The translations under genes and the position numbers were made by a program. Below the pieces are notes generated by a model that worked only from the letters and a program-made list of their open reading frames with translations, was not told the origin of the DNA and did not search any database. Source: Campylobacterales bacterium (GTDB taxonomy: Bacteria; Campylobacterota; Campylobacteria; Campylobacterales; Sulfurovaceae). From it: DNA of 64,000 nt. Of this stretch, positions 1 through 64,000 are shown piece by piece. Every line of letters begins with the position of its first letter. The first letter of the stretch is position 1. The stretch is taken from contig JACXUM010000003.1 in NCBI GenBank assembly GCA_014763895.1, forward strand, positions 13,429 through 77,428. The letters are read 5' to 3'.

Positions 1-63
1 AAATATTTACCAAATTTACTCTATGTAAACCCAAAACTCATTTGTTTAAGGAAATACTGCATT

Positions 64-2022
64 ATGTCTTGTCACAAAAATGTCTATATCACTACTCCTA
101 TTTATTATGTTAACGATATTGCCCATATCGGACATGCCTATACAACGATCATCGCGGATACGATTGCACGCTATTCACGTATGAGCGGTTTAGATACCTT
201 TTTTCTTACTGGGACTGATGAACACGGCCAAAAAATCGAAGAGTCTGCAAAAGCAAGAGGCAAAAGCTCACAAGCCTATGCAGATGAAATCTCTGCAACT
301 TTCAGAAACCTATGGGATGATTTTCATATCACTTATGACAAATTCATTCGAACGACAGACGAGGACCATAAAAAAGGGGTTCAAAAAGCTTTCAATACAA
401 TGTATGAAAACGGGGATATCTATAAAGATGTCTATAAAGGCCACTATTGCATCTCGTGCGAAACCTTTTTCCCAAAATCACAGCTGGTAGATGATGAATT
501 CTGTCCTGAATGCGGTAAAAGCACCGTGATTGTCGAAGAAGAGAGCTATTTCTTCAAACTCTCCAAATATCAGGATAAATTATTGGAATGGTATAACAAT
601 AATCCAGAATGCATCCTTCCCAAAAGCAAACGCAACGAAGTGATCCGTTTTGTTGAAGGAGGCCTTGAAGACCTTTCCATTACACGGACAAGTTTTGACT
701 GGGGTGTAAAACTTCCTGAAAACCTGAACGATCCGAAACATGTGATGTATGTATGGCTGGATGCATTGATGAATTACGTGACAGCATTGGGGTATGGTAC
801 CGACGAGAAAAATATGCATTACTGGCCGGCGAGGGTTCATCTCATAGGAAAAGATATTTTACGCTTTCATGCTATCTACTGGCCGGCATTTTTGATGAGC
901 CTTGGTCTTCCGTTGCCAAAACACATCGCAGCGCACGGATGGTGGACAAGAGATGGAGAAAAGATGAGTAAATCCAAAGGAAATGTTGTTAATCCAAGAG
1001 AAGTGGCAGATGCATACGGCTTGGATAACTTCAGATATTTCCTTCTTCGAGAAGTTCCATTCGGCGGCGACGGTGACTTTTCACAAAAAGCCCTTATTGA
1101 CCGTATCAACTCTGATCTTGGAAACGATCTTGGAAACCTGCTTAACCGTCTGATCGGTATGAGTGATAAATATTTTGAGGGCAAGATCGATTCAACCCAT
1201 GTTGCCAAATACTATCAAACCGAATTGAATGAAGTCGAATCATATCTTGACAGACTCGAACCCCTACTTTTTGAAATGCAGATCCACCGCTATCTCGAAG
1301 AGCTTTGGAGACCGCTTGCTGTTGCAAACAAGTCCATTGACAAATATCAGCCTTGGACTTTGATAAAGGAAGGCAAGGAAGAAGAGGTAATGGCACTTAA
1401 CGGATTGATCGCCGGTATACTTGCAAAAGTAGCGACCATGCTCTACCCTGTAATGCCTGAAATCTGTACAAAGATTGCTGAAGCCTTACATTTTGAGATC
1501 AATACAGAAAACTGGCAGAAACTCATTAAAGATAAAAAACTTCTTGAGACGTTTACCATCGAAAAGATCCCACCGCTTTTCCCACGCATCGAAGAGCTTC
1601 TTTTGGCACAACCGCAAACCGTAGTGCAAAAAACCGAAGAAAAACCGGTCAAAAAAGAAGAAAAGAAAAACGTCGAAAAGAAAGAAGAAGGCATCGCACT
1701 GATCGGTATCGATCAATTCTTCCAAACTTCATTGAAAGTAGGAACGGTCGTGGCAGCCGAAGAGGTTCCCAAAAGCGCCAAACTGTTATTGCTACAGGTC
1801 GATCTTGGAGAAGAGCACCCAAGACAGATCGTTGCCGGCATTAAAGAGTGGTATAGTGCCCAAGATATGCTTGGTACGCAAGTCTGCGTCGTTGCAAATC
1901 TCAAACCGGCTAAACTCATGGGATATACCAGTGAAGGAATGCTTCTTGCTGCAAAAGATGAGAATGGTCTATGTATGATACGCCCGGAGAAACCCAAAAA
2001 ATCCGGTACCTCTATAGGATAA
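64..2022 (+). CDS. metG: methionine--tRNA ligase
   Basis: 652-aa ORF; class-I HIGH (AHIGHAYT) and KMSKS (EKMSKSKGN) motifs, Cys knuckle CISCE/CPECG, C-terminal tRNA-binding (Trbp111/EMAP-like) domain. Confidence 0.97.
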   Translation: MSCHKNVYITTPIYYVNDIAHIGHAYTTIIADTIARYSRMSGLDTFFLTGTDEHGQKIEESAKARGKSSQAYADEISATFRNLWDDFHITYDKFIRTTDEDHKKGVQKAFNTMYENGDIYKDVYKGHYCISCETFFPKSQLVDDEFCPECGKSTVIVEEESYFFKLSKYQDKLLEWYNNNPECILPKSKRNEVIRFVEGGLEDLSITRTSFDWGVKLPENLNDPKHVMYVWLDALMNYVTALGYGTDEKNMHYWPARVHLIGKDILRFHAIYWPAFLMSLGLPLPKHIAAHGWWTRDGEKMSKSKGNVVNPREVADAYGLDNFRYFLLREVPFGGDGDFSQKALIDRINSDLGNDLGNLLNRLIGMSDKYFEGKIDSTHVAKYYQTELNEVESYLDRLEPLLFEMQIHRYLEELWRPLAVANKSIDKYQPWTLIKEGKEEEVMALNGLIAGILAKVATMLYPVMPEICTKIAEALHFEINTENWQKLIKDKKLLETFTIEKIPPLFPRIEELLLAQPQTVVQKTEEKPVKKEEKKNVEKKEEGIALIGIDQFFQTSLKVGTVVAAEEVPKSAKLLLLQVDLGEEHPRQIVAGIKEWYSAQDMLGTQVCVVANLKPAKLMGYTSEGMLLAAKDENGLCMIRPEKPKKSGTSIG

Positions 2023-2024
2023 AA

Positions 2025-3005
2025 ATGAAAATAGAAGACATCGTTAACCTCACAGAGGGAACCCTTACCAACAAACCTAAAGTTCAGGCCATTGAAGCAG
2101 CGACCGTATTTTACTCAAAAGTAGAGCATGGTGATCTTTTCTTTTCTTCAAATCAGGAAGAGATAGATACCGCCATCCAAAACGGTGCCTACGCGATCGT
2201 TTATGACAATGATGAGATCGTCAAACATGATGATGAAATTGCATGGATCAAAGTTAGCGATATAGAATTGGCAGCTTTCAAACTCATTCGGTACGTGATC
2301 ATCAAAAAAGAAGCAAAGTTCTTCCTGCTTTCTCCCCATGAAATGAGTTTTTTAAAGATGATACTATTGCAAAAGAGCAATATTTCGTTTATGGCAGATG
2401 ACTGGCGCAAGGCATTTGAACAGATTCTCAATTCAAATGATTCCTTGTTTGTGGGGACAAATAAAAAACTGATGGAACTCATCACACCTGACCTTCAAAA
2501 GCTCAAGACTGATGTAGATGGATATGCAATCTCAGACACTCTTTTTAGAACAACCTTCAAAGTAGGTGGATTTGCCTACCAGGAGAAGGAATTGACTCCG
2601 ATTCATCTAGATTATCTGCTTCGTGTCGTTGATTTTTGTGAGACTTTTTCTCTTCCTTATTCTATTGACCGTGTCAAGTACACAAAACATTTCATTCCTG
2701 TCTTTATCGATGGTGCATTGAAAAGTACCCAGCCAAGCAAAAGTGACAAAGTTGCTATTTTTACTGACAATCTCTCAGACATCATTAAGGCCAGAGAATA
2801 TATTAAATTTGGCAATACCTGGGTAAAAAGTATCGTGCTGACACCGCCAAAAGTGAAAGTAGAAGGTGTTGAAAGGCCACATTGGTTCGAAACTGAAGAA
2901 GATCTCAGACACATCCTCAAAACCACCCATTTCAACTATGCTTTTATCTATAATGCAGATAAAAGCATCCTCAATACTATCCAAGAAGAGTGCAGCCTTT
3001 TTTAA
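2025..3005 (+). CDS. hypothetical protein, Mur-ligase N-terminal-like
   Basis: ORF-track ORF 1971..3005 trimmed to ATG 2025, 2 nt after metG stop; N-terminal TEGTL...VEHGDLFFSS...NGAYAIVYD pattern resembles MurF N-domain; no GxxGK[ST] loop seen. Confidence 0.6.
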   Translation: MKIEDIVNLTEGTLTNKPKVQAIEAATVFYSKVEHGDLFFSSNQEEIDTAIQNGAYAIVYDNDEIVKHDDEIAWIKVSDIELAAFKLIRYVIIKKEAKFFLLSPHEMSFLKMILLQKSNISFMADDWRKAFEQILNSNDSLFVGTNKKLMELITPDLQKLKTDVDGYAISDTLFRTTFKVGGFAYQEKELTPIHLDYLLRVVDFCETFSLPYSIDRVKYTKHFIPVFIDGALKSTQPSKSDKVAIFTDNLSDIIKAREYIKFGNTWVKSIVLTPPKVKVEGVERPHWFETEEDLRHILKTTHFNYAFIYNADKSILNTIQEECSLF

Positions 3006-3246
3006 GGCCTGCCTCTTTAACGATACATAGCGTAGGCTAATACACTCTTATCTTTTTTGATTCTTTTACCTCTAATCTTTTTTATATTTTAAATATAAAA
3101 ATATGAACAATATTATATTAAATGAATATATTTATAATTAAATTTAATGTATAAAATTTTATTTATATTAGACATTTTAAATAAATTTGCTTATAATGTC
3201 GGTAATAAAATAGTTATCTATTTTAGATTTGTTATAAGGGAGCACT

Positions 3247-3858
3247 ATGAGTTTTTTAAAAAATTTACTCGCAATCATTGGAGCTATTGTTGTTGCAGCA
3301 GTACTCTTTGCATTTGTGAAATTTGATCTTGGAACGAGAATCAGCCAAGTTTCACAGCTGGATCCAAAAGCAATGGGTCTTTATCTTGACATGTTTGACA
3401 AAATATTGGTCACCGGTGATCCGGCAAAAGGTATGGTCATCAAGAAAAAAATGAACATCCCTGAAGGTATGTCAAAAAAAGAAGCAATTGAAAACGCTAT
3501 TGAGATCATGGACCAGATCGGTGAAGAACACGGTTTGACATTGGTAGATACAAAGTTGATGTCCAGAGGTGAAACAGATGAAAATGGAGAATACCAACCC
3601 TATGTCCGAATCCGTTCATACTGTTCACAAACTATTGCCAAAGTTTTCTTGAAACATTCTAAAGAATTTATCGGATTCATGCCTTGTCGAATCGGTATCG
3701 TAGAAGATGAAAATGGCGATGTTTGGATATTAACGATGTCTATGGACCTTCCGATCAACGGCGGTCATCCATTAGAGCCAAAACTGCTTGATCTGGCTAC
3801 CGAAGTTAGAGCCGGTATGTATGGTATGCTAGAAGGCGCTGCTAAAAACGAGGACTAA
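3247..3858 (+). CDS. membrane-anchored DUF302-like protein
   Basis: AAGGGAG SD upstream; N-terminal TM helix; C-terminal FMPCRIGIVEDENGDVWIL resembles DUF302 core motif (recalled). Confidence 0.55.
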   Translation: MSFLKNLLAIIGAIVVAAVLFAFVKFDLGTRISQVSQLDPKAMGLYLDMFDKILVTGDPAKGMVIKKKMNIPEGMSKKEAIENAIEIMDQIGEEHGLTLVDTKLMSRGETDENGEYQPYVRIRSYCSQTIAKVFLKHSKEFIGFMPCRIGIVEDENGDVWILTMSMDLPINGGHPLEPKLLDLATEVRAGMYGMLEGAAKNED

Positions 3859-3870
3859 CTTATCTTTCTT

Positions 3871-3899
3871 GATTCTGCCTTTAGACAAAAGGTGGAATC
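3871..3899 (+). terminator. hairpin downstream of 3247..3858 gene
   Basis: GATTCTGCCTTT-agaca-AAAGGTGGAATC stem (two G-U wobbles) 13 nt after the stop, T-rich tract follows a few nt later. Confidence 0.45.
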
Positions 3900-4212
3900 A
3901 AATCAACTTTTTATCTTTTTTCTCATACCCATATTCGTCTTCCCATCCATATACTCACTAATGATCGGATCAGGAGACTCTGCCACATGGAGGTGCGAGG
4001 GTCATAATACCTAGCCCCATGCCATAAAAAAGAACATGCTGAAATTTAGCGATTTGATGGTTTATTTTAACAGAGGATGGCTTGTGATTGGTTATTTATC
4101 TGTCGGTGGGCTTTATATTTTCTGTTGTTTAAGTCCAGCCTGCATGCCCATGTTCAATATGGGCATGAGGAAGTTTGATAACCTGCTTCTGAAATATTAG
4201 AAATCAACAATA

Positions 4213-4500
4213 TTAAGCGCCACCGCCAGTATCGGATGCCAGTTCGTCATGAGCATGGTATCCCGTATCTCTCTCTTCAAACACTTTTTTTGCTTCATGT
4301 AAAGCAGAAATAAGCTCATCAATTTTATTAATAGGAATATGGACTTTCCATTCAGGTTCTTTGTCACTTAGTGAAACTCCGATGCTCGTTACCGTTGAAC
4401 TCAATTCTCCATAAGGTTCATTGATATTAACCACAGTAATTGTGCCCCCACTCTTATGAGGAAGCGTTATTGTTTTAATAAGGGTTGTATTTTTACTCAT
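4213..4500 (-). CDS. hypothetical small protein
   Basis: ORF 4213..4530 trimmed to MSKNTT start preceded by GAAAGGATGGAG SD; no recognisable family. Confidence 0.5.
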   Translation of the reverse strand: MSKNTTLIKTITLPHKSGGTITVVNINEPYGELSSTVTSIGVSLSDKEPEWKVHIPINKIDELISALHEAKKVFEERDTGYHAHDELASDTGGGA

Positions 4501-4540
4501 TTGTATCTCCATCCTTTCAAATCCATTCATGAATAGTTAT

Positions 4541-4590
4541 TGCTTCTGAATTGAAGCATAGTATTGATTCTACATCAAAACTTTGTAGAA
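4541..4590. promoter_or_regulatory. two inverted repeats in divergent promoter region
   Basis: TGCTTC-N6-GAAGCA (4541..4558) and TTCTACA-N9-TGTAGAA (4568..4590), 11-60 nt upstream of the minus-strand gene. Confidence 0.3.
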
Positions 4591-4780
4591 GTCAAATATC
4601 CATAAGGATTATCTTTTATGTGCCAGCCTCTTTATCATAGCAATTTCATAGGGTTTATGATATTTTTTCACTTGGACCTCTGGCACTTTCATTTTCATCC
4701 TTTTGAAACGATTGATATGTTACTATTTGGTCGATTAAATCTTAAATGCTTTTAATGCATCAATCAGGATAACAAGTAAA

Positions 4781-5878
4781 ATGGATAGACGAGATTTCAT
4801 AAAAAGTAGTGCTATAGGTGCCGGTGCCCTGGCATTAAGTGGATGCCACAGAGAAGAACAAACTGAACAAAAGGGAACTGCCAATATCATTAAAGCCAAA
4901 AAGGTTACTTTGAAACTTGCAACCTCATGGCCTGCCCATTTTCCTATCATGGGAACCAGAGTCGACACCTTTGCCAAACGCTGCAGCGAACTCAGCGGCG
5001 GTACACTTGAGATCAAAGTCTATCCAAACAATATTCTTGTTCCTGCCCTGGAAGTTTTTGATGCTACCTCTGCGGCCCAGATCGACGCTTTTCATTCCGG
5101 GGTTTACTACTGGAAAGGTAAAAATCCTGCTTTTTCAATCTTTGGTGGTATGCCCCTGGGGTTTACCAGTGAGGAGATGATTACCTGGTTTAAGTTCGGC
5201 GGTGGATACGAACTGTGGAGAGAACTCTACGGAAAGTTCAATCTTTATCCACTGATTGGAGGCACCACAGGCCCTCAGATGGGCGGATGGTTTAAAAAAG
5301 AGATCAATAGCCTCTCAGATCTGCAGGGGCTAAAGATGCGTATCCCGGGACTGGGAGGTGAGGTAATGCAGCGTTTGGGAGTCAACCCTGTCCTTTTACC
5401 TTCAGGAGAGATCTATACTGCACTAGAGCGGGGTACGATCGATGCAAGCGAATGGGTAGGACCTGCACTGGATAGTTTGATGGGGTTTGCCAAAGTTGCG
5501 CCGTATTATTATACTGGATGGCATGAACCTGGTTCCATACTTGAACTGACATTCAACAAAACAAGATGGGAAAAACTAAGTCCCCAACATCAGGCGATCA
5601 TCACGGCAGCCAGCGAAGAGATGACTTCCAATATGCTTCAGGAATTCCGTTATGAAAATGCCAAAGCATTCCAACAGCTTCCTGATACCCTACAGATCAA
5701 AACATTCCCGAAAGAAGTCATAGATGCAGCTAAAAAAGCATTGAATCAAGTGCTTTTAGAAGAGAGCCAAAAAAGTGAAGATTTTAAACGGGTTCTGGAG
5801 AGCTACACTGCTTTTGAAAAACTGAACAAGCCATGGGACGATATCAGTACAAAAAACTTCCTTGAAATACGGGGATAA
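4781..5878 (+). CDS. TRAP transporter substrate-binding protein (DctP-type), Tat signal plus lipobox
   Basis: 365 aa; MDRRDFIK twin-arginine motif, LALSGC lipobox; body matches TRAP DctP-family SBP pattern (KLATSWP..., GGWF, EWVGP). Confidence 0.8.
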   Translation: MDRRDFIKSSAIGAGALALSGCHREEQTEQKGTANIIKAKKVTLKLATSWPAHFPIMGTRVDTFAKRCSELSGGTLEIKVYPNNILVPALEVFDATSAAQIDAFHSGVYYWKGKNPAFSIFGGMPLGFTSEEMITWFKFGGGYELWRELYGKFNLYPLIGGTTGPQMGGWFKKEINSLSDLQGLKMRIPGLGGEVMQRLGVNPVLLPSGEIYTALERGTIDASEWVGPALDSLMGFAKVAPYYYTGWHEPGSILELTFNKTRWEKLSPQHQAIITAASEEMTSNMLQEFRYENAKAFQQLPDTLQIKTFPKEVIDAAKKALNQVLLEESQKSEDFKRVLESYTAFEKLNKPWDDISTKNFLEIRG

Positions 5879-5893
5879 TATCTAAAAATCGGA

Positions 5894-6205
5894 TCATTTC
5901 CGATCCAGTTTCTCTACGGCCTGATCGATCTCTCCTAAAAACTTTTCGATTTTTTTGCCTAATTCTTCAATGAAATGCTGTGCTTTATGCAGATCGATGT
6001 GTAACTGTTCATCATCGACTTTGACACCTACCGTTTCAGGCATATCTATTTTGCCTTCACTCATGACCTGTGCAGTCTGGGTAAACTGTTTTTGAATATC
6101 GGTAAAAAACTCTTTTGTCTTTCCTATATCGATATTGATCTTTTCTTCGCCGATCTCAACACCGACTTTTGAAAGTATCTGATCTTTTTTTTCTTCCATC
6201 AGCAC
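5894..6205 (-). CDS. hypothetical acidic protein with internal duplication
   Basis: 103 aa; VGVEIGEEKINIDIGKTKEFF and VGVKVDDEQLHIDLHKAQHFI are tandem related segments; contains intact A8 run (6185..6192). Confidence 0.5.
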   Translation of the reverse strand: MLMEEKKDQILSKVGVEIGEEKINIDIGKTKEFFTDIQKQFTQTAQVMSEGKIDMPETVGVKVDDEQLHIDLHKAQHFIEELGKKIEKFLGEIDQAVEKLDRK

Positions 6206-6233
6206 TCCTAGTATTGAGTATTTGGAAAGTATA

Positions 6234-6989
6234 TCACAGAAATGCCAGAAGAGAAGCTGTCACCGCGACGTTGAGTGATTCTACATCTCTATTCATTGGA
6301 ATCAAGATACTCTTATCGCTAAGCGTTTCTATCTCCTTGGATACTCCCTCGCTTTCATTACCAAGAACAAATATCGTTTTGTTTGTATAATGCATATCTT
6401 TGTAACTCTCTTTGGCATATGAACTCAATGTATACAATTTTGCACCTTTTGTCCGTAAATGTTCGAGTGTTTTTTTGAGATTGCTTGTCTTAATGATTGG
6501 CATCTTAAAAAGTGTACCGGCACTTGCTTTGATAACAAGCGGTGAGATCTGTGCAGCACCTTTTGTCGGAAGCAAGATAGCATCGATATTGCCTGCTGCA
6601 GCCGATCGGATGATCATACCCAGATTTTGAGGATTGGTCACACCATCAAGCGCAATGATACGATAGCTATCATGTGTCTGGATAAACTCTTCTTCATCAC
6701 CAAAATGTTCAAACACGATATCCAGAGCTACTCCTTGATCCTGTTTGGCATTCTTTGAAATACGTGAGAGGGAGGCTTTATCGTGATAGCGTATCTCAAT
6801 GCCTCTTTGGCTTGCCAGTTGCTCCATTTTACGAAGCTGATCTGACTCTTTGTTGGATTTTGAGAGATGAAGTTTATGTATAGTGACAGCATGATCCTCC
6901 AATGCCTCCATGACAGCATTGCGTCCGTAAATAGTCAATACTTTATCAAAAAAAGCTTTTTTAGCAAGATAATCTGGAGAATCATTCAT
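6234..6989 (-). CDS. rlmB: SpoU/TrmH-family RNA 2'-O-methyltransferase (RlmB-like)
   Basis: 251 aa; N-terminal substrate-binding domain, NPQNLG, LGNESEG and IPM...ESLNVAV SPOUT motifs. Confidence 0.85.
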   Translation of the reverse strand: MNDSPDYLAKKAFFDKVLTIYGRNAVMEALEDHAVTIHKLHLSKSNKESDQLRKMEQLASQRGIEIRYHDKASLSRISKNAKQDQGVALDIVFEHFGDEEEFIQTHDSYRIIALDGVTNPQNLGMIIRSAAAGNIDAILLPTKGAAQISPLVIKASAGTLFKMPIIKTSNLKKTLEHLRTKGAKLYTLSSYAKESYKDMHYTNKTIFVLGNESEGVSKEIETLSDKSILIPMNRDVESLNVAVTASLLAFL

Positions 6990-7061
6990 TGTTTTATATC
7001 TTTCAAATTTAAGAATCTGGCATAAACCATTTTCCTAAAAAATATTTAAATTATTTAAGGA

Positions 7062-7904
<843 letters not shown>

Positions 7905-7972
7905 TTAGTGGCATTATTTTACCATGAATGCGATAGAATGTAAAACCATAAAACCATTTAATTAAGGCTTTC

Positions 7973-8470
7973 ATGAAGAAAAACATACTTCTCATCAGTA
8001 CCGGTGGTACGTTTAACAAATATTATAATCCACTCAATGGCGAATTGGAAGTCGATGAGACATCGAAGGCTGTAGAAAAGATCTTTGAGCAATGGCGTTG
8101 CCGGTTTGAAACGGTCAATATCATTGCCAAAGACAGCCTTGATATGAACAGTGAAGACAGACTTTTGCTGCTTGCTACGATTAATCTTGCAAAAGAAGAG
8201 GATATCCTTATCATTCACGGTACCGATACGCTGGATGTCACTGCAGAATATCTTGCCGATGCTGATCTGGATAAGAGAATCGTTCTTACCGGTGCGATGG
8301 TCCCGTTCTCCATAGACCCTATCGAAGCAACGGCCAATCTTGCTTCAGCGATCGGATATTTGCAGCTGCAAAATGAAAATGGTGTTTATATCGCGATGAA
8401 CGGAGTTTTTGGAACCTATGATAAGATCAAAAAAGATAGAACAAAGGGGAGATTTGCAGAACGTTCATAA
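7973..8470 (+). CDS. asparaginase N-terminal-domain protein (single domain, 165 aa)
   Basis: LLISTGGTF (catalytic Thr motif) and IIHGTDTL motifs of the asparaginase/glutaminase family; ends at a terminator, no C-terminal domain. Confidence 0.7.
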   Translation: MKKNILLISTGGTFNKYYNPLNGELEVDETSKAVEKIFEQWRCRFETVNIIAKDSLDMNSEDRLLLLATINLAKEEDILIIHGTDTLDVTAEYLADADLDKRIVLTGAMVPFSIDPIEATANLASAIGYLQLQNENGVYIAMNGVFGTYDKIKKDRTKGRFAERS

Positions 8471-8486
8471 AGGGAAAATTCCCTTT
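8469..8486. terminator. bidirectional hairpin between convergent genes
   Basis: AAAGGGA-aaat-TCCCTTT, flanked by A/T on both sides. Confidence 0.55.
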
Positions 8487-8491
8487 ATGAT

Positions 8492-9220
8492 CTAGTTGCC
8501 AAAATGGTAGGTAACACCTACCATCAAATGGATTGCCGTATTTGGCAGATCGAAACTCCCCATTTTAACATCCGTATCAGGATCCTCGATATCGATATCT
8601 GCTGACGAGTGAGTCAGTTTTCCTTCCAGTGACAAATACCAGTTATCATAGATCTGGAACTCTTTTTCCACTGCTACCTGTGCAGAATATCCTGCCCATT
8701 GATAACCGCTGTCTGTTTGCCAGATCAAAGGAACTGCACCGCCGCCCTCTTTATGATAACGGATACCATCTATTGTAATATCCGGATGCACCACTACAAA
8801 ACCTAAACCAACTCTGGTAATGATTCCGTACTCTTCAAGATTCCATGCACGGTTGAAGTAAAAAAGGTTGTAACCGTCAGTGATCTCAAAATTATCCAAT
8901 GTAGGATAAAGGTCTTCCGTAGCTTCTTTAAGATAGATTTTTTGATGAATATGTTCAAATTCCCATGCCGTATTATCAGTCCATTTGCCTACACGCAGTC
9001 CATAAAAAAATGGTGTCGTAAAAGGCCTTGTTTCAAGATCTGCATCAGGGATGTAAATATCCCCGCCAGTACCGTTATAATGGATATTCAGTGTTTCATT
9101 TTTACTAAAAGAAGTACCTGTATGCAGTGAAACCTCCCAACCATCTTTGGCCACTGCATATTGTGACGCCACCAAACCGATCAACCCTGCACCAAGCAAT
9201 TTTTTCCATGTCAATGCCAT
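8492..9220 (-). CDS. outer-membrane beta-barrel protein
   Basis: Signal peptide MALTWKKLLGAGLIGLVASQYAVA; alternating aromatic beta-strand pattern; C-terminal VGVTYHF. Confidence 0.6.
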   Translation of the reverse strand: MALTWKKLLGAGLIGLVASQYAVAKDGWEVSLHTGTSFSKNETLNIHYNGTGGDIYIPDADLETRPFTTPFFYGLRVGKWTDNTAWEFEHIHQKIYLKEATEDLYPTLDNFEITDGYNLFYFNRAWNLEEYGIITRVGLGFVVVHPDITIDGIRYHKEGGGAVPLIWQTDSGYQWAGYSAQVAVEKEFQIYDNWYLSLEGKLTHSSADIDIEDPDTDVKMGSFDLPNTAIHLMVGVTYHFGN

Positions 9221-9290
9221 AGATTCTTCTCCTTAATTTTAAATACATAAATTATACTTAACTATACTTAATCAAAACCATCATATTTAA

Positions 9291-10328
9291 TTATCGATGA
9301 TTGGCCACGGTAGGTGGGATGATCTCTCCACCGGCCTGCATCCCGATAGCTTCCGGATGTTTTCTATAATGTTCTCTCACGCATGCTGCTAATCCTTTTT
9401 TTTCACTTTCTCCGATTGGAGACGGATACTGATCGGATAAAACTTCTATCAATGAATCAAGCAATTGATCCTGAGGCTTTGGCATCTTTTCAATCCAAGA
9501 GCTCAGTAAATCCCTATCAACATGGGACGGGATAGACCCCATAATTCCTACATCATTTTGATCATGAACCAAAAGCCCCGAAGTCGTTCCTCTATCCAAC
9601 GTCAGAACTTGGAAAAAATAAAGCGTATGATATGCCAACTGCTTTGCTTTTTCTTCATCTGTATAAGCAGGATTCTGTCTCAAATCTTCCGTTATGATCT
9701 TGGTATAGGTGTCAATCACTGCCTCTCCAATCGACCTGGCATAGGCTATATCTTCTTTAAAATATTCGCTGCTATAGCCTTCCAGATAAAAGTGTCCCAC
9801 CCCTCTATACCTGCCAAGTACCGGGATATAAAAGTATCGCTCCCCCTGAAGCATTCCTTTTTCATACTGTTCTTTTGAAACCTCTTTTAACATGGCATCA
9901 AACATCTTTGTGTCTCTGTCATTGGGAATAGAAGGATTAAGATCAGCCATAATGCGCCAATATCCATCTCCATCTTTCATCTGTGTCCAAGAGATATGCA
10001 TATGCATCGAAGGAACATTGGGATTGGATGGATGGATGATCGTTGAGATAGCCGTTGCCGATCCCAGCTTTCTATGTGGCTCATTATCGTAATGGACTTG
10101 GGAAATATTGACTGACCCTCTATCAAAAATAGACTCGTCCCGTGTTTCATATCGTATACCACCCCCATGTATGCCACCGTCACGCAGCCATTCAACAGAC
10201 TCACAAGGGCTATTTTGACCCGTACTTAAAGAAACTGCATCTAATTGGGCTACAAAATGTTTTTGTAAATTCTGAACCAGATCCCATGCTTTTTTTGCTT
10301 TCATAGAACTTGCCATTTGTCTCATCAT
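9291..10328 (-). CDS. hemF: coproporphyrinogen III oxidase-like (oxygen-dependent HemF family)
   Basis: 345 aa; GGGIRYE, VNISQVHY, HPSNPNVPSMHMH, YFYIPVLGRYRG resemble HemF conserved blocks (recalled). Confidence 0.7.
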   Translation of the reverse strand: MMRQMASSMKAKKAWDLVQNLQKHFVAQLDAVSLSTGQNSPCESVEWLRDGGIHGGGIRYETRDESIFDRGSVNISQVHYDNEPHRKLGSATAISTIIHPSNPNVPSMHMHISWTQMKDGDGYWRIMADLNPSIPNDRDTKMFDAMLKEVSKEQYEKGMLQGERYFYIPVLGRYRGVGHFYLEGYSSEYFKEDIAYARSIGEAVIDTYTKIITEDLRQNPAYTDEEKAKQLAYHTLYFFQVLTLDRGTTSGLLVHDQNDVGIMGSIPSHVDRDLLSSWIEKMPKPQDQLLDSLIEVLSDQYPSPIGESEKKGLAACVREHYRKHPEAIGMQAGGEIIPPTVANHR

Positions 10329-10433
10329 TAACCCTTTTATAAAATGAAAAAAAGTATAACATATCTGTTTCCGCTATTCTTAAAATTCTTTTTTTCTGCT
10401 AGAATTTCATCTAATAAAACTTTAAAAGGAGAT

Positions 10434-10799
10434 ATGATGAATCGTAAGATCTATCTCATGACACTTATCGGTCTTTCTATGACAGCATGTACACCCAATA
10501 TGAATCTTTCTGGACCATCATCATCTGCTACCAAGCAGCATAGAATTGAACAACCTACCCCTGAAAAATTGGAACGCTATCAACAAAAAATGATGGAAGT
10601 CGCATCAAGAATTCCGAATGATCCAAAATATAATCGTATAGCGCTGGATACGCCTGAGAAGAAAGAATGGTTTAAAAATCTAACCTATAGACTTTGGGAC
10701 AGACAGATCACCAGATATGACTTTATGTCTGAAGGATTATCAAAATATCCGATTCATCGTTATGAATTTGAATTTGTCATTCGTGGTTTCAATCTTTGA
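10434..10799 (+). CDS. lipoprotein of unknown function
   Basis: Trimmed to ATG 10434 behind AAAGGAG; LIGLSMTAC lipobox. Confidence 0.55.
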   Translation: MMNRKIYLMTLIGLSMTACTPNMNLSGPSSSATKQHRIEQPTPEKLERYQQKMMEVASRIPNDPKYNRIALDTPEKKEWFKNLTYRLWDRQITRYDFMSEGLSKYPIHRYEFEFVIRGFNL

Positions 10800-10824
10800 T
10801 GAAATAAAGATTTTTCCTAATCTG

Positions 10825-11502
10825 TTATTGCTTATAGGGGATAGGATCTTTTATCCCTGCATTTTCAAAACCTCGAAGTCTCAACCTGCAGCTGTCACAG
10901 ACTCCGCAGGCTTCATCTTCGTTTTGATAACAGCTCCAGGTATGTTCAAGATGTACTCCCAACCCAATGGCTTTTTGAACGATCTGTGTTTTACTTAACC
11001 TGACTAAAGGCATTTTTATCTGGATATTCGTCTCGTTCTTTGTTCCAAGATTGATCGCTTTTTCCATTTGCTGTATGTAGCTTTCTCTGCAATCTGGATA
11101 ACCGCTGCTATCCTCTTCCACTACGCCGATAAAAAGTGCCTGAGCGCCGTGTTTCTCTGCAATTGCCGCTGCAATGGAAAGGAAGATACCGTTTCTAAAC
11201 GGTACGTACGTTACAGGAACACCCGGTTCAAGCCCGGCAGTAGGCACAGCGATGTTTTTATCGGTCAGTGCTGATGCACCGATCTGTTCAAAGAAATCCA
11301 GATCTATTTCGTAAGACTCGATAGCAGAAAGATCTTTGGCAATCAACCGGAAACATTCAAGCTCTTTGTTTTGAGTGCGCTGTTTGTAGTTAAAATGTAA
11401 AGCAATGATCTCATATCCCTCCATTTGTGCGATCTTAGCGCTCAAGGCACTATCCATCCCCCCAGAAATAATACATACTGCTCTCTTTCCCATTTTAACC
11501 AT
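10825..11502 (-). CDS. queC: 7-cyano-7-deazaguanine synthase
   Basis: [11 protein letters not shown]-loop; C-terminal Zn Cys cluster CYQ...CGVCDSC. Confidence 0.95.
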
Positions 11503-11549
11503 TCCGCTTTTTTAATCTCATTTTACCAAGATTTAGGTAAACTTAGACC

Positions 11550-11975
11550 ATGCTAATAGAATTAGAAAATCAAACATCATTACCATGTGAGATGAAAGTA
11601 TTGGAAGAGATTGCTTGCTCACTTACCTCAAGACCCGTCGAGCTGATCATTACCGACAATGCCACAATACAGGAGCTTAACAGGGAGCATCGCAATAAAG
11701 ATAAACCTACCGATGTTCTCAGTTTCCCTATTGAAGCTGATTTTGGAGAGTTACCGTTAGGTTCTATCGTCATCTCCGATACCTTTGTGAGAGAAAAAGC
11801 AGAGCAATACGGCCATTCCATTCAAGATGAACTCACACTGCTTTTCATTCATGGGTTGCTTCATCTGCTCGGCTATGATCATGAATGCGATAACGGCGAA
11901 ATGCGTAAAAAAGAAGAGGAGATCATACACTCCTTTGGATTACCATCCAGTCTCATTGTAAGAACAGAAGGATAA
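11550..11975 (+). CDS. ybeY: rRNA maturation endoribonuclease YbeY
   Basis: 141 aa; HGLLHLLGYDH metal-binding motif. Confidence 0.95.
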   Translation: MLIELENQTSLPCEMKVLEEIACSLTSRPVELIITDNATIQELNREHRNKDKPTDVLSFPIEADFGELPLGSIVISDTFVREKAEQYGHSIQDELTLLFIHGLLHLLGYDHECDNGEMRKKEEEIIHSFGLPSSLIVRTEG

Positions 11976-11982
11976 GAATCAT

Positions 11983-12927
11983 ATGAACTTCGTTATCTTC
12001 GTGATTGCGATGGGGGCTTTAACGTGGGGTGCCCAGTTGCTCATAGGGCAAAGTGAACGTATCGCACTTAAACTGAAGATATCGGAGTTTATTATCGGTG
12101 CTACGCTCATCGCACTTGGTACAAGCCTTCCGGAAATGGGTTCGAGTATCGCTGCCAGCTATGTAAACAAACCGCAGATTGCCATTGCCAATGTGATCGG
12201 AAGCAATATTATCAATATCACTCTTGTTCTGGCTTCTGTTTTTCTGATCGCCACCAAAATGAATCCAAGTAGAGATTTTTTTGCAAAAGACAGCACCTGG
12301 GCATTGTTACCTGCATTAATATTTCTTTTGATGATCCTAGATGGGTCAATCACGAGATTTGATGGGGCACTTTTATTGCTGCTGATGGGAGCATATATTT
12401 TATTTTTGATGCAAGATGCAAAAAACCTTGTAGAAGAACATATTGAAGAGCATATAGAAGAGATCGATATACGTAAGTTTTCCTGGACCAAGACATTTTT
12501 AATGATTCTCGGTGCATTGATATTGATTGTAATCGGTGCCCATTTTACAATTGAAAGTGCATCAGAGATCGCTAAAACTTTCGGTGTCAGCGAATGGACT
12601 ATCGGGATCGTGTTGGTTGCGTTAGGAACTTCACTACCCGAATTTGTTATCAGTATTACTGCATCATTCAAAGGGAAGATTGATATGGCAATCGGTAATA
12701 TTATCGGATCCAATATGGCAAATACCTCGGTTGTGCTGGGTACTGCTGCTCTCACAAAACCAATGCCGATAGATGGAATGAGCTATATTTTTGATATCGC
12801 TACGATGATCGTCGCAACTTTTTTATTGGTATTCATTATGGCAACCAAGCTTTATAACAAATCTGCAGGTATCGGTCTTATCATTATCTTAGGGCTATTT
12901 TTAAATAATACCTTGCAGCATCTATAA
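11983..12927 (+). CDS. Ca2+/Na+ antiporter (CaCA/YrbG family)
   Basis: 314 aa polytopic; two alpha-repeats GTSLPE...GNVIGSNI and GTSLPEF...GNIIGSNM. Confidence 0.9.
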   Translation: MNFVIFVIAMGALTWGAQLLIGQSERIALKLKISEFIIGATLIALGTSLPEMGSSIAASYVNKPQIAIANVIGSNIINITLVLASVFLIATKMNPSRDFFAKDSTWALLPALIFLLMILDGSITRFDGALLLLLMGAYILFLMQDAKNLVEEHIEEHIEEIDIRKFSWTKTFLMILGALILIVIGAHFTIESASEIAKTFGVSEWTIGIVLVALGTSLPEFVISITASFKGKIDMAIGNIIGSNMANTSVVLGTAALTKPMPIDGMSYIFDIATMIVATFLLVFIMATKLYNKSAGIGLIIILGLFLNNTLQHL

Positions 12928-12946
12928 TTGATTAAGAATTTATCGA

Positions 12947-14734
12947 TTACGGATTTTTGAAATATCCGTGTTGGTAGAGCCATTTGTAGATATCAGCAGC
13001 AATTGGACCTGCAGCACTTCCTCCATGCCCGCCATGTTCGACCAATACGGTTACCACATATTGAGGGTCATCATATGGTGCATAGGTCGTAATCCAAGCA
13101 TGTGAACGATGGAAATAGGCCAACTGCTCTTCTTTGAGCCTCTTGACTGTTGCTTGCGAGATGGCCGTTACCTGTGAAGTCCCCGTCTTACCTGCAACCA
13201 CGACAGGCAATTTGCTCATTGTGGCAAATGCTGTTCCTCCCGGTATATTACACACATCATACATCCCTTTTCGAATTTCACTCAGATAGCGAGGATTAAA
13301 AGAAATTGGCTTAATCGTCGCATTGACCTCTTTATCATCTATTTTTTTAGCGATATGCGGCGTCAAAAGATTCGATGTCGCAACAAGAGCCGTATAGCGT
13401 GCCAACTGCATCGGTGTTATAAGATCATACCCCTGCCCGATGGAGGCGATAACAGTCTCTCCAAGATACCATGGCTGTTTATAGCGTTTCATTTTCCATT
13501 CTTTATCTGGGATAACGCCTGCGAACTCTAATGGTAAATCAATACCTGTTTTAACACCCAGACCGAAAGATCTTAGATATTTAGCCATCGCATCGATACC
13601 GACTTTCAAACTTTTATTGTAAAAATAGACGTCACAGCTCTCACGGATGGCCCGTCTGAGATCGACCGATCCATGTCCCCATGTCGCCCAACATCGAAAT
13701 TTATGGCTGCTTTTCCCAAGTGTGATATGACCGCTGCAAAATTCATTGGTATCAAGAATGCCCTCTTTGGCTTTCGAAAATGCCAGAGCCATTCCCATCT
13801 TGATGGTTGAACCCGGGGGATAGGTTCCATGGATCAATTTATTGGTAAAGGGATGGTTCACATCCTCCTGAAGTGCTTTCCAATCCTTGCTGCTGATCCC
13901 TCCAACAAACAGATTTGGATCAAAACTCGGATAGCTTACTGCTGCAAGTACATCTCCATTGGTTCGCATCACGATCGCTACACCAGCATCATTTCCAAAG
14001 CGTTCATAGATCATCTTTTGAAGATCTATATCAAGATTGAGTGTGAGGTTTTTATTATCCTTTGGCTCTTCCTTTTCCAAAACATCAACGGTTTGATTGG
14101 TTGCGGTTACCTTATTGATCTCGTAGCCGAGTTTACCCTCAAGCACATCATTGTAATACTTTTCAAGTCCGCTCTTTCCGACTTTGCCTACTTCGTTTAC
14201 CACCGAATCGGCATTGTTTTCAGCTTCATTGGATTTACCGGTGTAACCGACAATATGCGCACTGTATTTTCCGTAAGGATAGTAACGTTTTGTTTCTGCC
14301 TCGATATGAATCTCTGGAATCAGACTTAATCTGGGATAGGCACCCATCATATCGGGATAATGGATAAAATCAACTACTTTGATAAACTTGTGGTTATAAG
14401 GCGAATTGTTTTTTTTATAAACTTTCATCATGACGGTTTGATTGAGGTCCGGGAAGGTGTTGACAAGCGTATTGACAACAGCCTTTAGTACCGGAGAATT
14501 CTGCTTTAAATGCGGTTTGATAGAGATTGAAAAACCGATCTGGTTCATCGCAAGCAGATTGCCGTGAATATCCACTATCTCACCGCGTACCGGTTTGATA
14601 AACTGTTTTCTTTCTATGTTCTCTTTTGCCAATTCCTGATAATAAAAATTGGATTTGATGCTGACATGGTAAAGCCTGGCGATCATGACTCCCCAAAAAA
14701 TCAAAAAAATTGCAATCGTAAGCTTATATCTCAT
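12947..14734 (-). CDS. mrdA: penicillin-binding protein 2 (elongation transpeptidase)
   Basis: 595 aa; N-terminal anchor, SxxK (GSTIK), KTGT (AGKTGTSQV) motifs. Confidence 0.93.
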   Translation of the reverse strand: MRYKLTIAIFLIFWGVMIARLYHVSIKSNFYYQELAKENIERKQFIKPVRGEIVDIHGNLLAMNQIGFSISIKPHLKQNSPVLKAVVNTLVNTFPDLNQTVMMKVYKKNNSPYNHKFIKVVDFIHYPDMMGAYPRLSLIPEIHIEAETKRYYPYGKYSAHIVGYTGKSNEAENNADSVVNEVGKVGKSGLEKYYNDVLEGKLGYEINKVTATNQTVDVLEKEEPKDNKNLTLNLDIDLQKMIYERFGNDAGVAIVMRTNGDVLAAVSYPSFDPNLFVGGISSKDWKALQEDVNHPFTNKLIHGTYPPGSTIKMGMALAFSKAKEGILDTNEFCSGHITLGKSSHKFRCWATWGHGSVDLRRAIRESCDVYFYNKSLKVGIDAMAKYLRSFGLGVKTGIDLPLEFAGVIPDKEWKMKRYKQPWYLGETVIASIGQGYDLITPMQLARYTALVATSNLLTPHIAKKIDDKEVNATIKPISFNPRYLSEIRKGMYDVCNIPGGTAFATMSKLPVVVAGKTGTSQVTAISQATVKRLKEEQLAYFHRSHAWITTYAPYDDPQYVVTVLVEHGGHGGSAAGPIAADIYKWLYQHGYFKNP

Positions 14735-15186
14735 AATAAACTCACCACCAGTAGATCAACGATAAAAGAGTAAACCAAAAGCAGATCCAAAATTACGCTT
14801 GTCTTTTGAAATAAAAAATCATATGAAAGCAACATTCCCAAATAAACCCCATCCAACAACAATACAGTAATCAACCGCGAACACATCAAACATCTTCTAA
14901 AATGTTTCAGATAAGGAAAGAAGAGAACATAGACCAATAATACTGAGATCAATGTTAGAAAAAACGGTAATGAAAGATTTGCTTCAAGATTGATAAAATA
15001 AAAAGAAGCAACCAAGACATACTTGATCTTCCCCTTTTCAATCCCGTCAATAAGCATATACCCCATAAGACCTATCAATAGCGGTAAAAAAACATAAATC
15101 GAGATAAGCATCGGATAGAAAAGAATAAAAAACAGTGTGAATATCCATACTATTGGCCGTTGCAAAAAAAGATACAAACCATCCAT
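14731..15186 (-). CDS. polytopic membrane protein, MreD-like by position
   Basis: 151 aa, about 5 TM; 4-nt overlap with mrdA start; family call from position only. Confidence 0.4.
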   Translation of the reverse strand: MDGLYLFLQRPIVWIFTLFFILFYPMLISIYVFLPLLIGLMGYMLIDGIEKGKIKYVLVASFYFINLEANLSLPFFLTLISVLLVYVLFFPYLKHFRRCLMCSRLITVLLLDGVYLGMLLSYDFLFQKTSVILDLLLVYSFIVDLLVVSLL

Positions 15187-15205
15187 GCTATCTACAGATC
15201 ACCTT

Positions 15206-15670
15206 CTAAGACAATTTATAGATCAATGCAACTTCATTGCATACAGGAAAATGAATACACTTGATACAATCTGCCCATATCTTATGTTCAGGAATCACTT
15301 CTTTATTAATCTGGTGAAACCCCAATTTTTCAAAAAATCCGGGGACATAAGTAAGTACCAAAACATCCTCTGCTACTTTGAGCGCTTTTGCCTCTTCCAA
15401 CGTGAATTGGACCATTTTCTGCCCGATCTTGTGACCCCTATAATCCTTATCTACGATCAAACTTCGTATTTCTGCAAGACGTCTTGAATGGATATGAAGT
15501 GCCGTATATCCGACAAGTTTGCCATCATCTTTTGCCAATACATATGAACGGATATTGGTTGCTACTTCATCCTCACTTCGATTAAGAATAACACCGCTTT
15601 TGACTTCATCAGCCACCAGTGCCTGCATTTGAGGGATATCATCCAAAGTTGCTTTTACCAAAGAGATCAC
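15206..15670 (-). CDS. GNAT N-acetyltransferase (short N-acetylglutamate-synthase-like)
   Basis: 154 aa; acetyl-CoA motif RGHKIGQKMV; C-terminal Cys pattern CIKC...C typical of COG1246-type enzymes (recalled). Confidence 0.75.
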   Translation of the reverse strand: MISLVKATLDDIPQMQALVADEVKSGVILNRSEDEVATNIRSYVLAKDDGKLVGYTALHIHSRRLAEIRSLIVDKDYRGHKIGQKMVQFTLEEAKALKVAEDVLVLTYVPGFFEKLGFHQINKEVIPEHKIWADCIKCIHFPVCNEVALIYKLS

Positions 15671-15671
15671 T

Positions 15672-16286
15672 TCATACTCCTTCTTCTATCCCAAATATGG
15701 TCTTAAGTATCTCAAAATGCACTCTCTCGTATCCGCTTTTTTTAAGATTGGAAAGCGTGATGCATCCTGGAAAATCATTTTTTAGCTTTGCACGTTCTTT
15801 TTGATTGAGCTTATCAATTTTTGTAAAGATCGTAATATAACGCTGATCAGGACGAATAAACTCTTTGATGTACTTTTCGACATCCTCATCGATCTTTGCA
15901 TGGGGATGACGTGCATCACGCAAATGGATGAAGAGACGAATGGAAACACGGTTTTGTATAAATTCCACCAAATTTTTCTGCCAAATCTCTTTAAGTGATT
16001 TAGAGACTTTCGCGTAACCAAATCCTGGCAGATCCACAAAACGGACGGGATAATCCTGTTCATTATAATGGTAACGTGTTTCAAAAAAATTGATCAACTG
16101 TGTCTTACCCGGTGTCGCCGAACTTTTTGCAAGATTCTTTCTATTGGTCAGAGAATTGAGTGTTGAACTTTTCCCTACATTTGAACGCCCCAAAAAGACA
16201 ACTTCACTCATATTCTCCGGCAAACTGTCGGCGATACTCTGTGCAGATTTGACAAAGACTGCGTCTATGATACGAGGCGTACTCAT
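15672..16286 (-). CDS. engB: ribosome-biogenesis GTPase YihA/EngB
   Basis: GRSNVGKSS G1, DLPGFG G3, TKIDK G4. Confidence 0.93.
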   Translation of the reverse strand: MSTPRIIDAVFVKSAQSIADSLPENMSEVVFLGRSNVGKSSTLNSLTNRKNLAKSSATPGKTQLINFFETRYHYNEQDYPVRFVDLPGFGYAKVSKSLKEIWQKNLVEFIQNRVSIRLFIHLRDARHPHAKIDEDVEKYIKEFIRPDQRYITIFTKIDKLNQKERAKLKNDFPGCITLSNLKKSGYERVHFEILKTIFGIEEGV

Positions 16287-16747
16287 TTTCCCTCCTCCAG
16301 ATCAAAGATAAACTTAACCGGTTTTGCTTTATTGCCCTTCACATCAGCATGGCCTGTGCGAATATCAAGCGTGATCATATCTCCATCAATATGGCGTTTG
16401 TTTGCAAGGTCATCGATCACTGCTTTACCCTGCAGCTCATAATAGGATTTTTGCGGATAATATTTCACGATCTGAGCACTGCCCTTATAAAAGTTCTTTT
16501 CATTTTTAAATTCAAACTCAACTGCTCCGCTTGCTTCATACATTTTAGTCTTATTATTGTCATCAAAATAGACAATCACCTTTTGCGAATGAAGCCAGCT
16601 GCCAGGCTGTTGTATTTTGACATTCCCCATAAAATGGACCTCTTTTTTAGATTCGAGTGCTTTCATTGATTCTGAAGTGATCTCTACCTTTTCAGCCAAA
16701 AGAAATGAACTAAACAATACTAAAATCAACCATCTTAAACTATGCAA
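16283..16747 (-). CDS. lptA: LPS transport periplasmic protein LptA (OstA-like)
   Basis: 154 aa with signal peptide, beta-jellyroll-type repeats; kdsC-lptC-lptA synteny; 4-nt overlap with engB. Confidence 0.75.
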   Translation of the reverse strand: MHSLRWLILVLFSSFLLAEKVEITSESMKALESKKEVHFMGNVKIQQPGSWLHSQKVIVYFDDNNKTKMYEASGAVEFEFKNEKNFYKGSAQIVKYYPQKSYYELQGKAVIDDLANKRHIDGDMITLDIRTGHADVKGNKAKPVKFIFDLEEGK

Positions 16748-16787
16748 TCCAACACCTTTTAAAAAATCAGGTTATTGTACCATGATA

Positions 16788-17300
16788 TTACTTGCTGACC
16801 GTATAAACAATGGCATCTATAGCCATTGCCGACGCTTCTTTTTTAACCGTATCATAAACCAGCGATGTGCCTTTTATAGTATTCTCATTCAGTTTTGCAG
16901 TGAATGGTGAAGTTATTTCCAGTATTTTAGAATTTTTATCATAAACAGCATGTTCTGCACTATATTCAAAACCTTCTTTTTGTCTCATGAATACATCACC
17001 ATCCAAAAAGATTTTTTCTTGGTCATATCTGCCTAGCCTAGCACGTAAGATGTCGATGTTATCACTGTGGTAGCTTATCTGCTCCAACTTCAATGCACCG
17101 TTTTCTCTTACACCATATGTACTATGTACAATCGAGTGCAGTGTTGAAGTATCTGTCTCTATGAATGTCGTATCGGTAAATTCCAGTTCTTTTTTTGATA
17201 AACGTTTTTTAATATCAATATCGGTTACTTTTACATTCAGGATAAAACCCACCATCAAAATAATGGTGATCACAAGGATATGTTCTAATCTTATGCCCAT
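16788..17300 (-). CDS. lptC: LptC-like LPS export protein
   Basis: 170 aa, single N-terminal TM; position between kdsC and lptA; overlaps kdsC end. Confidence 0.6.
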   Translation of the reverse strand: MGIRLEHILVITIILMVGFILNVKVTDIDIKKRLSKKELEFTDTTFIETDTSTLHSIVHSTYGVRENGALKLEQISYHSDNIDILRARLGRYDQEKIFLDGDVFMRQKEGFEYSAEHAVYDKNSKILEITSPFTAKLNENTIKGTSLVYDTVKKEASAMAIDAIVYTVSK

Positions 17301-17788
17301 AATGCCAGATATTTTGCCTCAAGGCCCTCTTTTTTGATCAGATATTCGATCATTTCACGTACCGCACCGTCACCGCCTCTTTTGCTTAACACCACCGTAG
17401 CGATCTTATCCACATAAGCACTCGCATCTTGCGGGACAAAAGAAATCTTTGCGGCCTTAAGCATCGAGAGATCATTAAGGTCATCCCCGATCGCTGCTAC
17501 GTTTTCCATACTTAAATCAAGCATTTTAAGAAGTTTTTCCAGCATCTCTTTTTTATTCTCAACGCCCTGATAAAAATGTTCTATATGCAGCTCTTTGGCA
17601 CGTCTGGCTACGATATTTGAACTTCTACCGGTAATGATAGCAACCTGCTTGCCCAACTTTTTCCAACTGGCTATCGCCAATCCATCCTTCACATTGAAAG
17701 ACTTGATCTCATCACCCGTTTCACTATAGGTGATATGGCTATTGGTCATCGTACCGTCTACGTCCAATACGATCAGTTCGATACTCAC
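17291..17788 (-). CDS. kdsC: 3-deoxy-D-manno-octulosonate 8-phosphate phosphatase
   Basis: HAD motifs LDVDGTMT, ITGR, GDDLND. Confidence 0.92.
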   Translation of the reverse strand: MSIELIVLDVDGTMTNSHITYSETGDEIKSFNVKDGLAIASWKKLGKQVAIITGRSSNIVARRAKELHIEHFYQGVENKKEMLEKLLKMLDLSMENVAAIGDDLNDLSMLKAAKISFVPQDASAYVDKIATVVLSKRGGDGAVREMIEYLIKKEGLEAKYLALWA

Positions 17789-18357
17789 AGTACCCCCTTT
17801 GTACTCGGGATACCTGCTTTTTCATTGATCGCAATGGCCCGTCTGAATGCGACTGCAAGGGCTTTGAACGCAGCCTCGATGATATGATGCTTGTTCTTGC
17901 CCCTATTGTAGATTAAATGCAGTGTTAGCGGCGTATTGAAAGCCAATGCCCTAAAGAACTCTTCGACCAACTCCGTATCAAACGTACCAACCTTGCCGCC
18001 TACGGGAAGTTCAAATACAAGAAAACCCCGGTTGGATACATCGATATCGCAGCTTACGCTTGCTTCATCCATCACAACCGTAGCATTTCCATACCGTTCA
18101 ATGCTCTGTACCGGATAGATCGCTTTATGGATCGCCTGCCCGATCGCAATACCAACATCCTCAACACTGTGGTGATCATCGATATGCGTATCGCCTTTAC
18201 AGCTCACTTCCATATCGATATGTGCATGTTTAGCAAAAGCTTCAAGCATATGGTCAAAAAAGCCAACACCTGTATCTATTTTAGCCTTTCCGGTACCATA
18301 AACATTGAGCTTCACACAGATATCTGTCTCTTTTGTCTTTCTGCATATTTCTATCAT
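17785..18357 (-). CDS. hisB: imidazoleglycerol-phosphate dehydratase
   Basis: 190 aa; TKETDI, GFFDHML, DDHHSVED motifs. Confidence 0.96.
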   Translation of the reverse strand: MIEICRKTKETDICVKLNVYGTGKAKIDTGVGFFDHMLEAFAKHAHIDMEVSCKGDTHIDDHHSVEDVGIAIGQAIHKAIYPVQSIERYGNATVVMDEASVSCDIDVSNRGFLVFELPVGGKVGTFDTELVEEFFRALAFNTPLTLHLIYNRGKNKHHIIEAAFKALAVAFRRAIAINEKAGIPSTKGVL

Positions 18358-18371
18358 TTATACTCCATGAT

Positions 18372-19160
18372 TTAATTTCTTATGATAAATGCGCCGCTAA
18401 GATCATGACATAGGATGAAATCTTTAGCTTCATCTTCAGATTTGAATCCCATCATCCATACCCGATAAAGCGGTGCTCCGTCTACATCATCAAACCGTTT
18501 GATGATAGGCTGATATCGTTTATCCAATGCAGCATATTGCCGTTTATAGATCTGCGCTCCTTCATACCTTCTGAAAGCACCTACTTGAACGCCAAAATCT
18601 GTCAGCACGATACGTTGAACTTTGTGCTCCCTGATACTCTTTGCGATCATAGCATCAGATTGGATCTGTCCTGCAAATCCGATAACTTTAAGCTTTACCC
18701 TGGCGATACCCGTCCGATCAAGACCAAGTCTTTTACCCGCCGCATAACTGCAATCGATGATCCTTCCCTGCACAAAAGGACCTCTATCATTGATACGGAC
18801 AATCGTACTGGTACCATTATCCATATTTTTAACCTTCACCATTGTATCCATCGGCCAGGTTTTATGGGCTGCTGTCATACCATTCATATTATAGATTTCT
18901 CCGTTACTGGTCATCTTCCCGTGAAAATTAGGCCCGTACCAGCTGGATATCCCTTTCATTGTCTGCCCAACACTGACATATGTGGGCTTATAGGTCTTGC
19001 CAAGTACACAGTACTCCCTCATCGTTGCCCTATGGCGCGCTGCACTGGTAAACTTACTGCCTCCTGACTTATAAACACCTTCTTTCTGGGAACAGCCTGT
19101 AGTTAAAAACAGTGAAATGACAAGCATCAAAAGAGCATAATGAACCGATACCTTTTTCAT
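18372..19160 (-). CDS. rlpA: septal ring lytic transglycosylase RlpA lipoprotein (DPBB + SPOR)
   Basis: Lipobox LTTGC; SWYGPNFHGKMTSNGE...VRINDRGPF DPBB domain; C-terminal SPOR-like VQVGAF. Confidence 0.9.
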   Translation of the reverse strand: MKKVSVHYALLMLVISLFLTTGCSQKEGVYKSGGSKFTSAARHRATMREYCVLGKTYKPTYVSVGQTMKGISSWYGPNFHGKMTSNGEIYNMNGMTAAHKTWPMDTMVKVKNMDNGTSTIVRINDRGPFVQGRIIDCSYAAGKRLGLDRTGIARVKLKVIGFAGQIQSDAMIAKSIREHKVQRIVLTDFGVQVGAFRRYEGAQIYKRQYAALDKRYQPIIKRFDDVDGAPLYRVWMMGFKSEDEAKDFILCHDLSGAFIIRN

Positions 19161-19306
19161 AAGACCTCTACTCTATATATTAATATATATTATCACCATA
19201 TTTGACTTTATTTTACCTTTCCAAACTCCTTTTGATTGGGTTTGAACAATCTTAAAAAATGAAAATTCTGATACAATTTCGCAATCATTCATTTAGAAGG
19301 GCAGAT

Positions 19307-20287
19307 ATGCGCTATTTTTATCATTCATTTATCATCATGGCAGTAGGGCTTTTAGGAGCTTATTTTCTCGGTGGCGTATCGGCAGTCTATATCGCATTTT
19401 TGCTGATCGTGCTTGAGATATCACTCTCTTTTGACAATGCCGTGGTGAATGCCAAAGTCCTTGAAACCATGGATCCCGTATGGCAAAAACGGTTTATCGT
19501 TTTTGGTATTCCCATCGCCGTTTTTGGCATGAGGCTCCTCTTTCCTTTGGCTATCGTATCGGCAGTTACCGGCATGGGGCTCTTTGAAACCCTTGATATT
19601 GCGATGCATCAGCCAAAACTCTATGAGGAAACCCTTCAAAGTACCGAAACAACCATCTTTGCATTCGGTGGCGCTTTCTTGTTAATGGTCTTTTTGGATT
19701 TCTTTTTTGAAGACCATGATATCAAATGGGTAGCTTTTATCGAAGGTTCAAAACTGGTCCAGCATGTTTCAAGCGTAGCCAATATCGAGCTTATCCTTGC
19801 TATTTTTGTGGGTATTATGCTTGGGCATATGAGCCATGATTTTGGTATCGTAATGGCTTTTATGTACGGTGTATTGCTACATTCACTTTTGGGAACGCTT
19901 GACCATTTTCTATCATCAGATACGGTTAAAAGCGGTATAGCCGGGTTTATTTACCTTGAAGTGCTTGATGCCAGTTTCAGTTTTGACGGCGTGATCGGTG
20001 CATTTGCCCTTACCAGCGATATCTTTGTGATCATGATAGGTCTTGGTGTGGGAGCAATGTTCGTGCGAAGTCTCACCCTTTTCCTTGTCGAGCATAAAAC
20101 GCTTTCAGAGTATCGCTACCTTGAACACGGTGCGCACTATGCCATCGGTATTTTGGCATTTATTATGCTCATCAAGATCAATATAGAAGTGAGTGAGATC
20201 ATCACGGGAACGGTCGGTGTCGGTCTGATCGCCATTGCGTTTATCCATTCGCTTTGGGCAAATAAACAAGAAAACATGCAACGCTGA
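19307..20287 (+). CDS. TerC-related integral membrane protein (DUF475)
   Basis: Trimmed to ATG 19307; LEISLSFDNAVVNA and second repeat LEVLDASFSFDGVIGA. Confidence 0.75.
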   Translation: MRYFYHSFIIMAVGLLGAYFLGGVSAVYIAFLLIVLEISLSFDNAVVNAKVLETMDPVWQKRFIVFGIPIAVFGMRLLFPLAIVSAVTGMGLFETLDIAMHQPKLYEETLQSTETTIFAFGGAFLLMVFLDFFFEDHDIKWVAFIEGSKLVQHVSSVANIELILAIFVGIMLGHMSHDFGIVMAFMYGVLLHSLLGTLDHFLSSDTVKSGIAGFIYLEVLDASFSFDGVIGAFALTSDIFVIMIGLGVGAMFVRSLTLFLVEHKTLSEYRYLEHGAHYAIGILAFIMLIKINIEVSEIITGTVGVGLIAIAFIHSLWANKQENMQR

Positions 20288-20301
20288 TACTGGCGTTGTT
20301 T
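20279..20301 (+). terminator. rho-independent terminator of DUF475 gene
   Basis: CAACGC-tgatactg-GCGTTG followed by TTT; stop codon lies in the loop. Confidence 0.55.
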
Positions 20302-20528
20302 CAACATTCTCATCTACTTTGGAATATGCTAAAACGCTCTTGCAAAAAATCATAAAAATGATGTATGATAATTATTATTTTTAGATCAGTTTTTTGAGTG
20401 TATAAATGAGCTCAGTGTAATATCTCCACCTTACTTTGATCCCATTTATCTTTGGCAGAAGAAGTCTAAATTTCCTTTTAATACTTTCTTTCCTGGAAAA
20501 TGACAATATTGATCTAAAAGGAACCAAA

Positions 20529-21725
20529 ATGTTTAAATTTACCTGTTCTCTTCTCTGCTCTCTATTTATTTTCGCCTATTCTGAACCTGTCAATATGCTC
20601 TCACTACAGGAAGGTACCTTACCGGTAAAAGTCCCGCCTACCTACAGCGGATGGGACGCTCAAAATCTGCTTGATGACAGTCCTCAATCGGGTTGGGCGT
20701 GCGAATCCGGACATATTGCAGACAATGTATTTGTTTTTGAAATGGCTGAACCCACCACTTTTGAACGGTTCGAATTTGACAATACTTCGGTAGATGCCGA
20801 GAAAGCAGGGGCAAAAGAGATACTAGTAGAAGTATCTACTACATCACCGGGCAACGGCTTCATTCCTGTATTGGAGACAACACTTGCAGACAAGAAGGAT
20901 GGTCAAAGCTTCCCGGTAATATCCAAAACACCGGCACGCTGGATACGTCTTACCATTAAAAACAATCAAGGCAGTAACGAATGGACCGAACTTTTTTCTT
21001 TCAAAGGCTTTGCAGAGAGACCTGCCATACCTAAACCTGCCGATATTTCAGGCATCTATGAAACATCTTATTCTCTTTTTCACGTACTTCAATAAGGAAC
21101 TGCCCTAACGGGGTGTTACGAATATAATGAAGGACTGCTAAACGGTACCATCGAAGGTAGGGTTATGAAGATCACATGGAAAGAATCAGGCGAAGATAAT
21201 ACAGGACCGGCAATATTTGTTTTTTCGCATGACGGCAAATCCTTCCGTGGGTTTTGGTGGCGGAAAGGATCAGAAATGGGTCCGCCTAACGGTAACTGGG
21301 AAGGTAAAAAACTTTCCACAAAAGTTGGAAAGTGTCCGCATTGGACCGGTTCTGTGGAGGGAGAGTTGAAAAAGCAGCTAAGCTCAGAAAAACGTGCCAG
21401 ACTATATGGTATTTTGTTTGATTTTAATTTAGACGTAATTCGTCACGAATCAAAACCTGTTCTTGATGAAGTCGCGGATCTTCTACATAGTGAACCTGAC
21501 TGGCACTTGACAATAGAAGGACATACCGATGATATCGGCTCGGATGATAAGAATCAACTGCTTTCCCAACATCGTGCAGAGGCCGTCAAAACCTACCTGG
21601 TAAAAGCCGGTATAGATGGTTCACGGCTTACTACCGTAGGATACGGAGAAACAAAACCGGTTACCGATAATAATACCGAATTGGGACGGGCACAAAACCG
21701 AAGAGTGGAACTCGTACGACAATAG
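20529..21725 (+). pseudogene. OmpA-family envelope protein with discoidin-like N-domain, interrupted by in-frame TAA (21093..21095)
   Basis: ORFs 20436..21095 and 21165..21725 are in the same frame, separated by one TAA; translation is continuous across it (...FHVLQ*GTALTGCYEYNEGLLNGTIEGRVMKITW...); signal peptide at MFKFTC; C-terminal OmpA motif TIEGHTDDIGS...NRRVEL. Confidence 0.8.
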
Positions 21726-21779
21726 CCGCACGAGTCTGACTAAAATAAAGATTCTTTTGAGTGAACTGGTTGTTGATAG

Positions 21780-22456
21780 TTAAGACGATATCTTGATAAA
21801 GGTATGGTCGTAGCCATGTTGCTTGACCAAATTATAAAGTTTGTAAGCATTGTCGGTATGCAATCTCACACAACCATGAGAAGCTCTACACCCAAGACTG
21901 CGAACATACTCTGTTCCGTGTATCGCAAACCCCTCTTTAAAAAATACAGCATAAGGCATCGGGGAGTTGTAAAACTGTTTTGAAAGATGAAGTTTTTCGG
22001 TATGGTACGGTTTGTAATATCCTGTAGGCGTAACGTACCCTTCTGCAGCCGTGGAAACAAACCATGAATATACCAAGGTATCACCTTTATAGACATTCAT
22101 GATCTGATCGGAGATATCGACTTTGACATAGATATCACCACTGAGTGTTGGAATTCGACGCTCTCTTTCTTTCATATGAGCTTCATATTCTTTTTGCTTT
22201 TGAACAAGTTTGTCTTTCTCTTGTTGAACTACCTTCTCTTTTTTCTGATAGGTTTTGATCAGATCTTCATACGCTTTGATACGGCTGTGGTTGAAGTATT
22301 TCTCTTGTTCTTCTGCAAGTTTCTCTTTAAGCAGTATTTTTGCTTATGCACGATAAACAATTCTGTATCCACGCGCATCATTTCGGCACGATCGTCCTGG
22401 ATATTGGCCTGCATGTATGTCATGAAAAAAGGTATAAAAAGCAATGATTTTTTCAT
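21780..22456 (-). pseudogene. L,D-transpeptidase (YkuD), signal-peptide exon separated by a frameshift in an A5 run
   Basis: Catalytic ORF 21780..22175 (HGT...ASHGCVRL) has no signal peptide. Its frame stays open upstream to 22343 (K/E-rich linker). ORF 22259..22456 encodes MKKSLLFIPFFMTYMQA. The two frames join if the A5 run (plus-strand T5, 22337..22341) were A6. Confidence 0.7.
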
Positions 22457-22622
22457 TGAACGGTCTCTCACTCTATTAAAAATTCGCGAATTATACATTT
22501 TATACCCAATGAAGAGTTAAATATTTACCATTATTGTCAAGCAGACTTTTTTATCCTATGTAGAAATACTATATTAATTTTCCGCTATACTTTTCCAAAC
22601 AAATTGAATCCAAAGAGTATCC

Positions 22623-24242
22623 ATGAACCTTTTATCCAAAAGTGTGCCAGTAGAAGAATCGATCGAAAAAATGCAGTCTGCTTTGTCAAATATGGGATGT
22701 GAGCCTATTTTTTCACAGGAAAAACATCCTCTAGAACACTGCTACTCGGTCAATCTTGCTTCCGTTGAAGCGCCAAGACACATTTACTCAAACGGAAAAG
22801 GGATCAATTCGCAGGCATCGGTCGCAAGCGCTTTGGGTGAATACATAGAACGTCTTCAGACCAATAATTTCTTCATCGATTTCTACCTGCCAGGACGCAA
22901 ACATTATCCCGATGAGATTGCATTTGATTTTGGCGGGAACTATCTAAATGATGCATTGTTCGAAATCTATGATCCGCATGACGAGCTGAGCGACAAAGAC
23001 CTTATAGACTACAACAGCGACTACGACGACAAAATAGTCGCTTTGCCCTTCATAGAGTATGCAACGAAAGAAAATGTCTATATCCCCCAAAATATCCTCA
23101 GCAATCTCTATGTCAGTAACGGTATGGCAACGGGTAATACATCACAGGAAGCGCAGGTTCAGGCGCTCAGCGAGATCTTCGAACGCCATGCCAAGATAGA
23201 GATCATCAAAAACGGTTATGCCTTGCCATCTTTTCCAAATGAAGTATTGCAATCTTTCAAGAACGTCTATCAGGATGTCCTGAAGTTGCGTGAACTGGGT
23301 TATATCGTAGAGGTACTTGATGCATCCTTGGGGGGTCAGTTCCCTGTAACGGCCATCTCTTTGATCAATCCACAAAATGCCTCACTATTCGTTTCATTCG
23401 GCGCCCATCCGATCCTACAGGTATCCCTCGAGCGGACTATGACCGAACTGATGCAGGGACGGGGGCTGAACGATCTGGATGCATTCGAAAAACCAACGTT
23501 TGATATGAGCCTTGTGACAAGCAGTTTCAACCTCGAATCACACTTCATTGACTCCAACGGCAAACTGGGGTTTGGTTTCCTATCCGCCCAAAAAAGTTTT
23601 ACCTATACGCCGTGGCAATATCAAGGCAACGGAACCCAGGATGAACTGGAATATCTTCTTGGCATTTTAGAGACTATCGGCAAAGAGATGTACATCAGGG
23701 AGTATGATTATCTTGGATTCTACTCCTGTCAGATCATCGTTCCTGACTTTTCCGAGATCTATCCCGTCGAAGACCTGGTTTACAACAATAAAAATGCCGG
23801 AAAACAGATCAGAGAGATGGTCCTCCATTTTGAGACATATGATCCAGAAGAGATACTTGAAGCAGTTGAGCCGCTCGATGAATCGATCGATATGGAAAAC
23901 TATATCGGTGTCATTTTTGAACATAATTTTACTATGGCTGACTTCAAAGCCCAGATTTACCTTCTGATGGAAGAATGGGAAAATGCGCTGATGTTTTTAG
24001 AATCCAGTTCAAATCCTCTCAGCTATATCGTCGCAGAATTGATACGAATGGAAGAAGCGGGATATGCGTTCGAAGATTTTGAAGATGCCTTGGGGATGGT
24101 CTACACACCGCAAAAAGTTCAAAAAGCCATTGCTATCCTATCAGGCAAAGAATCTCTCATCGATACGACACTGCATAAAGACTACCTTCAAATGCTTGAG
24201 ATGTATGACCGTTTGGAACAGAAAAAACAGCAAGCTGGCTAA
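22623..24242 (+). CDS. ycaO: YcaO-family protein, E. coli YcaO type with C-terminal TPR-like domain
   Basis: 539 aa; N-terminus SNGKG...ASALGEYIERLQTNNFFIDFYLP parallels E. coli YcaO TNGKG...ASALGEYFERLSTNYFF (recalled). Confidence 0.85.
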   Translation: MNLLSKSVPVEESIEKMQSALSNMGCEPIFSQEKHPLEHCYSVNLASVEAPRHIYSNGKGINSQASVASALGEYIERLQTNNFFIDFYLPGRKHYPDEIAFDFGGNYLNDALFEIYDPHDELSDKDLIDYNSDYDDKIVALPFIEYATKENVYIPQNILSNLYVSNGMATGNTSQEAQVQALSEIFERHAKIEIIKNGYALPSFPNEVLQSFKNVYQDVLKLRELGYIVEVLDASLGGQFPVTAISLINPQNASLFVSFGAHPILQVSLERTMTELMQGRGLNDLDAFEKPTFDMSLVTSSFNLESHFIDSNGKLGFGFLSAQKSFTYTPWQYQGNGTQDELEYLLGILETIGKEMYIREYDYLGFYSCQIIVPDFSEIYPVEDLVYNNKNAGKQIREMVLHFETYDPEEILEAVEPLDESIDMENYIGVIFEHNFTMADFKAQIYLLMEEWENALMFLESSSNPLSYIVAELIRMEEAGYAFEDFEDALGMVYTPQKVQKAIAILSGKESLIDTTLHKDYLQMLEMYDRLEQKKQQAG

Positions 24243-24283
24243 ACCGGGATGACTATCAAACGACGTACGCTCACATGGTAAAA

Positions 24284-24472
24284 TTACATACCTCTAAACA
24301 TAAACATATGAAAAATTCCGCCAAACACCGTACCAAAAAATGCAAATACAAAATAAATTATAATGAGCGCCGGGATAGATGCCAATGCTAGCTTGACCAA
24401 TAGTACTACCAAATCTATAAATGGTATATCAATCCCACGAATAATCACTTTCTTAATATCGTCATTCATCAT
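24284..24472 (-). CDS. small membrane protein (62 aa)
   Basis: Two hydrophobic helices; co-directional downstream of mltD; no family recognised. Confidence 0.4.
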   Translation of the reverse strand: MMNDDIKKVIIRGIDIPFIDLVVLLVKLALASIPALIIIYFVFAFFGTVFGGIFHMFMFRGM

Positions 24473-24582
24473 TTTTTACTCCATTTCCATCACTTTAATT
24501 TATTATAGCTGATTTTTAAAAATGATCTTCTCGCTAGATACAGAATATCATCAAAAGTCTCATAAATCATCTTGACATTTTT

Positions 24583-25671
24583 TTATTTCTTCGCGGAATA
24601 CCGTACAAACACCTTACCGTTCACAGGAATCACGAGAAACTGTCCTAAAGTCAGGTACTCTTCTTCGAGATGGTTGACCTTTTTGATCTCTTCAGCCGTA
24701 CTTTCATACTTCCTGGCAATGCTCTCAAGGGTCTCTCCCAGCACAACGATGTGCGAGATCATATAGGGTTTGATCGGCTCAGCCTCTTGGGGCACTTCGT
24801 AACGCAGATAGAACACGATCAGCTTTTCTTCGGGGATCGTAATCGGATAGATTTGTTTATCTTCCGGCACTACACCGTTTTTGAAGTGACTATTGAGTGT
24901 CTTAAGACGCGCTGAATCCATCTCAAGCATCATAGCCAGCGTATCCAAACGGGTACCACCCAGTACTTCGACCTGCAAAACCCCTTTATTGACCGGTTCA
25001 AAATCCATTGAGATCCCCTCGCCTATCATCGCAACAAGCAATATTTTTTTTATGTAATCACGTGTCTCTTTGGGAAGATATCGCCTTTCTTCATCAAGCA
25101 ATACACTGAGTTCATCGCTTCCTGCATCTTCGATGGCCTTTGTCAAACGGCCCTCTCCGCAATTGTAAGCCATAGCTGCAAGATACCATTTGCCAAACTG
25201 ACGATGCAGTTTCTGAAGGTAACTGATAGCTGCATTTGTGGAGGTTACCGGATCACATCGCTCGTCCACGTCGGAGCAAACTTCAAGGTTATAGTATTTT
25301 GCTGTCGCAGGAACAAACTGCCAAAGACCGACAGCATTTTTAGGGGATGAAGCGGAAATGGAAAGCCCAGATTCTACGATGGAGAGATAGACGAAAAGAT
25401 CCGAAAGGCCGTCTTCAAGCAGATATCCCTTCATCATCGGCAGGAGATCTTTACCCCGCTTGAGCGAATATTTATAAAAATGTTCGATCTGTTTTTCATG
25501 CATCAAAACAAACCGTTCAAAATTATCATCATAAATGTAGGAGTCTTCAACGCCAAATTCAGAAAAGACATACCGATAGCTGGGGTATTTATCAGCTATG
25601 GAAACTGCTGAAGCAAAAAGAGGCATCGCCCAACCAAGCAGAACGATGAATGATACCCTTATGAAGAACAT
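24583..25671 (-). CDS. mltD: membrane-bound lytic murein transglycosylase D-like (SLT + LysM)
   Basis: Signal peptide; SLT catalytic IVESGLS...AVGLWQF; C-terminal LysM (HIVVLGETLESIARKY). Confidence 0.88.
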   Translation of the reverse strand: MFFIRVSFIVLLGWAMPLFASAVSIADKYPSYRYVFSEFGVEDSYIYDDNFERFVLMHEKQIEHFYKYSLKRGKDLLPMMKGYLLEDGLSDLFVYLSIVESGLSISASSPKNAVGLWQFVPATAKYYNLEVCSDVDERCDPVTSTNAAISYLQKLHRQFGKWYLAAMAYNCGEGRLTKAIEDAGSDELSVLLDEERRYLPKETRDYIKKILLVAMIGEGISMDFEPVNKGVLQVEVLGGTRLDTLAMMLEMDSARLKTLNSHFKNGVVPEDKQIYPITIPEEKLIVFYLRYEVPQEAEPIKPYMISHIVVLGETLESIARKYESTAEEIKKVNHLEEEYLTLGQFLVIPVNGKVFVRYSAKK

Positions 25672-25677
25672 TTTATA

Positions 25678-26448
25678 TTAGATCCCGAAAAGTCGATGGG
25701 CATTCATGGTAGTCAACGTTTCGATAGCATCTTGCGACATTCCACTAAGCTCGCTCATCTTCTGAGCCACAAAGGTTGTATAGGACGGTTCATTCCTCTC
25801 TCCACGATGGGGATGGGGTGTAAGGTAAGGGGCATCAGTCTCTATAAGCAGTCTATCCTCTGGTATCTTTGGATAGACCTGAATGAGTTTACGTGCATTT
25901 TTAAACGTCAACACCCCACCGATACCAAAATAAAAATTGCGTTTTGCCAGTTTCAAGAGCTGTTCGTCCGCATTGTAACAATGCAGTACACCGCCCTCTT
26001 CTCCGGCATATTCTTCAAGCAGTGCCATGCTGTCCAAACTTGCATCTCTAATATGTACGATCAAAGGTTTTTTAAGCTTCTTAGCCAAAAGAATCTGATC
26101 GATAAAGACTTCTTTTTGCAGCTTTTTTTCGGCTTCGATCTCTTCTTGCGATTCAGGAAGCCTGAAATAATCCAAGCCACATTCTCCGATCGCTACACAT
26201 TTAGGATGCGTAGCAAACTTTTCCAAATACGTTCTATCGTACGATAGGGCATCATAAGGATGAACGCCTACGGCAAAATATACATTCTCATATCGTTCGG
26301 CTATCTCAACGGCCTTTTGGAGTGTTTTCGGGTCTGCTCCGGGAATAATGAATTTTTCAATACCTTTTGCATGTGCATTTTGCAGTACTTCATCCAGATC
26401 TTTTTCATAACACATATCATCAAGATGGCAATGTGTATCTATAATCAT
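25678..26448 (-). CDS. tatD: TatD-family metal-dependent hydrolase
   Basis: IIDTHCHLD start, GECGLDY, HIRDA, ETDAPYL motifs. Confidence 0.93.
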   Translation of the reverse strand: MIIDTHCHLDDMCYEKDLDEVLQNAHAKGIEKFIIPGADPKTLQKAVEIAERYENVYFAVGVHPYDALSYDRTYLEKFATHPKCVAIGECGLDYFRLPESQEEIEAEKKLQKEVFIDQILLAKKLKKPLIVHIRDASLDSMALLEEYAGEEGGVLHCYNADEQLLKLAKRNFYFGIGGVLTFKNARKLIQVYPKIPEDRLLIETDAPYLTPHPHRGERNEPSYTTFVAQKMSELSGMSQDAIETLTTMNAHRLFGI

Positions 26449-26561
26449 ATAAACCCTGTTTTTTATTTGGATTATAGCAAATTTGCCTATTATTTCAAAA
26501 AAGTCTTGATTGTAAAGGCTAAATAGGCTATAGTTAATGATAAGCTAAGAAGGGGAGTCGG

Positions 26562-27224
26562 ATGCTTGGTTATATTTTTTTGTCACTATTGATTGGATTG
26601 ATCATTTGGGTTATTTATCAAGAATACCAAAATGAAAAGGCTTATCAACGAAAAAGGGAAGCCCAAAGACAACAAAATCTCAAACAAACGTCTATCAAAC
26701 CAAAAGAAACACCTCCCGTAACCGTTCCTGCAAAAGAAATACCCAAACCCTTGGTTGAGACCATACCGGAGATCAAAGAAGAAATACCGTCGGAAACTCC
26801 TATTATTGAGCCAACTGTAAAAGAGGAAATAACACCACCGGAAGTTCCGCTTGAACAGCTACCAGAAATTGTCACCACCACTCCGCTACCCGAATGCAAT
26901 TATCCTCCGTTCAATCATACCAGACTACTTGAAATGGGACTTTCAGAAAATGAAGCCAAAGAATTCATCGGGGAACTGATAACTCAGGTAGATGCACAAA
27001 TACCGTTGATAGAAGAAGCATTACAGATACCTGATTTTCATAAACTTGAACGTCTCACTCACAGCATCAAAGGTTCTGCTACCAATCTGGGAACGGGTGG
27101 CCTATCGGACTTGCTTGTCGATTACAATACTTACCTTAAAAAAAATGAGGAACTTCCGATCATCAACGCCTATCAAGGGCATTTAAAACGCTGTCTGAAC
27201 GATCTTAAAGAACAGTACGCTTAA
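26562..27224 (+). CDS. membrane-anchored Hpt (histidine phosphotransfer) domain protein
   Basis: N-terminal TM helix, about 90-aa Pro/Glu-rich linker, C-terminal Hpt motif HSIKGSATNLG. Confidence 0.75.
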   Translation: MLGYIFLSLLIGLIIWVIYQEYQNEKAYQRKREAQRQQNLKQTSIKPKETPPVTVPAKEIPKPLVETIPEIKEEIPSETPIIEPTVKEEITPPEVPLEQLPEIVTTTPLPECNYPPFNHTRLLEMGLSENEAKEFIGELITQVDAQIPLIEEALQIPDFHKLERLTHSIKGSATNLGTGGLSDLLVDYNTYLKKNEELPIINAYQGHLKRCLNDLKEQYA

Positions 27225-28753
27225 GCATTTCGAATCTTCTTGGCAAATGCCAATGCCTGGGAGGTCGGATTTTCTCCGCCGATGATCCTGGCGATCTCTT
27301 GTATCCTTTCCTCTTCATCAAGTTCTTTGACCATACTTTTATCACTCTCTTTTACCACGACAAAGTGCTGGCTTGCTTTCGCTGAGAGATGAGGCTGATG
27401 GGATATGGCAAAGATTTGATATATTTTTGAAAGTTCTGAGATCATCTGGGCTATCGCAATGGATTCATCCCCGCTGACATTCGCATCGATCTCATCCAGG
27501 ATCAGAATGCCTTGTGTATGAGTACCTTCGTTGATCGTTGAAGCCATCAATGCCAGACGCAGACGGTTAAACTCTCCGCCGCTGAGCGTCAAGGTCTTGG
27601 AATTTCCCAACATGATATCCAGTTTATCTATCCCTTTTTCGTACAATGCTTCACTTTCAAATACAAAGTTTAATGCAGGAAGCTTTAAAGTCTGTAAATA
27701 CGTTTCGATCCTCTTTTCAAGTCTTTTGGCTTCCTGTTTTCTTAGCTGTGACATCTTATATGCAAGGACATTTAGCTCCGAAAACTCCATCGCTAAAAAC
27801 GACTCAAGCAGTGTTTTATCCTGGGTAATATTACGATAGCCTTCCAGCTCTTCTTTTTTTCGCTCTTTATATGCCAATGCTTTCTCGATAGAGCCATACC
27901 GGTTTTTTAACATATTGAGCTCACTCAGCCTATCAAGGACCTCTTCTACATTGATCTCTTCAAGCTCATCGCTTAGACTTTGTGCATCTTCAAAATCAGC
28001 CCTGAGCTGATTCATCGCATCACTGAAAATAGAACCGTCTTTATCAAGCAGGCGGTAAACTTCTTCTACACTGTTTTCATAAGCGAATAGACCCTGAGCT
28101 GTCTTTAATGCATCTTTAACCTTATCGATACGAGAAAGCTGTTGCTTGATCCGCATCAACTCTTCTTCTTCATTTACTTTGGGGTTTATTTTCTCGATCT
28201 TCTCGATCTCATAGGTAGCAAACTCGATCAATTCGGCAAGTTTCGCTTCATTTTCTTTGATCTTTCGAAGCTGTTCTGCTTTAGCTCGATAGTTCTCATA
28301 CCGTTTTTGATACTCTTTGAGAAACTTTTTAAAGTCACTGTCTTTACCTGACAACGCATTATCAATCATATCCAAAAGCGTTGAGGATTCAAATCCTCCT
28401 TTATCCCGTACACTCAGATATTTTACATAAGGTTCAAAAAGTTCGGTCAGCATTTTTTTAGATACGTTCTGTCCGTCCAGATAGTAACGAACTTTCTCTT
28501 TTTTTAAAGTCTTAATGGTCAGCTCATCTTCCAGTTCGTACAGATCACTTTGAAGCTTTTTGGGCCGTTGCAATGTCACTTCGCAAAGAGTTGCCATTCC
28601 AAGTGTCGGATAACCAAAACTTGAAAGTATCGCAGAGATCAAAACCGATTTTCCGGCTCCACTCGGTCCGGTCAAAACAACAAGACCTTTCGAAAATTCC
28701 AATTCAGCTTCTTCAAAACTGACAAGTTCGCGCAGATAGAGTCTGTCGATCAA
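27221..28753 (-). CDS. recN: DNA repair protein RecN
   Basis: 510 aa; Walker A GPSGAGKS, long coiled coil, LSGGEFNRL signature, Walker B ILILDEID. Confidence 0.92.
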   Translation of the reverse strand: MIDRLYLRELVSFEEAELEFSKGLVVLTGPSGAGKSVLISAILSSFGYPTLGMATLCEVTLQRPKKLQSDLYELEDELTIKTLKKEKVRYYLDGQNVSKKMLTELFEPYVKYLSVRDKGGFESSTLLDMIDNALSGKDSDFKKFLKEYQKRYENYRAKAEQLRKIKENEAKLAELIEFATYEIEKIEKINPKVNEEEELMRIKQQLSRIDKVKDALKTAQGLFAYENSVEEVYRLLDKDGSIFSDAMNQLRADFEDAQSLSDELEEINVEEVLDRLSELNMLKNRYGSIEKALAYKERKKEELEGYRNITQDKTLLESFLAMEFSELNVLAYKMSQLRKQEAKRLEKRIETYLQTLKLPALNFVFESEALYEKGIDKLDIMLGNSKTLTLSGGEFNRLRLALMASTINEGTHTQGILILDEIDANVSGDESIAIAQMISELSKIYQIFAISHQPHLSAKASQHFVVVKESDKSMVKELDEEERIQEIARIIGGENPTSQALAFAKKIRNA

Positions 28754-29628
28754 CTTTTATCTCCCCATGAAAGTTTTTCTCGAAGTACGCTAAAATAATT
28801 TCTTTCGGTTCTGTGTAAAAGTCTTGCCCCTATCTTTGCACCCTCGACTATCAATACATCACCTGGCTGCATCTCATAATCGTCTTGACCGTCTATCATA
28901 GCAACCACTATATCCTCTTCCGAAGTAAGTTCGATTGTAAAGTCCGCGGGTAAGACCAAAGGCCTTTGACCTAATGAATGGGCACAAATCGGCGTCATGA
29001 TGAACGCTTTGGTCAACGGGTACATCACAGGACCGCCTGCTGCAAGATTATAGGCAGTCGAACCTGTCGGCGTTGAAATGATCAAACCATCCCCCCGATA
29101 GGTATTGAACCAATCACCGTCTATAGAAGCATCGATCTTTACCATTTTGGAGATCGTAGGACGTGTGATAACGACATCATTAAAAGCATAAAAACTTTTT
29201 TTCCCTTCTGCCGTTTTAATATACCCCTCGATCATCATACGCTCATCGATACGATAATTTTCAGCTTGCATCTGTCCTAGAAAATTATCTACTTCATCGA
29301 TGGTAATATCGGCTAAAAAACCCAGATGTCCAGCATTAATACCCATCACAGGCTTATGGTAACCGTAACTGCGTCTAACAAGAGAAAGCAGCGTTCCATC
29401 TCCTCCCAATGAAACAAGAAAATCAGATTTTTGACAGATTTCATTGAAAGGAAGACCCTCTACTCCTATCATACGACCTGAACGTTCAGCTATCAATACT
29501 TCAATGCCTCTTGATTCAAACTGTTTTTTGATCTTTTCATATAACGGTTTGATTTCCGGTGAGTTAGGCTTAAGGATGAATCCAGCCGTTTTTATCTGTG
29601 CCAATTTTCCCAACTTTTTCTTCTCCAA
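28750..29628 (-). CDS. nadK: NAD kinase
   Basis: GGDGTLL, NAGHLGFL, STPTGSTAYNL motifs; 4-nt overlap with recN. Confidence 0.95.
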   Translation of the reverse strand: MEKKKLGKLAQIKTAGFILKPNSPEIKPLYEKIKKQFESRGIEVLIAERSGRMIGVEGLPFNEICQKSDFLVSLGGDGTLLSLVRRSYGYHKPVMGINAGHLGFLADITIDEVDNFLGQMQAENYRIDERMMIEGYIKTAEGKKSFYAFNDVVITRPTISKMVKIDASIDGDWFNTYRGDGLIISTPTGSTAYNLAAGGPVMYPLTKAFIMTPICAHSLGQRPLVLPADFTIELTSEEDIVVAMIDGQDDYEMQPGDVLIVEGAKIGARLLHRTERNYFSVLREKLSWGDKS

Positions 29629-29856
29629 ACTTTTCTAGCATTAGAGTAACATAGTTTTGCTTTGTTGATTTGTTCTAAATTATACTCAATAGGTATTCTA
29701 TATCCTTTATTAAAAAACAGGGTCAAAATGTGTCAATTTGTCATAACTATAACAACAAATCAATAACGGGTATTTCCCCGATTTTACTTACCTGAATTTA
29801 TATCTAATCAACTATTCGATATAATCGCCTCAAACTTTAAAGTTAGAGGATTTTTC

Positions 29857-31608
29857 GTGAGAACACATTATTGTGCCCAGATCAATGAACAACACATCGG
29901 TGAGGTCATCACCGTCGCGGGTTGGGTTGCCAGCCGAAGAGACCACGGCGGGGTTATCTTTATCGACTTGCGTGACAAAGACCAAGTATTACAGCTTGTT
30001 TGCGACCCTACTGACAATACAGCTGCACACAAGGTTGCAGAAGAAGTGAGAGATCAATTCGTCTTGATCGCAACAGGACGTATCAGAGCCAGAGGCGAAG
30101 GACTTGAGAACCCTAACCTTAAAACTGGTAAAGTAGAAATGGTCGTCGATAAACTGGTGATCGAAAACCGTTCAAAACCGATGCCGTTTGAGATCGGCGA
30201 TGAAAAGGTAAATGAAGAGATCAGACTTAAACACCGTTATCTCGAACTTAGAAGCCAAAGATCTTACGATATTTTCAAACTCAGATCCAAAGCAACCATC
30301 GCAGCAAGAAATGCCCTTGATTCTCTTGGATTCTTGGAAGTTGAAACCCCTATTCTTACCAAATCAACTCCTGAAGGTGCCAGAGACTACCTCGTACCAA
30401 GCCGTGTGCACCATGGAGAGTTCTATGCATTGCCGCAGTCTCCACAGCTTTTCAAACAGCTTTTGATGGTCAGCGGATTTGACCGTTATTTCCAGATCGC
30501 AAAATGTTTCCGTGATGAGGATCTTCGTGCGGACAGACAGCCCGAATTTACTCAAATAGACGTTGAGATGAGCTTCTGTGATCAGGAAGATGTGATCAAA
30601 GTTGCAGAGACCCTTATCCATGATGTCTTTACAAAATGCGGATTTGAGATCCCTACAACGTTTAAACGTATGAGCTACAATGAAGCCATGGAAAAATACG
30701 GCTCTGACAAACCGGATATGCGTTATGATCTTGCGATGGTCGATGTGATCGACATCTTTGAAAGATGTGACAATGAAATCTTCTCCAACATTGCTAAAAC
30801 ACCTAAGAAAAACCGTATTAAGGCACTGAAAGTTCCTAACGGGGACAACATCTTCTCAAAACGCCAGATGAAAGGCTTTGAAGATTATGTGCGCAAATTT
30901 GGAGCACAGGGGCTTGGATACTTCCAGATGAAAGAAGATGGTCTCAAAGGGCCATTGATCAAATTCTTCAGCGAAGAAGATATCCAGATGATCATTGACC
31001 GTTGTGAGTTGCAAGTCGGTGATGTTGTATTCTTCGGTGCGGGCGAGAAAAAACTCGTACTTGATTATATGGGACGTTTCCGTATCTTCCTTGCCCAGAC
31101 AATGGAGATCATTCCGCAAGATACTTTCGAATTCCTTTGGGTTGTAGACTTCCCGATGTTCGAAGTGGAAGATGGAAGAGTCAAAGCGCTGCACCATCCG
31201 TTCACTCAGCCAAAAACACTCGATTATGAAGATATCGAGGATATCGAATCAATTGCCTATGATATTGTACTTAACGGTACGGAACTTGGCGGTGGATCGA
31301 TCCGTATCCATAAAGAAGCTATGCAGGCAGAGATTTTCAAACTTCTTGGCATTGGGGAAGAAGAGGCGCAAGAAAAATTCGGCTTCTTACTTGACGCACT
31401 CAAATACGGTGCTCCACCGCATGGCGGATTCGCGATCGGTCTGGACAGGCTGATCATGCTGATGGCAGGTACAGACAGTATCCGTGATGTTATCGCATTC
31501 CCGAAAACTCAAAGAGCGCAATGTCTACTCACACAAGCGCCAAGTGAAGTCGATGCAGAACAGCTCAAAGAGCTCAACATCAGAATCAGACAAACCGTTA
31601 CTCAGTAA
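29857..31608 (+). CDS. aspS: aspartate--tRNA ligase
   Basis: 583 aa, GTG start behind AGAGGA; class II motifs [29 protein letters not shown]. Confidence 0.97.
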
Positions 31609-31722
31609 AGACCAAATCGCACCAGTGCGATGAGTCGACTGCTGAAGTCAACACAGCGTTAGCGTAACTATTTGTACTTTGTTCAAATAACATCATCTCA
31701 AATTAAAAAAAAGGAAAGCACA

Positions 31723-32310
31723 GTGAAAAAACTATTTTTGATCATCGGAGCACCAGGTTCAGGGAAAACTACAGATGCAAGCATCATTGCGAAAAGACAC
31801 AGTGACAAAATCGTACACTATTCTACAGGCGATATGCTAAGAGAAGAAGTTGCCAGCGGTAGTGAGCTTGGCAAAACCATCGAGAGCTATATCTCAAAAG
31901 GTGCGTTGGTACCTTTGAATATCATCATTGACACAATCATTTCTGCGATCAACAATGCTCCGGTTAATGTTGTATTGATCGACGGTTATCCAAGAAGTAC
32001 AGAGCAGATGACTGCATTGGATGAGATACTGGCTGACAATAAAGAGATCGAACTGACATCGGTTATCGAAGTGCGTGTAAGCGAAGAAGTGGCTAAAGAG
32101 AGAATACTCGGCCGTGCCGCAGAAGCAGAAGTAGTTAGAAGTGATGACAGTGTTGAAGTATTCTATGATCGTATGAAGATCTATACTGATCCACTTGCCC
32201 AGATTCAGTCATTCTATACAGATAAAAATCTTCTACAGGTCATTGACGGCGAAAGAACACTTGAAGTTATCGTTGATGATATGGATGCTTTCATTCAAAG
32301 CAAAATCTAA
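31723..32310 (+). CDS. adk: adenylate kinase
   Basis: Trimmed to GTG 31723 behind AAGGAAAG; P-loop GAPGSGKTT; short-lid form. Confidence 0.92.
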   Translation: MKKLFLIIGAPGSGKTTDASIIAKRHSDKIVHYSTGDMLREEVASGSELGKTIESYISKGALVPLNIIIDTIISAINNAPVNVVLIDGYPRSTEQMTALDEILADNKEIELTSVIEVRVSEEVAKERILGRAAEAEVVRSDDSVEVFYDRMKIYTDPLAQIQSFYTDKNLLQVIDGERTLEVIVDDMDAFIQSKI

Positions 32311-32323
32311 TCTTTCATTCTCT

Positions 32324-32352
32324 TACCAGGCAAGCCTTTGTCTGGTATTTTT
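32324..32352 (+). terminator. rho-independent terminator of adk
   Basis: TACCAG-N12-CTGGTA followed by TTTTT. Confidence 0.6.
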
Positions 32353-32501
32353 CTTGATTTATAATAAGCTTCTCTCTAAATCCAAATCACTAATTTGAAA
32401 AGTAATTTCCAAATATAAATTTATTAAATCAATAGATTTACTTGACTTTTATATATCATTGCAATATACTTCTTCATAACTAAATCAAATCAAGGATTAT
32501 T

Positions 32502-33752
32502 ATGGATAAAAAATTATTGGATTTTGGAAGAATTGGTATCACGCTTTCTTTTTTTGCTTCTACCCTGCTTTATGCAACAAATGGAGATAATCTTATCGGT
32601 GTAGGTACCAAAGCAAGAGGTATGGGGGGTGCCGGGATCGCCGTGCATCATGGCGCAGAATCTATCCTGCAGAACCCTGCCCTTATCACAGATGTAGAAA
32701 ATACCGAAGTATCTTTTGGCGGAACCATTTTCATGCCTGATATAAAAACCCAACTCAATACCAATCCACAAGCTCCGTTACCATTACAAAATAAACTGAC
32801 AAGTGATGCAGATTTCAATATCATTCCTGAAGTTTCACTTGCACAAAAAATCAATAAAAATTTCTATATCGGTGTCGGCATGTGGGGTACTGCAGGTATG
32901 GGTGTGGACTATAGCCAGGGCGAGGGGATAAGAAACACTATTTCAGTAGGACAATTTTCAAACTTTGACATGGTGACCAATTTACAGCTTATGCAATTTG
33001 CTGTGCCAATAGCATACAAAGCAAACGGTTTGAGTGTCGCTATTGCCCCTATTCTTCAATATGGTAATTTGGATATCAATTATGCCATGCCTATAGATCA
33101 ACAAGGTACTATCAATTCTTTCGGTGCCGGACTTGCCCAGGATCTTGGTTTTGGATGCAGTATCGGGCTTATCTATGATTTTTCAAATGGTCTAAGTGCA
33201 GGTGCTGTTTATAAATCTAAAATTGATATCGAATATACCAATCAGCTAACAACAGCAACTGTGCCATTTGGTATCATTTTATCCGAAGGTGACCATCTTC
33301 AACAGCCTGCCGAGCTTGGCATAGGTCTTGCATACACGATGGGTCAACATACCTTTGCTGTTGATTACAAGAATATAAAATGGTCTGATTCCAAAGGTTA
33401 TCAGGATTTTGGATGGGTAGATCAACATGTGATGGCATTCGGTTATGAATTTTCCCAGGATAATTGGACATTAAGAGCTGGATATAATCATGGATCAAGC
33501 CCAGTAAAGGAAACTGCGAATCCTGCCATTAATATGTTTAACCTTTTAGGTTTTCCTGCTACTGCCAAACAACATTATACAATCGGTGGCACCTACGAGA
33601 TCACTCATCAATTGTCGATCGATCTGGCATATGTTTATTCGCCGACTGCCACTAAAACATTTGATGTCAGCCAACTGGGAATGGGAATCGATACAGTTAC
33701 AACAGACCACTTAGAATCGAGTGCATCTTTCCAACTGACCTATAGATTCTAA
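32502..33752 (+). CDS. outer-membrane transport protein (OMPP1/FadL/TodX family)
   Basis: 416 aa; signal peptide, N-terminal GMGGAGIA...NPALI hatch region, C-terminal QLTYRF. Confidence 0.8.
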   Translation: MDKKLLDFGRIGITLSFFASTLLYATNGDNLIGVGTKARGMGGAGIAVHHGAESILQNPALITDVENTEVSFGGTIFMPDIKTQLNTNPQAPLPLQNKLTSDADFNIIPEVSLAQKINKNFYIGVGMWGTAGMGVDYSQGEGIRNTISVGQFSNFDMVTNLQLMQFAVPIAYKANGLSVAIAPILQYGNLDINYAMPIDQQGTINSFGAGLAQDLGFGCSIGLIYDFSNGLSAGAVYKSKIDIEYTNQLTTATVPFGIILSEGDHLQQPAELGIGLAYTMGQHTFAVDYKNIKWSDSKGYQDFGWVDQHVMAFGYEFSQDNWTLRAGYNHGSSPVKETANPAINMFNLLGFPATAKQHYTIGGTYEITHQLSIDLAYVYSPTATKTFDVSQLGMGIDTVTTDHLESSASFQLTYRF

Positions 33753-33782
33753 TCCATCTTTCATTATCATAGCATTTTTCGA

Positions 33783-34082
33783 TCAACCACGATCGGAAAA
33801 TGACACTATTTTTTTCAATTCTTTGATCTCCTCTTTAAGCTGCAATATCTCTGCCTTTAAACGCTCATTCTCTTTTCTCAAACTATAGGGTTCTGTTGTA
33901 TCTGATACCTGGGACTCTTTGATGTTTATCGTATTCTCGTTTTTTACAATGATAAAGATGATGTCTTTGCCATTTTCATTAACCGTCTGCGTCTCCAATT
34001 CTCCGGAACGTGTCATTTTCACAACATTAAAAATACTCAATTTATGTTTTTGCGCATACTCTTTGATGGTCATTTTTTGCAT
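33783..34082 (-). CDS. small HTH DNA-binding protein with C-terminal coiled coil
   Basis: 99 aa; MTIKEYAQKHKLSIFNVVKMTRSG helix-turn-helix; ERLKAEILQLKEEIKELKK zipper. Confidence 0.5.
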   Translation of the reverse strand: MQKMTIKEYAQKHKLSIFNVVKMTRSGELETQTVNENGKDIIFIIVKNENTINIKESQVSDTTEPYSLRKENERLKAEILQLKEEIKELKKIVSFSDRG

Positions 34083-34177
34083 AATCTTCCTCTATTACTC
34101 CAAATTGCCGCATTATACACAATTGATTCACCTTTATTCGTTATAATAAATAAAATTATCGATAGAAAGGTTTGAAC

Positions 34178-34732
34178 ATGTTAGTCAATAAAAGCAAATG
34201 GTTAAGTGTTATCATCGCATTATTTATCGGTGTGACGAGTTATGCCGGTGCAGAATCTGCAGCAGTGCTCGATGCAAAGGCCAATGAAGCGATCAAACAA
34301 TTCTCACGCCAGGTAAAAGGCGGGGCTGAATTTTTGAAAAAAGTAAAAGGCTATTTGGTATTTCCGGGTGTTGTCAAAGGCGGGTTTGTCGTCGGTGCAG
34401 AGTATGGAGAAGGCGTATTGCGCGTGAACGGAAGAACAAAAAACTACTACAGTATCGCTTCAGGGTCTGTAGGTTTTCAGTTGGGAGTTCAAAAAACATC
34501 TTATATCATCGCTTTTGTTTCTGAAGGCGCTTTGAGAAATTTTATGAAAAGCGATGGATGGGAAGCCGGTGTAGACGGATCGATCACCATAGCAGACTGG
34601 GGTAAAGGCAAAGACATCAGCTCAATCAGTTATGAAAAACCGATCATCGGTTTTGTCTTTGATGCCAAAGGTTTGATGTACAATCTTACCCTTGAAGGAA
34701 CAAAATTTACAAGAATTATCCCTCCAAAATAA
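34178..34732 (+). CDS. SYLF (Ysc84-like) lipid-binding domain protein, secreted
   Basis: Trimmed to ATG 34178; signal peptide; G-rich repeats GGFVVGAEYGEGVL / GSVGFQLG / VDGSI typical of COG2930 (recalled). Confidence 0.6.
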   Translation: MLVNKSKWLSVIIALFIGVTSYAGAESAAVLDAKANEAIKQFSRQVKGGAEFLKKVKGYLVFPGVVKGGFVVGAEYGEGVLRVNGRTKNYYSIASGSVGFQLGVQKTSYIIAFVSEGALRNFMKSDGWEAGVDGSITIADWGKGKDISSISYEKPIIGFVFDAKGLMYNLTLEGTKFTRIIPPK

Positions 34733-35608
34733 TTATTGAGGGGTAAATCTTTCTTTATAACTGCATTTTTGGCACAACTCTTCCACAGCAAATCCATTTC
34801 TGAATCCTTCGATGATAGCTGTGGTTCGGGGAGCTTTAAAAATTTCTTGCAGACTGTCGTGATGCAAATCGCCCAGTGTCATAACACCATCACAATCCAA
34901 ACAGCAAGGTATAACCTTTCCGCTTGCCAATACAGCGATATGTGACTGTAACCCCTGACATGACCCATGGCCGTATATTTGGTTGTTCAATGAAGGCCAT
35001 TCAAAATAATTATCAAAATGCAGCCGTATCTTATCTTCCAAACGAATCGTTTTTGGATGTTCTTTATAGATCTCATTCAAATCCAAATCGATATTAAAAT
35101 ATTTTGAGAAGGTATCAAAAAGCTTTTGGTTAAAAGCGCGTTCGCTCATCATCTCATCCAGGTTCCATACTCTGAGATTGATAAAGAGCTCTTCTTTACG
35201 ATCCAGCTTTGCCTGACATAAATTTAAAATAGGCTCTAAGTATTGTTCAAATGTCCAGGCAGTATCGTTTTTGTTAAAACTGTTCAAAGAAATATTGATC
35301 TGCTTGACTGAGGGATGGAAAAGGGTATCATAGGAATGCTTTTTCAAAAAATAACCGCTTGTGGTCAACATTGCTTTCATACCATGCGTATGGATAATAT
35401 CCAGATAATCTTGCAGATTTGATAACGTCAATGGATCTCCTACCACATGACAGGCGACCTCTTTGGTATAGGTTTTTGCCTGGGTTATAACGGATTCAAA
35501 AAAAGGAAGATCCATTTGCAAAGAAGGCAGACTTTTTGTGGGACAGAAACTGCACTGGAGGCCACATACATTGGTGATTTCTATATAGATACGATGAAAT
35601 TTCATCAA
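34733..35608 (-). CDS. radical SAM protein with SPASM/twitch-like C-terminal Cys cluster
   Basis: CGLQCSFC (CX3CX2C) at residues 15-22; C-terminal CX12GX4C-CX2C...CX2C. Confidence 0.85.
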   Translation of the reverse strand: MMKFHRIYIEITNVCGLQCSFCPTKSLPSLQMDLPFFESVITQAKTYTKEVACHVVGDPLTLSNLQDYLDIIHTHGMKAMLTTSGYFLKKHSYDTLFHPSVKQINISLNSFNKNDTAWTFEQYLEPILNLCQAKLDRKEELFINLRVWNLDEMMSERAFNQKLFDTFSKYFNIDLDLNEIYKEHPKTIRLEDKIRLHFDNYFEWPSLNNQIYGHGSCQGLQSHIAVLASGKVIPCCLDCDGVMTLGDLHHDSLQEIFKAPRTTAIIEGFRNGFAVEELCQKCSYKERFTPQ

Positions 35609-35611
35609 AAC

Positions 35612-36706
35612 CTATTTCATGCAGGCAGAGAGTTCTATGATGTTCTGTGCGCGCCCTATGCATGACATACGAGATTCCAGGTCAAATATCTCGTCATCCA
35701 GCTTTTTTCCATACGCATGTGTCTGATTGTCATCCCAAAAATTCGCATAGCTTGTCTGCATTCCCAACTCTTTTTTGATCGCTTCGGATTCATCCAAACA
35801 TGCGTTTGCCTCCTCTGCATGTTCTGCACGCTCTATACACTCCCTGCTCTTTTTCAAGGCGCCAAGCAATTCGGGCAACCGTTTTTTCTGATGTTCAAAA
35901 ATGCTTTGGGCAAATTGATTGATAAACTCTGTTTTAACTTTATCCATACTTTCATTGGTTTCATTGGTCTCATTGGAATCAACCATGCCAAAGTTTTGTC
36001 CCCGTGAAATATCTTTTAATATTTCAAATATCTTTTTGGATTTCTCTTTATTTTTGGTTTTAACACTATTTTTGATCAGGCCAAACTCTTCTACAGGGAA
36101 ATCCGGCATACTGCACTCTTCTTCAGAGGCATTAATGTCAAGTTTTACTTCTAACGCTTTCTTGGAATATCTGATCCCGTATAAATCAATCTCGATCAAC
36201 AGGGGCATCCCCTTATATAGACATTTTTTTATGCCAGGTCCTTCCCATACTTCACATTTCAAACCGGTAATGTTCATATCTCCGGTTTGTTTTAGTCCAT
36301 CTTTAGTATTTTCTCCAAATACAATATTTCTATCACTGGTTTTGCGTTCAAGAACTTTCTGTGTTTTGTAATCTGCATTTTGTGTAATATCCTGTTCCTG
36401 CTTGATCAGTCTTTGAAAGACCTGTCTATCCTTGAGGGCACCTTGAATACTGATCTCTCCTTTTTCTTCAAGCAATACAACATCTCCCCATTCCTTAAAG
36501 CGAAGACGCCCTTCTCCCGCAATACTCAGATTTGTCTCAGATGTCAGCGGACTTTCTCCGCTTATTTCATAAATAACTTCACCCGATTGGATCTCATAGA
36601 CTTTACAGATTTTTTCATTTTCTGCATATAGAACTGTGACAATAGATATAGAAATAAACAAAAAGATGTTTTTAAAGAGATGTGATAATGGCATAAAATT
36701 CCTCAT
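35612..36706 (-). CDS. secreted hypothetical protein (364 aa)
   Basis: Signal peptide ...IVTVLYA; Lys/Glu-rich; NETNETNES repeat; Cys-containing helical C-terminus; 3-nt gap to the radical SAM gene. Confidence 0.6.
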   Translation of the reverse strand: MRNFMPLSHLFKNIFLFISISIVTVLYAENEKICKVYEIQSGEVIYEISGESPLTSETNLSIAGEGRLRFKEWGDVVLLEEKGEISIQGALKDRQVFQRLIKQEQDITQNADYKTQKVLERKTSDRNIVFGENTKDGLKQTGDMNITGLKCEVWEGPGIKKCLYKGMPLLIEIDLYGIRYSKKALEVKLDINASEEECSMPDFPVEEFGLIKNSVKTKNKEKSKKIFEILKDISRGQNFGMVDSNETNETNESMDKVKTEFINQFAQSIFEHQKKRLPELLGALKKSRECIERAEHAEEANACLDESEAIKKELGMQTSYANFWDDNQTHAYGKKLDDEIFDLESRMSCIGRAQNIIELSACMK

Positions 36707-36880
36707 TGTGAGTACATATGGCCGTTATTGTAGCATAAGTAGGAAAATAGTCAAAAAGCAGATTAATTCCCAGTCAAAGCTGTCAGCTCAAACCTTCTTC
36801 ATTATTTTCTGAAATATATGAAAACTTCAATTATCTATTGCCCTAAAACGATCTATTTCTTGAAAAATTGTACAATCAAT

Positions 36881-39256
36881 CTATTTGCGAATCAATCCCT
36901 GTTTTGCTATCAACACCATCATGGAAGAAGACAAAAGAAGATTTGCAAAAAATGCAATAATAACGATACAGCTGATGAGTATTTTGGAATGAGGTGCATA
37001 AAGATATAATCCAAATAAAAGCACTATTGTATTGAGTAACAATGCCGGTAGAGTCATGAAAAACGACTCTTTTAAAGCATCTTCAGCCTCTTCTTTGACA
37101 AGATACAATCGCCTGAAACCATACATTGTATGTATCATACCTTCGATACAAAAAGCTACGACGATCAGTCCTCCAAATAGAGTATTCATGTCAAGCGGTA
37201 TATGAAACAGTGCGATCATGAATGTTCCAAAGAGTATTGGTATCATTATCGGTATCATACTGTATATTCCGGGACGTATACGTCCCATGATAAATAACAT
37301 GAACGGTGTCAACATGATAAATACGTTCATAAAACGATTAATCTCAATAGTCACCGAATGTTCCGGAGCATTTGTATGCAAAGTTACCTTACCGGTCATA
37401 TAAACCCTATCATGGGGAAATGCCGCTTTTGTCTTTTTTTCAAGATCATTAAGCAGATTTGGCAAATCTCTTTGCGGTAAAACTATGGTGATCCTTGCAT
37501 TACTAAACAAAGTATCAACCACATTTTCAAGATCGTCACTGCCTGAATTTGCAAATCGCAGCAACTCTTCTTGAATCATCTTTGCATCATCTGGAACAGC
37601 ATAAGAACTTTCATTATTTTCATTTAAAGCATGATTGATTTCCTTAACGATCGTAGCCAATGAAACCACTTTACCTATCTGAGCTTCCGGATCGATACGG
37701 CTTTCTACATAGGCAGAAAACCGATCAAGCATCTTTAGCCTAACAGGATCCATCCAGCCATTTTCTTTTCCTGTGTCCACAATCAATTCGACACTGACAA
37801 TGGAATCCTTTTCATCATCACTATCTTTTTGTGAAAGATGTTGACTTTGTCCGCTTTTAACACTTTGAACCATTTCATGGGAAAGCATCATTTTAATGGA
37901 AGCCATCAATGACAACAGGGTCAATATCACACTAACCATAATAATTTTTCTATAATGTTTCATAGAAAAAGCGGTAAATAGCTCTGAAAAACGATTAACT
38001 ATTAAAAAGTTGTGCTCCATTTTTGGCTTAAACGAGGTTACCATCAAAAGTGAAGGCATCAACATCACATTCAACAGCATTGAAACAAGCACACCGATGG
38101 AAACAAAAGCAGCGAAATCCAAGATTTGTTTGATATCCGAATTCATAAGAGAGCCCATACTGGCGGCGATCAAGATATCACTTATCACAATCGGAACGCC
38201 TGTATATTTCAATGCAACAATGACTGATTCCCTTGCATCACCGTTTATTTTGAAATGATTGAAGAAAACCAAAAGGAGATACATGGATGCTCCCAAACTC
38301 ACAACCGTGAGCATCAGCAGTTTAATTGGGAGAAATAGAGTGACATCGATGCCGCTCCATGCCATTATGCCTACGGTAGCCGTCAAAGAGAGAAATAAAA
38401 CCGTCAAAGAATATGCTACGGTCGTAATCCTCTTGAAAAATAACAGAAAAACAATAGATGCCGCTCCTAATAGAAATAAAAAAGGAATCAATGTACCTAC
38501 TCTATCATATTTAGATTCGGAAACCATCAAACTGTTCATCTCGAAAGAAGCTACGATAGCTATTTCCATTCCCTGCTGTTTATATCTATCAACGATCATC
38601 TTGACAGCATCCATAATCTGTGTTTTTTCATTTTCAGTAAGAAATGATCTGTTCTTTTGTGCAATCTGCTCGTCAGCAAATCCTTTTTTTGATCCATTCT
38701 GATCAACCGTTTTTCTTTTGACTTGCGAATAGACATCCGGCTTGATAAACACGGTTGTCATATTTCCCTCTGCACTGATCAGAAACTTTTGATAAAAAGG
38801 CGACGAGACGGCCTGTTCTCTTATCCTCTTAATCTCCTCTTGGGTTTGAGGAAAAGGCATTAGCAGATCATCGGTTATCAGATGATTTCGTTCTTCTCTG
38901 GTATTTCGTATATTGTAAAGCGATACAACATCCTCGATAAAAGGCACCGTCGTTTCAATGCTGACATGAAGATCTCTTAATTGTTTCAAAAAATCCAATG
39001 AAAAAATTTTATCGCTTTTGATCGCCAATACCACAGATTCATCATTTCCAAACTCTTCTTTAAAAGCTTGATACTGAACAAGTCTTTCATTATGATGACT
39101 ACCTGCTGCTTGTTGTCTGGAAATATCAAATACGTTATGAGTGATATGGGAAAGAGGGAAAGAGAGCAAAATCAATACAAACAAAATGATTTTAAAAGGA
39201 TGGCGAGTGACAAACACCCCTAATCTTTCCATTAAAAACTCTAATTTTTTATACAT
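36881..39256 (-). CDS. MMPL/RND-superfamily transporter
   Basis: 791 aa; two blocks of about 5-6 TM helices, each preceded by a large soluble loop (RND/MMPL topology). Confidence 0.75.
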   Translation of the reverse strand: MYKKLEFLMERLGVFVTRHPFKIILFVLILLSFPLSHITHNVFDISRQQAAGSHHNERLVQYQAFKEEFGNDESVVLAIKSDKIFSLDFLKQLRDLHVSIETTVPFIEDVVSLYNIRNTREERNHLITDDLLMPFPQTQEEIKRIREQAVSSPFYQKFLISAEGNMTTVFIKPDVYSQVKRKTVDQNGSKKGFADEQIAQKNRSFLTENEKTQIMDAVKMIVDRYKQQGMEIAIVASFEMNSLMVSESKYDRVGTLIPFLFLLGAASIVFLLFFKRITTVAYSLTVLFLSLTATVGIMAWSGIDVTLFLPIKLLMLTVVSLGASMYLLLVFFNHFKINGDARESVIVALKYTGVPIVISDILIAASMGSLMNSDIKQILDFAAFVSIGVLVSMLLNVMLMPSLLMVTSFKPKMEHNFLIVNRFSELFTAFSMKHYRKIIMVSVILTLLSLMASIKMMLSHEMVQSVKSGQSQHLSQKDSDDEKDSIVSVELIVDTGKENGWMDPVRLKMLDRFSAYVESRIDPEAQIGKVVSLATIVKEINHALNENNESSYAVPDDAKMIQEELLRFANSGSDDLENVVDTLFSNARITIVLPQRDLPNLLNDLEKKTKAAFPHDRVYMTGKVTLHTNAPEHSVTIEINRFMNVFIMLTPFMLFIMGRIRPGIYSMIPIMIPILFGTFMIALFHIPLDMNTLFGGLIVVAFCIEGMIHTMYGFRRLYLVKEEAEDALKESFFMTLPALLLNTIVLLFGLYLYAPHSKILISCIVIIAFFANLLLSSSMMVLIAKQGLIRK

Positions 39257-39461
39257 TGTTTTCCTAGTTCAAATAATAAATTCTTTTTTCATTCTTCTTC
39301 AACAATTTTCTTTTATCAAAATCAACGGATGCCGCCTCATTGGCATCTTTATAACTATTCTTTCTTCAATTCTCTTGTTGAATCCACTATTTTATAAATT
39401 TTCAAATAAATTTGGGTTGCTCTAAAGGGATCTTTATGTATCTATTTCCGGTGTGTTGCCA

Positions 39462-40031
39462 TTAAAATTTATATAGGCCTTTGGCAAGATCATCTTCCAG
39501 TTTGCCAAATGCCCTATCCATTGCATCTACGATACTCTTGCTATCCTGTTTGGTTGGTACGGCAACCGTAAACAACCTTGCACTACTTTTATGCGTATAC
39601 ATGTTTTCTATACGCCAATTGGCATCAAGATAGACTTGATCCCCAAAAGCAATGTAGCGTGTAATCTGTACACTGATCTTGATATCAGGCTGTTTATCCA
39701 AGCCCCAAGGATAAGCATAGACCTGAGGCTGGTTGAATTTTTTCTGTACAAAACCGATCAATCTGTGGGTCAATCCTTCATCCATATCTTCAGCCCACTC
39801 GGCATTATTGAAGAAACTCACTTCACTGTTCGATCTGGCTATTGCGATCTCCCGTTTAAAGAGGTATTTTGGAACACTGACCTTTTCTATCCCGATCATT
39901 TGTAGATTTTTGGCATAGGTTGTTTTTGGCGTAGATATGTTTGAAAGAATGTAATAATTACTTGCACCGCATCCTCCAAAAAACCATACTGCGGTAACAG
40001 CAAAAATTGTATTGATGAGCTTCCTGTTCAT
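39462..40031 (-). CDS. pqiC: PqiC-like ABC-type transport auxiliary lipoprotein (DUF330)
   Basis: Lipobox FFGGCGAS; 1-nt overlap with the MCE gene upstream; pqiABC synteny. Confidence 0.7.
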   Translation of the reverse strand: MNRKLINTIFAVTAVWFFGGCGASNYYILSNISTPKTTYAKNLQMIGIEKVSVPKYLFKREIAIARSNSEVSFFNNAEWAEDMDEGLTHRLIGFVQKKFNQPQVYAYPWGLDKQPDIKISVQITRYIAFGDQVYLDANWRIENMYTHKSSARLFTVAVPTKQDSKSIVDAMDRAFGKLEDDLAKGLYKF

Positions 40032-41623
40032 TATTTATCTCCAAAAATAAGTGAATTTGGTTTGCGATTGAGCATTTTTAAGAACTCTTTTAGCTCATTG
40101 GAAGCTTCAGTCACATCTTTAAGAGTCTGTGCGATCTGATGTGTCATCAATGACTGATCATCATATCCTTTAAGCACCTCTCTGGCCGTTTTCAATGTTT
40201 TTTCAAGCTCTTTGAGGTTTTTGTCAATCCCGTTTGGCATATCTTTGAAAGATGACTTAGCAGTCAATTTGCTAACATCCTGAAGTATCTTTTGCAGATC
40301 CGTCAAAGCCGAATGCAGCGGTTTTCTGTTTTCTTCTGCGATTTGATTGAGTGAAGCCAAAAGTTTTTGAAGCTCATCCATGACTCCTGCACCGCCTCCT
40401 TTGATCGTTGGAAGGACTACATATTCACCGTTTCTATCCAAAATCTGTTTGGTTGCATTCTGATCAAATAGCAGATCGATATAGAGCATGCCCGTTATTG
40501 GGTCGATAGGGGTTATTTTGGCTTTCAGCCCCTCTTCGATAGCACGATAAAGATTATTTTCGCATACGGTAACATTGTCATCTCTATTTGCCAATGAAGA
40601 AGTATCTATTTCTACCAGTATCGTACCTTGTACTTTGTGTTCTTTAGATGCATAGGAAAGTTTTATATTTTTGACTCTGCCTACTTCATACCCCTCAAAT
40701 TTGACCGGTGCACCCTTTTTCAATTTTGCGATAGGTTCATCTGTAAACATCTGTAATGTTTTCAGATATTTTCCTCCCCGTCCAAGGTTCATTCCTTCGG
40801 CTGCAGCTGCAGTTTTAAAAAGCCTGAAGACATAATTCTCAGGAACCGTATCATTGGCATCCTCGCCTGAAGAAGAAAACTCTATACCACCCTGGATAAG
40901 GTTGGTTGCCGGTGCCAGATTGATATCCAGCCTGCCGTTTGAAAAGTCTATGTCCACCGTGCTTGTGACCCAGAATTTTGAATCGGTATGAATGTAAGGG
41001 ATAAAATCCTTTTCGATATAAACAACAAATTCTATGCTCTGTCCGTCCAATGCGATATGCACATACTCAACCTGCCCTGCTTCAAGGCTTTTGAACAAAA
41101 TAGGCGTACCTTTTTTAATGTTGTATCCACTAGGAGCACGCAACATAAAATAGCCCCCATCTTCCGTCTGACGGTAGGGCTGCTTGAGTCCTACAAACGA
41201 ACGTGCCGGTTTTTCCCCTTCTTGAGCATACATATTGATGTATGTGCCAGATATCAATGTTTCAAGCCCTGAAACACCGCTTACACCAACCTCCGGTTTA
41301 ACAATCCAAAACTTGGTGTTTTCATTCAGATATCTTGTAGCTTGTTTCTCCATCCTAGCAGTGATCTCAACACCTTCTCCGTCTTTTTGCAATTCGATTT
41401 TTTTGATCGTTCCTATAGGGACATCTTTATACTTTATCTGGCTTTGGCCTGCCTGCAGCCCTTCATTTTTGGGAAAAATGATCGTGACCTCTTCACCCAA
41501 TTGCGAAAAATATTGGAATGCCAGCCATCCCGCGATCAGCAAAGCAACGAAGGGAACAATCCAAATCGAGGTGATAAAATTGAATCTGCTTGATTCTTCT
41601 ATATCCGGTACAGGTTGAGGCAT
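40031..41623 (-). CDS. pqiB: PqiB-like multi-MCE-domain protein
   Basis: 530 aa; N-terminal TM, three MCE-like beta-barrel repeats (GLQAGQSQIKYKDVPIGTIKKI etc.), C-terminal helical needle region. Confidence 0.85.
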   Translation of the reverse strand: MPQPVPDIEESSRFNFITSIWIVPFVALLIAGWLAFQYFSQLGEEVTIIFPKNEGLQAGQSQIKYKDVPIGTIKKIELQKDGEGVEITARMEKQATRYLNENTKFWIVKPEVGVSGVSGLETLISGTYINMYAQEGEKPARSFVGLKQPYRQTEDGGYFMLRAPSGYNIKKGTPILFKSLEAGQVEYVHIALDGQSIEFVVYIEKDFIPYIHTDSKFWVTSTVDIDFSNGRLDINLAPATNLIQGGIEFSSSGEDANDTVPENYVFRLFKTAAAAEGMNLGRGGKYLKTLQMFTDEPIAKLKKGAPVKFEGYEVGRVKNIKLSYASKEHKVQGTILVEIDTSSLANRDDNVTVCENNLYRAIEEGLKAKITPIDPITGMLYIDLLFDQNATKQILDRNGEYVVLPTIKGGGAGVMDELQKLLASLNQIAEENRKPLHSALTDLQKILQDVSKLTAKSSFKDMPNGIDKNLKELEKTLKTAREVLKGYDDQSLMTHQIAQTLKDVTEASNELKEFLKMLNRKPNSLIFGDK

Positions 41624-41665
41624 AAATCAATCTTCCTTTTTTTGTAATTTTATCACATTTCATTT

Positions 41666-42265
41666 TTATCTTTCACCTTCAATCAAACGTTCATCAAAGG
41701 CATGTGCGGCCAGCAGTGTAAAAAAGACCGAAAGTGAGAAGGCAGTTGCTGCGGTTCCGGCGATGATATGGATATTTGCCAAATGAATCAACGCAGCAAG
41801 GATCGCCACTACAAATACGTCTATCATCGACCATGGTCCGATAATCTCTGTTAGATAGTAAAGCTTATATTTATTGACCCGTTTATCTCTTCCCAAAGGA
41901 TATTTGACACTCACAAGCAAATAGATCAAAATGAGAAATTTTAAGATCGGTATGACTATGGAAGCAAAAAATATGACCAGTGCGATCGGATAGGAACCGT
42001 GTTCCCAAAGGGTTACCACCCCTCCTAAAATCGTACTGGAAGTCGCAGCTCCAAATTGCTGTGTAACCAGCATCGGGTAAAGATTCGCAGGGATATAAGC
42101 GATCATTGCCGTAATAAGATAGGCCCAGCTTTTATGTGTAGTATACTTTTGTCCCCTATACAGAATACTTCCGCAGCGACGGCATTTCTTATTGGGACCT
42201 CTGTCGATATTTACAGCCTCGCATACATGACAGCGAATCAAATTTTCTTCATCAACTTCTATCAT
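41666..42265 (-). CDS. pqiA: PqiA-family membrane protein (second half-size paralogue)
   Basis: Trimmed to MIEVDEEN start; zinc ribbon CHVC...CRRC followed by 4 TM. Confidence 0.8.
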   Translation of the reverse strand: MIEVDEENLIRCHVCEAVNIDRGPNKKCRRCGSILYRGQKYTTHKSWAYLITAMIAYIPANLYPMLVTQQFGAATSSTILGGVVTLWEHGSYPIALVIFFASIVIPILKFLILIYLLVSVKYPLGRDKRVNKYKLYYLTEIIGPWSMIDVFVVAILAALIHLANIHIIAGTAATAFSLSVFFTLLAAHAFDERLIEGER

Positions 42266-42905
42266 CTCTATCCTCTTGCGTAAACACCCGCTTCCTGAGC
42301 ATCCAGATCTCATATGTATGCAAAGTCCTTGTCATATACAAATCCAGCAGCACAAAACCTATCAATGCCCAAAAAGAAACCCCCATATTGATCTGTGCAT
42401 ACCCTACCAATTTAACCAATGCGACCAAAATGCTCACCAAAAAAATATCGCTCATACTCCACGGCATGATATGTGAGAGTATCACAAGCATCTCTTTTGT
42501 GATATTTTCTCCTTTTTTTGATCTAAGCAGTGCAAAAAGCAGACTGTTGATCAAAAAAATCATCATTGGAAAGATAAAGATCAAAAACGCACAGATAAAT
42601 CCGACAAAATAAAAATCATTCGTAAAAAGGCTCCAGATCGTTTTAGGGATCGTAATGAACTGCTCATGACCGAGAATCTCTATCTTGACCAACGGAAATG
42701 AATTTGCCAATATGAACAAGATCAATCCGCTGATACTCAGTGCCAGCCCATGTTCTGTTAATTGACTGTCATATCGGTAGAGAACATTGCCACAGCGTGT
42801 ACAGCATGCTTTGGCCCTCTCTTTTATCGCTATCTCTTTGTGAAGCGTATGACACCGTCTGCAGATAATATAATCGTCTAATGCATCTTCGTTTTCAAGT
42901 TTCAT
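42252..42905 (-). CDS. pqiA: PqiA-family membrane protein (first half-size paralogue)
   Basis: Zinc ribbon CRRC...CTRC then 4 TM. ORF-track start is TTG 42929; ATG 42905 is preferred (start uncertain). Confidence 0.75.
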   Translation of the reverse strand: MKLENEDALDDYIICRRCHTLHKEIAIKERAKACCTRCGNVLYRYDSQLTEHGLALSISGLILFILANSFPLVKIEILGHEQFITIPKTIWSLFTNDFYFVGFICAFLIFIFPMMIFLINSLLFALLRSKKGENITKEMLVILSHIMPWSMSDIFLVSILVALVKLVGYAQINMGVSFWALIGFVLLDLYMTRTLHTYEIWMLRKRVFTQEDRDDRS

Positions 42906-42982
42906 GGCTATAATTATATCTGATATCAAAAAGGTTGTATACTATTTTAAATGATATTCTATTACTCAATCAGGAATCAGAA

Positions 42983-43666
42983 ATGAAAATTCTTTCTATC
43001 GGTAAAGTCATCCATTCTGGTGGTCTTGATATTACATCTATAGAGGAATCTTCTCTTTCATCGTTTGATAATATAGGGGCATATGATTATGTCATTATCA
43101 ATGGTGGCGACGGAACGATCCGAAGAGTGCTCAAACAGCTCCATTCATTAGACCATCCTCCTGTTTTCATACTCAACCCTACCGGTTCTTTCAATGTCGT
43201 CGCAAAGATACACCGTGCCCCCAGGATCGAAACCGTACTCGACATGCTCTTGCGAGGCCAAATTCCCAAAACGGAAAAACACCATATCTTTAAGCTCAAT
43301 GACGAACTGTTTCTTTTTTCCGCAGGAAATATGGGAGATCTGCAGCATATCTTTCTATCCGAAACATTGCGTTTTGGCATCCTTGAAAAAGGTCCATACA
43401 AATATATTCTTGCCCTGCTTTTCCTATTGCCGGTTCATCTTATCATGACCCCTTTCATGCTTGCCAGTCCCAAACGTTTTTTTATCTTCACGCCACTGAG
43501 ATTTATCAAAAAACTTGGAAGCTTCTACGGTGAAGTCCAAAAAGAGATGTATTTCGATCTGGATAACGAATACAATATGCTTGAACTGGACGGTGACATA
43601 GTCACGGTCCATGGAAGATACCTGTATATCAAACAGGCAGGAAATGTTTCCATCGTAACGCAATAA
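42983..43666 (+). CDS. diacylglycerol/lipid kinase-family protein (DAGK catalytic fold), short
   Basis: Trimmed to MKILSIGK; VIINGGDGTIRRV motif. Confidence 0.65.
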   Translation: MKILSIGKVIHSGGLDITSIEESSLSSFDNIGAYDYVIINGGDGTIRRVLKQLHSLDHPPVFILNPTGSFNVVAKIHRAPRIETVLDMLLRGQIPKTEKHHIFKLNDELFLFSAGNMGDLQHIFLSETLRFGILEKGPYKYILALLFLLPVHLIMTPFMLASPKRFFIFTPLRFIKKLGSFYGEVQKEMYFDLDNEYNMLELDGDIVTVHGRYLYIKQAGNVSIVTQ

Positions 43667-43734
43667 GCCGTATCCATGCCTCTCGCCTGAAAATAACAAT
43701 ATATTATAAATTTAATAATTTTTACTTAATTGTA

Positions 43735-43763
43735 TTGACTTTTGAACATGTGTCCGTTATAAT
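43735..43763 (+). promoter_or_regulatory. sigma70-type promoter of the DUF134-cyd operon
   Basis: TTGACT (43735..43740), 17-nt spacer, TATAAT (43758..43763), 44 nt upstream of the ATG. Confidence 0.65.
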
Positions 43764-43775
43764 CAGGCTTACATT

Positions 43776-43791
43776 TTGAACATATGTTCAA
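43776..43791. promoter_or_regulatory. perfect 16-bp palindrome operator TTGAACATATGTTCAA
   Basis: Self-complementary 16-mer 12 nt downstream of the -10 box; extra half-site TTGAACAT at 43742..43749 inside the promoter spacer. Confidence 0.55.
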
Positions 43792-43807
43792 TATTTAAGG
43801 AAATACA

Positions 43808-44116
43808 ATGCCACAATACGGAAGAAAAAAGATCATTCGCACGATATCCAAAGATCATACGCAAGTCTGTTTTAAACCGTGCGGTATCAAAAGGATGTAT
43901 CTGGATAGGATCGGTCTGGATACCGATGAGATGGAAGCGATCCGCCTCAGCGATTTTGAAGGACTCTACCAGGAAGAGTGTGCCAATCGTATGGGCATAT
44001 CCAGAACAACTTTTTCAAGGATACTGACAACCGCACACAAAAAAATAGCCGATGCCCTTTTACACGGAAAAGCCATCGTCATGAGCACAGAAAATAAACC
44101 AAAGGAAGACAAATGA
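43808..44116 (+). CDS. DUF134 (UPF0251) putative DNA-binding protein
   Basis: 102 aa; FKPCGI, DEMEAIRLSDFEGLYQEECANRMGISRTTFSRIL, GKAIV match DUF134 layout (recalled). Confidence 0.85.
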   Translation: MPQYGRKKIIRTISKDHTQVCFKPCGIKRMYLDRIGLDTDEMEAIRLSDFEGLYQEECANRMGISRTTFSRILTTAHKKIADALLHGKAIVMSTENKPKEDK

Positions 44117-44531
44117 AAATAGCCATACCCGTAAAAACAAATAAAGAAAATCCGGCAGTTGCCCCGCTTTTTGGCAAAGCCAAATGGTTTGCATTCATAG
44201 AAGAAGACGGAAAAGTGACGATCGAACCCAATCCGATACCTGATGGACAGGCCGTCATACGATGGTTCATAGACAAAAAGTCGATACCGTCATCATGCAG
44301 GAGATGGGTATAAACCCCTATAGAAAGATCAAAGAATATGGCGGTATACGTCTTTACCACAGCGGATTTGAACGCATCACGCTTGATGAAGTTCTCAAAG
44401 CATTTCATAACGGCCAGCTTCCGCTACTTGATGATGCTGTGATGGCACAGATCATCAAACACCATGAAAGCAGACATACGCATGGCGGACACTCTCACGG
44501 TCACGGACATGAACATCATCACCATCATTAA
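44113..44531 (+). pseudogene. NifX/NifB-type (COG1433) cofactor-binding-domain protein with His-rich tail, frameshifted in an A5 run
   Basis: ORFs 44113..44313 (MKIAIPV...APLFGKAKWFAFIE...) and 44262..44531 (...VDTVIMQEMGINPYRKIKEYGGIRLY...) are the two halves of one NifX-like domain. They join if A5 (44275..44279) were A6. Confidence 0.75.
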
Positions 44532-44733
44532 ACAGATCTTGGGCTTTTATCTTGAAGGATTTCAAAGTATGAAAGTCGGTAGACGGCTATGGGCGATTAT
44601 AGCCATCAAATTTATCGTGTTCTTTCTTGTGATGAAATGGCTTTTCTTTCCCAATTATCTGGAAGAGAACTTTTCCAATGACACTCAAAGAGCAGAGCAT
44701 GTGATGAAACACCTAAATCTGGAGGATAACTAA
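44509..44733 (+). CDS. DUF4492 small membrane protein (cyd-associated)
   Basis: Trimmed to MNIITIIKQILGFYLEGFQSM...; LWAIIAIKFIVFFLVMKWLFFPNYL matches the DUF4492 pattern known upstream of cydAB (recalled); TAATG overlap with cydA. Confidence 0.65.
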   Translation: MNIITIIKQILGFYLEGFQSMKVGRRLWAIIAIKFIVFFLVMKWLFFPNYLEENFSNDTQRAEHVMKHLNLEDN

Positions 44734-46259
44734 TGGAAAACTTACTGTTGGTCGATTGGTCAAGAGCCCAATTTGCCCTCACTGCAATGTATCATTGGCT
44801 CTTTGTGCCTTTGACGCTGGGGCTCTCATTTATCGTGGCGATCATGGAGACGATCTATGTCAAAACCGGTTCACAGACCTGGAAACGGATCACCAAGTTC
44901 TGGATGACACTCTTTGCGATCAACTTTGCGATCGGTCTGGCTACCGGGATCATCATGGAGTTTGAATTCGGTACCAACTGGTCAAACTACTCATGGATCG
45001 TCGGGGACATCTTCGGAGCGCCTTTGGCAGTCGAAGGGATCATGGCATTTTTCATGGAATCGACGTTCTTTGCTGTGATGTTCTTTGGGTGGGACAAGGT
45101 CAGCAAGAAAATGCACCTGCTCTCTACCTGGCTTGTAGCCATCGGTTCAAACCTCTCTGCGCTTTGGATCCTCGTTGCCAACGGCTGGATGCAGCATCCT
45201 GTGGGTATGCAGTTTAACGTCGATACGGCACGTTTTGAAATGGCAAGCTTTTTTGATGTTCTTTTCAATCCCAATGCCTACTCCAAATTCCTTCACGCCA
45301 TCGGCAGCGGTTATGTGATGGCAGCATTATTCGTCGTAGGTATCAGTGCTTGGTACCTGCTGAAGAACAAAGAGGTCGTAAAAGCCAGAAAAAGTATGGT
45401 CGTAGGTGCGACATTCGGTTTGATCACCTCTATTTTCCTGATATTCTCAGGAGATGAGTCGGCACACGAGGTTGCTCTCAATCAACCTGCAAAACTTGCG
45501 GCAATGGAAGGTCTTTATGACGGGCATTCGCGTGCGGGGATCATCGCCATGGGACAGCTTGACCCGCAAAAAAAGATAGGTGACGGCAAACCCGAATTTT
45601 TATGGAGCATTGAAGTGCCTTATGCGCTTTCTGTACTGGGATATCACAGTATGGATGCTTTCGTACCAGGGATCGAAGATCTAGTGCTTGGGAATGAACA
45701 AGCTGGTATCGAAAGTGCCCAAAGCAAGATCGAAAAAGGCAAGATCGCCATTGAATCGCTCAAACGCTATAAAGAAGCTCACAAAACAGGTAATTCTACG
45801 GAAGCGACCGAGGCACTTAGCACATTCAGAGCAAATGAACAGTATTTTGGCTACGGTTACCTCAAATCACCCGAAGATATCATCCCCCCGGTAGCACTGA
45901 CCTTTTACAGTTTCCATATCATGGTCGGACTGGGAAGCTGGTTTTTGGTGCTTTTTTTCTTTGTACTCTACTTTGCAATGACGGGAAAGATCGAGAACAA
46001 AAAAATACTCTTGCATTCAGCAATCTGGTCGATTCCGCTTGGATATCTGGCCGGAGAACTGGGATGGGTCGTTGCCGAGGTAGGAAGACAGCCATGGGCG
46101 ATACAGGGTATGCTTCCGGTTGGCATGGCAAGTTCTCAGGTGAGTATCACGGCGGTTCAAACGACATTCTGGCTTTTTGCGCTCATCTTTACGACATTGC
46201 TGATCGCTGAGATACGCATCATGCTAAAACAGATCAAATTGGGAATGGAGGAGCACTGA
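44733..46259 (+). CDS. cydA: cytochrome bd ubiquinol oxidase subunit I
   Basis: 508 aa; RAQFALTAMYHWLFVPLTLG N-terminus, GWDKVS, Q-loop, GRQPW motif. Confidence 0.96.
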   Translation: MENLLLVDWSRAQFALTAMYHWLFVPLTLGLSFIVAIMETIYVKTGSQTWKRITKFWMTLFAINFAIGLATGIIMEFEFGTNWSNYSWIVGDIFGAPLAVEGIMAFFMESTFFAVMFFGWDKVSKKMHLLSTWLVAIGSNLSALWILVANGWMQHPVGMQFNVDTARFEMASFFDVLFNPNAYSKFLHAIGSGYVMAALFVVGISAWYLLKNKEVVKARKSMVVGATFGLITSIFLIFSGDESAHEVALNQPAKLAAMEGLYDGHSRAGIIAMGQLDPQKKIGDGKPEFLWSIEVPYALSVLGYHSMDAFVPGIEDLVLGNEQAGIESAQSKIEKGKIAIESLKRYKEAHKTGNSTEATEALSTFRANEQYFGYGYLKSPEDIIPPVALTFYSFHIMVGLGSWFLVLFFFVLYFAMTGKIENKKILLHSAIWSIPLGYLAGELGWVVAEVGRQPWAIQGMLPVGMASSQVSITAVQTTFWLFALIFTTLLIAEIRIMLKQIKLGMEEH

Positions 46260-46260
46260 G

Positions 46261-47385
46261 ATGTTTGAAAAAATGGAACTTTTAACCCTCCAGCAGTACT
46301 GGTGGTTCATCATCGCGGTACTGGGCGGTCTTTTTGCCTTTATGATGTTCGTACAGGGCGGACAGAGCCTTTTGGGAAGACTGGGCAAAACCGAGGAGGA
46401 GAAAGACCTCATCATCGCCTCTTTGGGACGTAAATGGGAGCTTGGTTTTACCTCGTTGGTACTCTTCGGCGGTGCGCTTTTTGCCGCATTTCCTCTTTTT
46501 TATGCGGTCAGCTTCGGAGGCGCCTACTATGCATGGATGGCGATTCTCTTTTGTTTCATCCTCCAGGCTGTCTCTTATGAATACCGTAAAAAACCGGACA
46601 ATTTTCTGGGGCAGAAGGTCTATGAGAAATTCCTTTACCTCAACGGTTCCCTGGGGATCATTTTAGTAGGCGTAGCTTTGGGAACGCTTTACACTGGCGG
46701 GAATTTTATCAAGAACGAGATGAACCTCTCATCCTGGACACTATCCAGCCATGGATTGGAAGCGCTGCTCAACCCATTCAACGTCGCTTTGGGTTTCACA
46801 CTTTTCTTTTTGGCAAGGGCACAGGCTGGTCTGTACTTCATCAACAACATCGCTGAAGCTTCCATCACCCAGCGTGCACGAAAACAGCTGCGCTACGATG
46901 CGATCTTCTTTTTGGGATTTTTCCTTATGGTTGCAGTGATGCTCTTTACCATGAGCGGAGTAGGTTACGGTACGAACGGATTTGAAGTGGTCAACTACCT
47001 CTTTTTACACAATCTTATCAGCTCTCCTCTGATCCTGACAGGATTGATCCTGGGAGCAGGATTGGTGGTGTTCGCATTCTATATCACACTGTTTAAAAAT
47101 GCAGCCAAAGGAGTCTGGTTCAGCGGTGTCGGTACGATCCTTACCGTGATCAGCCTTCTTTCTTTGTTGGGCTTTAACCATACAGCGATCTACCCATCAC
47201 TCAGCGATCTTGGAAGCTCATTGACGATCGAGAACAGTTCGGGCAGCCACTATACGCTCAGCGTGATGAGTTACGTATCATTGATGGTACCGTTTGTTCT
47301 GGGATATATCTATCTGGTCTGGAGATCAATGGATAAAACCAAGATCACACACAAAGAGGTCCAGGCGGACCATCACCATTACTAG
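46261..47385 (+). CDS. cydB: cytochrome bd ubiquinol oxidase subunit II
   Basis: 374 aa polytopic; LQQYWWFIIAVL start typical of CydB; 1-nt gap after cydA. Confidence 0.93.
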   Translation: MFEKMELLTLQQYWWFIIAVLGGLFAFMMFVQGGQSLLGRLGKTEEEKDLIIASLGRKWELGFTSLVLFGGALFAAFPLFYAVSFGGAYYAWMAILFCFILQAVSYEYRKKPDNFLGQKVYEKFLYLNGSLGIILVGVALGTLYTGGNFIKNEMNLSSWTLSSHGLEALLNPFNVALGFTLFFLARAQAGLYFINNIAEASITQRARKQLRYDAIFFLGFFLMVAVMLFTMSGVGYGTNGFEVVNYLFLHNLISSPLILTGLILGAGLVVFAFYITLFKNAAKGVWFSGVGTILTVISLLSLLGFNHTAIYPSLSDLGSSLTIENSSGSHYTLSVMSYVSLMVPFVLGYIYLVWRSMDKTKITHKEVQADHHHY

Positions 47386-47393
47386 GAGGATGC

Positions 47394-47558
47394 ATGGAAA
47401 CGGTTGATTATACAAACGCATTGCTATGGTATGCCGCATGGCCCGTAGCAATCTTTATCAGTTACAAATTCATTCGATTGAATATCGAACATCTTGAAGA
47501 GTTTATCGAACCACGGATCGAAGAGAAATCACAAAAACAACAAAAGGAGAAAAAATGA
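47394..47558 (+). CDS. unannotated 54-aa single-TM protein (candidate bd-oxidase small subunit)
   Basis: Below the ORF-track size cut-off; my translation is METVDYTNALLWYAAWPVAIFISYKFIRLNIEHLEEFIEPRIEEKSQKQQKEKK. AGGAGGA SD at 47384..47390; stop overlaps the next ATG (ATGA, 47555..47558). Confidence 0.5.
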   Translation: METVDYTNALLWYAAWPVAIFISYKFIRLNIEHLEEFIEPRIEEKSQKQQKEKK

Positions 47559-47920
47559 GACTTGTCTACCCGACAGATGACGCAATGGGTTACCTCAGCA
47601 GACGCGGAGCCCATTTTGGAAAAGCCAAATACTATACAATCATCACTCTGGATGCAGAGCAGATCAAAGATGTAGAGGTCATTGAAAACCCCGGACACAG
47701 CGGCGGTGCCTGCGGCAATGCCGTGGCCAATATCATGGACCTCTCTCCCGATGCCCTTATCGTCAGCGGTATCGGCGGATCACCGGCACAGGGCTTTGCC
47801 AAAGCAGGGCTGGATCTCTACTTTGACAGGGTTTCGGCAACGGTAGAAGAGAGTGTAACACTGTTTATACAAGGCAGACTTGAAAAAAGCAGCGGCAACG
47901 GCACCTGCAGCACGCATTAA
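47555..47920 (+). CDS. NifX/NifB-type (COG1433) cofactor-binding-domain protein
   Basis: 121 aa; AHFGKAKYYTIITL...VIENPGHSGGACG...ALIVSGIGGSPAQGFAKAGLDLYF. Confidence 0.8.
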   Translation: MRLVYPTDDAMGYLSRRGAHFGKAKYYTIITLDAEQIKDVEVIENPGHSGGACGNAVANIMDLSPDALIVSGIGGSPAQGFAKAGLDLYFDRVSATVEESVTLFIQGRLEKSSGNGTCSTH

Positions 47921-48002
47921 TAAAAAGCCGCCAAACCCGGCTACACTAAAACATGCTACAATATGAGGTTAATATCATTCCGGTAACCAAAGGACACCTC
48001 AC

Positions 48003-48596
48003 ATGAGCGAAAAGATCAAAGAGATCATCGATGAGATCGAAGCATTGAAAAACAAACTTGCCGAAGAGCTTGATGCCAAACAAAACGATTTTGCCTATGA
48101 GATCAAAAACGGCTATGTACATTTTGAAAAAGAGGTCTTAGCCAAACAAAAGCTCTACATGAAAGATCTTTTGACCTATTTTAGCGAGATCCCGCCGATC
48201 CAGCTGCTCATCGCGCCGCTGGTCTATGGGATGATCCTGCCTGCGATCGTTTTTGATATGATGCTCTTTGTCTATCAGCAGGTGGTCTTTCGTATCTATA
48301 AGTTCGAATTTGTCAAACGAAGCGACTACATCGTCTTTGACCGCAACTATCTTGCCTATCTCAATATCATAGAAAAGATCAATTGTATGTACTGTTCCTA
48401 TTTTAACGGATTGATGCAGTATGCCTCCCGTATCGCCGCTCAGACCGAACGCTACTTCTGTCCCATCAAGCACGCCAAGAAGATCGCCTATAGCCATGAT
48501 TTCTATCAGGATTTTTTTACTTACGGAGACGGGGTGGACTATCAAAAAAAGCTAAGCCGGATAAGAGAAGAGATGCAGGAGAAGAAACCTTCCTAA
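48003..48596 (+). CDS. hypothetical membrane protein
   Basis: 197 aa; N-terminal coiled coil, one or two TM, Cys motif CMYCSY...FCPIKH. Confidence 0.55.
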   Translation: MSEKIKEIIDEIEALKNKLAEELDAKQNDFAYEIKNGYVHFEKEVLAKQKLYMKDLLTYFSEIPPIQLLIAPLVYGMILPAIVFDMMLFVYQQVVFRIYKFEFVKRSDYIVFDRNYLAYLNIIEKINCMYCSYFNGLMQYASRIAAQTERYFCPIKHAKKIAYSHDFYQDFFTYGDGVDYQKKLSRIREEMQEKKPS

Positions 48597-49876
48597 TCTT
48601 TGGAAAGCCTTTCATAGTAATCCACCACCCTGCTATCGACATGGATGATACGTCTGAGGTATTGCGTCAGATCCCCTTTATTAAAGTCGATACGCAGTTT
48701 TTTGGGGTCTATCGCCCTTGAGATCGCGACATAAAACTGGCTGGGTGCAAAGATGTGATCCACATTGCAAACCAGGTTGTCGATGCTCATACCCTGACTT
48801 TTGTGTATCGTCACCGCATAGGCAAGCTTCAGGGGAAACTGCGAAAGCGTTGCTAGGGCGATACTCTCTATTGTACCGTCCTCTTTTACCGCCATATCAA
48901 GAAGGTCAAAGTCATGGCGTTCCACTCTCACAAACTCCTCTTCCTTTTCAACGATCAGGTAGTCATCTTCTATCTTTGTGAGTATCCCTCTCTCCCCGTT
49001 GACGAATTTACCCCATTTGTTGACCGTAAAGAGTACGGGAACCCCCTCTTTGAGTGTCAGATGCTCTGAGATAGGCAGCATTGCCTTCCAGCCCGAAAGC
49101 TTCTTTTCGTGGACATTGCCGTGCATCGTCAGATCGGCAAAGAGGATCGTCTCTTCGGTATCAAGCTGGTTGATCCTCGCTCGGTTGGTCTGTTCGACTT
49201 CAACATTACGCCCAAAAAGATAGGTCGGTTCTTCCTGCGGCATCGGGGTATTCCACAGCCGCTGCATATAGGTAATGACCTCATCGTCACACATCCCCCT
49301 GCGTACTTTGTTGAGGATATGGGTAAACTCCGCATCCTGCGTACGCTTCATCACTGTCAGTTCTATGACCGTAAGCTCAAAGGCATCCCATGCACTGCTC
49401 TCGAAGGCATAAAGACGCTCTGAAAAAAGATGAGAGGACGGTGTGCTTTTCTGCACCGGAGGAAGCTGGAAAAAGTCCCCTACAAAAAGTACTTTGCCAA
49501 GATAGCCGTAATGGTTCAGCCGATAGGCGATCATATCCATCAGGTCGGCACTGACCATCGAGATCTCGTCGATGATGATCAGGTCGGTGGCTTTAAGGAC
49601 TTTTTTTAGATCACTGAGACGCTTTTTGGCATGCCTGTCATGTGCGGCAAGTTCTTCAAAGTTCGAAGCGATCCCAAAAACGAAAAAGCTGTGCACCGTA
49701 AATCCGCCGATGTTGACCGCACTCACCCCCGTAGAACCGAGTGAAACGACCTGCTTGCCACGTTTGCGGTAGTCGCTGATGACTTCGTTGGTAATATAGC
49801 TCTTCCCTACTCCTGCACCGCCTGTAAGGAATACGTTAGAGTGTTTGAGGGCTTCGAGTACGTCAGTTTTGTCCAT
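48593..49876 (-). CDS. PIF1/RecD-like SF1 DNA helicase
   Basis: 427 aa; Walker A GGAGVGKSY, IIIDEISMV, GDFFQLPPV, VTIHKSQGMS motifs. Confidence 0.88.
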   Translation of the reverse strand: MDKTDVLEALKHSNVFLTGGAGVGKSYITNEVISDYRKRGKQVVSLGSTGVSAVNIGGFTVHSFFVFGIASNFEELAAHDRHAKKRLSDLKKVLKATDLIIIDEISMVSADLMDMIAYRLNHYGYLGKVLFVGDFFQLPPVQKSTPSSHLFSERLYAFESSAWDAFELTVIELTVMKRTQDAEFTHILNKVRRGMCDDEVITYMQRLWNTPMPQEEPTYLFGRNVEVEQTNRARINQLDTEETILFADLTMHGNVHEKKLSGWKAMLPISEHLTLKEGVPVLFTVNKWGKFVNGERGILTKIEDDYLIVEKEEEFVRVERHDFDLLDMAVKEDGTIESIALATLSQFPLKLAYAVTIHKSQGMSIDNLVCNVDHIFAPSQFYVAISRAIDPKKLRIDFNKGDLTQYLRRIIHVDSRVVDYYERLSKD

Positions 49877-49898
49877 GTTGCCCTCCTTTTGAACTCTG

Positions 49899-49925
49899 TT
49901 TGGCGTATTATACTCAAATTGTTTT
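49899..49925 (-). promoter_or_regulatory. helicase promoter, copy A of the shared 27-nt block
   Basis: Minus strand reads AAAACAATTTGAGTATAATACGCCAAA; the -10 TATAAT lies about 30 nt upstream of the ATG; 26/27 identical to 52975..53001. Confidence 0.55.
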
Positions 49926-49974
49926 ATGACACCTCCAGTAGTTTTTTCTTTACCGCCATAACTTCTTATAAAAA

Positions 49975-50195
49975 ATAGTAGGACATACTGTCAGATATTG
50001 CCTGAAATTGAACAAATAGTGGAACACCTTGTCCGAATATTGACTCATATCCGACAAAAAGGACATAAGCAATTTTTATCATTCTAAGTTACTTCATATA
50101 AAAACAGGAAGAATATGACAAATTGTAATATTTATTGAAATAGCCGGACATTTTTTGTATACTGCTAATACTTCAATAAAGGGTAGTGAGGACAT
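49975..50195. repeat. phased array of ATAGTNGGACAT-like repeats
   Basis: ATAGTAGGACAT 49975, ATAGTGGAACAC 50016, GGACAT 50061, ATAGCCGGACAT 50140, GTAGTGAGGACAT 50183; GGACAT starts are spaced 40/40/85/44 bp. Confidence 0.5.
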
Positions 50196-50223
50196 TTGGC
50201 TTAATAAATCATAAAGGCATCAC

Positions 50224-50754
50224 ATGGGAAAAATATTACAAATAGCTCAACTAGGTCATCCCATACTGCAAGAGAGAGCCGAAGAGGTTACAGATATCTT
50301 TGATCCTTCCATTCAGTCATTGATCGATGATATGCTTACGACTACAGCAGATTCTAACGGTGTGGGATTGGCCGCTCCCCAGGTTTACGAGTTAAAACGC
50401 ATCATCATCGTTTCATCTCATCCGAATGCACGATATCCGTATGCGCCAAAGATGGAACCGACCGCCATGATCAATCCTGTGATTACCTGGGAGTCTGATG
50501 AACAAAATAAAGAGTGGGAAGGATGCCTGAGCATACCCGGCATAAGAGGCATGGTGCCCCGTTCAACAAAGATTAGAATAAAATATCTGGATAGGGATAG
50601 TCATGAGATTGAAACAGAATATGCCGATTTTATAGCGCGTGTCGTACAGCATGAATGCGATCATCTAAATGGCATCTCTTTTCTTGAAAGAGTTGAAAAT
50701 CCAAAGGAACTGGCTTCCGAAAAAGAATTTCTAAAGTCAATCGCAAAACGTTAG
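50224..50754 (+). CDS. def: peptide deformylase
   Basis: GVGLAAPQ, EGCLSIPG, QHECDHLNG motifs. Confidence 0.96.
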   Translation: MGKILQIAQLGHPILQERAEEVTDIFDPSIQSLIDDMLTTTADSNGVGLAAPQVYELKRIIIVSSHPNARYPYAPKMEPTAMINPVITWESDEQNKEWEGCLSIPGIRGMVPRSTKIRIKYLDRDSHEIETEYADFIARVVQHECDHLNGISFLERVENPKELASEKEFLKSIAKR

Positions 50755-50888
50755 AAAATGTATAAAATATAATGCCTTGCAAGTTTTGAAATGGATATAA
50801 AAGCAAAATGAACAATGGTAGTATTACTCCTAAAAGATACTCATTTGCTTTTTTTGATATTCCTGTCTTGGGATACCAAGATATCAGG

Positions 50889-51836
50889 CTACACTTTCGT
50901 TTTCTCAACCAGTTTCTTATCGGTCATGATCGCAAACGGGATCTGGATCATGTAAGCAAACATGATCGGCAAAAGCATCGAAACGCCGAAGGCTTTCATC
51001 GAGAAAGTTGAAAGAACCAGCGCAAGGGTGATGTAGCGTGTTGCACTGTGCCAGAACGCAGCCCTCTCCTGAGGCGAATCAAGATCAAAAACAAATCGTG
51101 CAGTCAGCAAATCAAGCACATAGAATACGATCACGGCCACAAGCGCTACCGCAATGAGCTCCGGTTCAAACTCAAAGATCTCGGTAAGATTCTGGGTGCT
51201 CTGCAGCCCGAAAAGGTAGAAGAGGATCACGAACATGCTTGCATTGCTGATATAGGTACGATACTTTTCGATGAAATCTGCAAGCGGCTTGATCAGGATG
51301 ACGACTCTGCTGGTGATAAAAGGGATGATGATCAGCAGTTCGATAACCAGTCTTGCGTAACTGCTCATGTTGTTCCTATCCTCAGTATAGAGCGTGGAAA
51401 AGAACGTTTCGGTGTAGATGCCAAAAAGGTGCAGCATCAAGAATGAAAGCGAAACAAGAAGCAGGTTGATAAAAAGGATCAGGAAACCAAGTGAAGTATC
51501 CCCGCCGGATTTTTTGATCCAGTACATTACCATGCCGCCCCCGCTTAGCACCGAAAGCAGAAAGAGCCCTGCGGCAATCCCGTAATCATGGGTGATCAGC
51601 CCGATGATAACAGCAAAGATCGGCAGCAGTACGAAGTTGAGAAAAAGGCTTTTTACGATGACGATGCGATGATGCCATACCAGTTTTACATCAGAGAGCT
51701 TCACTTTGAACAGGGAAGGCATGATCATCGTCAGACCTGCAAAAAGACAGATGTTTGAGCTAAAGATAAACCCGTCGGTGTTGAAACCATAAATAAACCC
51801 GAGCAGAGCGCCCAGCAGGACAATCAAGAGTTGCAT
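50889..51836 (-). CDS. SBF-like (bile acid:Na+ symporter / ACR3-type) membrane transporter
   Basis: 315 aa, about 9-10 TM; N-terminal layout resembles the BASS/ACR3 fold (weak, recalled). Confidence 0.45.
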   Translation of the reverse strand: MQLLIVLLGALLGFIYGFNTDGFIFSSNICLFAGLTMIMPSLFKVKLSDVKLVWHHRIVIVKSLFLNFVLLPIFAVIIGLITHDYGIAAGLFLLSVLSGGGMVMYWIKKSGGDTSLGFLILFINLLLVSLSFLMLHLFGIYTETFFSTLYTEDRNNMSSYARLVIELLIIIPFITSRVVILIKPLADFIEKYRTYISNASMFVILFYLFGLQSTQNLTEIFEFEPELIAVALVAVIVFYVLDLLTARFVFDLDSPQERAAFWHSATRYITLALVLSTFSMKAFGVSMLLPIMFAYMIQIPFAIMTDKKLVEKTKV

Positions 51837-51971
51837 TTTTTCCCTTTATTCGTAGAAATACTCCATTATAATTCAGTTTATCTTATGATTTGTTATAATT
51901 TATCACAAAAATTGATATTATGGCTTCACAACTGTTCCTATATCTCTCAATGTTAGATTGAAAAGCTGCTA

Positions 51972-52958
51972 TCATAACCCTGCTTGATCGATACGTCCGC
52001 GTTCACAGCGGGTAAACGCCCTTTTGCCTCTTTGAAACAGTGTTGAAAGATCATCGCTTCCGCTTCCTGCATAAAGCCAAAGTTCGGTGATCAACCCGCC
52101 TTTGCACTGCATTTGGAGATGATTGCCCGCTCCCATGCCAAATGCTCGGTTGAAAACATTTTTGACCTGTGCCAGGGTCACACTCTTGCCGATATTGGCT
52201 TCAAAGAACTTCCCGACTTCAGAGTCATTGACCTGCTTGACCAGCCCTACCGCATCACTAAAGTAGCCATCAGCATCCTTTCCGTAGCATGTCCCGTGCT
52301 TGATCCACTCATGACGATGCAGATAAGAGTCAACCCCCGGCATGATCTCTTCTAAAGCTTTTTTGAGCTCATCATTTTGCAATGGTTCTGGCAGTCCTCT
52401 CCACTCTCCTTTTCGGTCCAGCTCCTTCAGCGTATCAGATACGTTACAGTAAATCCTGTTTTTTGGCTGTGGCCACAGCCCGTGAAGCACGAAGTGGCGC
52501 TCCTCATAGCGGGAACGAAGCAGTGATCCGAAACTTCTTTTGCACTCTTTTTTGTACGGGTGCGTCTGGCAGAATGCGTTGTGCCAGCTTAGTACAAGAA
52601 GGTTGTCTTTTGAAACATTATCTGGCTGAGCGTTATTGTCATATTTTTTAGTATTTATCGGTGTTTCAGTATCTGTGGTTTTTGCATTACTCTGTTTGGC
52701 ATCACTTTTTTGAGCTTCAAAACATGCATCATCCACCCAACGCTGTGCCGGATTTTCACCCTTTATCAAGATCAGCGTCTGCCCTTTATGGCCGCTTTCG
52801 ATGATCGTATACTGGCGGGAGGTATCCAGATACACATCATGGGTGTTTTTGGTATGCTTGAGATTGTTGTATGCAGGACATGCTTGAGCAGGAGAGGCTT
52901 CATAACGGGCAAAGAGTGAAATAGTAAAAAGCAATGAAATGATAAAAAGTCTGTTCAT
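51972..52958 (-). CDS. ribonuclease T2-family protein with N-terminal extension, secreted
   Basis: Signal peptide; CAS I FVLHGLWPQ and CAS II HEWIKHGTC motifs; about 110-aa extra N-terminal region. Confidence 0.88.
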   Translation of the reverse strand: MNRLFIISLLFTISLFARYEASPAQACPAYNNLKHTKNTHDVYLDTSRQYTIIESGHKGQTLILIKGENPAQRWVDDACFEAQKSDAKQSNAKTTDTETPINTKKYDNNAQPDNVSKDNLLVLSWHNAFCQTHPYKKECKRSFGSLLRSRYEERHFVLHGLWPQPKNRIYCNVSDTLKELDRKGEWRGLPEPLQNDELKKALEEIMPGVDSYLHRHEWIKHGTCYGKDADGYFSDAVGLVKQVNDSEVGKFFEANIGKSVTLAQVKNVFNRAFGMGAGNHLQMQCKGGLITELWLYAGSGSDDLSTLFQRGKRAFTRCERGRIDQAGL

Positions 52959-52974
52959 CGATGGCCTAACTGTT

Positions 52975-53001
52975 TTTGGCGTATTATACTGAAATTGTTT
53001 T
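52975..53001 (-). promoter_or_regulatory. RNase T2 promoter, copy B of the shared 27-nt block
   Basis: Minus strand reads AAAACAATTTCAGTATAATACGCCAAA; the -10 lies about 25 nt upstream of the ATG. Confidence 0.55.
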
Positions 53002-53097
53002 TACCCCTCTAAATTTATTTTATATTGAAAAATATTTTTGTATACTTGAGATGATTAGTTGACACAGAATCTATGAGGTGGGGAAAGGGGGGAAGAA

Positions 53098-53779
53098 ATG
53101 TACGAAAAAAGACGGCTTGAAATCGACCATCGCATGATCAAATTGTTAATTGGAATCATTGCCATCACATTGGCAAATGCCACGAGCATTTTTTCCCACC
53201 ATACTATCCTCTCGATAAGTGAGTCCTATCATTATGGTGGTTGGGCCAGAGACGTATTTGTAGGCTCTCTATTCGCAATTGCCACATTTATGGCTGCCTA
53301 TAACGGTTTCTCGCAAACTGAAATGCTATTGAGCAAAGCTGCTGCTGTTGCAGCGCTGGGCGTTGCAATGTTTCCCTGTGAATGCGGTTTTCATGACGAA
53401 GTGATTCCAAAAGTACATGCTATATCCGCAGCCACGATGTTTCTCATCCTTGCACTACTTTGCTATGTATTTTATCAACGTGCTATGAAAAAAAAGAAAT
53501 GAAATGAATTATGAAAAGGCTGTTCGACGTGCCTGGATTTACATCGTTTGTGGTGTTTTGATCATTTTATCGATCATTACTTTGGTGGTAGACTATCTCC
53601 TCTCTGGGGCGATTAACAACAAGATCCCCCGATTGGTGTTCTACTGTGAGCGAACCGGCTTGATCGCGTTTGGCATCGCATGGCTATCCGCGAGTCACAT
53701 CTTTCCGTTCATAACAGATGATCAAGAAAGATGGTCACTGATTAAACCTTCTCATCAGAACAGCCAAAATAAGAACTAA
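53098..53779 (+). pseudogene. polytopic membrane protein split by a frameshift in an A8 run
   Basis: ORFs 53098..53502 and 53504..53779 are adjacent in different frames. A8 at 53488..53495; with A7 the reading is continuous (...YQRAMKKRNEMNYEKAVRRAWIYIV...), giving about 226 aa and 6 TM. Confidence 0.6.
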
Positions 53780-53912
53780 TTCAATATTTTATGATATTCA
53801 AGAAGATTCATAACCCCTAGCAACATAGAAGCGATTCGTAACCTTTAACTGATGGATGACCAAACAGACAATCAAATTGACTATTTTTTAATCAATGGGT
53901 CTCATTGACTTT

Positions 53913-53950
53913 TGTTATATAATTCGTTATATTTCGTATATCGTTATATA
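53913..53950 (+). promoter_or_regulatory. four tandem (C)GT(T)ATAT repeats upstream of tonB
   Basis: tGTTATATa, cGTTATATt, cGTATATc, cGTTATATa within 38 bp, 76-113 nt upstream of ATG 54026. Confidence 0.4.
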
Positions 53951-54025
53951 CTAAATTATACAACCAAAGAAATATTTTTAAATATTAATTATAGATGGTC
54001 ACACGAAGGGATACGGCACAAAAAG

Positions 54026-54778
54026 ATGACAATGAATCGCACAAAAACAGAAACCTTCGTCATACCGGTTCTTTCAAGCCTGCTGTTTCACGGTATTTTT
54101 GCCGCTCTCTTTTTATATTGGCAGCATGAGACCGTCACACCTGTCAAAAATCTCGGTGAATATATTATGAGCGGGATTCATTTTATCGAGACGTCCAAAA
54201 CTCCCAAAGAGCCTGAAATTGCCAAAGAGACAAAAGAGCCTCTCATACAGACACAGAAGCCTCTCACTGAAAAGATACAGCACGATCCGGTCAGCAAAAA
54301 GCCATCACTTCCACAAGTACAGGAAAGAGTGCCTCGGCAACAGATAAAAAGAGAAAAGACAAAAACAACGCAGCATCGATCACAACCCAAAACACAAACA
54401 AAAAGTCTTTCAAAAAACGCACCGACACAAAATACAAAAACAACCGGCTCGTCCCCTCGATCAATTTCCAAAACAAACCCATCCGCAAAAGGCAGGGTGG
54501 ACCTTTATCTGACAAAAGTACGAAGCAGAATACAAAACTCCGTCAGATACCCTATTTTGGCTAAACGTTCGGGTATGGAGGGTCTGACAGTACTTAGGTT
54601 TATCATCTCCAAATCCGGCACGGTAGACTCAAATTCTATCACTATCCAAAAGACAAGTGGGAACAGGCTGTTGGATAAGGAAGCGATGCATGCCCTTCTT
54701 AGAGCAATGCCGTTTGATATCCCGCCAAAAACCGACATGAATGTCATCGTACCCATTGCATTTAAGATCAAATCATAA
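54026..54778 (+). CDS. tonB: TonB-family energy transducer
   Basis: Trimmed to MTMNRTK; single TM with SSLLFHG, K/T/Q/P-rich spacer, C-terminal YPILAKRSGMEGLTVLRFIISKSG TonB_C domain. Confidence 0.85.
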   Translation: MTMNRTKTETFVIPVLSSLLFHGIFAALFLYWQHETVTPVKNLGEYIMSGIHFIETSKTPKEPEIAKETKEPLIQTQKPLTEKIQHDPVSKKPSLPQVQERVPRQQIKREKTKTTQHRSQPKTQTKSLSKNAPTQNTKTTGSSPRSISKTNPSAKGRVDLYLTKVRSRIQNSVRYPILAKRSGMEGLTVLRFIISKSGTVDSNSITIQKTSGNRLLDKEAMHALLRAMPFDIPPKTDMNVIVPIAFKIKS

Positions 54779-54962
54779 GGAGCCGTTTTGAAACGCCATC
54801 ATTGTTTTCAAGAAAAGGACAAATCTACATCATTTTGCAGGCTGTTCTGCTTTTGTCGAGTTCCGAACAAGGCCAAAATTGAAACCACAGTAAAAGGCAA
54901 GGAGTAAAAACCATGTAAAAAAAGAAGGGAAGGAATATGGGAATGAGAATAAGATTTGCATA

Positions 54963-54985
54963 CCGTTATATAAAAAAATATATAA
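54963..54985 (+). promoter_or_regulatory. CCGTTATATA motif and inverted repeat upstream of the receptor gene
   Basis: CCGTTATATA (54963..54972); TTATATA-N6-TATATAA (54966..54985), 20-40 nt upstream of ATG 55005. Confidence 0.35.
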
Positions 54986-55004
54986 ATAAAAAAGGGGAGA
55001 AAAA

Positions 55005-57236
55005 ATGAACAAAAATATAGCCATCACGCTCAGTATGATCGTTGCAAGCAATCTATTTGCAGAAAGTACCGCTGCGTATCAAATAGAGACTATCCGGGTT
55101 AGTGATTCCAACGCCACGCAAAACGGATTTGAACTTCAGAACAACCAAAATATCAATTCACAAAGCTACAATCAAAAAGCCATTGAACTGCTTGCGGGGC
55201 AATCCTATACAACACCTCTGCAGGTGATCGATATGTCGCCTTCGGTCAACTTTCAACCAGCAGATATCTTCGGTTCGAATGAAAGTTCTTTCCATGATCC
55301 TCTGCGTATCCGGGGTAAAAACCAATCCGGTCCCGGAGGGGTCATACTCTTAGAAGGAATTCCTATCAGCGGAAATCCCGGAGGCGGAAAAACAGCTATC
55401 GATATGGAAAATATTGCGGCTATCGATCTGTACAAAGGGTTTGTGCCTGTAGACAAAGGGTTGGGGTTTTCAAACCTTATCGGAAAAGTAGATCTGAGCG
55501 TTGAAAAACCCCGTAAGGAACAGACAACAACTTTCTCGCAGATGTTGGGAAGCAATGATGCAAAAAAAAGCTTTATCCGTTTTGATACAGGTCAGAAAGG
55601 CGACTGGGCTGCATTTGGTTCCCTATCCTATACTGAAGGTGACAAATGGAAAGGCAAAGGTGATTTGGAACGTAAAAACGGCATGCTAGGAATCACCTAT
55701 ACGCCAAATGACCATTTTAAAGCAGATATTTTTGCAATACGAAACAGTGATGATCATCATAGCTATTACGGATTGACTTACGATGAGGCCAAAGATATCG
55801 AACATCATTACAATAAAGACTGGAATAGTTATCCTACCAAAGGAAGTGCAAACTATTATGACTGGAATAAACAGAAATTTGATGATACCATTCTGGCCGG
55901 AAATCTTATCTATACTTTCAACGACGACTCCCTACTCTCATTCAAACCCTATTATCTCAAAGACAAGGGAGAGTACTGGTTTGCAAATGCCAAACAGAAC
56001 CGTGTCATTCAATGGCTTATCGATCATGATCTTTACGGTGCGGTTACCGAATATGAAAGAACGATTTTTGACACTGTCGAGATGAAACTGGGGTATTGGT
56101 ATGGAAGACAGCAACCGCCAGGACCTCCGGTAAGCCAAAGAAGATATACGATTGATGCATCCGGCTCTCTTGTCTTTAATGGCTGGAACATGCTTGCCAA
56201 AAACGGGTATCATGAGTTCAATTCGCCTTTTATCGAATTTAGCGGAGAGATCAATCGGTTTAGCTATGCGATCGGGGCGCGCTACCTTGATTTCAGGCTG
56301 GGATCGTTGCACAGCTATACCAACGGGACGAATGGCTCGACAAGTACGGATTATGGGACGGCTATTGAAGATGGTACACTGGACAGCTGGGCGAGTGTGA
56401 ATGCAAAAAAATTCAACAAAATCCTTCCAAGTATGTATTTTGCCTATCAAATTGACGACAGTACGGAGATTTATGCCGACTACACGAAAAGCTACGGTAT
56501 GGATGTAAACCTATTCCCAAGCTATGTCAGCAACAGGGCCAACTATGTACCAAATGTCACGCTGCAGCAGTTGTGGGACAAGCAGGAACTGGAACTTTCG
56601 GATAATTTTGATATCGGGATCAAATATACCCATAACGGTATTACCTATGCACCCAATTTATTTTTTACAAACGTGACAGACAAACAGGCAACGATCTTCG
56701 ATCCTCTTTTAAACGTCAAATACCCAAGCAACTGTGTCGATGCAAAAAGTTACGGTGCGGAATTTGCTCTAAGCGGAAATCTAAGCGATCAGTTGGAATT
56801 TATGGCAAGTGCAGCATATAATAAATACTATTACACCCAGAATTTGAAGACAAGTCCTACAGAAACAAGTACCATCAAAGGCAACCAAATTCCGGATACC
56901 CCTCTTTATACCTTTAAAGGTTCTCTTACCTATTCTCTTGAAGAGTGGAAAATTTCCCCGATCATTAAATACACTGCAAGCCGATACGGAAATGTAGACA
57001 ATACCCAGAAAATTCCTGGATATACGGTAGTCGATCTCAATGCACAATATCCGCTTCCAAAGATCATGGGCTCAAAAGAGAGTACACTTGATCTTCAGGT
57101 AACCAACCTCTTTGACAAAAAATACATCGGCTCCATCATCACACCGGACAATGCCCTTTCAGTAGATACAACACAACCATCCTATTTGGCCGGAATGCCA
57201 TTTGGTATCTATGCGACAATCAACATCAAATTTTAG
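55005..57236 (+). CDS. TonB-dependent outer-membrane receptor
   Basis: 743 aa; signal peptide, plug domain (LLEGIPISG...IDLYKG), long beta-barrel, terminal INIKF; contains intact A8 run (55562..55569). Confidence 0.9.
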   Translation: MNKNIAITLSMIVASNLFAESTAAYQIETIRVSDSNATQNGFELQNNQNINSQSYNQKAIELLAGQSYTTPLQVIDMSPSVNFQPADIFGSNESSFHDPLRIRGKNQSGPGGVILLEGIPISGNPGGGKTAIDMENIAAIDLYKGFVPVDKGLGFSNLIGKVDLSVEKPRKEQTTTFSQMLGSNDAKKSFIRFDTGQKGDWAAFGSLSYTEGDKWKGKGDLERKNGMLGITYTPNDHFKADIFAIRNSDDHHSYYGLTYDEAKDIEHHYNKDWNSYPTKGSANYYDWNKQKFDDTILAGNLIYTFNDDSLLSFKPYYLKDKGEYWFANAKQNRVIQWLIDHDLYGAVTEYERTIFDTVEMKLGYWYGRQQPPGPPVSQRRYTIDASGSLVFNGWNMLAKNGYHEFNSPFIEFSGEINRFSYAIGARYLDFRLGSLHSYTNGTNGSTSTDYGTAIEDGTLDSWASVNAKKFNKILPSMYFAYQIDDSTEIYADYTKSYGMDVNLFPSYVSNRANYVPNVTLQQLWDKQELELSDNFDIGIKYTHNGITYAPNLFFTNVTDKQATIFDPLLNVKYPSNCVDAKSYGAEFALSGNLSDQLEFMASAAYNKYYYTQNLKTSPTETSTIKGNQIPDTPLYTFKGSLTYSLEEWKISPIIKYTASRYGNVDNTQKIPGYTVVDLNAQYPLPKIMGSKESTLDLQVTNLFDKKYIGSIITPDNALSVDTTQPSYLAGMPFGIYATINIKF

Positions 57237-57285
57237 AAAACAATAGTCTGTTGATAGACTTTCACTTTAGACTTTGGAATACAGA

Positions 57286-57314
57286 CTATGCAAGAAATAT
57301 CTTGCATAGTTTTC
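57286..57314 (+). terminator. rho-independent terminator of the receptor gene
   Basis: CTATGCAAG-aaatat-CTTGCATAG followed by TTTTC. Confidence 0.8.
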
Positions 57315-57397
57315 TTTATCCACTGTTTTCATCTTCTTACTGCACCAAATGTTAAGAAGGTATTTTTCCGGCGGAGTAATAAAATATACAAAGCTCT

Positions 57398-57952
57398 CTA
57401 ATGCGACCTTGGGCCGTGGCTGTAACTTTTCTCCTCTTCTACCTGAATCAAAGGCTGCGCTACTGTCTCACTTCTATCTTGTTTCCCGAAGATATAGACA
57501 CTCTCGTGCTGTTCAAGGCTCAACGCAAAAAACTGTCGTTCCAAAAGAGCAAATTTCTTCTTGAGCTGATCGGAGAAGAACAGGATATCCTCATAATATC
57601 GTGATGCCAGCTCGAGTTCGTATTTGCTTGCACTATTTTTGATACCAAAGAGACTTTGCATCATGCCACCCTGTTTTTTCCCAAAATAGATCGAATAGAT
57701 CTTTGTATAATGGTTGTAGATCGATTCGATAAGGGCTTCCATATCATCTAATGTCTGTTTACAGTTAAATTGTGCAAAGTGCAGTGCTTCATTATAGAAC
57801 CACTCTCCCAATAGGGATTCTTGAGCGATAGGAGCAGGCGGCTTTTCAGTGACGTTCAAACCTGAAATAAGCAATTTTACATAATTCATCCATTGAATAT
57901 GTGCTGTCCTGGCTTTGTATAATCTATCGATATTTTCTTCTTTGCTATTCAA
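57398..57952 (-). CDS. CZB-like (chemoreceptor zinc-binding-like) helical protein
   Basis: 184 aa; AHIQW...SLLGEWFY resembles the CZB Hx3W...CxLGxW motif, with Ser in place of Cys. Confidence 0.4.
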   Translation of the reverse strand: MNSKEENIDRLYKARTAHIQWMNYVKLLISGLNVTEKPPAPIAQESLLGEWFYNEALHFAQFNCKQTLDDMEALIESIYNHYTKIYSIYFGKKQGGMMQSLFGIKNSASKYELELASRYYEDILFFSDQLKKKFALLERQFFALSLEQHESVYIFGKQDRSETVAQPLIQVEEEKSYSHGPRSH

Positions 57953-58067
57953 AACATACTCCTAGTTTTCTTTGCATTATAACAATGATTGAGCAGTTTA
58001 TAATGTGTAGATAGATTATTTTTTAATCAATTTATTATTGACGTTTTTTTCAATATACCTAAAAACA

Positions 58068-58568
58068 TCATTCATAAAGCTTTCCGAAATGCTCCAGATA
58101 GGTCAGATAAAGCCTTACATCAAACTCGATCTGGTGATACTCAGGTTCAATGTGGGTACAGAGCTTGTAGAATGCCTTGTTATGCTCTTTTTCTTTGAGA
58201 TGTGCCAGTTCGTGTGCGACGATCATACGAAGAAAGGCTTCGGGGTTTTTTTTGAAAATGTGTGAGATGCGTATCTCGTTCTTGGCCTTGAGCTTGCCGC
58301 CTTGCACCCTTGAGACAAAGGTATGGGTACCGAGAGCTGATTTGAGATCGCGTATCTTGGTATCGTACAGCACTTTGGCTATGGGAGGCGAACTTTTTAG
58401 ATGAGTATTTTTGATATCCTGCACGTAGTCATAGAGTGCTTTATCAGTTGTATATTTATGAATATCACTATAGCGAGAAAGGATATACTCTCCTAGTTTC
58501 TTCTGTTCTATAAGAGCCTTTACCTGCGCTTTGAGCTGAGCATTGTAACCGTTCAAATATTTTAGCAT
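58068..58568 (-). CDS. YgjP-like M48/SprT-type metallopeptidase (DUF45)
   Basis: 166 aa; VAHELAHLKEKEH zinc motif near the C-terminus. Confidence 0.75.
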   Translation of the reverse strand: MLKYLNGYNAQLKAQVKALIEQKKLGEYILSRYSDIHKYTTDKALYDYVQDIKNTHLKSSPPIAKVLYDTKIRDLKSALGTHTFVSRVQGGKLKAKNEIRISHIFKKNPEAFLRMIVAHELAHLKEKEHNKAFYKLCTHIEPEYHQIEFDVRLYLTYLEHFGKLYE

Positions 58569-58638
58569 ACGGTATTATACCGCTTTTTAGGTGCAAATTA
58601 AATCCCCATAGTGTACAATAAACGAAAAAAGCGCGACT

Positions 58639-59559
58639 ATGATTTTTGATTCTCTGGATTTTATAAACGGCATAGATGTAGACAAGCTGCCAAAACACTT
58701 CGGTACAAAATGCAAAGCACCTTCAAAACAGATCTTCAAACGCTCAAACATGATGCTCAACCCACTCAATCTGAAGCATCTCAACCGCATCGATGAAATG
58801 GATGCCGATATGATCACCCTCAATCTTGAAGATGCTATCGCTCCAAGCCGCAAAAAAGAAGCGCTTTATAACATTGGGTTGTTCCTCTCTCATCTGGAAG
58901 ACTCTAGGAGTTTCATCATCGTACGGACCAATCCTTTGGATGAAGGAGGAGAAGAGGAGATCGCGTTTTTGAACGACTTTGGTTTTGATGCGGTACGAGT
59001 TGCCAAGATAAAGGATCAAACCCAGATCGCACAGGCGCTGACCCTGCTCTCTGAAGATAAAGAACTGCATATCTCTCTGGAAACCAAGGAAGCTTTCCGG
59101 GCCTTAAGTACCCTTCGGATAGACACTCGCCTCACAACCGCTAATCTGGGCATCCTTGACTTGCTGACTTCACTCGGCCTTCCGCAGTCACTGGTGAACT
59201 TTGGCAATCCTACCATCGACTATATCTTGAGCAGGTTCCTTGTCGATGCGCAGACAGCCGGTATCCATCCCATCTCTTTCATGTTCCAGGAATACAACGA
59301 TACCGATACCTTCCGTCAATGGTGCGAACACGAAAAAAGAATGGGATTTGCATCCAAAGCCTGCATGGGCCCTAAACAGGTCGAGATCGCCAATGAAGTC
59401 TTTGGTATAGACCATAAAGCTATCGAACGTGCCAAGCACATCAAGACTGTTTTTGAGGCCAATGCTTCCGAAGGAATCAACGGTTTCATGGATGAAAAGT
59501 ACGGGTTCATAGATGAACCGATCTATCGCGACAGTTTATTGATACTAAAAAATATATAA
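58639..59559 (+). CDS. HpcH/HpaI aldolase / citrate lyase beta (CitE)-like protein
   Basis: 306 aa; ADMITLNLEDAIAPSRKKEA motif and TIM-barrel-like pattern of the CitE family. Confidence 0.7.
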   Translation: MIFDSLDFINGIDVDKLPKHFGTKCKAPSKQIFKRSNMMLNPLNLKHLNRIDEMDADMITLNLEDAIAPSRKKEALYNIGLFLSHLEDSRSFIIVRTNPLDEGGEEEIAFLNDFGFDAVRVAKIKDQTQIAQALTLLSEDKELHISLETKEAFRALSTLRIDTRLTTANLGILDLLTSLGLPQSLVNFGNPTIDYILSRFLVDAQTAGIHPISFMFQEYNDTDTFRQWCEHEKRMGFASKACMGPKQVEIANEVFGIDHKAIERAKHIKTVFEANASEGINGFMDEKYGFIDEPIYRDSLLILKNI

Positions 59560-59574
59560 CAAAGGTCCACTTCA

Positions 59575-60558
59575 ATGTTCAAATCTTTTTTACTTGCGAT
59601 CCTACTCACACTGACTCTCTTTGCCAATGATGACAGACCCCCCATTCCCTATAATTTTTTGGCAAAAAAAGAGGTTCGATCTTTTATCGACATGATGGTC
59701 AAAAAATACCATTTCAAACGCCGCTACATGGAGTTGATATTAAAAAATGCAAAACTGGACAGGGATACGCTTGACCGCTATACTGGCCGCTATAAAGTGG
59801 GTTCAACGAATGGGCCATGGGAACGCTATAAAGCCCATGTTCTTGATCCTGTTACGCTTCAAAAGGCCAAGAGATTCAAAAAACGCTATGCCAAAACACT
59901 CTCTCGTGCAAGCGGGGTCTATAACGTACCTGTAGAGTATATCGTAGGTTTTATCGGGGTTGAGAGTAAATTTGGAGAATATACGGGCGACTACCGTATC
60001 CTTGATGCGCTGACCACCCTTGCCTTTCATCCCAACAGGATGCAGAAATTTTTTAAGACGGAACTGGAAAATCTCTTCTTAATGGCACGGGAACAGGGAT
60101 ATGATGTCGCCAAACTCCAAGGATCGTTTGCCGGTGCGATGGGTTGTGTCCAACAGGTTCCCTCTGTCTTTAGAAACTATGGAATGGACTTTAACGGGGA
60201 TGGCAAAAAAGATCCGTGGGATATTGAAGACTGTATCGGTATCATCGCTAGGTTTATGCACAATAACGGATGGCAAAACGGCTTGCCTGCAGCGGTCAAA
60301 ACAAATTTTTCCAGCAAGCGTTATGCGGGGAAACTCACTCCTACACACAGACGGACCTATCCGATCCAAGCGATCAAAAAACAGGGGATTTTACCTAAAC
60401 AGCCGTTCAGAGAATCCAACGCCTATCTGCTTCTTACCCGAAATACCACACATGATGATCTGTGGATAGGAGGAAAGAATTTCCGCATCTTAACACGTTA
60501 CAACAATGCTGCAACCTACGGTATGGCGATCCATCTCATCGCTGAGTCTGTAAAATAA
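59575..60558 (+). CDS. mltB: lytic murein transglycosylase B-like
   Basis: Signal peptide; GVESKFG, GAMGCVQQVPSVFRNYGMDFNGDGKKDPW motifs. Confidence 0.88.
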   Translation: MFKSFLLAILLTLTLFANDDRPPIPYNFLAKKEVRSFIDMMVKKYHFKRRYMELILKNAKLDRDTLDRYTGRYKVGSTNGPWERYKAHVLDPVTLQKAKRFKKRYAKTLSRASGVYNVPVEYIVGFIGVESKFGEYTGDYRILDALTTLAFHPNRMQKFFKTELENLFLMAREQGYDVAKLQGSFAGAMGCVQQVPSVFRNYGMDFNGDGKKDPWDIEDCIGIIARFMHNNGWQNGLPAAVKTNFSSKRYAGKLTPTHRRTYPIQAIKKQGILPKQPFRESNAYLLLTRNTTHDDLWIGGKNFRILTRYNNAATYGMAIHLIAESVK

Positions 60559-60596
60559 AGTTTAAAATTAAAAAAGATTTAGAATAAAAAGAAGGT

Positions 60597-60624
60597 AAAA
60601 GTCCCACTTTAAAATGGGACTTTT
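60597..60624. terminator. bidirectional rho-independent terminator
   Basis: AAAAGTCCCA-ctttaaaa-TGGGACTTTT between convergent mltB and the DUF4382 gene. Confidence 0.8.
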
Positions 60625-60628
60625 AAAA

Positions 60629-61513
60629 TTATGGCAGATAATCGTCCAGAGGATCGTTGATATCTTGTGTAGTTGTTTGATTTGGTGAAACTGTCACATT
60701 ATTGACAAATCCTAAAACTGCTTCAAAATCACCATTGACATCTACAGTTGTAATAACAAGATCATAGGTTCCTACAGTTAGCCATGGAAGTACGTAAGTT
60801 CCGTTTGTGACTTTTGTACTTAAAACTGCATGGCTGAAATTATTCGTTTCATTGCTCTCATTATCATCCCACATGCTATCTTCATAGGCATAAATGACTG
60901 CTATAGAACCGTTGGTATCAACATTAACGGTACCATTGATCTCACCTACTTCGATATTATCAATGATCTTAATGGTAGGATTGAGTTTATATTTTCCTTT
61001 TCCGGTAACAGTCAAAGATTTTCTCAGATCGAAATCTGCTGTCACATTCACTGTTCCGCCGGCAGGTATCGTAAAGCTACCAATTGCCTTATATCCGGTT
61101 TGATCACCGCTTGGAACTTCCAATGTATGATTAACGTCATCTACAATAATATAGCATTTGCTCGTATCAATCATAAATCTTACATGATCAATAACACCAG
61201 CAGGAAGATCGACTTGATTAAGCAGTGTCGTATTACCATCCTGTAATGCAAGTAGATTCACCGTACGTGATCCGTTAAGATCGACATCCTGCCAGCTCTC
61301 ATTACTATCAGCATACTGATAACGAAGACTATCAAAAGTCACATAGACACCGCTTACTGCTTCATTATCCACAGGAGCATCTGTCAGACTCAATGCTACT
61401 GTACCTGTTGTAGATGATGTAGAACTGCTTCCACCTCCTCCACTGCAACCATTCAACAAACTGATCATCATTACAGATATGAAGATACCCATCAAGGTAT
61501 AAAACTTTTTCAT
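60629..61513 (-). CDS. DUF4382-like lipoprotein
   Basis: Lipobox LLNGCSGGGGSS; LSLTDAPVD...VYVTFDSL opening typical of DUF4382 (recalled). Confidence 0.65.
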   Translation of the reverse strand: MKKFYTLMGIFISVMMISLLNGCSGGGGSSSTSSTTGTVALSLTDAPVDNEAVSGVYVTFDSLRYQYADSNESWQDVDLNGSRTVNLLALQDGNTTLLNQVDLPAGVIDHVRFMIDTSKCYIIVDDVNHTLEVPSGDQTGYKAIGSFTIPAGGTVNVTADFDLRKSLTVTGKGKYKLNPTIKIIDNIEVGEINGTVNVDTNGSIAVIYAYEDSMWDDNESNETNNFSHAVLSTKVTNGTYVLPWLTVGTYDLVITTVDVNGDFEAVLGFVNNVTVSPNQTTTQDINDPLDDYLP

Positions 61514-61865
61514 AAACTATCCTTTTAATTAAAATGACATGTTCAAAAGAAGTAATACTGTTTAAAACAACTTCGTGACTCTGCAGGCTATTAATCCCAC
61601 ATGACACCATATCTGCCAAACACTATTACACTTATTTTATTATGAAAAACCAAAGCGAAAACTATTGTAAAACAATAGCCCAGTAGCGATTTTTGGCAAC
61701 CCGGCTATCTGCTTGAGACCCGTGGCTTTCCGTCCTTGCCTTGCAACAAGTTTGGCACAACAAAATAGATTGTATCTTCTTTAAAGAACCTACTAGTATA
61801 ACACTTACTGCTTTAAATAAAAATAAAACAGCATATACTTCCAATTTTTTCAAAACGGGGCACTA

Positions 61866-62495
61866 TCATGATTTCTCTTCCGTGATTAAAGGAACGAAAG
61901 CAAAACCGGGAAACTCCTGTTTTTTCATCTCTTTTTGGGATACCTTTTCATATCTAAAAATAGAATTTTGTACGGGTATGACCAAAATTCCACCTATGTC
62001 AAGCTGTTCAAAAAGCTCTTGCGGCAACGCTCTTGCACTGGCAGAGACAAGGATCCTGTCAAACTTCTCTCCTGGTTTTCCTAAAGTTTCACCGGCTTTT
62101 TCAATACAACAGGAACCATCAAAGCCAAATTTTGAAAGATTTTTTTTTCCCATTTGAACCAGTTCATCGATCCTTTCGAGTCCCACCATACTTCCTTTCT
62201 TCCCAGTAAGATAACACAACAATCCGGCTGTCCATCCTGATCCTGAACCGATATCAAGTATCCTGTTTCCGTCTTTTGGATCCAACAGTTCAAGCATGAA
62301 TGCCACCGTAGTGGGTTGGGAAATTGTCTGGTTATTGCCTATGGGAAGCGGTGCATCGACATAGGTATATTCTTCAAACTCTTCTGGTATAAAATATTTC
62401 CTGTCAATTGTTTGAAAGGCATCGATGATCTTCGGATTTCTCAAAACACCCGAGGCGATCATCGAATTGACAAGTTCTTGTAAGTTTTTCATCAC
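61866..62495 (-). CDS. pcm: protein-L-isoaspartate O-methyltransferase
   Basis: TISQPTTVA, ILDIGSGSGW SAM motif; start GTG 62495 or ATG 62492, overlapping the upstream stop; contains intact A9 run (62139..62147). Confidence 0.93.
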   Translation of the reverse strand: MMKNLQELVNSMIASGVLRNPKIIDAFQTIDRKYFIPEEFEEYTYVDAPLPIGNNQTISQPTTVAFMLELLDPKDGNRILDIGSGSGWTAGLLCYLTGKKGSMVGLERIDELVQMGKKNLSKFGFDGSCCIEKAGETLGKPGEKFDRILVSASARALPQELFEQLDIGGILVIPVQNSIFRYEKVSQKEMKKQEFPGFAFVPLITEEKS

Positions 62496-63298
62496 TCTGA
62501 CTCCATAAAAGCCGCACTCATATAACCTACAACTCCAGATTCATCTCCGCTTGCATCTGCGCTCGTTCGATAATCCAGCAAGATCGGTTTGAGCCCGATA
62601 CTTTTTGCGGCAATCAACATTGCTTCCACACCTATCTTTCCGCATGCCTCACACCCTTGATGCAGCTTTTTTATATCCAAATGCTGCACAGCATCCAGAC
62701 AAATACTGTCAAGACTTTTTGCTTTCTTGATATCATAATAATGGCTAAGATCCGTACTGATGACTACTACAGTTTGAGGATCATTCAAAAGATATTCAAT
62801 GATCTGGGCGAGTCTGGACGGATCTTCATCTCCATACACCAACTCGACCACTGCAGCCTCTTTGTCGTAATTTTTTACAAAAGGCATCTGTACTTCCGTA
62901 CTATGTTCATGATGGGCATCCGGCATAAAATGAAGGCCAAATTTGTCTTTTAGCGTCGCTACCAACTCTTTATCGATCGTTAATATTCCAAACGGAGTTT
63001 CGTACCGGTCATACTCTGATATGCTTGTACCCGTTAGGTAGACCCTGTGACTCGGGCCGATAACAACCACCCTTTTGGCATGTGTATTTTCCAACACTCT
63101 AAAGGCCATATTCGCTGTAAAAGCTGAGTAAATATAACCGGCATGCGGTACGATGATCGCTCTTGCATTTTGATGAAACAAAGTCTTATCTTTGAGATGC
63201 CCATCAAGTATTCTATTGTAATGGTCAAACATCGCTTTAATATCATTTGCATCATACGGATAAAACTGTCCTCTGACAGCGGTTTGTCTTGTACTCAT
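62492..63298 (-). CDS. amrB: AmmeMemoRadiSam system protein B (Memo-like)
   Basis: Trimmed to MSTRQTAVRGQFYP; VPHAGYIYS, HSTEVQMPF, DLSH motifs; ATGA overlap with the upstream radical SAM gene. Confidence 0.85.
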   Translation of the reverse strand: MSTRQTAVRGQFYPYDANDIKAMFDHYNRILDGHLKDKTLFHQNARAIIVPHAGYIYSAFTANMAFRVLENTHAKRVVVIGPSHRVYLTGTSISEYDRYETPFGILTIDKELVATLKDKFGLHFMPDAHHEHSTEVQMPFVKNYDKEAAVVELVYGDEDPSRLAQIIEYLLNDPQTVVVISTDLSHYYDIKKAKSLDSICLDAVQHLDIKKLHQGCEACGKIGVEAMLIAAKSIGLKPILLDYRTSADASGDESGVVGYMSAAFMESE

Positions 63299-64000
63299 TT
63301 CCATACCCCTTCTATCGCTCGACTGCATTTTGGGCAATGCCCGTCTTTGAGTTTATTGATCGTGATCGAATACCCTGTACGGTCTATCAGCATCTCACCA
63401 CAATCAGGACAGAACGTATCTCCATGGACCGGAACATTGCCCAAATAAATATATTGCAGTCCGGCTTTTAGTCCGATCGCTTTGGCTCTTTGCAACGTTT
63501 CAAGCTTTGTTCTTTCATGGTCCATCATCTTATAATCCGGATGGAATGCACTTAGATGCCATGGCACATGCTTGCCCAGATCATTTGCGATAAATGCTGC
63601 CATCTCTTCAATATCTTTATCGCTGTCGTTCTCTCCTTCGATCAAGAGTGTTGTGACCTCAACCCATATACCTTCTGAAACCATCAGTCTCAATGTATCC
63701 TTGACCGCTTCCAAGCCGCCTTTGAGTACTTTCTTGTAATACTCCTCATTCCAGCTTTTAAGATCAATATTTGCCGCATCAACCCAGCTTGCCATATCTT
63801 TAATGATCTGAGGCGACTCAAAACCGTTACTGACAAAGATATTTTTCAATCCTTTCTCTTTTGCGATCAAACCGACATCTTTAGCATACGGATAGAAAAT
63901 CGTCGGCTCATTGTATGTATAGGCTATGGAAGAAGCGCCCTTCTCTAAAGCAAGGTCGACCATCTCCTGCGGACTGACCTGAATGCTTTCATCGATCTTA
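63295..64000 (-). CDS. amrS: AmmeMemoRadiSam system radical SAM enzyme, C-terminal part (5' end outside the window)
   Basis: Frame open to the window edge; YTYNEPT, VSNGF, C-terminal zinc ribbon CPDCG...CPKC typical of AmrS/PflA-like activases. Confidence 0.8.
   Translation of the reverse strand, partial: KIDESIQVSPQEMVDLALEKGASSIAYTYNEPTIFYPYAKDVGLIAKEKGLKNIFVSNGFESPQIIKDMASWVDAANIDLKSWNEEYYKKVLKGGLEAVKDTLRLMVSEGIWVEVTTLLIEGENDSDKDIEEMAAFIANDLGKHVPWHLSAFHPDYKMMDHERTKLETLQRAKAIGLKAGLQYIYLGNVPVHGDTFCPDCGEMLIDRTGYSITINKLKDGHCPKCSRAIEGVWK

Follow-up and report, generated by a model that had tools for sequence, protein, structure and literature searches.

A DUF134/NifX-like (ORP-type) gene association joined to a cytochrome bd oxidase in Campylobacterales

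The locus described here is a DUF134/NifX-like (ORP-type) gene association, in this case with a terminal oxidase. In the window (the whole 64-kb stretch of Campylobacterales DNA that was analysed), it appears to be composite, a standard four-gene cytochrome bd module lying between the two NifX-like genes (NifX1 and NifX2) of a pre-existing DUF134-NifX1-NifX2 cassette. The reading we favour, at a probability of roughly 60%, is that an autoregulated DUF134 repressor, with the NifX-like proteins as metal-sulfur effector modules, controls the bd oxidase here. The regulatory cassette probably serves to turn the oxidase on and off, not to assemble it.

The cluster comprises, all on the forward strand, a 102-aa DUF134/UPF0251 protein (43808..44116; PF02001, 9e-23), NifX1 with its His-rich tail (44113..44531), the small membrane protein DUF4492 (44509..44733; PF14899, 9e-24), the cytochrome bd-family quinol oxidase subunit I CydA of the long Q-loop type (44733..46259; PF01654, 2e-163), subunit II CydB (46261..47385; PF02322, 3e-65), a 54-aa single-TM ORF with the motif LLWYAAWP (47394..47558) and the 121-aa NifX2 (47555..47920; PF02579, 6e-13). 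The gene order and tight junctions reported in the first-pass annotation are real, except that NifX1, described there as a single ORF with a His tail, is split into two (44113-44313, 66 aa; 44262-44531, 89 aa, in another frame). All junctions overlap or are at most 8 nt apart: we confirmed ATGA overlaps between DUF134 and NifX1 (44113-44116) and between the 54-aa ORF and NifX2 (47555-47558), TAATG between DUF4492 and cydA (44731-44735), the 1-nt gap between cydA and cydB (46260), and the 8-nt gap after cydB (47386-47393), where the first letters of AGGAGGA lie already within the TAG stop codon. The 23-nt overlap before DUF4492 holds if that gene starts at ATG 44509, but the start is ambiguous because further in-frame ATGs are present at 44464 and 44482.

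The NifX1 split comes from the loss of one nucleotide between 44279 and 44280 (GACAAAAA-GTCGAT here versus GACAAAAATGTCGAT in the sister contigs L167 and L168). The three Logan contigs inspected, drawn from 18 with an identical NifX2 protein, all show the same split in their gene calls; the 89-aa fragment is present on 12 contigs and is a separate annotated protein in the NCBI MAG record (MBD3789132). The gene is unbroken (135 aa) in L167, the operon of which is 97% identical to that of the window, and also intact in L005, L054, L170 and L171. Because the deletion interrupts the gene, NifX1 is likely a pseudogene in the window's strain, and regulation there may therefore be altered.

The oxidase itself is conventional in its core. 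CydA aligns to E. coli CydA (6rko, E=3e-127) and conserves H19, E99, E107, H186, M393 and E445. Most of 80 related loci have a DUF4492 gene ahead of cydA, and homologues of the 54-aa ORF stand directly after cydB in about half of them, some without NifX or DUF134. A four-gene core of DUF4492-cydA-cydB-small ORF, with DUF4492 as its conserved first gene, is common among Campylobacterota, Bacteroidota and Desulfobulbia; judged by this recurrence, DUF4492 and the 54-aa ORF belong to the core and are not specific to the window's cluster. The 54-aa ORF, for which no Pfam or NCBIfam match was found and which CydX models did not match either, is a candidate small third or fourth oxidase subunit.

A sigma-70-type promoter precedes DUF134 on the forward strand (43735..43763; TTGACT at 43735-43740, a 17-nt spacer and TATAAT at 43758-43763). 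It is the best match in a scan of 43400-48700, with 11 of 12 positions, and no comparable promoter was found inside the cluster in that scan. Since there is one strong promoter, none internally, and the junctions are tight, the best reading of the sequence is that the whole cluster is transcribed from this single promoter. Just downstream, roughly +6 to +21 relative to the predicted transcript start, lies a perfect 16-bp palindrome, TTGAACATATGTTCAA (43776..43791), the predicted DUF134 operator and the only match with at most two mismatches in the window. A degenerate copy, TTGAACATGTGTCCGT (43742..43757), fills the promoter spacer; in L167 and L168 the upstream copy reads TTGAACATATGTTCGT, 34 bp 5' of the perfect one.

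DUF134 is best read, on homology and modelling, as a small transcription factor with a SorC/DeoR-type DNA-binding domain (DBD), its SorC/DeoR-type helix-turn-helix (HTH) being accompanied by an N-terminal DHxxVCFKPCG motif. The family profile matches the DBD of B. subtilis DeoR (7bhy, E=4e-5), with the recognition helix ISR.T.SRL conserved; in the AF2 model a beta-linker comes after the HTH, the arrangement of SorC/DeoR, and the HTH superposes on sigma region 4 and the DeoR DBD at 0.6-0.8 A (Foldseek). Among 121 homologues H17, C21 and C25 vary hardly or not at all and C58 is conserved in 93%, which gives the short DUF134 proteins a candidate ligand set of three Cys and one His. Model confidence is low for the N-terminal Cys/His arm (pLDDT about 50). 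The searchable literature yielded no experimental characterisation of any DUF134 protein, and, in agreement with the first-pass annotation, no function is assigned there to DUF134/COG1433 pairs.

The AF2 model of NifX2 (pLDDT 89) reaches Foldseek TM-scores, normalised by query length, of 0.78-0.82 to PH0822, TM1816 and ORP. Four residues, H20, H48, C53 and C118, are invariant in 121 homologues and represent candidate ligands (two Cys and two His); NifX1 would contribute its His-rich tail but has no conserved Cys, so that a cluster-binding role is weaker for NifX1 than for NifX2. Ligands known for the NifX fold are a [3Fe-4S] cluster, a Mo-Cu-S cluster, thioferrate and FeMo-co (PMC6345978). DUF134-NifX-like fusion proteins of 195-205 aa occur in many relatives, and in them the NifX-like domain occupies the place of the SorC sugar-binding effector domain: PF02579 was found directly in the fusion protein of L013, and a profile including eight long DUF134 forms matched 1o13 via the C-terminal domain (1.7e-8, PDB search). 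A 232-aa DUF134-NifX1 fusion is encoded in L169 at the same PqiAB-DAGK...PIF1 site. A NifX-like gene lies inside 5 kb for 30 of 43 DUF134 genes (about 70%).

From the cluster anatomy, homology, fusions and motif distribution we infer the following scheme. A DUF134 dimer, or dimer of dimers, would occupy two sites, the palindrome TTGAA-N6-TTCAA (+6 to +21) and the second operator copy in the -35/-10 spacer; from both it would repress its own operon and therefore also the oxidase. The NifX-like proteins would be the effector side of the regulator and, by analogy with all characterised proteins of this fold (NifX/NafY, ORP, the MrpORP C-terminal domain and IssA), may bind inorganic metal-sulfur species. 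Gain or loss of the cluster or metal would release the repressor, and oxidase and NifX-like proteins would be co-induced. As triggers, oxidative Fe-S cluster loss and a sulfide or metal-sulfide load are both plausible.

A rather unlikely alternative shares this architecture and differs only in its signal: the operon would belong to a sulfide/reactive-sulfur stress regulon, in which DUF134 senses persulfide or polysulfide with its conserved cysteines, or by way of metal-sulfide/thiometallate species captured by the NifX-like proteins, and a sulfide-insensitive, copper-free bd oxidase is induced together with sulfur-anion handling genes. The hosts are indeed sulfur oxidisers of sulfidic habitats, and bd oxidases are resistant to sulfide. 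Related DUF134 operons carry periplasmic rhodanese, TauE, TehA, DUF302 and an IssA-like NifX protein with a Gly/Arg tail (TauE and rhodanese are typical of CstR/BigR-type persulfide regulons), and in L007 and L011 the operator motif also stands before the promoters of rhodanese-TauE and of NifX1. However, the window's operon has none of these sulfur cargo genes, long-form DUF134 proteins are without the Cys motif, and other cargo (a NifU-domain protein, MinD-like Fe-S ATPases, flavin reductase) favours Fe-S homeostasis.

The arrangement is not unique to the source genome. Among 80 CydA loci, DUF134 was present within about 6 kb in 10 and NifX-like genes in 13; all but one of the loci bearing them are, by record title, from Campylobacterota (Sulfurovum, Sulfurimonas, Sulfuricurvum and Arcobacteraceae). 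L011 has a Spirochaetia label, yet it is syntenic with the Sulfurovum locus L007, and L053 is a NifX-like match at a Flavobacteriaceae cyd locus. The association recurs in several different gene orders and is thus more than chance. The linkage of NifX to DUF134 (about 70%, see above) is much tighter than that to cyd: only about 16% of cyd loci have a NifX-like neighbour, and the roughly 84% of closely related cydAB loci without these genes comprise all those of Campylobacter and Helicobacter and nearly all those of Bacteroidota. The corresponding chromosomal site in other Sulfurovum (L169, L170) holds the cassette but no cyd genes, L086 has a cyd-free cassette elsewhere, and L168 represents a natural, precise deletion of DUF4492-cydAB that left the cassette intact. 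By this distribution, the DUF134 and NifX-like genes are a cassette separate from the cyd core.

These patterns speak against the view that NifX1 and NifX2 serve the bd oxidase as dedicated chaperones for its cofactors or assembly (e.g., in haem or metal delivery), with DUF134 as a merely local regulator, a view to which we give somewhat less credence than to the sulfur signal; against it are also that cydAB is intact here although NifX1 is frameshifted, and that haem binding is known for no member of the NifX fold. In its favour, NifX genes are interleaved with cyd in three different orders across genera, and NifX2 identity between relatives is very high (70-83%). Furthermore, L171 retains NifX1-cyd-NifX2 with no DUF134 adjoining, in L018 NifX2 is placed between DUF4492 and cydA, and the gene after NifX2 in Arcobacteraceae encodes a HemN-family radical SAM protein (PRK08629, 502 bits); these three arrangements hint at a more direct link of NifX to the oxidase or its haems. 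Of the first-pass proposal that the flanking genes form an accessory module for the oxidase, the part concerning regulation or sensing has good support. The part that would make them a module dedicated to oxidase biogenesis or other accessory functions does not, because most cyd loci are without NifX, cyd-free cassettes exist, NifX1 is frameshifted, and DUF4492 and the 54-aa ORF belong to the common core; the biogenesis idea is thus weakly supported.

Autoregulation by DUF134 is consistent with the distribution of the operator motif, which precedes DUF134 genes at more than 15 further loci, across genera and regardless of cargo. Its spacing from the start codon is fixed (about -26 to -29), and usually a second copy lies 30-34 bp from the first, the pair overlapping the -35 box, spacer or transcript start. 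The ACATATG core lies at most 150 bp upstream of 37 of the 67 DUF134 genes compared with 45 of 631 other genes (p=8e-21); the 30 DUF134 genes without it inside 150 bp are mostly internal operon genes or more distant paralogues. The motif accompanies DUF134 even in cyd-free operons (L086, L170) and is absent from cyd promoters without an adjoining DUF134 (L085, L171 and most of 64 such loci), and CydA loci with a neighbouring DUF134 tend to have the motif in front of cyd (Fisher p=2e-5). That another regulator (Crp/Fnr-type like NssR, or a true SorC/DeoR) binds the palindrome, with DUF134 co-located incidentally, is highly improbable: the resemblance to Crp/Fnr-type boxes (TTGAT-N4-ATCAA and TTAAC-N4-GTTAA) is superficial, whereas the motif keeps to DUF134 as described, and the DUF134 HTH is homologous to the one solved DBD known to bind the same half-site and spacing.

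That domain belongs to B. subtilis DeoR, the SorC/DeoR repressor of dra-nupC-pdp, and shares with DUF134 38% identity over about 40 aa and the HTH followed by a beta-linker (rmsd about 0.7 A). The DeoR operator, ATTGAACAAAATTTCAAT...TTTACATATGTTCAA, matches the predicted DUF134 operator in its half-sites and their spacing (TTGAA-N6-TTCAA) and contains ACATATGTTCAA, a string common to the window's palindrome; in both systems two half-operators overlap the promoter and the regulator gene adjoins the target operon. DUF134, however, has no NagB-like sugar-phosphate effector domain, in the place of which the short form carries only its N-terminal Cys/His arm and the long forms a NifX-like domain, and it presumably acts on respiratory and metal-sulfur genes rather than on those of nucleoside catabolism.

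In the Desulfovibrio ORP cluster, as in the window, NifX-fold (Di-Nase) proteins are grouped with small conserved 'anaerobe' proteins; those of the ORP cluster bind metal-sulfur clusters (PMC6345978). ORP-type clusters from Campylobacterota metagenomes (L117, L119, L122, L130, L131 and L138) begin with DUF134 and also encode NifX-like proteins and a pair of MinD-like ATPases that bear ferredoxin inserts. The window's operon differs in that MinD-like ATPases, an Mrp/NBP35 domain and a sigma-54 regulator are missing and a terminal oxidase is present instead. Desulfovibrio Orp5 (DVU2105) may be a DUF134 protein.

CydA and CydB are full-length homologues of those of E. coli bd-I/bd-II, with a long Q-loop and all haem and proton-path residues kept. 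The small single-TM ORF follows cydB like CydX in E. coli, albeit unmatched by the CydX models, and a DUF4492 gene is additionally present upstream. E. coli cydAB is regulated by ArcA/FNR; the window's cydAB, by contrast, lies within a DUF134 operon. The proposed logic, in which a labile cluster determines whether a small autoregulated repressor binds DNA, is that of IscR, NsrR and RsrR (Rrf2 family), and the IscR ligand set resembles the candidate set of short DUF134 proteins. The DeoR-type HTH and the Rrf2 winged helix are unrelated folds, and in the DUF134 system the sensor may instead be a separate or fused NifX-like domain.

The ORF listing and a direct reading of positions 43500-48300 bore out the seven co-directional units with coupled junctions that the first-pass annotation had proposed at 43808-47920 (+), in the order DUF134, NifX-like protein 1 (NifX1, with a His-rich tail), DUF4492, cydA, cydB, a 54-aa transmembrane (TM) ORF and NifX-like protein 2 (NifX2). 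The first junction is an ATGA overlap (44113-44116), and downstream lie a TAATG (44731-44735), a 1-nt gap (46260), an 8-nt gap (47386-47393; an AGGAGGA overlaps the cydB stop codon) and a second ATGA overlap (47555-47558). The 23-nt overlap reported before DUF4492 holds if this gene starts at 44509, but the start is ambiguous (44464, 44482 or 44509). The families assigned to DUF134, DUF4492, CydA, CydB and NifX2 were confirmed by profile matches to PF02001 (9e-23; 81.1 bits against a gathering cut-off of 27), PF14899 (9e-24), PF01654 (2e-163; 544 bits), PF02322 (3e-65; 221 bits) and PF02579 (6e-13; 49.3 bits against a cut-off of 26.3), respectively. The sole strong promoter in 43400-48700 is TTGACT-17-TATAAT (43735-43763), and as a candidate terminator 3' of NifX2 just a weak hairpin was found (47926-47942), whose T-run lies on the other strand. 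Past NifX2, a 197-aa ORF (48003-48596, +; predicted membrane helices, a CMYCSYF motif, no Pfam or NCBIfam match) lies 82 nt away and was not counted as part of the operon because it is absent from the sister contig L167. On the other side of the operon, PqiA is encoded by two ORFs in succession (215 and 225 aa; 41666-42929, -) that overlap slightly and lie upstream of MlaD/PqiB, probably a native arrangement and not a frameshift, because all related Sulfurovum loci have the same split. An Rfam scan of the window returned a c-di-GMP-I-GGC riboswitch aptamer (RF03167; 61691-61765, -; 62.2 bits against a gathering score of 59), which is unrelated to the operon, and nothing else.

NifX1 had been read as a single ORF and is actually split into two ORFs in different frames (44113-44313 and 44262-44531). 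In the alignment one T is missing between 44279 and 44280 (GACAAAAA-GTCGAT here versus GACAAAAATGTCGAT in the sister contigs), and the NifX1 fragment scores 20.7 bits against PF02579 versus 41.5 bits for intact orthologues. Of 18 Logan contigs with an identical NifX2 protein, three were examined, and the split ORFs are called in all three; the 89-aa NifX1 fragment occurs in 12 contigs, and the NCBI MAG record (Campylobacterales bacterium, MBD3789130-38) annotates it as a protein of its own. Since L167, whose operon is 97% identical, contains the same seven genes with NifX1 intact at 135 aa, the seven-gene operon exists, and in this strain one of its genes is probably a pseudogene. A random assembly error is unlikely because the same split recurs in the three Logan contigs and the MAG record; the frameshift may be a systematic error in one sample series. 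A programmed -1 frameshift at C AAA AAG was rejected as the main reading because in the sister contigs the sequence is GACAAAAATGTCGAT and the ORF is intact, and the absence of the A-run from more distant NifX1 orthologues also counts against it; low-level slippage may restore some full-length NifX1.

The cyd core was compared with 80 loci carrying the closest CydA relatives in species-representative genomes, the ORFs of which were searched with the window's proteins. DUF4492-cydA-cydB was near-universal in the Campylobacterota, Bacteroidota and Desulfobulbia among them, and a homologue of the 54-aa ORF followed cydB in about half of the loci, some of which share nothing else with the window. 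CydA aligned end-to-end with E. coli CydA (6rko; E=3e-127, residues 6-504; the Q-loop is long), and the haem axial ligands and acidic residues (H19, H186, M393, E99, E107 and E445, E. coli numbering) are all identical in the pairwise alignment. Because DUF4492-cydAB is so widespread and CydA is fully alignable with its key residues kept, the core is, by sequence, a normal bd-family oxidase with two small conserved membrane partners. A Campylobacter homologue is reported to lack bd-type spectra, and the enzyme of the window may contain haem d or may be of the bb'/CIO spectral type. The 54-aa ORF has one hydrophobic helix (single TM); it was rejected as CydX, as six homologues gave no Pfam or NCBIfam match even at E<=10, and it agrees with CydX/CydS just in its place after cydB and the single TM helix. 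Its W-Y-x-A-W presumably resembles E. coli CydX.

Genes for DUF134 and NifX-like proteins recur beside cyd in other Campylobacterota, as the first-pass annotation had suggested examining (DUF134 in 10 and NifX-like genes in 13 of the 80 loci). By record title all but one of these loci belong to Campylobacterota (Sulfurovum, Sulfurimonas, Sulfuricurvum and Arcobacteraceae); the NifX-like match in L053 is a Flavobacteriaceae locus, and none of the 80 loci places DUF134 or NifX-like genes next to cyd in Campylobacter or Helicobacter. A MAG labelled Spirochaetia (L011, CBDCGX010000014.1) has a cyd/DUF134/NifX1/rhodanese/TauE locus that is syntenic with Sulfurovum L007 and encodes a CydA 71% identical to the window's, possibly because of mis-binning or recent transfer. 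The gene order is DUF134-NifX1-[cyd core]-NifX2 in Sulfurovum, a divergent DUF134 followed by [cyd core]-NifX1-NifX2-HemN-like in Arcobacteraceae, and NifX1-DUF4492-NifX2-cydAB in Sulfuricurvum; this recurrence in shuffled order argues for a functional link of the DUF134 and NifX-like genes with cyd, at least co-expression. In two Sulfurovum cyd clusters (L084, 8307-8471; L171, 3412-3576) NifX1 is immediately preceded by a conserved 54-aa ORF with four cysteines (e.g., MAVAEDIGCSNEVCVEAPKCKR...GCGKFIPKKE), which has no family match and no counterpart in the window. The HemN-family radical SAM gene of Arcobacteraceae (NCBIfam PRK08629, 502 bits; L013, 9603-10907; L014, 9584-10897) starts 23-30 nt past NifX2 and closes the cyd-NifX1-NifX2 operon, which makes a haem-related link possible.

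Judged from gene neighbourhoods, the DUF134/NifX link is not specific to the oxidase. The chromosomal site shared in Sulfurovum (PqiAB/MlaD-DAGK ... PIF1 helicase) contains the cyd version in L084 (Sulfurovum sp. TSL1), a DUF134::NifX1 fusion-NifX2-MFS-NifU in L169 and DUF134-NifX1-NifX2-hyp182-TrmO in L170, and in Sulfurimonas (L086) the order is DUF134-TehA-DUF302-NifX1-NifX2-TrmO-MFS, cyd being absent. The second sister contig (L168; ERR14856879, 5385-6327) is a natural variant in which the DUF134 protein is identical and DUF4492-cydA-cydB is precisely deleted, leaving NifX1-small ORF-NifX2; a 9-nt CATCACCAT repeat/microhomology marks the deletion endpoints, one in the NifX1 His-tail and one at the 3' end of cydB, and the resulting NifX1 is chimeric and ends in HHHHY. 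Among 80 metagenomic DUF134 loci, cydAB was found in just about four, and when loci of at least 4 kb were considered, a NifX-like gene lay within 5 kb of 30 of the 43 DUF134 genes. Other recurrent neighbours were TehA, DUF302, TauE, rhodanese, TrmO-like, MFS, flavin reductase and dihaem cytochrome c genes, complete ORP-type clusters with a pair of MinD-like Fe-S ATPases, and an IssA-like NifX protein that has a Gly/Arg tail. Most simply, a pre-existing DUF134 cassette would have gained the cyd core between its NifX1 and NifX2 genes. Beside DUF134 in L142 (8257-8793) lies a NifX-like protein whose C-terminal tail is cationic and rich in Gly and Arg (GFGRGFGRGRGFGRG...), an architecture similar to that described for IssA, a thioferrate-storage protein, and an unannotated ORF of similar size adjoins DUF134 in four other loci (L137, L156, L159 and L123). 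An ORP-type cluster from Campylobacterota metagenomes (L117, 1168-3931) comprises DUF134, a 96-aa ORF rich in Gly, a pair of MinD-like ATPases carrying 4Fe-4S ferredoxin inserts and NifX-like genes, with the operator core upstream; similar gene patterns occur in L119, L122, L130, L131 and L138.

The predicted operator is a perfect palindrome, TTGAACATATGTTCAA (43776-43791, about +6 to +21); it has no other match with up to two mismatches in the 64-kb window. A degenerate copy occupies the promoter spacer (43742-43757), and the corresponding copy in the sister contigs is nearly perfect. All related loci inspected have the motif (core ACATATGT) upstream of their DUF134 genes, usually as two copies 30-34 bp apart that overlap the -35 box, the spacer or the transcript start. 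In L007 and L011 the motif additionally precedes the promoters of NifX1 and of rhodanese-TauE. Of the 67 DUF134 genes, 37 have the core in the 150 bp upstream, versus 45 of the 631 other genes (odds ratio 16, p=8e-21), and the DUF134 genes without it are mostly internal operon genes or distant paralogues. The motif accompanies DUF134 in the cyd-less loci L086 and L170 and is missing at cyd promoters without an adjacent DUF134 (L085, L171 and most others; Fisher p=2e-5). The positions of the predicted sites imply that DUF134 would repress its own operon, i.e., repression combined with autoregulation. The DUF134 profile matches, at E=4e-5, the DNA-binding domain (DBD) solved for B. subtilis DeoR (7bhy), in which the recognition helix is conserved (ISR.T.SRL). 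Residues 30-92, which AF2 models with confidence as an HTH and then a beta-strand, superpose on the DeoR DBD and on sigma region 4 at 0.6-0.8 Å; the Cys/His arm is not resolved by the model. In the short DUF134 clade H17, C21 and C25 are (near-)invariant and C58 is present in 93%, a set of three Cys and one His.

In long DUF134 regulators (195-205 aa; Arcobacteraceae, Sulfurimonas and Sulfuricurvum) the beta-linker is followed by a NifX-like domain. The long form of Arcobacteraceae L013 gave a direct PF02579 match, and a PDB search with a profile including eight long forms reached 1o13/TM1816 at 1.7e-8 through this domain. Because a short Cys-containing DUF134 is fused directly to NifX1 in L169, and the two genes overlap by ATGA in the window, NifX1 is best read as a detached effector or partner domain of DUF134. 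NifX2 (121 aa) is 70-83% identical across hundreds of Campylobacterota sequences, with H20, H48, C53 and C118 invariant; its model (pLDDT 89) matches PH0822, TM1816, MTH1175 and ORP, and more distantly NifX and NafY (query-length normalised TM-scores of 0.78-0.82 to PH0822, TM1816 and ORP, and 0.65-0.67 to NifX and NafY), so that profile and fold both place it in the NifX/NafY/NifB-C 'Di-Nase' fold (PF02579). Ligands of this fold include FeMo-co/NifB-co, a Mo-Cu-S cluster (ORP), [3Fe-4S] (the MrpORP C-terminal domain) and thioferrate (IssA) (PMC6345978). We infer by analogy a metal-sulfur ligand for the NifX-like/DUF134 system, because known members bind such species and in view of the three Cys and one His of DUF134 and the invariant residues of NifX2.

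We propose as most likely that DUF134 is an autoregulated repressor of the DeoR type which, with NifX-like proteins as effector modules, controls an operon that recruited the bd oxidase; the probability of about 0.6 applies to this architecture. The signal we favour would be the status of an Fe-S or metal-sulfur cluster, the oxidative loss of which would fit both the induction of an O2-scavenging oxidase and the Fe-S-related cargo (NifU-domain protein, MinD-like Fe-S ATPases and flavin reductase). A sulfide or metal-sulfide load would fit as the signal as well, since it matches the rhodanese, TauE, TehA and IssA-like cargo and the resistance of bd oxidases to sulfide. L171, the compared locus L018 and the gene resembling HemN would suggest that NifX1 and NifX2 act directly in maturing the oxidase, which is less likely in view of the distribution data and of the frameshifted NifX1 of this genome. 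Beyond repression by DUF134 with NifX-like effectors, we suggest tentatively, and at less than even odds, that DUF134 may represent a new repressor class in which a DeoR-type DBD is paired with a NifX-fold domain (fused or separate) sensing an inorganic metal-sulfur cluster.

Both DUF134/UPF0251 and NifX-like proteins with a single domain occur widely among anaerobes and archaea, and to our knowledge neither has an assigned role. The literature searched contained nothing relevant on the function of DUF134, UPF0251, DUF4492 or COG1433, nor on cyd regulation in these taxa, including one review of respiratory regulation in Campylobacterota. The DUF134/NifX association is an already known genomic pattern, as in ORP-type clusters; new are the recruitment of a terminal oxidase by DUF134/NifX, the predicted operator, the relationship to the DeoR DBD and the reading of the NifX domain as an effector. 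If true, the repressor-class reading would provide the first function for DUF134/UPF0251 and for the 'orphan' NifX-like proteins of non-diazotrophs, and would tie Fe-S or sulfide status directly to terminal-oxidase choice in sulfur-oxidising Campylobacterota. The predicted operator and promoter architecture, the fusion-based partner assignment and the candidate ligand residues make two orphan families testable and offer a proposal for how vent and sediment sulfur oxidisers may regulate bd oxidase. Caution in annotation is advised too: a 'NifB/NifX family molybdenum-iron cluster-binding protein' beside cydAB should not be taken to indicate nitrogen fixation or an oxidase assembly factor.

Among known systems, the nitrogenase cofactor chaperones NifX and NafY are associated with nif genes, whereas the genes called in the roughly 8 kb flanking the operon on each side include no nif gene (nifHDK/nifEN/nifB), and neither do the related loci. 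The ORP complex is marked by MrpORP and by two MinD-like ATPases (Orp3/4) that carry [4Fe-4S] ferredoxin inserts; 43808-47920 and its flanks contain none, and ORP-type MinD-like ATPases were found in other DUF134 loci, e.g., L117. The match of NifX2 to the MrpORP model is limited to the Di-Nase domain (29 bits); in this domain MrpORP has the motifs CxHFGHCE and a C-terminal CDH, and NifX2 has AHFGKA (with no Cys), an invariant GxC53 and, at the C-terminus, C118-S-x-H. The DBD of SorC/DeoR proteins is described as a homeodomain-like HTH with a beta-linker, and DUF134 has this arrangement at its N-terminus; the C-terminal NagB-like sugar-binding domain of about 250 aa, the hallmark of SorC/DeoR proteins, is absent (DUF134 is 102 aa, and the long forms have PF02579). 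DUF134 is thus predicted to act on DNA as DeoR does, and it lies outside the SorC/DeoR family because the C-terminal effector domain is absent. The experimentally defined operator of B. subtilis DeoR (ATTGAACAAAATTTCAATTACCAATTTACATATGTTCAA) contains ACATATGTTCAA and has the same TTGAA-N6-TTCAA geometry as the predicted DUF134 operator, and SorC proteins carry their effector-binding domain at exactly the position where the long DUF134 forms carry the NifX-like domain.
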